A stretch of DNA of 34,137 nt from a virus, in IMG/VR virus record IMGVR_UViG_3300045988_022110, positions 1 through 34,137 of that record; one strand, written 5' to 3'. Numbering within the stretch: position 1 is the stretch's first letter; every line of letters starts with the position of its first letter. Below are positions 1 through 34,137 of the stretch, piece by piece. Both the position numbers and the translations under genes were made by a program. The notes beneath the pieces are model-generated. The model did not search any database. It saw nothing but the letters and a program-made list of their open reading frames with translations, and had not been told where the DNA came from.

Positions 1-119
1 ATTTATCTTATGGCTTTATTATACGCTCAATGAGCGTAAATGTCAAGAGGAAAAATGAAAAAATCAAAAAATAAATGGTACATAAATGGTACACAGACGT
101 CCCGCAAATGTCCCCCAGC
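1..119. repeat. Terminal direct repeat, copy 1 (end overlap of a circular or concatemeric molecule)
   Basis: Read base by base: atttatcttatggc...gcaaatgtcccccagc is identical to 34019-34137. Confidence 0.95.
71..92. repeat. Perfect tandem 11-mer ATAAATGGTAC x2 in the divergent intergenic region (second copy of the pair at 34089-34110)
   Basis: ataaatggtac at 71-81 is followed immediately by ataaatggtac at 82-92. It lies between the cassette B promoter and the cassette A start. Confidence 0.9.
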
Positions 120-190
120 GGAGCGGGGGAAACGGTAGACTGAGGATAGGAGCTGGCCAGCTTACTTATTTTTACCGGAGGTATTTTTTT

Positions 191-832
191 ATGGAATACG
201 CAAGCAAGGGACTCGCAGGGACTGCGCTGGGCTTTGGCATCGGCGGCGCCGCGCTGGGACTGGCGAACGGCGGCCTCGGCAATCTGCTTGGCGGCCTCGG
301 CCAGAACAACAGGACAGCGGCTGCAGAGGTAACGGCAGCTGCGGCCACGCCTGCCATGGCTGCACTGGCTGCCGCACTGGCCACACGCCAACAGGAGCCG
401 ACGTGCAGCGAGAACATGCCGGTCACGCGCTACGATCTGGAGCGCGAACAGAAGCTGGCCGCGAAGGACAGCGAGATCGCGCTGCTCAAGGCCAACACGT
501 ACAACGACGGCAAGATGCTCGAGGTGTACGCTTACATCGACGGGCAGCTCAAGGACGTACGTGAGGCGCTGTGCAAGCAGGCCGTCCACAACCAGCGCAC
601 CGAGGACAGCTTCGCGCTGGTCAAGCAGGACGTCGAGTCTGTCCGCAAGGAGGCGCTTGATGCGGTCAAGATGGAGGCCGAGCGCCGCTGCTGCGGTGAC
701 AACTCCATCGTCACATACGTCAACGCGACCTTTTATCCAAAGCAGGTCGCAGATGTCACCACAGGCACCGCGACCACGGCGCAGACGCTCTACAACCCGG
801 TCCCGAAGTGCGGCGGGTGCTGCAACAGCTAA
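191..832 (+). CDS. Hypothetical protein, 213 aa: N-terminal glycine-zipper-like hydrophobic segment, central helical region, Cys-rich C-terminus
   Basis: ATG at 191 lies 10 nt after GGAG (177-180); the track start at 86 has no RBS. N-terminus GLAGTALGFGIGGAALGLANGGLGNLLGGLG; C-terminus has RRCCGDNS and KCGGCCNS-stop. No family recognised. Confidence 0.75.
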   Translation: MEYASKGLAGTALGFGIGGAALGLANGGLGNLLGGLGQNNRTAAAEVTAAAATPAMAALAAALATRQQEPTCSENMPVTRYDLEREQKLAAKDSEIALLKANTYNDGKMLEVYAYIDGQLKDVREALCKQAVHNQRTEDSFALVKQDVESVRKEALDAVKMEAERRCCGDNSIVTYVNATFYPKQVADVTTGTATTAQTLYNPVPKCGGCCNS

Positions 833-838
833 GCAAAA

Positions 839-858
839 GGGGCGGCAATCGCCGCCCC
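839..858 (+). other. GC hairpin inside the operon (ggggcggc-aatc-gccgcccc), possible attenuator or RNA-stability element
   Basis: Perfect 8-bp GC stem directly after the stop of 191-832. No T tract follows; the next RBS, AAAGGAGG, follows. Confidence 0.35.
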
Positions 859-881
859 ATCGTTAAAGGAGGAAATCTGCA

Positions 882-1220
882 ATGACAGTGACGATAGATC
901 AGGCCATGCGCGGCGCGATGCGCTACGCTGACAACGAGGTCATTCCGCACCTGCCAGGCGGAAAGGGCATCGGGGCCGGGATCATGCTGGCGCTCATCAT
1001 GGAGGGCAGCCGCGAAAAGATCCTTGCGCTGCGCGAGAATCCGGCGGTCAAGATGATGCAGATCTTTGACGACGCTGGAAACATCGACCTCGACAAGCTC
1101 TACAACGCGGCCAGGCCGCGCTTTGAAAACAAGCTGACCGTATCCGTCCCGCTGCTGGGCGATATGCGGTTTGGCCAGAACGACGTCGATAAACTCTACC
1201 GGTATATCCAGGAGGCGTGA
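882..1220 (+). CDS. Hypothetical protein, 112 aa
   Basis: ATG at 882 is preceded by AAAGGAGG. GC-rich third codon positions. Short hydrophobic patch GIGAGIMLALIM. No family recognised. Confidence 0.7.
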   Translation: MTVTIDQAMRGAMRYADNEVIPHLPGGKGIGAGIMLALIMEGSREKILALRENPAVKMMQIFDDAGNIDLDKLYNAARPRFENKLTVSVPLLGDMRFGQNDVDKLYRYIQEA

Positions 1221-1224
1221 TGAG

Positions 1225-1692
1225 ATGAAAGAATATATCGAAAAGCTTTACACAAAGCTGCACGAGGCCATGGAGAAACCCGTGACGCTGGGCAGCGCAG
1301 AGGAAGTCGGGCTGTACGCGAAGACGATCTGCAGGCTCGAAAAGCTGCACGGGCACCACGACGAGCCGGAGGCGGCCACATTTGATCGAGAAACGGCGAT
1401 GCAGTGGGCAGCCAACATGCAAAACGCCGACGGCACGACCGGCCCGCACTGGACGATGGAACAGACAACGGCCGTGGCAGAGAGCATGGGCATTCAGCCA
1501 AACGAGATCCCACGCTGGGCGTGGGGCGTGACGCTCAACATGATGTACTCGGACTACTACCCCGTCGCCGTGGAGTTCGGCCTCAACCGCCCGGAGTTTT
1601 ACGCGTCGCTGGCCAAGGCGTTCCTGCTCGACAAGGACGGCCCGGGGCCGGAACAGAAGCTCATGGCGTATTATGAGCATATCGCAAAATAA
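1225..1692 (+). CDS. Hypothetical protein, 155 aa
   Basis: Internal ATG at 1225 (MKEYIEKLYTKL...) lies 4 nt after the stop of the previous gene; the track start at 1171 overlaps that gene. No family recognised. Confidence 0.7.
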   Translation: MKEYIEKLYTKLHEAMEKPVTLGSAEEVGLYAKTICRLEKLHGHHDEPEAATFDRETAMQWAANMQNADGTTGPHWTMEQTTAVAESMGIQPNEIPRWAWGVTLNMMYSDYYPVAVEFGLNRPEFYASLAKAFLLDKDGPGPEQKLMAYYEHIAK

Positions 1693-1696
1693 AAAA

Positions 1697-1722
1697 ATCC
1701 CTCTCCAAAACAGGAGAGGGAT
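1697..1722. terminator. Bidirectional rho-independent terminator between cassette A and the integrase
   Basis: Stem atccctctcc / ggagagggat with loop aaaaca. An A7 run lies upstream and ttcctttat downstream. It sits between convergent genes. Confidence 0.8.
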
Positions 1723-1726
1723 TCCT

Positions 1727-3301
1727 TTATCGATGCACGACCATCCCAATAACACCGTTTATAAAAACAAAGTGTTCGGATAAGGATACATCTGGTACGC
1801 CGGACGCGCCGAAATCCGAACCGGGAGGGGCTTCAAGGGCAAGCATTTCCGGGTAGGTAATTTGGGCAGAATCAGTGACGTTAAAAAACATTTTTATCCT
1901 GTCGTCGTAGATATAGATCGCGTTTACAAACAATTCGATAACTTTTTTGCGATATTCGAGGTCGGCGGAATCCACGGAGCGGAACTGGCTGAGCCATGCA
2001 GCAACGTCCTCTTTTTGCAGCTGGACGCGGCTGGCGATGCGCAGCGTGGCAAGCTCATCCTCCAGCGAGCGCTTGCGGGCTTCGGAAGCTTCAATGCGCT
2101 CGTTGATCTTTGCGATGGCGGCTGCCGACGTTGTTTTGATGAGCGTGTCGACGAGGGCATCCAGCTCCTTATCAGCCTCGCGGATCTGCCGCTCCAGCGG
2201 CTTTATGCCAGAGGCATCATAGCTCCGGGCATACTCGGCCACAACGCGGTCCGCTGCGGCGCTGATCCACTCGTCGGTGAGCACGTGCGTGCCGATATAC
2301 TCCACGATATACTGCTCCAGCTCATCCTTGCGCTCGTTGCGCTTTTTGCAAGTATGGGCCTTCTTTCGGGCGGCGCAGGTGTAATAATAATACGTTGCGC
2401 CGTGTCTGCCGCGGCCGCACTCCCCTATCATCGGCGCGCCGCACAGCCCGCAGAACAGCTTCCCATGCAGCAGGTATTCAATTTTTGCTTTTGCATGGCC
2501 GGGGGCTTTGGCATTCGCGGTCAGGCGCGCGCGGACCTGCTGCTTGAGCTCCTTGGAGACGATGGCCGGGAACGCGTCCTCAATCACGATATCATCGAGA
2601 TACCGGTACGTGCCGACATAGCGCTCGTTGGAGAGGATCCGTTTTACAGAATCGATCGTGAGCGGGTTCCCGCGCTGGTTGCGGTAGCCGCGCTGCGCAC
2701 AGTCGGCAACGATCTGCTTCTGCGTAGCGCCGGCGGCGTACTGCTCATGCACAAAGCGCACGATCTGAGCGGCTTCCTCATCGACTTCATAGCGCTTATC
2801 AACAACGCGATAGCCGAGCGGGGCAAGCCCACCGAGGCTCAGCGCCTTCTCCGCGTTCTGCCGCATGCCGCGCCGGACATTCTGAGCGAGCTGCCGGGAA
2901 TATTCTTCGGCCATGGCCTCCAGGATCGCCTCCAACAGCACGCTCTCGCTGCTGTCGCCGACGCCCTCGGTGACGGACAGCACGCGCACGCCGTTGGCGC
3001 GGAGCTTTTTCTTGTAGATCGCACTATCGTAGCGATCACGGGAAAAACGATCCAATTTCCACACCAGCACAAAATCAAACGCATGCTTCGCACTGTCAGA
3101 AATCATGCGCTGGAACTCCGGGCGCGTCTCAGCGTAGCGGCCAGACAGGGCACGATCACAATACTCGCCGACGACGCGATAGCCGCGCTGCTGCGCGTAT
3201 TCGCGGCACTTGGCCAGCTGGCCGTCGATGGATTGATCGTTCTGCCCGGCAGAAGAATACCGCGCATAGATCACAACGTTTGCAAGATTCAGGCCGTCCA
3301 T
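1727..3301 (-). CDS. int: Large serine recombinase (phage integrase), 524 aa
   Basis: N-terminal resolvase-type motif VVIYARYSSAGQ. DRFSRD segment. Cys-rich zinc ribbon CGLCGAPM...YYYYTCAARKKAHTCKKR. Long C-terminal coiled coil. GGAGG RBS before the ATG at 3301. Confidence 0.93.
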   Translation of the reverse strand: MDGLNLANVVIYARYSSAGQNDQSIDGQLAKCREYAQQRGYRVVGEYCDRALSGRYAETRPEFQRMISDSAKHAFDFVLVWKLDRFSRDRYDSAIYKKKLRANGVRVLSVTEGVGDSSESVLLEAILEAMAEEYSRQLAQNVRRGMRQNAEKALSLGGLAPLGYRVVDKRYEVDEEAAQIVRFVHEQYAAGATQKQIVADCAQRGYRNQRGNPLTIDSVKRILSNERYVGTYRYLDDIVIEDAFPAIVSKELKQQVRARLTANAKAPGHAKAKIEYLLHGKLFCGLCGAPMIGECGRGRHGATYYYYTCAARKKAHTCKKRNERKDELEQYIVEYIGTHVLTDEWISAAADRVVAEYARSYDASGIKPLERQIREADKELDALVDTLIKTTSAAAIAKINERIEASEARKRSLEDELATLRIASRVQLQKEDVAAWLSQFRSVDSADLEYRKKVIELFVNAIYIYDDRIKMFFNVTDSAQITYPEMLALEAPPGSDFGASGVPDVSLSEHFVFINGVIGMVVHR

Positions 3302-3317
3302 GGCAACCTCCAGAAAT

Positions 3318-3355
3318 ACCGCTCCGGCTTATCAGACCGGGGCGGTTGTTTTTTT
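3318..3355. terminator. Imperfect dyad accgctccgg-N9-ccggggcggt followed by a T-rich tract on the + strand: a terminator-like hairpin and a possible attP core
   Basis: 10-bp arms with one mismatch, then tgttttttt on the + strand. It occupies almost the whole 52-bp gap between int and the upstream minus-strand gene. Confidence 0.45.
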
Positions 3356-3764
3356 ATGTGCGGATCCAGCCGATTGATGGGCTGAGTACGTCGGCCACAA
3401 GCGCAAGGGCACACAGCGAAAGAATACCCAAGAGGATGAGCGTCACAAGCCGGTGCATGCGCAGGGACTTCTGATGCTGGGCAAGCTGCGCGCGAAGGGA
3501 TGCGTTCTCGGCACGGAGCATTTCGGCGTCGGAAGACTCGGCAGGCTCATCATGCGGGATACCGAAATAGTCATCAATAGAAACGCCCATCTCCCGGCAG
3601 ATCGGGCCGACCGTGTAAACAGATGGATTTTTGATGTCGCCGCGAAAAAACTGGGAGACGGTGCCGACGGAAAGGTCGGTATTTTCGGCGACGTCCTGGT
3701 TCGTTTTGTGCGGAGTGATCGTCTGCTTCTGCTCACGGCATAAATCAGATAATTTTTCCTTCAA
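3354..3764 (-). CDS. Membrane-anchored XRE-family HTH protein, 136 aa
   Basis: HTH-like NTDLSVGTVSQFFRGDIKNPSVYTVGPICREMGVSIDDYF. Coiled-coil AEMLRAENASLRAQLAQHQ. C-terminal TM helix LVTLILLGILSLCALALVADVL. TTG start with GGGGGA upstream. Confidence 0.75.
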   Translation of the reverse strand: MKEKLSDLCREQKQTITPHKTNQDVAENTDLSVGTVSQFFRGDIKNPSVYTVGPICREMGVSIDDYFGIPHDEPAESSDAEMLRAENASLRAQLAQHQKSLRMHRLVTLILLGILSLCALALVADVLSPSIGWIRT

Positions 3765-3883
3765 AACATATCATTCCCCCAAAAAAGCAAGACGTCTGAC
3801 TGCAAAAAGCAACTGTCATATCTTTACAAGTCTACCGTGGACAGGCTACCCTAAAGTTACAGACGGCTCCCGGTCGCCTGCGC

Positions 3884-3923
3884 AAGCAAAAGCCCGCGCC
3901 GTTGTTCGGCCAGCGGCGCGGGC
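3884..3923 (-). terminator. Rho-independent terminator after the TM2 gene
   Basis: Stem gcccgcgccg / cggcgcgggc, followed on the minus strand by ttttgcttg. Confidence 0.7.
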
Positions 3924-3929
3924 AAATCA

Positions 3930-4415
3930 TCATCCGAGCGCATACATAAGGCTGGGAATAACGCGGACGAACAAAAAGCAACCAGCGCAGAGCACAAGGG
4001 CGATGACAATAATAATTTTGCGGACGCGGCGCGGGCCTGCAACAGCGTCTGCATACTCATCCGGCGTCATGCCTGCGGTGTACTCATCATAGAGCGGGCG
4101 GCCAGCATCGTCAGTAAACTTATTATCATAGATCCGGCAAAAATCAACCAGCGTGCCGATACCCCAAAAGCCAAGCGTGATAAGCCAGAGCAGCCCAGTC
4201 CAGATCTTGCCGACATAAAACCGGTGCGCGCCGAAACCGCCGAGGAAGATGCAGAGCAGCAGCGCCGTTGAGCGTTTCTTCTGCGCGGGATGCTGTGTCT
4301 GCGTGCGAGATTCGGCTCTCGCCTGATCAAGAACATAGTTCACGGTCCCGCAGCCGCAGTGCGGGCAGATCAGAGCCTCGTCGTCGATCTCTTTACCGCA
4401 TTTGTTACAGTACAT
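3930..4415 (-). CDS. Zinc-ribbon plus TM2-domain membrane protein, 161 aa
   Basis: N-terminal CNKCG...CPHCGC. TM2 signature LLLCIFLGGFGAHRFYVGKIWTGLLWLITLGFWGIGTLVDFCRIY. One extra C-terminal TM helix. Confidence 0.85.
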   Translation of the reverse strand: MYCNKCGKEIDDEALICPHCGCGTVNYVLDQARAESRTQTQHPAQKKRSTALLLCIFLGGFGAHRFYVGKIWTGLLWLITLGFWGIGTLVDFCRIYDNKFTDDAGRPLYDEYTAGMTPDEYADAVAGPRRVRKIIIVIALVLCAGCFLFVRVIPSLMYALG

Positions 4416-4417
4416 AG

Positions 4418-4582
4418 TTACTCCTCCGCGTGGCTGGCGGCCTGCTGGACGATAGGATCGGACGCGCGATAAGAGCGGATGGCGGAAATGTTATCCGCAA
4501 GGTGTAAAAGGCCGATCCACGCAGCGACCGCAAGCAGGCAGGAGACCGAAACAAGGGCAACCTTCTGCCAGATATGTCGCAT
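4418..4582 (-). CDS. Small membrane protein, 54 aa
   Basis: ATG at 4582 is preceded by GGAGG; the track start at 4645 has no RBS. TM helix VALVSVSCLLAVAAWIGLL. The stop lies 2 nt before the start of the TM2 gene. Confidence 0.65.
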   Translation of the reverse strand: MRHIWQKVALVSVSCLLAVAAWIGLLHLADNISAIRSYRASDPIVQQAASHAEE

Positions 4583-4637
4583 GGCAAAACCTCCAGTTTG
4601 ACATATAAATTTTTGTAGGCTCTCATAATTGTAATTA

Positions 4638-4653
4638 TAGAACACATGTTCTA
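4638..4653. promoter_or_regulatory. LexA/DinR-type SOS box (Cheo box) between back-to-back -10 hexamers
   Basis: tAGAAC-ACAT-GTTCTa matches GAAC-N4-GTTC (CGAACRNRYGTTYC). TATAAT on the + strand at 4655-4660. TATAAT on the - strand at 4639-4634. Confidence 0.65.
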
Positions 4654-4774
4654 ATATAATTATGCGAGCGGGGATAAATCATCCTACAAATATTGTAAGA
4701 CAAGGGAGAGGAAAGCACAACCGGAAAAATGAACAAAAAATGAACGGCCTTTTTGTGGAAGAATGGAGGAACGT

Positions 4775-4885
4775 ATGGAACTGACACGAACAGAACTGAT
4801 GCAGGAAATCAGAAAACTGCTGCGGAAGGCCACGGAAGCGGAGCTTGATCTTGTGTGGCGCTTTGTGCGGTCGCTGGTCGCATAG
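4775..4885 (+). CDS. Small ORF, 36 aa (MELTRTELMQEIRKLLRKATEAELDLVWRFVRSLVA), candidate SOS-controlled peptide
   Basis: GGAGGA RBS 5 nt before the ATG at 4775. The + strand terminator at 4906-4941 follows. Too short for the ORF track. Confidence 0.4.
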   Translation: MELTRTELMQEIRKLLRKATEAELDLVWRFVRSLVA

Positions 4886-4895
4886 ACCGGAAGCA

Positions 4896-4941
4896 CAAAA
4901 AATGAGCCGAGGACGGTTATTCGTCCTCGGCCATTTTTTTT
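4896..4941. terminator. Bidirectional rho-independent terminator overlapping the 3-prime end of the repressor gene
   Basis: Stem gccgaggacg / cgtcctcggc (4906-4931). A T8 run follows on the + strand and a T6 run on the - strand. Confidence 0.75.
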
Positions 4942-5291
4942 GCGATCTCGGCGAGCAGCTGCCACTCGTCAACACTGAGCTTGCTGATGATCGATACAAA
5001 CCGCTTGCGCGGCGCGTCGTCTGGATCGTGCATCACGACGCCCATAAACTCGGCGATTTCCTGATTCCGCGTAAGCTTCTGCTTCATCTCGCCCTCGCCA
5101 GTACGGAGCCAGGTCTCGCTCACACCGTATTCACGGCAGATATCAGCGATTGTGCGATCACTTGGCTGCTTTGCACCGGAGCACAACGATGAGACGAACT
5201 GAGACGAGACGTGAAGAGATTCAGCAAACTTCGTCTTTGTAAAGCCAAGCTCTTTGATTAAGAAATCAATCCGCTGATTGATGGTTTCCAT
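4917..5291 (-). CDS. CI-like XRE-family repressor, 124 aa, with no peptidase S24 domain
   Basis: N-terminal HTH IDFLIKELGFTKTKFAESLHVSSQFVSSLCSGAKQPSDRTIADICREYGVS. AAGGAGGG RBS. Divergent from the early operon. Too short to contain an autocleavage domain. Confidence 0.85.
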   Translation of the reverse strand: METINQRIDFLIKELGFTKTKFAESLHVSSQFVSSLCSGAKQPSDRTIADICREYGVSETWLRTGEGEMKQKLTRNQEIAEFMGVVMHDPDDAPRKRFVSIISKLSVDEWQLLAEIAKKMAEDE

Positions 5292-5313
5292 TGTTATCCC
5301 TCCTTATGAAACT

Positions 5314-5342
5314 AGGTTACCACACGTAGGTACAAAAGTCAA
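5314..5342 (-). promoter_or_regulatory. Candidate repressor-maintenance promoter
   Basis: On the minus strand: TTGACT, 17 nt, TAACCT, then the AAGGAGGG RBS and the ATG at 5291. The -10 is weak. Confidence 0.4.
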
Positions 5343-5374
5343 GAAATAAATGAAACTTAGATTCAAAATAATGC

Positions 5375-5403
5375 TTGACAACGAAACTGAGACGTGATAA
5401 TAT
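5375..5403 (+). promoter_or_regulatory. Early (lytic) promoter
   Basis: TTGACA (5375-5380), 17-nt spacer, TAATAT (5398-5403). It lies 45 nt upstream of the first early gene. Confidence 0.75.
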
Positions 5404-5447
5404 GAATCTAGGTTACAGATAACAGAAACCAATGCGAGGTGAGAACA

Positions 5448-5594
5448 ATGTCCGAGAAGGAAAAGCAGGTTATGGAAAGCCTGAGCAAGAATACTGAGAA
5501 GCTGACACCGGCACAGATGCAGCGCCTGAGCGATATCGCCTATGGCATGGCACTGGCCAAGGAAAGCAAGCAGGACGAGCGGAAGGAGGCATGA
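5448..5594 (+). CDS. Small early protein, 48 aa (first gene of the early operon; no obvious HTH)
   Basis: GAGGTGAG RBS then ATG at 5448. MSEKEKQVMESLSKNTEKLTPAQMQRLSDIAYGMALAKESKQDERKEA. Below the ORF track cut-off. Confidence 0.55.
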   Translation: MSEKEKQVMESLSKNTEKLTPAQMQRLSDIAYGMALAKESKQDERKEA

Positions 5595-5597
5595 GCC

Positions 5598-5780
5598 GTG
5601 CTGGCAGCAGTTGCATACCGGGCAGCGGACGGGAGTTTTCTCCCGGCAGAGCCCTTTGAGATCAAGCGCCAGGACGACGGGCACGGAGCGTCCAAGCTGG
5701 ACGCCTTCGCCCGCTGGGCAGCGGAGCGCTACAGGAAGGAACAGGAGGAGCGCACATGCAGGCCAAAACCTACACCCTAA
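5598..5780 (+). CDS. Hypothetical early protein, 60 aa
   Basis: GTG start with GGAAGGAGG upstream. Overlaps the next gene by 25 nt. Confidence 0.5.
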   Translation: MLAAVAYRAADGSFLPAEPFEIKRQDDGHGASKLDAFARWAAERYRKEQEERTCRPKPTP

Positions 5781-5965
5781 CGCTGGATGCGCAGGAGCTG
5801 CGGGACGTGATTGAGGCGGCGCTGGTGTGTGAGTGCCAGAACGCCGAGGCCGCCCGCGCTATGCAGCGCAAGGGCTACGATCTCGAGGCACAGAAGTTGC
5901 ATTGCATGAACGCGCGGCTGATGCGTGTGGTCAAGCGGATGCAGGAGACGGAGGCGAAGGCATGA
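5756..5965 (+). CDS. Hypothetical early protein, 69 aa
   Basis: AGGAGG RBS before the ATG at 5756. The stop overlaps the next start (ATGA). Confidence 0.6.
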   Translation: MQAKTYTLTLDAQELRDVIEAALVCECQNAEAARAMQRKGYDLEAQKLHCMNARLMRVVKRMQETEAKA

Positions 5966-6207
5966 AAAAGCTGCTTCTGACAACGGCTGAATGGCTGTAT
6001 CTCAAGTGGACGCTCGAAAGGAACATGATCCGGATGGATGTGGATACGTTCCGCCTCAAAGAGGGCGCACTGGGCAGCGAAGCAAGGCAGGAAGCCATTG
6101 GGAAAGAGCTCGAGAGCATTGAGAAGGAGCGCAGGAATATCGAGTGGGTGCTGGAAAAGATCAAGGCGGCGGACAGTGTACAGGACGGAACGGAGGAGAA
6201 AAAATGA
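5962..6207 (+). CDS. Hypothetical early protein, 81 aa
   Basis: Internal ATG at 5962 (MKKLLLTTAEW...) overlaps the previous stop. The N-terminal extension in the track is Arg/Gly junk. Confidence 0.6.
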   Translation: MKKLLLTTAEWLYLKWTLERNMIRMDVDTFRLKEGALGSEARQEAIGKELESIEKERRNIEWVLEKIKAADSVQDGTEEKK

Positions 6208-6449
6208 GAACCAATCTTGCAGAGCGGCTCGGGTATGAGCCGGAGGAAGAGACCAGGGAGCGGCAGAAGCGGTTGCTGGAGGAGCTGCGGTACCGGGAGG
6301 CCATGCGGCGGGTGGCGAAGACCTGCTGCGTGTGGCTGGGCGGCGCGGCATTTGTGCTGGCGGTGATTGCCGGGTACGCAGAGATGACCGACGCCTGCGT
6401 CGTGACCGGCGCGATCGCGCTGGGCCTGACGACCTACGGGATCCTGTGA
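6204..6449 (+). CDS. Small membrane protein, 81 aa
   Basis: ATGA start/stop overlap at 6204. Two hydrophobic helices: CCVWLGGAAFVLAVIAGY and VVTGAIALGLTTYGIL. Confidence 0.6.
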   Translation: MRTNLAERLGYEPEEETRERQKRLLEELRYREAMRRVAKTCCVWLGGAAFVLAVIAGYAEMTDACVVTGAIALGLTTYGIL

Positions 6450-6667
6450 TGGGCGAACCGAAGATCACGGTCGAGCTCCGGCCAGATCAGCTGGACAGCC
6501 TGATCGATGCACTGATACTGGCGTCAACCTGCGAGCAGGAGGACGCCGAGTGCCTGAACAGCATGGAGCGCGTCAACGCACAGTGCGTCGCCGACACAGT
6601 TGCCAGGCAGGACAACTACGCGAAGCTCGCAGCCTGGCTCCAGCACGTGCAGGAGGAGAACGAGTGA
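6449..6667 (+). CDS. Hypothetical early protein, 72 aa
   Basis: TGATG overlap at 6449. Acidic helical protein. Confidence 0.55.
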   Translation: MGEPKITVELRPDQLDSLIDALILASTCEQEDAECLNSMERVNAQCVADTVARQDNYAKLAAWLQHVQEENE

Positions 6668-6906
6668 TGCAGTATTTTGCGCCGCGGATGCGGCCAGTTC
6701 CGCCGCCGTGCGCGAGAGACTGCCCGGACAGGAGCGGTACCTGCCGCGCCGGATGCTGCAGCTGGAAGCTATATGAGAGCATCCGGAATCACATTTACGA
6801 TGTAAATCACCGGGATCGCATGGACATGGAGCTGGATCATGCAGCAAACCGCCAGACGGTCCGGGCGGAAAACAGGATACGCAGGAGGAAACACTATGAA
6901 AAATAG
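6667..6906 (+). CDS. Cys-rich hypothetical protein, 79 aa
   Basis: TGATG overlap at 6667. CARDCPDRSGTCRAGCC cluster. Confidence 0.55.
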   Translation: MQYFAPRMRPVPPPCARDCPDRSGTCRAGCCSWKLYESIRNHIYDVNHRDRMDMELDHAANRQTVRAENRIRRRKHYEK

Positions 6907-7159
6907 CATCGATTACCCCGGCGAGCGGGCGCCGAGACGAAAGAAGATCATCGCGCAGGCAGGATACACCGGGAAAAACCACTATACCGTAACTTACCAC
7001 GATCAGCAGATCATTGTCCGCGCGGCGGACGAACTGGCCGCCATGTTTACGGCGGCAAAACACTGGGGTTACGCGTGGACGCGGGCGGAGTACCACCAGA
7101 GCGCCCAGGCGGACAAGCTGCACTATGTGCCGGATACCCGGCCGGGGGCGCTGGTATGA
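6896..7159 (+). CDS. Hypothetical early protein, 87 aa
   Basis: AGGAGG RBS before the ATG at 6896. Confidence 0.6.
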   Translation: MKNSIDYPGERAPRRKKIIAQAGYTGKNHYTVTYHDQQIIVRAADELAAMFTAAKHWGYAWTRAEYHQSAQADKLHYVPDTRPGALV

Positions 7160-7329
7160 GGTTTGTGTGTGACGCCTGCCAGGATATCACCAACATCGAG
7201 GCAGACCGGATGGAAATCCAGGGCGAGAAGCTGATGGTATACAGCCGCGGGCGGCTGGTCTACGTGGCGGATCTGGGGCAGATCATGCTGGCCAAGCTTA
7301 CGCCGGGGAGGGATGAGGCACGATGCTGA
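7156..7329 (+). CDS. Hypothetical early protein, 57 aa
   Basis: ATGA overlap at 7156. [41 protein letters not shown]... Confidence 0.5.
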
Positions 7330-7478
7330 CGCATCTGAGCCTGTTTTCCGGGATCGGCGGGCTTGATCTGGCTGCCGAGTGGGCAGGATTTACGACCGTC
7401 GGGCAATGCGAGTTTGCCGATTACCAGACGCAGGCATACCCGATTTTTAGGGCATTGAGGGAGGACATTTTGAGATGA
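7323..7478 (+). pseudogene. N-terminal remnant of a C5-cytosine DNA methyltransferase (motif I only), 51 codons
   Basis: [31 protein letters not shown] carries the FxGxG AdoMet motif and the following G..V....E segment typical of Dcm-type enzymes. The ORF stops after 51 codons. I found no PC catalytic motif downstream. Confidence 0.7.
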
Positions 7479-7768
7479 ATGGCATATATAAGCTAATCGT
7501 CAGCGGGATAGACGGGAACGGCTTTCAGTACATATCTGGTATGCTTGAGCCGGAACGGCTGGATTCTAACGGATTCCGTATCGGAAAAGCGTTCAGCGTA
7601 GAGATTTACCACGGAAAAAATGAATCGAGTCTCTGGACGTTCCAGTGGATCGGCGGGGCACCGCACAACTGGACGCACATAAAAACATTCCGGGACGAGA
7701 TCATAGGCGAGAACGAAGTTCCCGCGCTGCTCAAAAAATATAACCTGATTTCGGAGGATACGCCATGA
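7475..7768 (+). CDS. Hypothetical protein, 97 aa, encoded on a lower-GC insert
   Basis: GGGAGG RBS. ATG at 7475 overlaps the remnant stop. Hand counts of 43 and 52 percent GC on two 60-nt stretches, against an apparently higher-GC surrounding (not counted). Confidence 0.65.
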
Positions 7769-8142
7769 CAGACAAGGAAATCGTGCAGGCGCTGCGGTGC
7801 TGCGCGAAGGGGCTTGGACACGACGACGCGTGCGAAAACTGCAAGGTCGGAGAAATACAAGATCGGCGGGAATACATCGAGTTTGCGGCTGCTAACGTGA
7901 TCGAGCGCCTGACCGCCGAGAACGCGGCGCTGCGGGAGAAGGTGCCGCAGTGGATCAGCGTGGAGGAACGGAGGCCGGAGCCGGGAAAACGCGTCCTTGC
8001 TACGGACGGCGTATTTGTCGGCGAGGCGTACCGCACAAGCGCGGATACATGGAGAAGATATGACGGAATAGCTATGCGGGACTGCCTTGGCAGTATAGTC
8101 ACCCACTGGATGCCGCTGCCGGAAGCGCAGGAGGTGGAATGA
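7765..8142 (+). CDS. DUF551-domain protein, 125 aa
   Basis: C-terminal WISVEERRPEPGKRVLA...VTHWMPLPEAQ matches the DUF551 signature. Cys-rich N-terminus. Confidence 0.75.
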   Translation: MTDKEIVQALRCCAKGLGHDDACENCKVGEIQDRREYIEFAAANVIERLTAENAALREKVPQWISVEERRPEPGKRVLATDGVFVGEAYRTSADTWRRYDGIAMRDCLGSIVTHWMPLPEAQEVE

Positions 8143-8330
8143 TGTATATCCTTGAGCACAAGATACCGTACATCGTGCCGGAGGCGATGACAAAAAACCG
8201 CACCTGCCAGTCGTACCGCTGGGAACAGGTGTGTATGTGCAGCGACCGGTCGGCACTGGAAGAGGCACTCGAAAAACGGAGCAACCCAAAGGACTGGAGA
8301 ATTACGAAAACGGCGGATGAGGTGGAATGA
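8139..8330 (+). CDS. Hypothetical protein, 63 aa
   Basis: ATGA overlap at 8139. No family recognised. Confidence 0.5.
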   Translation: MMYILEHKIPYIVPEAMTKNRTCQSYRWEQVCMCSDRSALEEALEKRSNPKDWRITKTADEVE

Positions 8331-8434
8331 TGGAAAAGAAAATTCTTGATGTAACCTGTGGGTCCCGGACGATCGGGAGCAGCTCAGACGGCTGGGAATG
8401 GCGCGGCGCGCCGGAGGAAGGAGACAAGGCATGA
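8330..8434 (+). CDS. 34-codon ORF, possible N-terminal remnant of a SAM-dependent methyltransferase
   Basis: MEKKILDVTCGSRT resembles the N-terminal LD..CGSR AdoMet loop of small phage methyltransferases. The rest does not continue in any frame. Weak evidence. Confidence 0.3.
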   Translation: MEKKILDVTCGSRTIGSSSDGWEWRGAPEEGDKA

Positions 8435-8964
8435 TGGCTGTTCTAATCAGCATCCGTCCGAAGTGGGCCCAGAAGATCATGACCGGGCAGAAGACCGTTG
8501 AGGTGCGCAAGACGCGCCCGAAGATGGATACGCCGTTTAAGTGCTACATCTACTGCACGCAGAGCGCTGATATGCTTTGGATCTTGAGGGAAAGGGAACG
8601 GCCTCTCCATCCTGATAAAATAGCGGATGTTTTCAAGGCTACTAAATGCGGCGGAGCATATCGGGGGAATGGCAAAGTCATCGGGGAATTTCTGTGCGAT
8701 GAGATCATCAACATTAACGGCGCGGGAAGGATCTCGTCGGATGCTGCGCGGCCAACCTGCCTAGAGCCTGCGGAGCTGCACCAGTATCTCGGAGCTGCCA
8801 CCGGCTTCGGCTGGCACATCTCAGATTTGCGCGTTTACGATCACCCGCGCGATCTGTGGGAGTTTACCGGCCTGCGGGAGACAAAATACGGACTTGCGCC
8901 CGGGCCAATCACCCGCCCGCCGCAGAGCTGGCGGTATGTGGAGGAAGAGCTATGGAGCGACTGA
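8431..8964 (+). CDS. ASCH-domain (PUA-like) protein, 177 aa
   Basis: ISIRPKWAQKIMTGQKTVEVRKTRP is a typical ASCH N-terminus. GGAGGAAGGAG RBS before the ATG at 8431. Confidence 0.7.
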   Translation: MMAVLISIRPKWAQKIMTGQKTVEVRKTRPKMDTPFKCYIYCTQSADMLWILRERERPLHPDKIADVFKATKCGGAYRGNGKVIGEFLCDEIININGAGRISSDAARPTCLEPAELHQYLGAATGFGWHISDLRVYDHPRDLWEFTGLRETKYGLAPGPITRPPQSWRYVEEELWSD

Positions 8965-9449
8965 CTGCAAGAGACGGCGAATTTGTGAAGTGGAAGGGCC
9001 GCCCGCTGTACATGATGGGGGCTGCGGATATCTACACAATGGCGGAACGCCTCACGGCCTACGAGGACACGGACCTGACGCCGGAGGAAATCAATGCTCC
9101 ATTTACGGAGGACACGATGATAAATCTGGCAGCGCAGGCGCTGGGCGTGGAGGCTGACCGCCTCCGCGAGCTTGCCGAGGCCGACAAGGACGGGCGGTGC
9201 GTCGTGCTGCCGTGCAAGGTGGGGGATACGGTGTGGTTCATCCCAGATGGCAAGCGCGTCTGCGAATGCGAGGTTTTGTTCATCGATTCAAAAGACTGTG
9301 ATGCAACCATTTTGCTTGGCTCGAAATTTGGATTGAAGGGGACAACACAACGACATGCTAGTTCATTCGGCAAAACCGTATTTTTGACCCGCGAAGAAGC
9401 CGAGAAGGCTTTGCAGGAAATGGAGGGCAAGAAGGATGGCAAAACGTAA
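8952..9449 (+). CDS. Hypothetical phage protein, 165 aa
   Basis: Internal ATG at 8952 overlaps the previous gene end. Contains AERLTAYEDTDLTPEEI. Lower-GC patch in the C-terminal part. Confidence 0.6.
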   Translation: MERLTARDGEFVKWKGRPLYMMGAADIYTMAERLTAYEDTDLTPEEINAPFTEDTMINLAAQALGVEADRLRELAEADKDGRCVVLPCKVGDTVWFIPDGKRVCECEVLFIDSKDCDATILLGSKFGLKGTTQRHASSFGKTVFLTREEAEKALQEMEGKKDGKT

Positions 9450-9651
9450 AAACATGATGGATATGATGGACATGACGCCGGTCTGCGAGCGGTGTGGGAA
9501 GGTCGAGCCGGTGGACGAAAAACTATCGACTCCGAACTGGACAGTTTACCGGACAAAAGAGCCGTGCGAATGCGGCGGGAAATACACGGCGCGTGCGTTT
9601 TTGGACGACAGCGTGCTTTCCTCGTGCGATAAGGAGGCCAACCATGCATGA
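9436..9651 (+). CDS. Small zinc-ribbon protein, 71 aa
   Basis: CERCG...CECGG cysteine pairs. Overlaps neighbours on both sides. Confidence 0.5.
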   Translation: MAKRKNMMDMMDMTPVCERCGKVEPVDEKLSTPNWTVYRTKEPCECGGKYTARAFLDDSVLSSCDKEANHA

Positions 9652-10000
9652 GGAATACATCAGCCGCGCGGCGGCGCTGAAAGATTTTGAAGCCAGCAAC
9701 GCTCACAATCCGTACTGGACACCGCAGCGGGTAAAAACGCTCCTGCTCCGCCAGCCCGCCGCCGACGTTGCGGAGGTGGTGCATGGAACGCCGGTGACGG
9801 AAGTGCGCACGAGGACGATTGTGGGATACCATGAGGAGATCGGAGTTTTAGCGGGAGACCGCTCTACACTTTACCGCAGGAATATGGTGCATATGGACAT
9901 CCCGTATGACTACTGCCCGGTGTGCGGCGCAACGCTGTGCTCGCGGTGGCATAATTTCTGCGGGAAATGCGGCGCGAAGATGGATGGCGCAGCCGAATGA
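9644..10000 (+). CDS. Hypothetical protein with C-terminal zinc ribbon, 118 aa
   Basis: AAGGAGG RBS before the ATG at 9644. CPVCG...CGKCG at the C-terminus. Confidence 0.6.
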   Translation: MHEEYISRAAALKDFEASNAHNPYWTPQRVKTLLLRQPAADVAEVVHGTPVTEVRTRTIVGYHEEIGVLAGDRSTLYRRNMVHMDIPYDYCPVCGATLCSRWHNFCGKCGAKMDGAAE

Positions 10001-10431
10001 GCGGGCTGCGGTTTGAGTCCATGGCGGACATGCCGCCGAGGATGCGGGAGCTTTATGCACGGCAGCAGCTGCCAGGGGCTACAGCGGCGCCGAAGAAGGC
10101 CTCGAAGTATCACAGCACGCCCGCCGAACGCGGCGAGCTGCGCTTTGACAGTCAGAAGGAAGCCCGGCGGTATGACGAGCTGATGGTGATGCTCCGGGCT
10201 GGCATTATCTCCGATCTGCGCCTGCAACCGCAGTTCACCTTGCAGGAGAGCTACATCACCGAAACCGGCGAGCGCATCCGAGCGGTGCGGTACACGGCGG
10301 ACTTTTCGTACAAATTCGGCGGCAAGCTGGTCGTCGAGGACGTCAAGTCCATGGCGACGCGGACGAAGGAATATCTGCGGAACCGCAAATTCATGCGATC
10401 CAAATACGGGATCGACATACAGGAGGTTTGA
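9997..10431 (+). CDS. DUF1064-family protein (PD-(D/E)XK-like nuclease, putative junction resolvase), 144 aa
   Basis: KYHSTPAERGELRFDSQKEARRYDEL...RYTADFSY...VVEDVKS matches the DUF1064 layout. ATGA overlap at 9997. Confidence 0.7.
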   Translation: MSGLRFESMADMPPRMRELYARQQLPGATAAPKKASKYHSTPAERGELRFDSQKEARRYDELMVMLRAGIISDLRLQPQFTLQESYITETGERIRAVRYTADFSYKFGGKLVVEDVKSMATRTKEYLRNRKFMRSKYGIDIQEV

Positions 10432-10433
10432 GC

Positions 10434-10658
10434 ATGGCCGACGAAAAAAATGAGCAGTGCATGCTGCCAAAGAGCGCCAGATCCTGCATGATGGCAGCAC
10501 TGGGCGATGAATTTTGCGAGGGCTGCGGCTGGAACGCGGCTGAGCAGGCCCGAAGAAAGGCCCTGCCGCTTGAGCAGGGAGAGGATGGCAAGTACGGCAA
10601 GCACGTAGGCGCGAAGCCGGGCTGCCAGAAACCACAGCAATCGGCCGGGGATACATAA
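10434..10658 (+). CDS. Cys-rich hypothetical protein, 74 aa
   Basis: AGGAGG sits 7 nt before the ATG at 10434. The track lists a TTG two codons upstream. Confidence 0.5.
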   Translation: MADEKNEQCMLPKSARSCMMAALGDEFCEGCGWNAAEQARRKALPLEQGEDGKYGKHVGAKPGCQKPQQSAGDT

Positions 10659-10982
10659 TTTTTGTGGGCTTATGCCGCCGACGCTTTGCCATGAGACGCC
10701 GACGGAAGGATCACCCCGACTTTTGCAACCCGCCCGCAGAACCCCTCAAGCCTGCGGGCGGGAATAAAACACGGTGTGGAACGTGCCGGAAAACGTTACC
10801 CCACTCCCGGGCTTTACGCACCCGGCGGCATGGTTGAACCTCCCTCAAAAGCTGCCCGACGCAGACAAGGGCGGCTCGCCCGCGCAGGATCGGACTTGGG
10901 GCAGCGCGGGCGCAGGCGGTGCGAGGCCGTCCACTGCCGGGGGCCGGGATACCGGCCCCTGACCAAAGAAAGGACGAGGACC
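10659..10982. other. 324-bp GC-rich, hairpin-dense non-coding island (function unknown)
   Basis: No ORF with an RBS. Includes an 11-bp stem cccgcccgcag/ctgcgggcggg (10729-10762), an 8-bp stem ggggccgg/ccggcccc (10940-10959) and several shorter stems. Confidence 0.55.
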
Positions 10983-11372
10983 ATGGAAACACTGATACAA
11001 AAGGCATGCAGCCTATGCGGGAAAACGTTCCTGCGGCCGATCGGAAAAGTCAACGAGAATAAAAGCGGGCGCTTTTACTGCAGTCGCTCCTGCGCATCGA
11101 TCGCGCAGCATATGGAGCGGAGCACCAGAATGACTGAGATGAACACGCCGCCGGAGCCACAGAAGCCGGAGGAGCCGCGCCGCCTGCCGCACACGATGGT
11201 GCGCATCCGCATCATATGCAAAGTGCCGGTCGACCCGGAATACCAGCCGACCGTCGGATCGGAGCATGCCGCAGAAAAGTACGGCCCGAACAAACTCAAA
11301 AACGCAGGATATGTGATCCAGTCCGGTGGAAAACGGATCAATATCCGCTGGAATGAGTGCGTCGAAATTTGA
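10983..11372 (+). CDS. Hypothetical protein with N-terminal zinc ribbon, 129 aa
   Basis: ATG at 10983 (METLIQKACSLCGKTF...FYCSRSC). The upstream part of the track ORF is Arg-rich junk. Confidence 0.6.
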   Translation: METLIQKACSLCGKTFLRPIGKVNENKSGRFYCSRSCASIAQHMERSTRMTEMNTPPEPQKPEEPRRLPHTMVRIRIICKVPVDPEYQPTVGSEHAAEKYGPNKLKNAGYVIQSGGKRINIRWNECVEI

Positions 11373-11385
11373 AAGGAGCAAAAAC

Positions 11386-11736
11386 ATGGCAGCAATGATG
11401 GAATTATTTTCGGCCGAGCTGGACGACTTTGTGAAAGATTACGATGATCTGCACTGGGACGTCAGTTTCCGTGGCGAGGAATACCCGCCGCGGATCATCA
11501 TGGAGCAGGCGACGCCGCCGCTCTACAAGATCGAGGACGACGGATCGAAGACGCTGGAACCGCAGCCGACCATCCAGATCATCGGAAGGCCAGAGACGAG
11601 CGTCATCACGACCGGCAAGCTCTCGATCAGCAAAAAGGCACTGACAAAACTGGTCAACCGCGCCGCCAGCCTGCTGGAGCTGTTTCTGCACGGCTTTATG
11701 CAGGAGCGCAAGGAAATGGAGGCAGCGCAGGAATGA
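11386..11736 (+). CDS. Hypothetical protein, 116 aa
   Basis: GAAAGGAG RBS before the ATG at 11386. Confidence 0.6.
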   Translation: MAAMMELFSAELDDFVKDYDDLHWDVSFRGEEYPPRIIMEQATPPLYKIEDDGSKTLEPQPTIQIIGRPETSVITTGKLSISKKALTKLVNRAASLLELFLHGFMQERKEMEAAQE

Positions 11737-12125
11737 GCAAGAAAGACAAGCGCCGGGAAGCGCTGCGGCTTGGCAAAAAGGACATGAGCTTTGCGGAGAT
11801 CATGCAGGCAATAGGGGCGTGCAGGGCGGACGACTGCGACAAGTGCCTGCTGAACGGCGGCCCCATCGAAGGATGGTTCCCGGAGGATGTGCCGGACTGC
11901 TATACCGTGCTGCTTAAAAACGCGGCGAAGCAGCTGTGCCGCACCGGGAATTGGTGGCGCTGGGATGATATCTTCCGTGTCTACCGCTGCCCGGTCTGCG
12001 GCAGGCCGGAGAAGCCACATATCGAAGTCTGGAAAAATGGCGGCGTGAAGCGCGTTTTGCCGCGCCAATGCCAATACTGCCAAGCAACACTGGAAGGGAT
12101 AGAAGGAGAGGAAAATGATCATTGA
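11733..12125 (+). CDS. Cys-rich hypothetical protein, 130 aa
   Basis: ATGA overlap at 11733. CDKC, CPVCG and CQYC pairs. Confidence 0.6.
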   Translation: MSKKDKRREALRLGKKDMSFAEIMQAIGACRADDCDKCLLNGGPIEGWFPEDVPDCYTVLLKNAAKQLCRTGNWWRWDDIFRVYRCPVCGRPEKPHIEVWKNGGVKRVLPRQCQYCQATLEGIEGEENDH

Positions 12126-12249
12126 GATTTTGGAGCTTGCTGCCGCGCTGGAGTGGATCGCGCTGGGCGTGCTGGTGTTTTTCAAACTGCGCGCGCTGAA
12201 CCGCCGCGCGGATGCACTGCTCGGGGAAGCAGAAGACGCTATCCGCTGA
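12115..12249 (+). CDS. Small membrane protein, 44 aa
   Basis: GAAGGAGAGG RBS, ATG at 12115. MIIEILELAAALEWIALGVLVFFKLRALNRRADALLGEAEDAIR. Below the ORF track cut-off. Confidence 0.45.
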   Translation: MIIEILELAAALEWIALGVLVFFKLRALNRRADALLGEAEDAIR

Positions 12250-12281
12250 ACGCATGGCCGGAATCTCCGGCCATGCGTTCA
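12247..12281. repeat. 35-bp perfect palindrome (16-bp arms, 3-nt centre)
   Basis: tgaacgcatggccgga-atc-tccggccatgcgttca. It starts at the stop codon of the small membrane gene. No T tract follows. Confidence 0.9.
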
Positions 12282-12306
12282 GCGGGCAGAGATGGGAGGG
12301 ATATCT

Positions 12307-12927
12307 GTGAATATTGCGTACAACATGGACTGTATGGAGTATATGCGGACGCTGCCGGATAAGGCGTTTGATCTCGCGGTGGTAGATCCGCCATACGGGA
12401 TCGAGAAAGGGTCCAAGTGTACGAGCCGCGTTGCGAAATACGGGCAAATGCAGACGGTAAACGACGCAAAGCCGTCCACCGCGTACTTTGCAGAGCTGCG
12501 CAGAATCAGCAAAAATCAGATCATTTGGGGATACAATCATTTGTCGGATCTGCTCCCGCCAACCAAGGAATTTATTTTTTGGTACAAGCACCAGCCAGTA
12601 GATACATACTCGGATGGAGAATTGGCATGGACAAGTGGGACGAAAACGGCAAAATGCTTTGATTATGCATATTTCGGGGGGGTGCATGCAGACGAATGCA
12701 GAATCCACCCAACGCAAAAGCCCGTCGCGCTCTATGCGTGGATCTTTGGCAGGTACGCAAAGACGGGGGATAAGATCCTCGATACGCACCTTGGGAGCGG
12801 GAGCAGCCGGATTGCGGCGTATGACGCAGGGCTGGATTTCGTGGGGTGCGAGATCGATAAGGATTATTTTGCAGCACAAGAGGAGCGCTTCGCCGCGCAT
12901 ACGGCGCAGCTATCACTATTTGTATAA
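12307..12927 (+). CDS. Orphan DNA methyltransferase, beta class (N6-adenine or N4-cytosine), about 206 aa
   Basis: DPPYG (motif IV) is near the N-terminus. HPTQKP and ILDTHLGSGSS (motif I) are near the C-terminus. GTG at 12307 lies 6 nt after GGGAGGG; an alternative ATG is at 12292. No nuclease partner is nearby. Confidence 0.85.
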   Translation: MNIAYNMDCMEYMRTLPDKAFDLAVVDPPYGIEKGSKCTSRVAKYGQMQTVNDAKPSTAYFAELRRISKNQIIWGYNHLSDLLPPTKEFIFWYKHQPVDTYSDGELAWTSGTKTAKCFDYAYFGGVHADECRIHPTQKPVALYAWIFGRYAKTGDKILDTHLGSGSSRIAAYDAGLDFVGCEIDKDYFAAQEERFAAHTAQLSLFV

Positions 12928-12940
12928 AAGAGGATGGAGT

Positions 12941-13711
12941 ATGGCAAAGAGGCACAAGCGCCGGCTGTTTGCCGGGAAGGTATGTACACAGATCGTGTAC
13001 AAGGTGGCGGACGGCACAGATCCGAAAACCAGCCGGCCGAAGAAGCCGCGGTTCCAGTCACAGGAAGAACGCGAGGAATTCAACACCAGGATCTCGGCTG
13101 CAAAGTTCGTGGCGCTGGTCAACGCCAACTTTTCCCCGTCGAGCTATTACTCCACACTCACGCTCGACCCCGAACATGAGGTACATACCGCGCAGGAGAT
13201 GCGCCGGATACGGGATAATTTCTACCGCCGCATGGTCTACCGGTATCCGGAGGCCAAGATCGTCATCGTCTACGGCCGGGGCAAGTCGACCAACCGCTTC
13301 CACCTGCACCTGATCACGGACGGCATTCCTGCCGATGCGCTGGGCCAGCTCTGGGGCCTCGGCAGCGTCATCGACTGCAAGCCACTGCGGAAGCGCAACT
13401 ACTATCTGGATGAGAACGGAAATAAGGTCGACCACGGGCAGGACTACACGGCGCTGGCCAACTACCTGCACGGCCACTGGCGCAAGGAGTTCGGCGGCCA
13501 CCGGTACAAGGCCAGCCGCAGCTGCGTCCGGCCGGAGCCGGAGCCCGCGACCGAGGCAATCCGGGACTACAGCCCGACGCGCCCGCCAGTCGCCCCGCGC
13601 GGCTACATCCTCGTCGAGTCCAGAGCCACGCAGTATGGATTCCTATATTTCAAATATGTATGGGATCCCAAAAACGAGACACATAAGCGGAATGGGAGCC
13701 GCCTTCTTTAA
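12941..13711 (+). CDS. HUH-superfamily Rep-like protein (putative rolling-circle initiator/nickase), 256 aa
   Basis: Motif order YYSTLTLD, then NRFHLHLIT (His-hydrophobic-His), then the Tyr-containing DYTALANYLHGHWRKE. ATG at 12941 with a GAGGATGGAG RBS. The track ORF start at 12614 overlaps the methyltransferase. Confidence 0.6.
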   Translation: MAKRHKRRLFAGKVCTQIVYKVADGTDPKTSRPKKPRFQSQEEREEFNTRISAAKFVALVNANFSPSSYYSTLTLDPEHEVHTAQEMRRIRDNFYRRMVYRYPEAKIVIVYGRGKSTNRFHLHLITDGIPADALGQLWGLGSVIDCKPLRKRNYYLDENGNKVDHGQDYTALANYLHGHWRKEFGGHRYKASRSCVRPEPEPATEAIRDYSPTRPPVAPRGYILVESRATQYGFLYFKYVWDPKNETHKRNGSRLL

Positions 13712-13761
13712 GCCTTGTAAATGTGTTGAGTTTTGCAACGAAGAAGGAAGGAGCTGAACAG

Positions 13762-14172
13762 ATGTCGAAACCGAGATACTGGTGGTACGGGAATGTCTGC
13801 CGCACCATCGGCGAATACCCGAAACTGAGCCGACAGGTTCGGGATATGAGCCGGCAGAAGATCACGCCGGGCTATTCCTCGCAGCCAGGCGGGCAATCCT
13901 CCGGCCGCGCCGTCGAGGACATTGCGGTGCGCGTCCTGTCCTCACGGGAGTACGAGGACTACACTGCGATCCAGTCCGCCATCAACACCGTGCAGACCTG
14001 GCGGGACGGCGGCGATGTGCTGGAGGTCGTGCGCCTGCATACATGGATCTGGCCGCGCGAGAGCCTGGAGTCCGCTGCCAGACAGGTACACGTGAGCACA
14101 TCCACGGCCAAGCGGATGTACAGCCGCTTTGTCTACGAGGCAGCGCGGGCAATGGGCTACCGCAAAAGTTGA
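13762..14172 (+). CDS. RinA/ArpU-like late-gene transcriptional activator (sigma region-4-like HTH), 136 aa
   Basis: C-terminal SLESAARQVHVSTSTAKRMYSRFVYEAARAMGY. Position immediately upstream of HNH and terminase. GAAGGAAGGAG RBS. Confidence 0.6.
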   Translation: MSKPRYWWYGNVCRTIGEYPKLSRQVRDMSRQKITPGYSSQPGGQSSGRAVEDIAVRVLSSREYEDYTAIQSAINTVQTWRDGGDVLEVVRLHTWIWPRESLESAARQVHVSTSTAKRMYSRFVYEAARAMGYRKS

Positions 14173-14230
14173 GCTAACAGAGCCTAAAATCTGTGCTACA
14201 GTGATAGTGTGAAGAATTGGAGGGAACAGG

Positions 14231-14563
14231 ATGCAGCCATGGGCCGCACGCTTTTACGCATCCGCGCGCTGGAAGAAATGCCGCGCCGGGTATATCAAGT
14301 TCCGCCGGACCATCGACGGCGGGCTCTGCGAAGAGTGCCGGGACAACCCTGGCTACATCGTCCACCACAAGCGGGCGCTCACGCCGGACAACATCACCGA
14401 CCCGGACATCAGCCTGTCCTACTCCAACCTCGAGTTCGTCTGCAAGGACTGCCACGATCAGTTTGACGGGCACGGCGTCGCAAAATCTCTGACGCAAAAA
14501 ATTTTCTTCGACGCCGCCGGAGACCCGATCCCCCCCGTCGCGCGAGGCCGGGGCGCCGGCTAG
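14231..14563 (+). CDS. HNH endonuclease (packaging-associated), 110 aa
   Basis: CEEC...IVHHKRAL...N...LEFVCKDCH. Sits directly upstream of terS/terL, as in cos-type HNH phages. Confidence 0.88.
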   Translation: MQPWAARFYASARWKKCRAGYIKFRRTIDGGLCEECRDNPGYIVHHKRALTPDNITDPDISLSYSNLEFVCKDCHDQFDGHGVAKSLTQKIFFDAAGDPIPPVARGRGAG

Positions 14564-14694
14564 ATCACCGCACGCCCCACCTCGGAAGAATACGCAGGCC
14601 GTTCGCGAGGCCCCCCTACGAAAGCGCGGCGATAAGTAATCTACGCGCACGCGCGGACAGACGGCAAAAATCACGCGAAAAGGAGGCGGTTTTT
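14564..14694. other. Candidate cos/packaging-recognition region
   Basis: 131-bp non-coding gap between HNH and terS. Contains the GC-rich element ctacgcgcacgcgcgga. Assigned by position only. Confidence 0.3.
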
Positions 14695-15075
14695 GTGGCG
14701 AACAGGCAGGAAAAGACAAAGGAACAGCGTATCCGCGCCGAGAAGACCAGACTCCGGAGGATCTACAAGCTTCTGCCGAAGGAAGCGGCCGGGACTGTCG
14801 CGGGGCTCATCGATCAGGCGGCCTTTATGCGCATCGAGTGCGAGGACATGGCGGACGACCTGCGGGAAAACGGCTGGACGGAGAAATTCCAGCAGTCGGA
14901 GCGACTGGATCCATATGACCGCGCCCGGCCCATCGGGCAGGCGTACAACTCGACGAACGCAAACTACCAGAAAATCATCAAGCAGCTCACGGCGCTCCTG
15001 CCGAAGCCGGACACCGCGCCGAAGCAGGAGGACGACGGCTTTGCAAGCTTTGTCCGGGAGCGTGACGAGGAATGA
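14695..15075 (+). CDS. terS: Terminase small subunit (P27-like), 126 aa
   Basis: GTG start after AGGAGG. The size, helical and charged character, and ATGA overlap with terL fit. Confidence 0.7.
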   Translation: MANRQEKTKEQRIRAEKTRLRRIYKLLPKEAAGTVAGLIDQAAFMRIECEDMADDLRENGWTEKFQQSERLDPYDRARPIGQAYNSTNANYQKIIKQLTALLPKPDTAPKQEDDGFASFVRERDEE

Positions 15076-16829
15076 TACTCACGCGCTACCCGGAGACCTA
15101 CAACCCGATCCTCGAATACTGGGACGCGATCCAGTCGGGCCGAGAGACCGTCAGTCTGAAAGTGCAGAAAACCTACCGGCACGTTGTAGAGCAGCTGGGA
15201 GCGGAAAACTCCGAGTTTTACTACTCGTCGAAACGTGCCAATCACGTACTTGAATTTTTCGAAAACTACTGCCACCACTCCAAGGGCAAAGCGGGCGGCC
15301 AGCTCGTCAAGCTGGAGCTCTGGGAAAAGGCACTGCTCGCGACTGTCTTTGGGTTTATCGACATCGAGGGCAACCGCCAGTACCGCGAAGCGATCCTCAT
15401 TGTCGGCAAGAAAAACGGCAAGTCGCTGCTTGCGTCAGGCGTCGGCCTGTATCTCCAGCTTGCTGACGGCGAGGCGGGCCCGGAGGTCTACGCCGTCGCA
15501 ACCAAACGCGACCAGGCGAAGATCATCTGGCAGGAAGCAAAGCGCATGGTGCAGAAATCGCCGGCGCTGCGCAAGCGGACGCGCTGTCTGGTCGGCGAGG
15601 TGGACAGCGATTATAACGACGGCGTATTCAAGCCGCTGTCCTCTGACAGCGACACGCTCGACGGCCTGAATATCCACGGGGCCATGATGGACGAGATCCA
15701 TCAATGGAAAAACGGCAGACCGCTGTACGACATCATTGCCGACGGCGATCAGGCCCGCGCGCAGCCGCTGCGATTTATCACCTCAACCGCCGGCACCATC
15801 CGAGAAGATATCTACGACGAAAAATACGAAGAGGCCGAGCGCATCATAAACGGCTACGAAGATCCGGACGGGTACCACGACCCGCGCCGGATCGCGTTTA
15901 TTTACGAGCTCGACAAGCGCAGCGAGTGGACCGACCCGGACTGCTGGAAAAAGGCAAATCCGGGCCTCGGGACGATCAAGAGCTACACGGCGCTGAAAGA
16001 GCGGGTCGAGCGGGCGGAGAAAAATCCGGCCCTCGTCCGAAACCTCGTCTGCAAGGATTTCAACATCCGCGAGACCTCGAGCGAAGCCTGGCTCAATTTT
16101 GAGCAGCTGGACAACCGCGATACCTTCCAGCTCGACAAGGAAAACCGCCGCATGATCTGGCAGCACCACATGGCGGACGGACAGACGCAGGAGCGCGTCC
16201 TGTCCTACCCACGCTACGGCATCGGCGGCGCGGATCTGTCCAAGACCACCGACCTGACGGCGGCGAAGGTCCTGTTCCAGGTGCCGGAGCTGCCGGAGAT
16301 CCTGTTTGTGCTGCAGATGTACTGGCTGCCGCAGGAGCTTTTGGAAAAACGCGTGACAGAGGACAAAATACCCTACGACAAGTGGCATGAGCGCGGGCTG
16401 CTCCGGCTGTCCGAGGGAAATAAGATCCGCTATGAGGATGTAAAAACATGGTTTATCGAGGTACAGGAAGACCTCGATATTTTTATCCCCTTTATCGGGT
16501 ATGATGCGTGGTCTGCGTCTTACTGGGTCGACAGCATGGCGGACTATTTCGGGGCCGAGGCCATGATCGCCGTGCATCAGGGTGTCAAGACCCTGTCCGA
16601 GCCTATGAAGCGCTGCGGGAACGACTTGGAATCCAAGCGCATTATTTACAACAACCACCCGATCGACAAGTGGAACCTCGCAAACACCGCCTACGACGAG
16701 GACAAAAACGGCAATATCCAGCCGCACAAGACGAGCAAGTCCACGCGCCGCATTGACGGCACGGCGGCGTTGCTCGACGCCTACACGATCTACGATCAGA
16801 AGCAGGCGGAATACACAAGTATGCTCTAG
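15072..16829 (+). CDS. terL: Terminase large subunit, 585 aa
   Basis: Walker A VGKKNGKS. Acidic motif GAMMDEIH. C-terminal nuclease-like region. Typical size and position. Confidence 0.93.
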   Translation: MILTRYPETYNPILEYWDAIQSGRETVSLKVQKTYRHVVEQLGAENSEFYYSSKRANHVLEFFENYCHHSKGKAGGQLVKLELWEKALLATVFGFIDIEGNRQYREAILIVGKKNGKSLLASGVGLYLQLADGEAGPEVYAVATKRDQAKIIWQEAKRMVQKSPALRKRTRCLVGEVDSDYNDGVFKPLSSDSDTLDGLNIHGAMMDEIHQWKNGRPLYDIIADGDQARAQPLRFITSTAGTIREDIYDEKYEEAERIINGYEDPDGYHDPRRIAFIYELDKRSEWTDPDCWKKANPGLGTIKSYTALKERVERAEKNPALVRNLVCKDFNIRETSSEAWLNFEQLDNRDTFQLDKENRRMIWQHHMADGQTQERVLSYPRYGIGGADLSKTTDLTAAKVLFQVPELPEILFVLQMYWLPQELLEKRVTEDKIPYDKWHERGLLRLSEGNKIRYEDVKTWFIEVQEDLDIFIPFIGYDAWSASYWVDSMADYFGAEAMIAVHQGVKTLSEPMKRCGNDLESKRIIYNNHPIDKWNLANTAYDEDKNGNIQPHKTSKSTRRIDGTAALLDAYTIYDQKQAEYTSML

Positions 16830-16839
16830 GAGTGACAAC

Positions 16840-18033
16840 ATGGGATTTTTGAAAAACCTCCTGATGAATATCACGACCACCAAACGCGTCTCGACCGTCC
16901 AGATGGTGCAGGAGCGCGGGAATGGCTTTTACAGCTACAACGGCAAAATGTATCAGTCCGACATCGTCCGCGCCTGCATCCGGCCAAAGATCAAGGCAAT
17001 CGGCAAGCTGACGGCCAAGCACATCCGGGAGACCATCACCGCCCAGACGCGGAAGATCGCCGTCAATCCGGAACCTTACATCCGCTTTTTGCTCGAAGAG
17101 CCGAACCAGTACATGACAGGCCAGATGCTGCAGGAGAAGCTGGCCGCGCAGCTGGTGCTCAACAACAACGCCTTCGCGGTGATCCTGCGGGACGAAAACG
17201 GCCTGCCGAACGCCATTTTTCCAGTCGCGGCCATGCAGGCAGACGCTGTCTATGACGCGGGCGGGAACTTGTACCTGAAATTTTACATGCAGAACGGCAA
17301 TGTGCTGACGTTTGCATACGACAATGTGATCCACCTGCGTGGGGATTTTTACGAAAACGACATCTTCGGCGACCCCATTGCTCCGGCCATTGTGCCGCTG
17401 ATGGAGATCGTCACCACGACGGATCAGGGCATCGTCAAAGCCATCCGGAATAGCGCAGTCATCCGCTGGCTTTTGATGTTCGCATCCTCCATGCGCGCGG
17501 AGGATATCAAGAAGCGCGCGCAGGACTTTGCCGACAGCTTCCTCAATGTTTCCAACGGCACGGGCGTCGCGGCCGTCGACGCAAAGGCCGAGGCCAAGCA
17601 GATCGACCCCAAGGACTACGTCCCGAACGCCGCCCAGATGGATAAGACCACGCAGCGCATCTACGCCCTGTTTAACACCAACCCGCATATCGTCACGTCG
17701 ATCGCGACGGAGGACGAACAGAGCGCGTATTTTGACGCCGAGATTGAGCCGGTATTAAAACAGCTCAGCGGTGAGTACACCCGCAAGCTATTCTCCCGGC
17801 GCGAGCGCGGATGCGGGAATCGCATCGTATTTGAGGCGTCCGCGTGGGATTTCGCGTCGACCGCGACAAAACTCAATCTCTTGCAGCTGGTCGACCGCGG
17901 CGCGCTGACGCCGAACGAATGGCGTCGCGCCTTTAACCTCGCGCCGGTCGACGGCGGCGACAAGCCAATTCGGCGGCTCGATACGCAGCCGGTCAATCAG
18001 AATACCACACAGAAGGGAGATGAAACCGCATGA
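16840..18033 (+). CDS. Portal protein (HK97 family-like), 397 aa
   Basis: ATG at 16840 after TAGGAGTG. Size and position between terL and the protease fit. The track start at 16753 overlaps terL. Confidence 0.85.
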   Translation: MGFLKNLLMNITTTKRVSTVQMVQERGNGFYSYNGKMYQSDIVRACIRPKIKAIGKLTAKHIRETITAQTRKIAVNPEPYIRFLLEEPNQYMTGQMLQEKLAAQLVLNNNAFAVILRDENGLPNAIFPVAAMQADAVYDAGGNLYLKFYMQNGNVLTFAYDNVIHLRGDFYENDIFGDPIAPAIVPLMEIVTTTDQGIVKAIRNSAVIRWLLMFASSMRAEDIKKRAQDFADSFLNVSNGTGVAAVDAKAEAKQIDPKDYVPNAAQMDKTTQRIYALFNTNPHIVTSIATEDEQSAYFDAEIEPVLKQLSGEYTRKLFSRRERGCGNRIVFEASAWDFASTATKLNLLQLVDRGALTPNEWRRAFNLAPVDGGDKPIRRLDTQPVNQNTTQKGDETA

Positions 18034-18725
18034 AGATCAGCATTCGCGGGCCAATCGTATCCAGCAACAGCCACCGTTTTTACCAGTTTTACGGTATGGA
18101 AGCGGCAAGCCCAAAATCTGTAGCCGACGCGCTTGCCAAGGGAAACGGCGAGCGGGCAGAAGTCGAGATCAATTCCGGCGGCGGCGAGATATTCGCCGCG
18201 AGCGAGATTTACACCGCCCTGCGCAATTACGCCGGCGGCGTCCACATCCGCATCGTCGGCCTCGCGGCCTCGGCCGCGTCCATCATCGCAATGGCAGGCG
18301 AATCAGAAATGACGCCGACCGGCATGATGATGATCCACAACGTCCAGTCCAGCGCCGACGGCGACTACCGCCAGATGGAGCAAACCGCCGGAGTCCTGCG
18401 CGACGCCAATCACGCCATTATCTCGGCCTACGTCGCCAAGACCGGCAGGCCGGAAGCGGAGATCGCCGCCATGATGGACGCCGAGACGTGGGTCACGGCG
18501 GAGCGGGCCGTAGAACTCGGCCTCATCGACCGCGTCATGAAGCTGGGCTCTGGCCAGAAGCCACTTGCCGCGGACTTTTATTCAGGCATGCTCAGCGAAG
18601 ACGCGCTCCGGCGCGCAGAGAACATGATAAAAGATCAGGCCGGAACGCCTGATTTTTTTACGCCCGAACGGGCGGCAGCAGAAGCAAAAATGAAATTTTT
18701 AACACTCAAAGGAGAATTGAAATGA
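18030..18725 (+). CDS. ClpP-family (S14) prohead maturation protease, 231 aa
   Basis: INSGGGEIFAASEIY...GLAASAASIIAMAG...MMMIHN matches ClpP catalytic-core motifs. Confidence 0.9.
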   Translation: MKISIRGPIVSSNSHRFYQFYGMEAASPKSVADALAKGNGERAEVEINSGGGEIFAASEIYTALRNYAGGVHIRIVGLAASAASIIAMAGESEMTPTGMMMIHNVQSSADGDYRQMEQTAGVLRDANHAIISAYVAKTGRPEAEIAAMMDAETWVTAERAVELGLIDRVMKLGSGQKPLAADFYSGMLSEDALRRAENMIKDQAGTPDFFTPERAAAEAKMKFLTLKGELK

Positions 18726-19933
18726 CGAAGGAAATTTACAACATCCAGCGCCAGAAGCTCATGGACGAGGCCCAGAAGCTGCTGGACGAAAGCAAGACCA
18801 CAGAGGCACAGGCCAAGATGAAAGAAGTCGAGGCCCTCGACGCCAAGTTTGAGGAGGAAGCCAAGATCCAGGCGAACCTCAACGCCCTCGCGGGCCAGAA
18901 GGTCGCGGCCCCGGCTGCGGCAGCGCAGTCCGTCGACCTGTCCGGCACGGCGAAAACTCCGGACGTGCTCGACCGGTACGACACCGACGAGTACAAGCGG
19001 GCCTTTATGAACTACGTTTTGACCGGTAAGAAAATCCCGGCGGAGCTGACCAACGTGGACGCCAACACCAAGACCTCCGACGTCGGCGCGGCGATCCCGA
19101 CCACGACGCTGCAGAAGATCTACGAAAAGATCGAAGCGACCGGCATGATCCTGCCGCGCGTGACGCACACGTCCTACAAGGGCGGCGTGACCGTCCCGAC
19201 GAGCTCTGCAAAGCCGGCGGCCTCGTGGGTAGCGGAAGGCACAGGCTCCGACAAGCAGAAGAAGGCACTCGGCTCCATCACCTTTGCCTACCACAAGCTG
19301 CGCTGCGCGATCTCCATGTCGCTCGAAGTGTCCATCGTGACCTACCCGATGTTTGAATCGCAGTTTGTCGCGAACGTCGCCGAGGCCATGGTAAAAGCCG
19401 AGGAACAGTCCATCATCAGCGGCTCCGGATCCGGCCAGCCGAAGGGCATCACCAAGGAAACCGCACCGACTGGCCAGAACATCGACATCGCCGCCGCAAC
19501 GACCGCGCTGGCATACGCCGATCTGGTCAAGGCCGAAGCACTCCTGCCGCAGGCCTATGACGCAGACGCCGTCTGGTGCATGACGAAGAAGACGTTCTTT
19601 GAGCAGATCGTCGGCATGGTGGACGACAAAAAGCAGCCCGTTGCACGCGTCAATTACGGCATGAGCGGCAAGCCCGTCTATTCGCTCTTTGGACGCGAGG
19701 TCGTCCTCGTGGGCGACTATCTGCCGTCCTTCACCGCGAGCGTGACCGCAGACACGATCTTTGCGTTTATTTTCAGTTTCAAGGATTACCTCTGGAATGA
19801 GAATCTCGGCATGACGTTCCGCCAGTACACCGACAACGCGACCGACGACGAGGTGACCGTCGCGCTGGCGCTGGTCGACGGCAAGTGCGTCGACACGAAC
19901 AGCCTCGTCACGCTGACCAAGAAGAAGGCCTGA
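18722..19933 (+). CDS. Major capsid protein, HK97 fold, with N-terminal delta/scaffold-like coiled coil, 403 aa
   Basis: Follows the protease. The N-terminal ~100 aa is helical and charged. Size is typical of HK97-family capsid proteins. Confidence 0.88.
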   Translation: MTKEIYNIQRQKLMDEAQKLLDESKTTEAQAKMKEVEALDAKFEEEAKIQANLNALAGQKVAAPAAAAQSVDLSGTAKTPDVLDRYDTDEYKRAFMNYVLTGKKIPAELTNVDANTKTSDVGAAIPTTTLQKIYEKIEATGMILPRVTHTSYKGGVTVPTSSAKPAASWVAEGTGSDKQKKALGSITFAYHKLRCAISMSLEVSIVTYPMFESQFVANVAEAMVKAEEQSIISGSGSGQPKGITKETAPTGQNIDIAAATTALAYADLVKAEALLPQAYDADAVWCMTKKTFFEQIVGMVDDKKQPVARVNYGMSGKPVYSLFGREVVLVGDYLPSFTASVTADTIFAFIFSFKDYLWNENLGMTFRQYTDNATDDEVTVALALVDGKCVDTNSLVTLTKKKA

Positions 19934-19963
19934 CGGCGCGCGGCCAACAGGGAGGGATAACCA

Positions 19964-20269
19964 ATGGCTTTGATCAACGTTGCAAAAACCGCCCTGCGGC
20001 TGACCACAACTGCGCTTGACGATGAGCTCGCCGACGAGGTAGACGCCTGCCTTCTGCGCCTGCATCTGGCAGGCGCGGATGGCGCGGAGGAAGACCCGCT
20101 TGTAAAGGACGCCGTCCGCGCATACGTCCGCTGGCAGCATGATTTCTGCGGCCGGGGCGAGGAATGGAAGACCTGCTTTGCAGATATCCGCGACGCTATG
20201 GGGCTGTCCGACGATTACCGGGCAGTCCAAGCCAGCGGCGGAGCAGGAGGTGCTTGCTGTGATCTTTGA
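19964..20269 (+). CDS. Head-tail connector (gp6-like) protein, 101 aa
   Basis: Position directly after the capsid gene. LRLTTTALDDELADEVDACLLRL pattern typical of gp6-like connectors. Confidence 0.6.
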   Translation: MALINVAKTALRLTTTALDDELADEVDACLLRLHLAGADGAEEDPLVKDAVRAYVRWQHDFCGRGEEWKTCFADIRDAMGLSDDYRAVQASGGAGGACCDL

Positions 20270-20561
20270 CACGCAGATCACACTGCGCCTGCTCTCCTAC
20301 CCCATCGTGAGAGGGAAGACCACCGAAAAGCTCGAACGCGAGACAACCGTCTGGGCCGCCCGCAAGTCCGTCAACCGCGCCGAGTATTATCAGGCCGCGC
20401 AAGCCGGCAAGCGCACGGACGCAATTTTCCGAATGCACAGCGCGGAATACGGCGGCGAGCAGCAGCTCGTCTGCGGCTCTGACGTCTTTGACGTCGTCCG
20501 CAGCTACGGGCAGGAAACAGAGGAAATCGAGCTGACCTGCAAACGGAGGGACGGCGCATGA
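20259..20561 (+). CDS. Head-closure / head-tail adaptor protein, about 100 aa
   Basis: GTG at 20259 lies 9 nt after AGGAGG. Position and size fit. The N-terminal part of the track ORF overlaps the previous gene. Confidence 0.55.
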   Translation: MIFDTQITLRLLSYPIVRGKTTEKLERETTVWAARKSVNRAEYYQAAQAGKRTDAIFRMHSAEYGGEQQLVCGSDVFDVVRSYGQETEEIELTCKRRDGA

Positions 20562-20881
20562 TGATCTATGAGGCGATGGCAGACCTGGGCGTCCCGGTCT
20601 GCCACCCGCCCTATAAGGGCGCGAAAGAAACCTACATCACCTATCAGCTGCTCGGCCAGTCCGGGCAGATCTACGCCGAGGGCGGAGAGGCCGAGACCGG
20701 CGTGCAGTACGCCGTTTCCATCTTTGCCGAGGGCTTTGCCGCCGACCTGCTCCAGCGCACGAAAGCCGCGCTGGAGGCCGCAGGCTACATTGCTACCGTC
20801 GACATGGAGACCTACGACAAGGAAACGGGCCGCACGCAGATCGCGCTCATCGCCGAAACGGAGGGCGCGGAATATGGCTAA
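20558..20881 (+). CDS. Putative head-tail joining / tail-completion protein, 107 aa
   Basis: ATGA overlap at 20558. Assigned by position and size only. Confidence 0.45.
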   Translation: MMIYEAMADLGVPVCHPPYKGAKETYITYQLLGQSGQIYAEGGEAETGVQYAVSIFAEGFAADLLQRTKAALEAAGYIATVDMETYDKETGRTQIALIAETEGAEYG

Positions 20882-21305
20882 GATCTCGTTTTCAGGCACG
20901 GATGAGCTCATGGCGACGCTCCAAAAGGCCAACGCATTTGAAGACGAAACGCAGCAGGAGCTTTTATACGCCGCCGGGGATATCATCGTCGAGGAACTGC
21001 AAAATGCCGTCCGGGCGAGCGGGTTCCGCACGGAAGCCTACGCCTCCAGCGTGAAATACCGCAAAACCATCAAGCAGGACAAAAACGGAGATCCGTATAT
21101 CACCATCACGGCAGTCGGCAAAAACGAGCACGGAACGCGCAGGGCGACCGTGCTTTTTGTTTTGAATTACGGCCGCGCGAAGGAGTACGGGCAGATCACA
21201 GGAACTTATTTTTGGACAAAGGGCGTCAGGAACGCGCAGAAGCGCGTAAACGCGGAGCTCGAAAAGATCCTTACACAAAAGCTTAAAGAAAGGGGCCTAT
21301 TGTAA
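20874..21305 (+). CDS. HK97 gp10-like tail-attachment protein, 143 aa
   Basis: ATG at 20874 after GGAGGG. Position just before the major tail gene. Confidence 0.5.
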   Translation: MAKISFSGTDELMATLQKANAFEDETQQELLYAAGDIIVEELQNAVRASGFRTEAYASSVKYRKTIKQDKNGDPYITITAVGKNEHGTRRATVLFVLNYGRAKEYGQITGTYFWTKGVRNAQKRVNAELEKILTQKLKERGLL

Positions 21306-21866
21306 ATGCCTAGTTTTGACTTACGCGGCATCCGGGCGGGAAAGTATAAAAACACGTCCGGCACCGTGACCTACACAGAGCCGACCGACGTCGGCGACGC
21401 CATGAGCGCGCAGCTGGAACTCAAGTTCGCCGAGGGCCGTCTGTACGCGGAATCCAAGCTTGCCGAGTATATCAAGCTCGCCACCGGCGGCACAATCTCA
21501 CTGGCTGTCAAGTACATCAAAAAGGCCGCACAGGCCATGCTTTACGGCTGCACATCCGATACGAGCAAGGAAAATCTGAAATTCTCGGCAAAAGACATCG
21601 CAAACTATGTCGGCGTCGGCTTTTACGCGCCGGATAAGATCGACGGCGTGACCAAATACACCTGCGTCTGGGTGCCGAAAGCGCTGTTCGGCCCGCCCTC
21701 GCTGTCCTACCAGACCAAGGGCGAGAACATCCAGTTCAACACGCCGACCACGACCGGCGAATTTCTCGCAGACGATTCGACCGACGAGCTGCTGCTCGAG
21801 ACCGAGACCGTCGACACCGCGACGGAGGCCGTCGCATGGATCAAGGGAAAGCTGGGTGAAACCTGA
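21306..21866 (+). CDS. Major tail protein, 186 aa
   Basis: Size and position directly upstream of the G/GT chaperone pair and the tape measure. Confidence 0.75.
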   Translation: MPSFDLRGIRAGKYKNTSGTVTYTEPTDVGDAMSAQLELKFAEGRLYAESKLAEYIKLATGGTISLAVKYIKKAAQAMLYGCTSDTSKENLKFSAKDIANYVGVGFYAPDKIDGVTKYTCVWVPKALFGPPSLSYQTKGENIQFNTPTTTGEFLADDSTDELLLETETVDTATEAVAWIKGKLGET

Positions 21867-22237
21867 TGGAAACGACAAAGTTTGACTTTGTAGATTACGA
21901 ATTTGAGGGCACGACCTACAGGCTCGTCTGCAACATGAACGCCATCGCATACGTGCAGGACGAATACGATGGGAACCTCGTGCAGGCGCTGGATCGGATC
22001 CATGGGATCAAAAGTACACTGGCGTTTCTCGCCGGTATGCTGACGGACGCAGCGGATTCGCAGGGGATCACCGATGAGAACGGACTGCCGCTGGTATTTA
22101 CGCGGAAGCAGCTGGGCCGAAAGCTCACGCTCACGCAGACTGTAGAGGCCGGAAAGCTGATATATCCGCTGGTTCGGGCCGAAGTATTGAAGAACGCGGG
22201 GGCCGAAACGAAACCGCAGGAAGACGAAAAAAACTGA
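21866..22237 (+). CDS. Tail assembly chaperone (G-like), 123 aa
   Basis: Lies between the major tail and tape measure genes. Ends just after an A7 slippery run. Confidence 0.75.
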   Translation: METTKFDFVDYEFEGTTYRLVCNMNAIAYVQDEYDGNLVQALDRIHGIKSTLAFLAGMLTDAADSQGITDENGLPLVFTRKQLGRKLTLTQTVEAGKLIYPLVRAEVLKNAGAETKPQEDEKN

Positions 22238-22440
22238 CACCGCCGGGGAAACCGAAGCAGCTGGGCTTTGATTTCCCCGGCTTCCTCGCAATCTGGCTCT
22301 TCCGGCTGCATCTGCCGGAGCGGGATTTCTGGAAAACCATGTCCCCGCGCCGCATAACACTCCTGCTGGACGCGCTTGCACCGCAAAAGCAGCCGGAGCA
22401 GCCGCAGAGCCTGTCGGCCTATCTGAACGGAGGCACATAA
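21866..22440 (+). CDS. Tail assembly chaperone GT-like fusion made by a -1 frameshift at 22228-22234
   Basis: The -1 extension reads LTPPGKPKQLGFDFPGFLAIWLFRLHLPERDFWKTMSPRRITLLLDAL.... It fills the otherwise gene-free 22238-22440 gap and ends 1 nt before the tape measure start. Confidence 0.7.
22228..22234 (+). other. Programmed -1 ribosomal frameshift heptamer A-AAA-AAC
   Basis: In zero frame the codons are gaA AAA AAC tga. The -1 frame stays open for 68 further codons, up to the TAA at 22438-22440. Confidence 0.75.
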
Positions 22441-22441
22441 C

Positions 22442-24577
22442 ATGCCGAACATCAATACAAAATTTACGCTTTCGGGCGAAAAGGAATACAAAGAGGCACT
22501 CTCCCAGATCGGCAACGGCATGCGCGTGCTGGACGCCGAGATGCGGAAAGTAACGTCTGCGTATGGGAAAAATGCAGACAGCGCAAAGCTGCTAGGGCAA
22601 CAGAATGACATCCTGCAACGGCAGATCTCTTTGCAAACAGAAAAGATCCGCTATATGCAGGAGGCTCTGAAAAATTCCGTAAAAAAAACGGGAGAATCCA
22701 GCAAAGCTACAATGGCGTGGCAGGCCAGCCTGCAAAACGCAACAGCGAAACTGAACGATCTAAATAACCAGATGCGCGAAAATGAAAAGCGCATGGAAGG
22801 CGAAAAAGAACAAACATACCGCAAAAATATCGAACGGCTCAGCGCAAGCATGGACGTGCTGGACGCCGAGATGCGGAAGGTATCGGCAAAATATGCGGAC
22901 AACGCAGAATCAGCAGAACTTTCGGCGGCGAAAACGGACCTGCTAACCCAAAAAATAAGCCTGCAGTATGACAAAATCGACAACCTGAAAGCTGGGCTCG
23001 AAGAAGCTGCAGAAAATTACGGATCAAACGCAGTAGAAACGCTGCGCTGGGAAAAAGAACTCAATAACGCGGAAGCCGAGCTTTACAAGCTGAACGGACA
23101 GCTGAAAAACAACACAGAGCAAATAGAAGACACGACCACCGCAACCGAGGACGCCGGGCAGAGCATGGGCAACCTCGGCGACGTGGTGAATGGCCTGACG
23201 TCCAAGCTCGGCATTCAGCTGCCGGACGGCATGAAGTCCTCCATGAACGCCATGGGGAGCCTTGACGCGTCGTCCCTGGCGCTTGCTGGTACATTCGCTG
23301 CCGTCGCGGCGGCGATCGTAAAAGTCGAAAAGGCCATGATCTCCATGACGAAGGAATCTGCGTCTTTTGCCGACAACATCATCACGCTCTCCATGCAGAC
23401 CGGCCAGACGACTGACCAGCTGCAGGAGTTTTCCTACGCAACCGAGCTGATCGACGTCTCCGTCGATACCCTGCAGGGCAGCCTCCGCAAGCTGACCAAT
23501 AACATGCAGGACACAATAAACGGCACTGGCAACGCGCAGGCGTCGTTTGAAGCACTGGGCATCTCCGTCACAAACGCCGACGGCAGCATGCGCAGCGCGA
23601 ATGACGTTTTTTATGAGACGATTGACGCTCTCGGGAAAGTAAAAAACGAAACCGAGCGGGACGCCATGTCCATGGACATCTTTGGCCGCTCCGCGCAGGA
23701 TCTGAATCCGCTGATCATTCAGGGGTCGGACACCCTCAAGGCCTACGCAGACGAGGCGCACAACGTAGGCTATGTACTGGATGGAGAGGCGCTTTCCGCA
23801 CTCGGAGCGGTCGACGACGCCTATCAGCGCCTGCAGAAGACACAGGAGGGCGTGAAGAACCAGCTGGCCGCCGAGTTCGCGCCGTACCTAGAGGAATTTT
23901 ACGGCGACGCGACGCAGGGCGTGAAGGATCTCGGGAAGGCAATCAAGGATTCAGGAATCGTCGACGCCTTCGGCATGCTGCTTGAGACGGTCGGCGATAT
24001 CCTAAATCCCATGTCCGACCTGTCCGGCAACCGCGTCCCGGCGCTGACCAACGCCCTGCGGCCGCTGGCGGAGGTCATGGCGCTGATCGCCGACACAGCG
24101 GACTTTTTTGCGGGCCTGTTTACGCTGGATTTTAAGAAAATGGGCAATGCCCTAGGCTTTGGATATGCCAGCGGAAACGGCAATAAGTACCAGACACTGC
24201 AGGACAGCTACGCGGCAAAATCGTGGGGCAGCAGCGCGTCCGACCTGTCCAAGGCCTACGAGGACGCCGCTGCCCGCGGCGACTCGTCCACCATCGGCAT
24301 CACGGAGGACGAATGGGTCCGGCGCTATCTGGGCGGCAACGCCGCAGGCACGGACAACTGGTCTGGCGGCTGGACGCGGGTCAACGAAAACGGCCTTGAG
24401 CGGATCTATCTCCCCTCCGGATCGCGCATCCAGACGGCCAGCGAGACCCGCTACACGGGCGGCGGCGACATCTACATCGACAAAGTCATCATCCCGGCGT
24501 CCGATATCCGGGAGCTGAACGATATCGTGACGATCTTTACCAACGAGCGAATCACACAGCGAATGGGGGCGAAGTAA
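22442..24577 (+). CDS. Tape measure protein, 711 aa
   Basis: Long helical protein after the chaperones. It has an internal duplication and a hydrophobic central segment. Confidence 0.9.
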   Translation: MPNINTKFTLSGEKEYKEALSQIGNGMRVLDAEMRKVTSAYGKNADSAKLLGQQNDILQRQISLQTEKIRYMQEALKNSVKKTGESSKATMAWQASLQNATAKLNDLNNQMRENEKRMEGEKEQTYRKNIERLSASMDVLDAEMRKVSAKYADNAESAELSAAKTDLLTQKISLQYDKIDNLKAGLEEAAENYGSNAVETLRWEKELNNAEAELYKLNGQLKNNTEQIEDTTTATEDAGQSMGNLGDVVNGLTSKLGIQLPDGMKSSMNAMGSLDASSLALAGTFAAVAAAIVKVEKAMISMTKESASFADNIITLSMQTGQTTDQLQEFSYATELIDVSVDTLQGSLRKLTNNMQDTINGTGNAQASFEALGISVTNADGSMRSANDVFYETIDALGKVKNETERDAMSMDIFGRSAQDLNPLIIQGSDTLKAYADEAHNVGYVLDGEALSALGAVDDAYQRLQKTQEGVKNQLAAEFAPYLEEFYGDATQGVKDLGKAIKDSGIVDAFGMLLETVGDILNPMSDLSGNRVPALTNALRPLAEVMALIADTADFFAGLFTLDFKKMGNALGFGYASGNGNKYQTLQDSYAAKSWGSSASDLSKAYEDAAARGDSSTIGITEDEWVRRYLGGNAAGTDNWSGGWTRVNENGLERIYLPSGSRIQTASETRYTGGGDIYIDKVIIPASDIRELNDIVTIFTNERITQRMGAK

Positions 24578-26665
24578 GTGCCAACCTTTACAGTACAGGC
24601 AAGCGGGTCGACGGCAGTCTCCAAGTCCCACCCGAACACAAACTATTCGAATCTTACGCAGTACAAGCTGTTTGTCGATCCGTTTACAAACCATGACGGA
24701 ACATATGACGGCTGGGATAATATCCTGCTGAAATTCGGCGAGCCTGCGGCAGCATACAAGTACAAACGTATCACAAAGGTGAGGCTTGTAATATACGCCA
24801 TGCCAACAGCCGGTACTTTGGGAAGTTGGGGAGCTGCATACATAGCGGCTTACGGGCAAGGCTTGGCAGAGCCGCTCGACACAGGCACGGTAACATACGC
24901 GACGCAGCCGAAACCATATGGCAATGGAGACGGCGTCGGGTCTGCAAGATGGAGTGAGCTTAACCAGGTCGTACAGGCGGAAGTCGTCTTCTCAATGTCG
25001 CTATACGAAGCGGCCCGGAAGAAAAACCTTGAGAGTGGAATGCGAAACGGATTTGCATTTGCGTTCTCGAGCGGAGGAGACGGGAACGCATCCGAAGCGA
25101 TTTTTTATGGCGTAAAGTCGTCCTACAAACCGTTTTTGGAATGTGAGTATTCGGATGATGACGTCGGAATACAGGCCAGCGATTTTGCACCATCTTCCGG
25201 GGCGTTTGTGAATCGAACGCAAAAAAATACGTTCACATGGGCCTGCAAAGACGACACAGACCTCACACAGGTCTGCTTCGCAGAGATAAAGCAAACATCT
25301 GCAGTATTCGAGTGGCGCGCCAAAAATGCGAGCACCTCAAACACGATCAGCGTCTCCGGCGCGACGACCTCTTGCACAGTCCCGGCAAACACATTCCTGT
25401 CCGGGACGATCGAGTGGCGCGTAAAGGTGACGGCGAACAGCGGAACGACAACAACGTCTGCATGGCAGGAGATCACAACGACGGACGTCACACCATCCTG
25501 CAAGCCGGTCTCCCCATCCGGCATCGTCATCGACGCCACCATCGTCAACCGCTTTAGCTGGCAGCACATCATTTCCACCGGCACGCCGCAGAGCAAGGCC
25601 GACCTGCAATGGTCCGCCGACGGCGCGACGTGGAACACCCTCGCGACCGTTACCGGCGCGGATCAGTATTACAACGTCCCCGCGAACACCTTTACGAGCG
25701 GGACAAAATACTGGCGCGTGAGAACCTACAACACCGACAACACGGCCTCAGCGTGGAGCAACGCGGCGGAGTTTATCGCCATCAACGCGCCGCCCGCCCC
25801 GTCCATCGTCATCCAGTCCACCGGCCCGCGCCCGCGCATCACGTGGCAAACGTCGGAGCAGGAGGCCTATCAGCTGACGCTCTCCAACGGCTATGCATCC
25901 GGCACGGTCTACGGTACGGAAAAGGCATGGCGCTCGCCTGTCTATCTGACCGACGGCAGCTATACCGTCCGAGTCCGCGTGCAGAATCAATACGGCATGT
26001 GGTCGGAGTGGAGCGCCGCTGCCCTGCCCGTCTCCCATACCGAGGGCGAAGCGATCACCCTGACCGTCTCTGCCGGGCGCGAGGCGGCGCTCAGCTGGCA
26101 GACGGCTGGGAGCTATGACTTTTACCTGATCGAGCGGGACGGCGTCGCCATCGCACGCACAGGCACCAAGGGATACACCGACAAGCGGAGCATCGGTTCC
26201 GTCACCTATCGCGTCCGCGGCTGCTACGATGACAGCGATAACTACGGCGTGTCCAATTCGGACACCGTAGAGATCCTGCCGGAGACCAATACGATCTGCG
26301 ACCTGTCGACCGGCGTCTGGCTCGATATGCGCCTGTCCGAGACGCAGCTGCGCACCAACCGCGTCAGCTTCGCAGCCGGCGTCAGCACGGTCCATCTGGC
26401 CGGGCTTGCCTACCCCGTGGAGGAGCGCAGCGAGCAGCGCGACCGGTCACTCGCCGTCGCATGCGCGTGGCCGCACAGCCAGCGAGCCAGCGCGCTCGCG
26501 CTCGAGGCCCTTGTCGGGCGGCTTGTCTGTCTGAAAGATCACTACGGCAACATGGCGATCGGCACGCTTCCGTCGCTGGAGAGCAACAGCGACGAGTTTA
26601 TGCGGCGGTACTCCTTTACCGTCACCCATACCAATCAGGAGGAGGCGATCACCCTTGACCCGTGA
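24578..26665 (+). CDS. Large tail-tip protein, 695 aa: DNRLRE-like N-terminal domain, FN3-like repeats, distal-tail-like C-terminal region
   Basis: GTG start directly after the tape measure stop. Repeated segments end in EWRVKVT.., YWRVRTYN..ASAWS and ..MWSEWS. Position corresponds to Dit. Confidence 0.65.
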   Translation: MPTFTVQASGSTAVSKSHPNTNYSNLTQYKLFVDPFTNHDGTYDGWDNILLKFGEPAAAYKYKRITKVRLVIYAMPTAGTLGSWGAAYIAAYGQGLAEPLDTGTVTYATQPKPYGNGDGVGSARWSELNQVVQAEVVFSMSLYEAARKKNLESGMRNGFAFAFSSGGDGNASEAIFYGVKSSYKPFLECEYSDDDVGIQASDFAPSSGAFVNRTQKNTFTWACKDDTDLTQVCFAEIKQTSAVFEWRAKNASTSNTISVSGATTSCTVPANTFLSGTIEWRVKVTANSGTTTTSAWQEITTTDVTPSCKPVSPSGIVIDATIVNRFSWQHIISTGTPQSKADLQWSADGATWNTLATVTGADQYYNVPANTFTSGTKYWRVRTYNTDNTASAWSNAAEFIAINAPPAPSIVIQSTGPRPRITWQTSEQEAYQLTLSNGYASGTVYGTEKAWRSPVYLTDGSYTVRVRVQNQYGMWSEWSAAALPVSHTEGEAITLTVSAGREAALSWQTAGSYDFYLIERDGVAIARTGTKGYTDKRSIGSVTYRVRGCYDDSDNYGVSNSDTVEILPETNTICDLSTGVWLDMRLSETQLRTNRVSFAAGVSTVHLAGLAYPVEERSEQRDRSLAVACAWPHSQRASALALEALVGRLVCLKDHYGNMAIGTLPSLESNSDEFMRRYSFTVTHTNQEEAITLDP

Positions 26666-27701
26666 CGTCCGATACCGCGTCGACGTCCTGCGAAACGGCG
26701 CGCCCATCACGCAGCTCCAATGGGCCGACGGCGACGCGCCGCAGATCATGTGGGATCGCGCGGCAAACATCCATGGCGCGCTGCGCGGAAGCTTCCGACC
26801 GAACGACCTCGCGGAACTAGAATCCGATGAGCTGCGTCCATGGATGAGCGTTGACGGCGTCGAGACCTCGCTCGGGATCTATCAGGCCACGACCGTCAGC
26901 AAAAAAGGCAGCGCCGGAAGCATGCGCATCGAAATCGAAGCGTATGACCGCTGCTGGCGGGTGTATACGCAGAAAACAGAGACGCTCCTGCATCTTTCTG
27001 CCGGCGCGTCCTATCTTACGGAGATCCGCAAACTGCTCACTACCTGCGGCGTTACATTGGTGATTGCCACACCGAACGACGCAGTCCTCGCGACAGACCG
27101 CGAGGACTGGGACATCGGCACCAGCTATCTGACGATCGTCAATGCCCTGCTATCAGAAATCAATTATGAGAGCCTGTGGTTTGATGCAGACGGCGTCTGC
27201 CGCCTGGAGCCATACCAGGAGCCGTCCGCCGCGCTCATCGACTGGCGATACGGCACGACAGATCTGTTTTTGCCGGAAAAGCATCTGGGGCAAAACTGGT
27301 CGGACGAGACGGATATTTTTGACGCCCCGAACGTCTTTGTCGTGACCTGCAACAACCCGGACCTGGACGCGGCCATGGTGGCGACCGCCGTCAACGACAA
27401 TCCGGCGTCCAAAAAATCCACCTTCAAACGCGGCATGCGCATCACCTCTGTCGAGCGGGTGGACAACATTGCGTCGCAGGAGGAGCTGCAGGCCTACGCA
27501 GACAAACGCCGCAACGAATCCCTACTGGCTGCGCGCGCGATCACGTTTTACACGCTCAACGAGCCGGGCCACGGCGTCGGCGATATCCTCGCTCTGACGC
27601 ACGACGACCTCGGAGGCATCTACCTTGAGACCGGCTGGTCGATCACGATGCAGGCCGGCAGCCTCATGACACACTCAGCAAAAAGGACGGTGATCGCCTG
27701 A
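26655..27701 (+). CDS. Tail-tip / baseplate hub (Tal-like) protein, 348 aa
   Basis: TTG start after AGGAGGAGG. Second gene after the tape measure. Assigned by position. Confidence 0.55.
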   Translation: MTRDVRYRVDVLRNGAPITQLQWADGDAPQIMWDRAANIHGALRGSFRPNDLAELESDELRPWMSVDGVETSLGIYQATTVSKKGSAGSMRIEIEAYDRCWRVYTQKTETLLHLSAGASYLTEIRKLLTTCGVTLVIATPNDAVLATDREDWDIGTSYLTIVNALLSEINYESLWFDADGVCRLEPYQEPSAALIDWRYGTTDLFLPEKHLGQNWSDETDIFDAPNVFVVTCNNPDLDAAMVATAVNDNPASKKSTFKRGMRITSVERVDNIASQEELQAYADKRRNESLLAARAITFYTLNEPGHGVGDILALTHDDLGGIYLETGWSITMQAGSLMTHSAKRTVIA

Positions 27702-28186
27702 TGGAGGGCATCAACAGCTTATTTGCATCATCGATCAGCATGCCGGACGAAAATCTGCCGGAAAACTTTCTGGCGACCGTCGGCGCGGTCTATGACGATG
27801 GTCTGTCCCTCATCCTAGAGGGGCAGACGGAAGCCACAACAAAGCACTATAAATGCAACACGTCCGCCACATTTGCCGCGGGCGACCGCGTCAAGGTCGC
27901 ACGGATCTCCGGCAGCTATATCGTCGAGTACGTCGTCGGCCCGCCGGGCAGCGGCGGAACGACAGAAACACCGTATGCGATCCAGCGCGGGAGTAACGGT
28001 ATATTTGTACATGCAAGCAAAAATATGCTGGTGCCGATGGTGAAGGATATGTACATAGGAGCAACAGATAAGCCAGTGAATTTGGCAGCGAAGTATCTGT
28101 ATATGTGCTACAACAACTACACCCGCGCGGAGATATACTGCAACAACGCAGGCAAGCTTGTCGTAAATGGCACAGTAATTGGATAG
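27701..28186 (+). CDS. Tail/baseplate accessory protein, 161 aa
   Basis: ATGA overlap. The N-terminal part (GAVYDDGLSLILEG...GDRVKVARISGSYIVEYVV) resembles small OB-fold baseplate proteins. Confidence 0.45.
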   Translation: MEGINSLFASSISMPDENLPENFLATVGAVYDDGLSLILEGQTEATTKHYKCNTSATFAAGDRVKVARISGSYIVEYVVGPPGSGGTTETPYAIQRGSNGIFVHASKNMLVPMVKDMYIGATDKPVNLAAKYLYMCYNNYTRAEIYCNNAGKLVVNGTVIG

Positions 28187-28198
28187 GAGGAAAACAGC

Positions 28199-28837
28199 AT
28201 GATCCAGATCCACATCACCAAAGCCTGCGCGCATCTGTGCTCGCCGCCGGAGCTTCTGACGGCGGGCATGGCCAAGGCTGTGACCGTTGAGTTTGTGTTT
28301 TCTGACGATTGGAGCGGGCTGGCGAAGACAGCCGTCTTCTCGGCCGGCAGAACTACCGTGGATGTGCTGGAAAGCGCGTGGGACGGCAACAAGGTTGTGG
28401 TGCCGCATGAAATTCTGGCAGACGCGGGGCCGATCGCACGCGTCGGCGTCTACGGCGCAAACGCGGACGGGCTAATATTGCCGACAGTGTGGGTAACGCT
28501 CGGCAAAGTCATGCCGGCGGCAGAGCCGTCCGGAGATCCGGGGGCAGACCCGACGCTGCCCGTCTGGGCGCAGCTGCAAAACCAGATCGGCGATCTGGAC
28601 GACCTCAAGACCTACAACAAGGGCAACCTCGTCGACGCCATCAACGAGGCCCGCAGTTCCGGCGGCTCCGGCGGCGGAGGCTACACCATCGGCGACGGCC
28701 TCAAACTCGACGCGGCCACCAATACTCTGTCCGTCGACACGGCGGATAAAGTCGAACAGGACAACACCAAGCCCGTCACGTCCGCCGCCGTCTACACGGA
28801 GGTCGGCAACATCAACGCCCTGCTGGCGACAATCTAA
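28199..28837 (+). CDS. Tail fibre / receptor-binding-associated protein, 212 aa
   Basis: Gly-rich linker SSGGSGGGG. LPVWAQLQNQIGDLDDLKT and the C-terminal NTKPVTSAAVYTEVGNINALLATI are motifs common in fibre proteins. Confidence 0.6.
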   Translation: MIQIHITKACAHLCSPPELLTAGMAKAVTVEFVFSDDWSGLAKTAVFSAGRTTVDVLESAWDGNKVVVPHEILADAGPIARVGVYGANADGLILPTVWVTLGKVMPAAEPSGDPGADPTLPVWAQLQNQIGDLDDLKTYNKGNLVDAINEARSSGGSGGGGYTIGDGLKLDAATNTLSVDTADKVEQDNTKPVTSAAVYTEVGNINALLATI

Positions 28838-28849
28838 AGGAGTGATTTT

Positions 28850-29731
28850 ATGAGCACACAGACGGAAATTACCAGACTGCAGACCGCGCGGAACAAGCTG
28901 CGCACATGGCTCGTCGGCCTCGGGCTTGCCGCGAGCACGGACAAGCTCGACGCGCTGGCCGACAAGGCGGCAGCCATCAAAAATAACGGCGCGATCGATG
29001 CGCAGGTCAAGGAGGGCGAGAGCTACACTGTTCCGAAGGGCTATCACGACGGAACAGGTACGGTCAAGGGCGTCGGAGGCGGCGGCAATTACCAGCTGCA
29101 AGCCAAGACCGTCACGCCGACCAAGGAGCAGCAGGCGATCACGCCCGATCAGGGCTATTATGGCCTGTCCGGCGTCACCGTCGGCGCGATCCCAGAAAAC
29201 TACCAGGACGTATCCGCCACGACTGCAGCGCCCGGCGACGTGCTGGCGAACAAAGTCTTTATCGACGCCGACGGCGTGACGCAGGCAGGCACCATGCCGG
29301 ACAACGGCGCGGTATCTAAGGTGCTGGACGCCACGACCGGAAATCAGGAATACACCGTCCCGGCTGGCAAGCACTCCGGCGCGGGCAAGGTAGCCATCGT
29401 GCTGGAAACCAAGTCCGCCACGCCTGCCGAGGCCGCGCAGGACATCACGCCGACGAAGGGCAAGGTTCTCGGCAAGGTCACGGTCGGGGCCATCCCGGCC
29501 AAGTACAAAGACGTTTCCGGCGTGACCGCCGGAGCTGCTGACGTGCTGGACGGCAAGTTTATCGTGCTGGCCGACGGCAGCAAGGTCGAGGGCACCATGG
29601 CCAACAACGGCGCGATCGCAAAGACCATCGACGGTCTGACACAGACAAGCGTCGCGGTCCCAGCGGGCTACACCTCCGGCGGCACGGTATCGCTGACCGA
29701 CGCGATCGAAACGGCACTTGCCGCGATCTAA
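28850..29731 (+). CDS. Tail fibre protein with about 2.3 internal repeats of roughly 100 aa, 293 aa
   Basis: Repeat units run NNGAID...GTMP, DNGAVS...GTMA and NNGAIA.... They share YTVP-G, TPT, VTVGAIP-Y-DVS and DVL motifs. Confidence 0.6.
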   Translation: MSTQTEITRLQTARNKLRTWLVGLGLAASTDKLDALADKAAAIKNNGAIDAQVKEGESYTVPKGYHDGTGTVKGVGGGGNYQLQAKTVTPTKEQQAITPDQGYYGLSGVTVGAIPENYQDVSATTAAPGDVLANKVFIDADGVTQAGTMPDNGAVSKVLDATTGNQEYTVPAGKHSGAGKVAIVLETKSATPAEAAQDITPTKGKVLGKVTVGAIPAKYKDVSGVTAGAADVLDGKFIVLADGSKVEGTMANNGAIAKTIDGLTQTSVAVPAGYTSGGTVSLTDAIETALAAI

Positions 29732-29743
29732 GGAGGAACAGAC

Positions 29744-30055
29744 ATGAGCATTCGGAGCGAGATCGACCGCATCGCGGGTGCGAAAACCACGCTCGGCAAT
29801 TATTTGCAGCAAAACGGCGTTTCCGTGCCGCAGGGCGCGACGCTGGATGAAATGGCGCTGCAGCTCGCCGACGTCATTGAGAAGCAGAACAAGATCACCG
29901 CCGCCGGAATCCTCAAGGGCGACGGCGAGGGCGGCGTCGCCGCCGCCGAAGCCGGGACGGACTATATGAAGACCGGCAACATCACCAAGCAGACGCTGGT
30001 CTCCGCGGAGACCACGCCGACCGAGAACATGGCAATCAACTGGCAATATGAGTGA
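29744..30055 (+). CDS. Tail fibre-associated protein, 103 aa, with an N-terminus paralogous to the previous gene
   Basis: SEIDRIAGAKTTLGNYLQQNG...LDEMALQLADVI aligns by eye with TEITRLQTARNKLRTWLVGLG...LDALADKAAAI. Confidence 0.5.
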   Translation: MSIRSEIDRIAGAKTTLGNYLQQNGVSVPQGATLDEMALQLADVIEKQNKITAAGILKGDGEGGVAAAEAGTDYMKTGNITKQTLVSAETTPTENMAINWQYE

Positions 30056-30064
30056 GGAGGCCAC

Positions 30065-30526
30065 ATGGCGCACAAGACATTGATCTCCGGCACGGCCTAT
30101 TCCGTGACCGGCGGTCGGGAGCTGATCGGCGGCACAGAATATGGTATCAGTGGAGGCAGAACCCTAGTCGATGGAACTGGGTACAATATCATACTATCTA
30201 AGAAAACAATATCGTTGACAATTAGTGGAGCAATAATCACAGGTGGAAGTTATGGAAGTTACGTTCAAGTTGGTGATACGAAATACAATGCAGTTAGAGC
30301 GTATGAGATTGAATCTGGTGCGACAATAACAGTCGTTGCCGGTGCAGCTAGAAGTTCATATTGGAGTTCGACATATATTTTACTAAATGGAACAAGATAC
30401 GAATCTAGTGAGCCGGGTATTATGGCGACATGCTCATTTGAATCTGAAACTAACGTGCAGGTTCAGTATTATCAAAGAAATAGTGGAGTAAGGGCATTTA
30501 ACTATGCGCATGTAACAACAGACTGA
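30065..30526 (+). CDS. Putative receptor-binding tail protein, 153 aa, chimeric in GC content
   Basis: N-terminal GT-Y-x-GGR repeats are encoded in apparently high-GC DNA (not counted). From about 30175 the coding DNA drops to roughly 30-40 percent GC by hand count. Confidence 0.55.
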   Translation: MAHKTLISGTAYSVTGGRELIGGTEYGISGGRTLVDGTGYNIILSKKTISLTISGAIITGGSYGSYVQVGDTKYNAVRAYEIESGATITVVAGAARSSYWSSTYILLNGTRYESSEPGIMATCSFESETNVQVQYYQRNSGVRAFNYAHVTTD

Positions 30527-30544
30527 TAAAGTGAGAGGCAAAAA

Positions 30545-30910
30545 ATGATTTATTTCAAAACAAACAACACAGAATACTCGGCAAGCATCGCCGGAAAAAT
30601 GACAGATCGGGACTGGGACAACCGCGAATCCAAAGCGATTACGCTTGAAATGATATACGCAGAGGCTGCCCAGCTCTTTGTCGATGGCCTGAGCTGGGCT
30701 ATCGTCCAGCGGGATACTGTGCCAGTTTACGATGAGAGCGGCAACCCAACTGGCGAGACGACCGAGCAGGTGCAGGAATGGGACAATTCCGACTTCTGCG
30801 TCGCGGGCCCCATCACCGACAACCGCGACGGCACTTGCACCTGCAAGATGGGCAAGAAAACGGCCAGCGATATTCTGGCGGAATTGGAGGCTACCTATGA
30901 CGGAAACTAA
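30545..30910 (+). CDS. Hypothetical protein, 121 aa
   Basis: GAGAGG RBS, ATG at 30545. The first ~50 nt still lie in the low-GC segment. Confidence 0.6.
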   Translation: MIYFKTNNTEYSASIAGKMTDRDWDNRESKAITLEMIYAEAAQLFVDGLSWAIVQRDTVPVYDESGNPTGETTEQVQEWDNSDFCVAGPITDNRDGTCTCKMGKKTASDILAELEATYDGN

Positions 30911-31223
30911 GCTTACGCAGATCAAAACCGCCATCAAGGACGGCAAGCTGGTGCAGGAGGCAGGCGGCATCACGAAGGACGTGACGCAATCGGACAAGCT
31001 GGGCTACGACTGGCGCAACATCTACGTCAACGACGTGCTGGTGCGGCAAGAATACGTCGAGCAGGCTGTGAAAGCCGGCACGGCGGACAACCCAATCGTG
31101 TGGAAGGCCGGCATGCCCCTCATCCAGAACGCCTACTACACCCACAACGGCGAGATCAAGGTCTGGATGGGCACGGCCGGGAAAAAGGCCGACTGGACAG
31201 ACGCGGCCTTTGTGCCGATCTGA
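30897..31223 (+). CDS. Hypothetical protein, 108 aa
   Basis: ATG at 30897 after GGAGG. The upstream part of the track ORF overlaps the previous gene in another frame. Confidence 0.55.
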   Translation: MTETKLTQIKTAIKDGKLVQEAGGITKDVTQSDKLGYDWRNIYVNDVLVRQEYVEQAVKAGTADNPIVWKAGMPLIQNAYYTHNGEIKVWMGTAGKKADWTDAAFVPI

Positions 31224-31244
31224 TAACGCAGAAGGGAGAACAAC

Positions 31245-31538
31245 ATGGACTTGCAGGATTTGAGCATTGCAGTCGCGGAGATCAGGGGCGACGTTAAGCG
31301 AAACACCGGGAGAATCAAGGCAATGGAAGAGAAAACAGACGCCGTGACTAAGCTCGCGGAAGCTGTAGCCGTAATGGCAGAACACATGAAGACGCTCGAC
31401 GATAAAATAGACGGCATGCAGCAGAGCGTGGACACACTGACCGCGCGACCGGGCAAGCACTGGGACGCGCTGGTCAAGATCGTCGCGACCGCACTGGTCA
31501 CGGGCATCATCGGCTGGGTGCTGGGTAAAATTTTGTAA
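31245..31538 (+). CDS. xhlA: XhlA-like lysis-associated membrane protein, 97 aa
   Basis: N-terminal coiled coil plus a single C-terminal TM helix (IVATALVTGIIGWVLGKIL). Lies immediately upstream of the holin and amidase. Confidence 0.65.
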   Translation: MDLQDLSIAVAEIRGDVKRNTGRIKAMEEKTDAVTKLAEAVAVMAEHMKTLDDKIDGMQQSVDTLTARPGKHWDALVKIVATALVTGIIGWVLGKIL

Positions 31539-31577
31539 CACACGCCGCAAGGCGCGAATTTGAAAGGAGAACTACAT

Positions 31578-31772
31578 ATGAACGCAAAATGGTGGAAAGC
31601 CGCGGGCATCCGCGCGATCAAGACCGTCGCCCAGACGGCAGTCGCAACTATCGGCACGAGCGCGATCCTGTCCGAAGTAAACTGGATCGCCGTCGCCTCA
31701 GCCTCTGCGCTGGCGGGCATCCTGTCCCTGCTGACGAGCGTCGCGGGCCTGCCGGAGGTAAAAGAAGAATGA
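31578..31772 (+). CDS. Holin, 64 aa, two TM helices
   Basis: ATG at 31578 after AAGGAG. AIKTVAQTAVATIG and VASASALAGILSLLTSVAGLPE hydrophobic helices. The stop overlaps the endolysin start. Confidence 0.75.
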   Translation: MNAKWWKAAGIRAIKTVAQTAVATIGTSAILSEVNWIAVASASALAGILSLLTSVAGLPEVKEE

Positions 31773-32467
31773 TGGAGATCAATAGATCCATCCGGGCGAA
31801 GTGGCACGGCGGAAAGCGCAAGCTTTCCGCCATCACAGCCATTGTCATGCACTACACGGCCAACACCGGACAGATGGCGACGGCCAAGGGCAACGCCCGC
31901 TATTTTGAGGGCGGAAGCGAGGGACGAAAGGCCTCGGCCCACTACGTCGTCGACGAGGGCAATGTGGCCTACGAGTGCGTGCCGCTCGATACCGTCGCCT
32001 GGTCCGTCGGAGACGGGAACAAAGGCCCGTATGGCAAGCTCGTCAACAACTACAACTCGGTATCGATCGAGATGGTCAGCCACACCGACGCCGCCGGGCG
32101 GTATTACATCCCCATCGAGACGCAGCGGCACGCGGCGGAGCTGTATGCGCAGCTCAAAAATCAGCTGCCGAACGTCAAGTACGTCGTGCGCCACTACGAT
32201 GTGAGCCTCAAAAAATGCCATGCGCCGATGATCGACGAGGGCGAATGGAAGAAATTTAAGAATCTGCTGGAGGAGGCGGAAGAAGTGAGATACGAAAAGC
32301 TGAAAGACGTCACGAACAAGACGTACCGCGAGACGCTGGACAAACTGGTGGGAAAGGGCCTGCTCAAGGGCAAGGGCGGCGAGGGCGAAGATCTGCTGCT
32401 CGACCTTGCCGAGGATAACGTCCGGATGCTAGTCATCCTTGACCGCACAGGCGTATTTGATAAGTAA
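31769..32467 (+). CDS. Endolysin, N-acetylmuramoyl-L-alanine amidase (Amidase_2/PGRP type), 232 aa
   Basis: AIVMHYTAN, SAHYVVD, AWSVGD and NSVSIEM motifs. The C-terminal ~70 aa is probably a wall-binding region. Confidence 0.88.
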   Translation: MMEINRSIRAKWHGGKRKLSAITAIVMHYTANTGQMATAKGNARYFEGGSEGRKASAHYVVDEGNVAYECVPLDTVAWSVGDGNKGPYGKLVNNYNSVSIEMVSHTDAAGRYYIPIETQRHAAELYAQLKNQLPNVKYVVRHYDVSLKKCHAPMIDEGEWKKFKNLLEEAEEVRYEKLKDVTNKTYRETLDKLVGKGLLKGKGGEGEDLLLDLAEDNVRMLVILDRTGVFDK

Positions 32468-32502
32468 GCTGCCGCCGGCATGCGGCGGCTGGAAGGGAGT
32501 GA

Positions 32503-32754
32503 CGAAGCATAACTGCGCGGCTGGCTCTGCCGAAGGAGCTGGAACACCTCACGCGCAGCGACTGGGAGCGCGTCACTGACGAGGGCATACTGGATCAGAT
32601 CGATCGGCAGATCGTGAAGCTCTATATCGTGCGCAGGCTCCCGCAGATGGACGCAGCCGCCGAGATCGGCGTCGACCGAAAAACCATCTCCCGCCGCCTG
32701 CCGCACATCATCACAATTGCCCGCCGCATCGCCGGAAGGCAGCATACAGAGTAA
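32503..32754 (+). pseudogene. Sigma region-4/LuxR-like HTH ORF (83 codons) with no canonical start codon
   Basis: Open frame reads ..ITARLALPKELEHLTRSDWERVTDEGILDQIDRQIVKLYIVRRLPQMDAAAEIGVDRKTISRRLPHIITIARRIAGRQHTE. GGGAG RBS lies 10 nt before an ATA at 32509. The first in-frame ATG/GTG/TTG is a GTG (the V of IVKLY), downstream of the N-terminal third of the ORF. Confidence 0.5.
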
Positions 32755-32788
32755 AAGCCCGTGGAGTGATCCACGGGCTTTTATTTTT
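32754..32788. terminator. Bidirectional rho-independent terminator
   Basis: Stem aaagcccgtgg / ccacgggcttt with loop agtgat, followed by tatttttc. It sits between convergent units. Confidence 0.85.
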
Positions 32789-32808
32789 CGGATTTTCAAA
32801 ATTTACTG

Positions 32809-33147
32809 TTACACGTTTTTGCTCAAGATCTCCGCGGCCATCGCGATCACATACGCTGGGCATGCGCGCTCACCGAGGCACCAGCCCTGCACGGTGCGCA
32901 GGGGGACGTTAAAATACTGTGCAAAGCCAGTCTGTGTCAGTCCGTATTTTTTAAGCAGCTCCGGGACTGTGCAGTGCGCGCCGTCCCAGACCGCGCAGAG
33001 CAGTGCAAGCCGTTCCGCTGGGATCTCGGCGTCTTCAGCGTCGCCCCAGATGCTTGATAGTGCCAGATCCGAGATATAGGCATCACGGTCAGCGTATGTG
33101 CCGGCCTCTGCGTAAAGCGTGGAGCGGATAAAAGGGGTAAGTGTCAT
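32809..33147 (-). CDS. Cassette B gene 3: protein with C-terminal XRE-type HTH, 112 aa (candidate autoregulator)
   Basis: ELLKKYGLTQTGFAQYFNVPLRTVQGWCLGERACPAYVIAMAAEIL. ATGA overlap with the upstream gene. Confidence 0.75.
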   Translation of the reverse strand: MTLTPFIRSTLYAEAGTYADRDAYISDLALSSIWGDAEDAEIPAERLALLCAVWDGAHCTVPELLKKYGLTQTGFAQYFNVPLRTVQGWCLGERACPAYVIAMAAEILSKNV

Positions 33148-33788
33148 GGTTTGTCCTCCAATTTTGTAACAGACCAGCCGTGCCAGGTGTAGCCGCGGCT
33201 GCCTGCATCATATAGCGCCTTACATACGGCGTCGACGGAATCCGGGTCGCCGGAGATATCAAAAAGTCCGGGGTGCTCACGGACAAAGTTGCGGAGATTA
33301 TGCACATCGTAGACATGATGCGCAAAGCGCAGCCGAAACGATCTCGCGGCAATGTGCTGTTCGCCGGGACTCGTCAGCGGCGACAGAGCCTGCGCCGCTA
33401 CACGCGCGGATGGGGATTGCTGCGCCTCCTGCAGCGCGCAGCCGCAGGACGTTGTATGCCCGGATTTGAGATTGCTCATGGGGACAACGGCGGTGCCGCC
33501 GCAGTCACACCGGCAAAGCCAGAGAGACTGGCTGCTTCGGCTGCCAACGCGCTCCACTGCGACGAGCCGACCGAACCGCTGCCCGGTGATATCTGCGCGG
33601 CGCTTGACGCCGCGATCATGGCCGCATGAAGTGGATTTGCCGCCGCGAAGATTGGATGATAAAACGACGCGCTCCGCACCGCAGGAGCAGCGGCAGCGCC
33701 AGAGGAGCCGCCCGCCAGCATCTTTCCCGGCAGGCCCAAGCACACGCCAGAGGCCAAAAACCTGACCGGTCAGGTCGATTGGTCGCAT
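33144..33788 (-). CDS. Cassette B gene 2: protein with two tandem Zn-ribbon modules and an unknown C-terminal domain, 214 aa
   Basis: Repeated LTGQ-FG-L-V...W-C-C-CG...L--G---SCG modules at aa 6-56 and 68-116. The start lies 3 nt after the stop of gene 1. Confidence 0.7.
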   Translation of the reverse strand: MRPIDLTGQVFGLWRVLGPAGKDAGGRLLWRCRCSCGAERVVLSSNLRGGKSTSCGHDRGVKRRADITGQRFGRLVAVERVGSRSSQSLWLCRCDCGGTAVVPMSNLKSGHTTSCGCALQEAQQSPSARVAAQALSPLTSPGEQHIAARSFRLRFAHHVYDVHNLRNFVREHPGLFDISGDPDSVDAVCKALYDAGSRGYTWHGWSVTKLEDKP

Positions 33789-33791
33789 CCC

Positions 33792-33989
33792 TTACGCATG
33801 AGCAACGACGCTCCAAGCGTCGCTGCGGCTGCCGTCAGTGTCAATCCACATGCGGCAGATATTGTCGGTCAGGCAGCGGTAGATAGCGCCAGTGTTGACG
33901 TTAAAACGGTAGGTGTACTTGCCGATAACGGTATCGATTCTTTCTTCAACAGCATTGCGGATGATTCTTTCGATGGTGGTCTTTTTCAT
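33792..33989 (-). CDS. Cassette B gene 1: small hypothetical protein, 65 aa
   Basis: GAAAGAGG RBS before the ATG at 33989. First gene behind the consensus promoter. Confidence 0.65.
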   Translation of the reverse strand: MKKTTIERIIRNAVEERIDTVIGKYTYRFNVNTGAIYRCLTDNICRMWIDTDGSRSDAWSVVAHA

Positions 33990-34018
33990 GTTGTACCTCT
34001 TTCCGGCTTATCGCCTTG

Positions 34019-34137
34019 ATTTATCTTATGGCTTTATTATACGCTCAATGAGCGTAAATGTCAAGAGGAAAAATGAAAAAATCAAAAAATAAATGGTACA
34101 TAAATGGTACACAGACGTCCCGCAAATGTCCCCCAGC
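34019..34137. repeat. Terminal direct repeat, copy 2
   Basis: Exact 119-bp copy of bases 1-119. The window ends at the point where the copy ends. Confidence 0.95.
34036..34064 (-). promoter_or_regulatory. Consensus sigma-70-type promoter with a palindromic operator in its spacer (duplicate copy at 18-46)
   Basis: Minus strand reads TTGACA-tttacgctcattgagcg-TATAAT. The spacer and first -10 base form the perfect palindrome ACGCTCA-t-TGAGCGT (34041-55). An A/T-rich UP-like tract lies upstream of the -35. Confidence 0.8.

What the first reader, a model, noticed from the sequence alone, without database searches (positions are those of the whole stretch)
32809..34064. Operator-controlled three-gene cassette ending in an HTH protein (acr/aca-like or other anti-defence/moron architecture)
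Directly visible:
- A perfect TTGACA-17-TATAAT promoter has an A/T-rich upstream tract.
- A perfect 7-1-7 palindrome, ACGCTCAtTGAGCGT, sits in the spacer.
- It drives three tightly coupled minus-strand genes: 65 aa; 214 aa with two Zn-ribbon modules plus an unknown domain; and 112 aa with a C-terminal XRE HTH.
- A strong bidirectional terminator closes the unit.
- The cassette sits in the accessory slot between the lysis genes and the integrase, and is transcribed against the late operon.

A very strong promoter throttled by an operator, small unknown genes first and an HTH gene last is the established layout of anti-CRISPR/aca operons. Other autoregulated phage anti-defence or lysogenic-conversion cassettes share it. 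I recognised none of the three proteins beyond generic motifs.
Basis: partly seen in the sequence, partly recalled or inferred. Interest (0 to 1): 0.75.

Follow-up and report, generated by a model that had tools for sequence, protein, structure and literature searches.

The report
Self-repressed phage cassette with swappable cargo
A gut-bacterium phage carries a small operon with a very strong promoter that its own last gene most likely shuts off; related phages keep the promoter, operator and regulator but swap the genes in between, as known anti-CRISPR operons do, although what these cargo genes do is untested.

Summary
The window holds one 12/12 sigma-70 promoter (0.04 expected by chance). 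A perfect 7-1-7 palindrome sits in its 17-bp spacer. Three coupled minus-strand genes follow (65, 214 and 112 aa), then a 14-bp-stem bidirectional terminator.

Comparison with about 100 related loci shows what it is. The promoter, palindrome, 5' leader, last gene (g3) and terminator form a conserved chassis. The genes in between are variable cargo: at least 12 families. g1+g2 occur in only 4 of 80 loci fetched through g3.

The palindrome changes symmetrically between loci. Its half-site is predicted by g3 residues 88 (recognition helix) and 93, including in lineages only 43-53% identical. Cargo sets are shuffled across operator types. This is strong indirect evidence that g3 binds the operator and represses its own operon.

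g3 belongs to no named Aca family that I could test. g2 is built from two modules of phage HNH/AP2 homing-endonuclease-type proteins, with no detectable nuclease domain. No cargo protein matches a known Acr or defence protein, so the anti-defence role remains an inference.

Verdict: a new member of the acr-aca-type kind of operon, from phages of Oscillospiraceae.

The parts
34065..34088 (-). A/T-rich tract directly upstream of the -35, resembling an UP element
   Evidence: Read directly. An A/T-rich tract occupies this position in all related loci.
34036..34064 (-). Sigma-70/SigA-type promoter TTGACA-17-TATAAT, matching 12/12
   Evidence: unique in the genome, 0.04 expected. Conserved as TTGAC(A/T)-17-TATAAT in 79 of the first 84 loci (L001-L084).
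34041..34055 (.). 15-bp operator palindrome ACGCTCAtTGAGCGT in the spacer, overlapping the -10. Predicted binding site of a g3 dimer.
   Evidence: One search shows a single true copy. The palindrome changes symmetrically across loci and tracks g3 residues 88 and 93.
33990..34029 (-). Conserved 5' leader (CCATAAGATAAAnnAAGGCGA(T)AAGCCGG) followed by the ribosome-binding site of the first cargo gene
   Evidence: Conserved whichever gene comes first. It contains only a weak 3-bp hairpin and has no Rfam match. The transcription start is inferred, not mapped.
33792..33989 (-). g1, cargo gene 1 (65 aa, pI 8.7), function unknown
   Evidence: No Pfam, PHROG, NCBIfam or PADLOC hit. The family is small: 21 clusters, all at least 71% identical. 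In the g3-type loci that carry g2 (L001-L006, L032, L034) g1 lies directly upstream of it.
33144..33788 (-). g2, cargo gene 2 (214 aa, pI 9.5). Two Zn-ribbon repeats (residues ~8-58 and ~68-118) plus a C-terminal domain (~127-213). No nuclease domain detected.
   Evidence: phrog_374 'HNH endonuclease' at E=4e-38, matched through the repeats. The C-terminal domain matches PDB 9kja_A at E=4e-12. BFVD fold matches are AP2/HNH-type phage proteins. AF2 pLDDT is 82. No HNH or other nuclease Pfam hit.
32809..33147 (-). g3, the conserved regulator (112 aa). It has an N-terminal three-helix domain (1-57, no known relative) and a C-terminal XRE HTH (58-111, recognition helix 83-91). Predicted autorepressor.
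   Evidence: Residues 88 and 93 predict the operator type.
32752..32783 (.). Bidirectional intrinsic terminator shared with the convergent late/lysis operon
   Evidence: A hairpin of -15 kcal/mol or stronger follows g3 in 80 of 81 loci.
18..46 (-). Second listing of the same promoter and operator, caused by the 119-bp circular-assembly overlap. Not a separate site.

Best explanation
This is a self-repressed accessory operon of a temperate phage of Oscillospiraceae. Its logic is that of acr-aca operons.

1. A consensus promoter with an A/T-rich upstream tract fires as soon as the DNA meets host RNA polymerase. It transcribes g1, g2 and g3.
2. g3 is translationally coupled to the gene before it through an ATGA overlap. 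It accumulates and binds, presumably as a dimer, the 15-bp palindrome between the -35 and the -10. Binding there shuts the promoter down.
3. The result would be an early burst of cargo, followed by a low steady level in the lysogen.
4. Terminators insulate the unit from the late operon.
5. The promoter, operator, leader, g3 and terminator form a conserved chassis. Different cargo genes are exchanged into it by recombination.
6. In this phage the cargo is g1 plus g2. g2 is a basic, nuclease-less protein made of homing-endonuclease-type modules that are presumed to bind DNA.
7. By analogy, the cargo most likely serves counter-defence or competition between phages.

Shown here: the anatomy, the conserved chassis with variable cargo, and the covariation of operator and recognition helix. 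Inferred: binding, repression, timing and cargo function.
For: - Anatomy.
- Spread of g3: 171 protein clusters, 363 IMG/VR stretches, and full-length homologues in Oscillospiraceae MAGs.
- Variable cargo: of 80 loci fetched through g3, only 4 carry g1+g2. The others carry at least 12 other families in about 10 combinations.
- Conserved promoter design: the promoter with a palindrome at the same spacer position is found in 79 of the first 84 loci (L001-L084). It is also found in lineages only 42-53% identical.
- Operator types: the palindrome varies symmetrically in four types, CGCTCA, CGCCCA, CACGCA and CACCCA.
- Covariation: among 40 unique pairs of g3 sequence and operator type, only columns 88 and 93, out of 67 variable columns, fully predict the type.
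- Same code in distant lineages: D88 goes with CACGCA in about 9 lineages. N88 goes with CACC/CACT in 5. G88 goes with CGC(T/A)CA in 2.
- Shuffled cargo: six cargo sets each occur with two operator types, yet the operator-HTH pairing has no exception.
- Position of the key residue: residue 88 lies in helix 83-91 of a confident XRE-HTH model.
- Tandem cassettes: 13 of 79 loci have a second promoter with the same operator type just after g3. In the two read in detail (L005, L027) it drives further cargo with no second g3. One of them (L005) is a near-identical relative of this phage.
- Other regulators: g2-like cargo recurs in analogous cassettes governed by unrelated regulators.
- Cargo properties: many cargo proteins are small and very acidic, with pI about 4.
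- Literature: Aca proteins bind palindromes overlapping strong acr promoters (PMC9410906). They can co-regulate adjacent operons (PMC13551039).
Against: - No experiment: binding, repression and timing are inferred only.
- No cargo protein matches a known Acr, anti-defence or defence family. This holds for PADLOC, Pfam, PHROGs and PDB sequences.
- g3 is not detectably a member of any named Aca family. The best match is Aca10 (7xi5) at E=0.013, over the HTH only.
- This phage's own cargo, g1 and g2, is basic and of the type presumed to bind DNA. It is not the acidic type typical of DNA-mimic inhibitors.
- Both g2 domains come from homing-endonuclease-type proteins, so a selfish-element origin is possible.
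- Some of the covariation could reflect shared ancestry. The shuffled cargo and the recombined N-terminal halves of g3 argue against that.
Confidence: 0.6

Rival explanations
1. Lysogenic-conversion, defence or superinfection-exclusion cassette. The cargo is expressed from the prophage to protect or alter the host, for example by binding incoming phage DNA. g3 only sets the expression level.
For: - The cassette occupies the moron slot next to the lysis genes and near the recombinase.
- It has its own promoter and is insulated by terminators.
- The basic Zn-ribbon proteins, presumed to bind DNA (g2, C5, C22), could act on foreign DNA.
- Operator types that diversify as immunity groups do would suit competition between phages.
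Against: - No PADLOC hit for g1, g2 or g3.
- No enzymatic domain in any cargo protein.
- Many cargo proteins are 65-125 aa and strongly acidic, which is more typical of inhibitors than of defence effectors.
- A consensus promoter throttled by an autorepressor suits a burst on entry.
Confidence: 0.2
2. g1-g2 is a decayed homing-endonuclease-type selfish element that landed in the cassette. It has no function for the phage.
For: - The g2 repeats match phrog_374 'HNH endonuclease' at 4e-38.
- Hundreds of homologues carry AP2 or HNH domains.
- The C-terminal domain matches PDB 9kja 'HNH endonuclease'.
- BFVD fold matches are AP2/HNH-type proteins.
Against: - The full-length nuclease-less architecture is conserved from 98% down to 40% identity, with invariant residues in both domains.
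- It recurs as cargo in three kinds of regulated cassette, always beside the endolysin.
- No nuclease domain is detectable.
- The other cargo sets are unrelated to homing endonucleases.
Confidence: 0.08
3. A second immunity or antirepressor control region, like immI of phage P22. The cargo would be antirepressors or switch modulators kept silent by g3.
For: - A strong promoter with an overlapping operator, placed far from the main switch.
- Operator and regulator specificities that diversify as in heteroimmune phages.
- One cargo family (C5) carries an HTH resembling that of g3.
Against: - The phage has a separate candidate lysis-lysogeny switch region: a CI-like HTH gene (4917-5291, minus strand) facing plus-strand ORFs. 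These were read from the ORF list and not scanned against family libraries.
- The cargo is too diverse, at least 12 unrelated families, to share one repressor target.
- With the repressor gene last in its own operon, some cargo is always made. That would be risky for an antirepressor.
Confidence: 0.07
4. A type II toxin-antitoxin module with the XRE antitoxin encoded last, as in HigBA or MqsRA.
For: - The g3 HTH weakly resembles HigA2, PezA and Xre-type antitoxins.
- The genes overlap and the operon appears autoregulated through a palindrome.
Against: - The non-HTH domain of g3 (residues 1-57) is conserved whichever cargo precedes it. It therefore cannot be a toxin-specific neutraliser.
- No cargo protein resembles a toxin.
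- The cargo ranges from one to three genes.
Confidence: 0.04

Closest known systems
acr-aca operons (Aca1, Aca2, Aca10 and others; AcrIIA1 N-terminal domain in Listeria prophages)
   Same: - A strong promoter with a palindromic operator overlapping the core promoter.
- An HTH regulator encoded in the operon, here as the last gene.
- The same regulator family paired with many different small upstream genes.
- The same cargo family paired with different regulators.
- In some relatives, one regulator facing two promoters. Co-regulation of adjacent operons by Aca proteins is reported in PMC13551039. The general Aca logic is described in PMC9410906.
   Different: - g3 is not detectably a member of any Aca family with a solved structure. 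The best match is Aca10 at E=0.013 over the HTH only.
- g3 carries an extra conserved N-terminal three-helix domain with no known relative.
- No cargo protein is a known Acr.
- Within this one family the operator specificity has diversified into at least five types, tracked by residues 88 and 93.
- The host is an Oscillospiraceae gut anaerobe.
Lambdoid/434-type XRE repressors and their heteroimmune operator sets
   Same: - The XRE HTH fold.
- A symmetric operator of about 15 bp whose outer bases vary.
- Specificity that tracks a residue aligning with 434 repressor Gln33. This alignment rests on my own knowledge of 434 and on fold matches with weak Foldseek E-values (1 or higher).
   Different: - The cassette is not at the phage's candidate lysis-lysogeny switch region, which lies around 4917-5600.
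- It has a single operator rather than a tripartite one.
- It controls accessory cargo rather than replication or lysis genes.
Phage HNH/AP2 homing-endonuclease-type proteins (phrog_374; PDB 9KJA 'HNH endonuclease')
   Same: - The two Zn-ribbon repeats of g2 are homologous to modules found in these proteins.
- The C-terminal domain of g2 is homologous to PDB 9KJA.
   Different: - g2 has no HNH, AP2 or other catalytic domain.
- It is conserved as a 213-230 aa protein that rides as cargo in regulated cassettes beside the endolysin.
Restriction-modification controller (C) proteins such as C.Esp1396I
   Same: - A small XRE HTH regulator.
- A palindromic operator at its own promoter.
- Fold matches.
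   Different: - No restriction or modification genes are present.
- The regulator gene is last, not first.
- There is a single operator inside the spacer of a consensus promoter, not paired C-boxes that give activation followed by repression.

Membership tests
acr-aca-type autoregulated anti-defence operon | A DNA-binding regulator (HTH or RHH) is encoded within the operon | tested here: met
   The C-terminal half of g3 is an XRE HTH. It is the last gene and overlaps g2 by 4 nt.
acr-aca-type autoregulated anti-defence operon | An inverted-repeat operator overlaps the core promoter | tested here: met
   A 15-bp perfect palindrome lies in the 17-bp spacer and overlaps the -10. It is conserved in position in 79 of the first 84 loci (L001-L084).
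acr-aca-type autoregulated anti-defence operon | The regulator recognises that operator | tested here: met
   Comparative evidence only. The operator half-site type is fully predicted by g3 residues 88 and 93. The same code holds in lineages 43-53% identical, despite cargo shuffling.
acr-aca-type autoregulated anti-defence operon | Binding represses transcription of the operon | not testable with these tools
   This needs EMSA, a reporter assay or RNA-seq. The operator position within an optimally spaced consensus promoter predicts repression.
acr-aca-type autoregulated anti-defence operon | The same regulator family is associated with variable cargo genes, and the cargo with different regulators | tested here: met
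   At least 12 cargo families occur upstream of g3. g2-like cargo occurs with a 93-aa HTH_3 regulator (L085) and with a 60-aa RHH-like last gene (L089).
acr-aca-type autoregulated anti-defence operon | At least one cargo gene is, or is homologous to, a validated Acr or anti-defence protein | tested here: not met
   No hit for the cargo representatives (g1 and seven others, concatenated) against all PDB chain sequences, which include many Acr structures. No hit for g2 apart from 9KJA. No annotated function in Pfam or PHROGs. PADLOC gave nothing for g1-g3. No dedicated Acr database was available.
Named Aca families (Aca1-Aca14) | Significant sequence similarity to a family member | tested here: not met
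   The g3 profile against PDB sequences found only Aca10 (7xi5) at E=0.013 over 37 HTH residues. Fold matches to Aca1, Aca7 and Aca10 have Foldseek E of 1 or higher and cover the generic HTH only. Families without a solved structure could not be tested.
HNH/AP2 homing endonuclease (for g2) | Zn-ribbon repeat modules shared with these proteins | tested here: met
   phrog_374 at E=4e-38 with two matched stretches. Invariant Cys/His pattern. BFVD fold matches.
HNH/AP2 homing endonuclease (for g2) | A catalytic nuclease domain (HNH beta-beta-alpha-metal or equivalent) | tested here: not met
   g2 has no HNH, AP2 or other nuclease Pfam hit. The isolated C-terminal domain and the aligned 9KJA segment also have none.
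Type II toxin-antitoxin with XRE antitoxin | The antitoxin carries a domain specific to its cognate toxin, and the toxin has a recognisable family | tested here: not met
   The non-HTH domain of g3 is conserved across unrelated cargo. No cargo protein resembles a toxin.
Phage CI/Cro immunity switch | Located between divergent lysogeny and early lytic genes, with multiple operators | tested here: not met
   The CI-like gene, read from the ORF list only, lies at 4917-5291 with divergent plus-strand ORFs from about 5600. The cassette has a single operator in the genome.

The most novel reading that the evidence does not exclude
The operator and regulator have diversified into at least five matched specificities, tracked largely by two residues. 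This would make them immunity groups for accessory operons. A resident prophage's g3 would silence the cassette of an incoming phage that has the same operator type, as described for anti-anti-CRISPR repressors. Selection would then favour phages that switch specificity. In addition, the basic Zn-ribbon cargo (g2, C5, C22) would be a new class of DNA-binding effector, domesticated from homing-endonuclease targeting modules and used in conflict between phages, or between phage and host.
Probability: 0.2. Interest if true: 0.75.

Novelty: new member of a known kind. Interest (0 to 1): 0.55.

Why it matters
- If g3 is an Aca-like autorepressor, it becomes a ready guilt-by-association marker. It occurs in 363 IMG/VR stretches and 171 protein clusters.
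- The marker points to a dozen or more uncharacterised candidate counter-defence or phage-competition proteins. They come from phages of Oscillospiraceae, an abundant gut group with few experimentally studied phages.
- The correspondence between residues 88 and 93 and the operator gives a compact natural set of orthogonal repressor-operator pairs. A 4x4 binding matrix could test it directly.
- The family also allows a test of whether regulators of anti-defence operons diversify under pressure from cross-repression by resident prophages.

Tried and rejected
**Searches that found nothing useful**
- Nucleotide search of the cassette against INPHARED phages: no match.
- PADLOC and NCBIfam for g1-g3: nothing useful.
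- Pfam and PHROGs for the cargo representatives: no function.
- PDB sequence search of concatenated cargo: only noise.
- Foldseek of the whole g2 model against the PDB: no significant match. The flexible multidomain model has pTM 0.38.
- A paper for PDB 9KJA: none found. Its sequence has a single relative in the phage collection, an inovirus hypothetical protein.
- Exhaustive phmmer search with the g2 C-terminal domain: only 17 representatives, which was uninformative.
- Rfam scan of the region: only sub-threshold terminator look-alikes.
- The leader RNA has only a weak hairpin, z = -2. I therefore do not claim an Aca2-like RNA operator.
- g1 compared with the small gene upstream of a distant g2 homologue: no similarity.

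**Ideas rejected**
- The sigma-70 region-4-like gene next to the cassette is not part of the system. Among the divergent g3 loci (42-49% identical; L094-L104) it was found only in L103.
- The toxin-antitoxin, immunity-switch, C-protein and active homing-endonuclease readings are rejected for the reasons given in the membership table.
- The palindrome copy at 23-37 is not a second operator. It is the assembly overlap.

**Tool note**
- The terminator scan missed the main terminator. It was confirmed by repeat finding and folding.
Full report
**1. The observation**

- On the minus strand the window reads ...tttattttttgattttttcatttttcctc TTGACA tttacgctcattgagcg TATAAT aaagcc....
- The consensus scan scores the promoter 12/12 with a 17-nt spacer. 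Allowing one mismatch, it is the only such site in 34 kb. Shuffles give 0.04 expected matches.
- The 15-bp palindrome ACGCTCAtTGAGCGT (34041-34055) fills the spacer and overlaps the first base of the -10.
- Three minus-strand ORFs follow: g1 at 33792-33989 (65 aa), g2 at 33144-33788 (214 aa) and g3 at 32809-33147 (112 aa).
- Three nt separate g1 from g2. g2 and g3 share an ATGA overlap.
- A 14-bp perfect hairpin flanked by A and T runs closes the unit (32752-32783). Its folding energy is -25 kcal/mol, z = -6.7.

Two corrections of context:
- The first 119 bases of the window equal its last 119. It is a circular contig of 34,018 bp, so the palindrome hit at 23-37 is the same copy.
- A metagenome contig carrying an identical g2 protein (L001) confirms the join. 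Upstream of the promoter lies a divergent three-gene plus-strand unit (191-1692). Beyond it is a 524-aa large serine recombinase (1727-3301, minus strand).
- A candidate lysis-lysogeny switch lies elsewhere: a CI-like HTH gene at 4917-5291 faces plus-strand ORFs. I read these from the ORF list and did not scan them against family libraries.

**2. The three proteins**

g1:
- It has no match in Pfam, PHROGs, NCBIfam or PADLOC.
- Its family is tiny: 21 clusters, all at least 71% identical.

g2:
- It carries two CxCxC...CG(H/C) repeats with invariant ligand residues. AF2 models them confidently as beta-rich units.
- The repeats match phrog_374 'HNH endonuclease' at E=4e-38.
- They recur in hundreds of proteins whose other domains are AP2, HNH and others.
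- BFVD fold matches are likewise AP2/HNH-type phage proteins.
- The C-terminal domain (about 127-213) matches one solved structure, 9kja_A, an unpublished 111-aa 'HNH endonuclease', at E=4e-12.
- Neither g2, nor its isolated C-terminal domain, nor the aligned 9KJA segment has a detectable nuclease domain.
- The full-length nuclease-less architecture is conserved from 98% down to 40% identity.

g3:
- Its AF2 model is confident, with pLDDT 93 and pTM 0.81, and shows seven helices.
- Residues 58-111 form an XRE-type HTH. A family profile matches PDB 2ppx at 4e-5.
- Fold matches at about 2 A rmsd include Aca1, Aca7, Aca10, HigA2, C.Esp1396I and P2 C. All have weak Foldseek E-values because the domain is small.
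- Residues 1-57 form a three-helix domain with no relative in the PDB or Pfam. This domain is strongly conserved (motif Y.DRDAYISDLALSSIWGD).

**3. Comparative genomics**

- g3 is widespread: 171 protein clusters and 363 IMG/VR stretches.
- Full-length homologues occur in MAGs of Oscillospiraceae, including Dysosmobacter and Faecalibacterium. That family is the likely host.
- Of the 80 IMG/VR loci fetched through g3, only four carry g1+g2.
- The others carry unrelated genes between the same promoter and g3. Examples are a 91-aa protein plus a 236-277-aa protein with three Zn ribbons and a g3-like HTH; a 72+119+178-aa trio; an acidic 87-108-aa protein with a 125-aa or 79-aa partner; a very acidic 67-aa protein; and a 140-aa or 114-aa Zn-ribbon protein.
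- None of these has a known function.
- The cargo falls into two classes. One is small and strongly acidic, with pI about 4. The other is basic Zn-ribbon proteins such as g2, with pI 9.5.
- The promoter, an A/T-rich upstream tract, the spacer palindrome and a roughly 40-nt leader are conserved whichever gene comes first.
- A terminator-like hairpin follows g3 in 80 of 81 loci.
- In most relatives the cassette reads in the same direction as the lysis genes, behind its own upstream terminator. In the lineage of this window it is inverted.

**4. Evidence that g3 reads the palindrome**

- Across loci the palindrome changes on both arms at once. This gives four types: CGCTCA.TGAGCG, CGCCCA.TGGGCG, CACGCA.TGCGTG and CACCCA.TGGGTG.
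- Among 40 unique pairs of g3 sequence and operator type, two columns out of 67 variable ones predict the type perfectly. They are residue 88 (G, H, D or N) and residue 93 (E, D, R or Q).
- Residue 88 lies in helix 83-91, the recognition helix of the model. By my own alignment it corresponds to Gln33 of 434 repressor, which contacts bases.
- Six cargo sets each occur with two different operator types. The N-terminal half of g3 recombines freely. The operator-HTH pairing nevertheless has no exception.
- Lineages only 43-53% identical obey the same code:
  - D88 with CACGCA, in about nine lineages.
  - N88, mostly with Q93, with CACC or CACT, in five lineages.
  - G88 with CGC(T/A)CA, in two lineages.
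- The variable bases are the outer ones of each half-site. Their centres lie about 9 bp apart, which suits a dimer on one face of the helix.
- The site lies upstream of the transcription start, so an RNA hairpin cannot explain the symmetry.
- A protein bound inside an optimally spaced consensus promoter should block RNA polymerase. Repression is therefore inferred, not shown.

**5. Further modular features**

- In 13 of 79 loci a second promoter with the same operator type sits directly after g3.
- In the two such loci read in detail, L005 and L027, it drives an acidic 67-73-aa protein plus a 178-aa protein, with no second g3.
- One of these loci, L005, has g1 and g3 identical to the window's and g2 97-99% identical.
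- One g3 would thus control two operons, as reported for some Aca proteins (PMC13551039).
- Distant g2 homologues (50% and 42% identical) are also cargo in small cassettes that converge on an endolysin gene.
  - One has a promoter TTGACT-17-TATACT with ACGCCAATATTGGCGT in the spacer and a 93-aa HTH_3 gene.
  - The other has TTGACA-17-TATAAT with GCGTACGC in the spacer and ends in a 60-aa RHH-like gene.
- One regulator family with many cargoes, and one cargo family with several regulators, is the association pattern used to find acr-aca loci (PMC9410906).

**6. Interpretation**

- The best-supported reading is a self-repressed accessory operon.
- The chassis consists of the promoter, operator, leader, g3 and terminator. 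The cargo (g1+g2 here) is exchangeable.
- The predicted behaviour is a burst of cargo on DNA entry, then shut-off by g3.
- Cargo function is the weak point. Nothing links any cargo protein to a known Acr or defence protein.
- This phage's cargo is the basic type presumed to bind DNA. It is built from homing-endonuclease modules.
- I therefore rate the regulatory mechanism as likely, at about 0.75. I rate a counter-defence role for the cargo as only plausible, at about 0.4.
- The rival readings are a prophage-expressed exclusion or defence moron, a decayed selfish element, an immI-like antirepressor region and a toxin-antitoxin pair. Each is weighed in its own section.
- The toxin-antitoxin reading fails because the non-HTH domain of g3 is conserved across unrelated cargo.

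**7. Comparison and novelty**

- The cassette works like an acr-aca operon. It cannot be filed as a member of any named Aca family. The best match is Aca10 at E=0.013 over the HTH alone.
- No cargo protein is a known Acr.
- A literature search found no description of this family.
- I class it as a new member of a known kind.
- Two features deserve follow-up. One is the diversification of operator specificity within the family, tracked largely by two residues. The other is the use of nuclease-less homing-endonuclease-type proteins as cargo.

Noticed in passing
window 1-119 and 34019-34137: The two ends of the window are identical over 119 bases. It is therefore a circular contig of 34,018 bp, probably a complete phage genome. 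Features in the overlap are listed twice.
   Followed up: yes
window 32500-32754 (+): A small ORF resembling sigma-70 region 4 lies directly after the endolysin gene. It has no ATG, GTG or TTG start; an ATA after a GGGAG motif near 32506 is possible. Its homologue in other phages is an 82-aa gene that directly precedes the cassette on the same strand. Among the divergent g3 loci (42-49% identical) it was found only in L103, so it is probably a backbone gene.
   Followed up: partly
window 34089-34137 (= 71-119): Four repeats in 11-nt phase lie upstream of the cassette promoter, in the intergenic region shared with the divergent operon. On the cassette strand they read GGGACATTTGC GGGACGTCTGT GTACCATTTAT GTACCATTTAT. 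An unrelated phage with g2-like cargo (L085, 4060-4100) has three TTTGGTCAT repeats at the same place. They may be binding sites for another regulator.
   Followed up: no
window 191-1692 (+): A divergent three-gene unit converges on the recombinase gene. Its products are a 213-aa protein with a glycine-rich hydrophobic N-terminus, a coiled coil and a C-terminal CGGCC motif; a 112-aa protein; and a 155-aa DUF7841 protein. The first two are only 34-44% identical in related phages, so this may be a second variable accessory unit.
   Followed up: partly
L005 6370-7210; also L027-L030, L033, L037, L038, L041, L044-L046 and L051 near position 6403: A second promoter with the same operator type lies immediately after g3. 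In L005 and L027, the two loci read in detail, it drives an acidic 67-73-aa protein and a 178-aa protein with no second regulator gene. L005 has g1 and g3 identical to the window's and g2 97-99% identical.
   Followed up: partly
L007-L011, L018-L030 and others, gene directly upstream of g3: One cargo family (236-277 aa) has three CxxC...CPxC zinc ribbons. It ends in an HTH that is 45-52% identical to g3 residues 57-109. It could compete with or cooperate with g3 at DNA.
   Followed up: no
window 33990-34029 and the same position in all related loci: The 5' leader (CCATAAGATAAAnnAAGGCGA(T)AAGCCGG) is conserved whichever cargo gene follows. It has only a weak GGC-loop-GCC hairpin. It may be a recombination boundary or a translational control element.
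   Followed up: partly
L089 4330-4425: A tRNA-like sequence ending in CCA lies next to a cassette with g2-like cargo, at what looks like a prophage end beside host peptidase genes. It is probably the attachment site. I did not run the tRNA finder on it.
   Followed up: no
window 3354-4415 (-): The lysogeny module includes a 136-aa protein with an XRE HTH and a C-terminal transmembrane segment. It also includes a 161-aa zinc-ribbon/TM2-like membrane protein. Both lie between the recombinase gene and the CI-like repressor gene.
   Followed up: no
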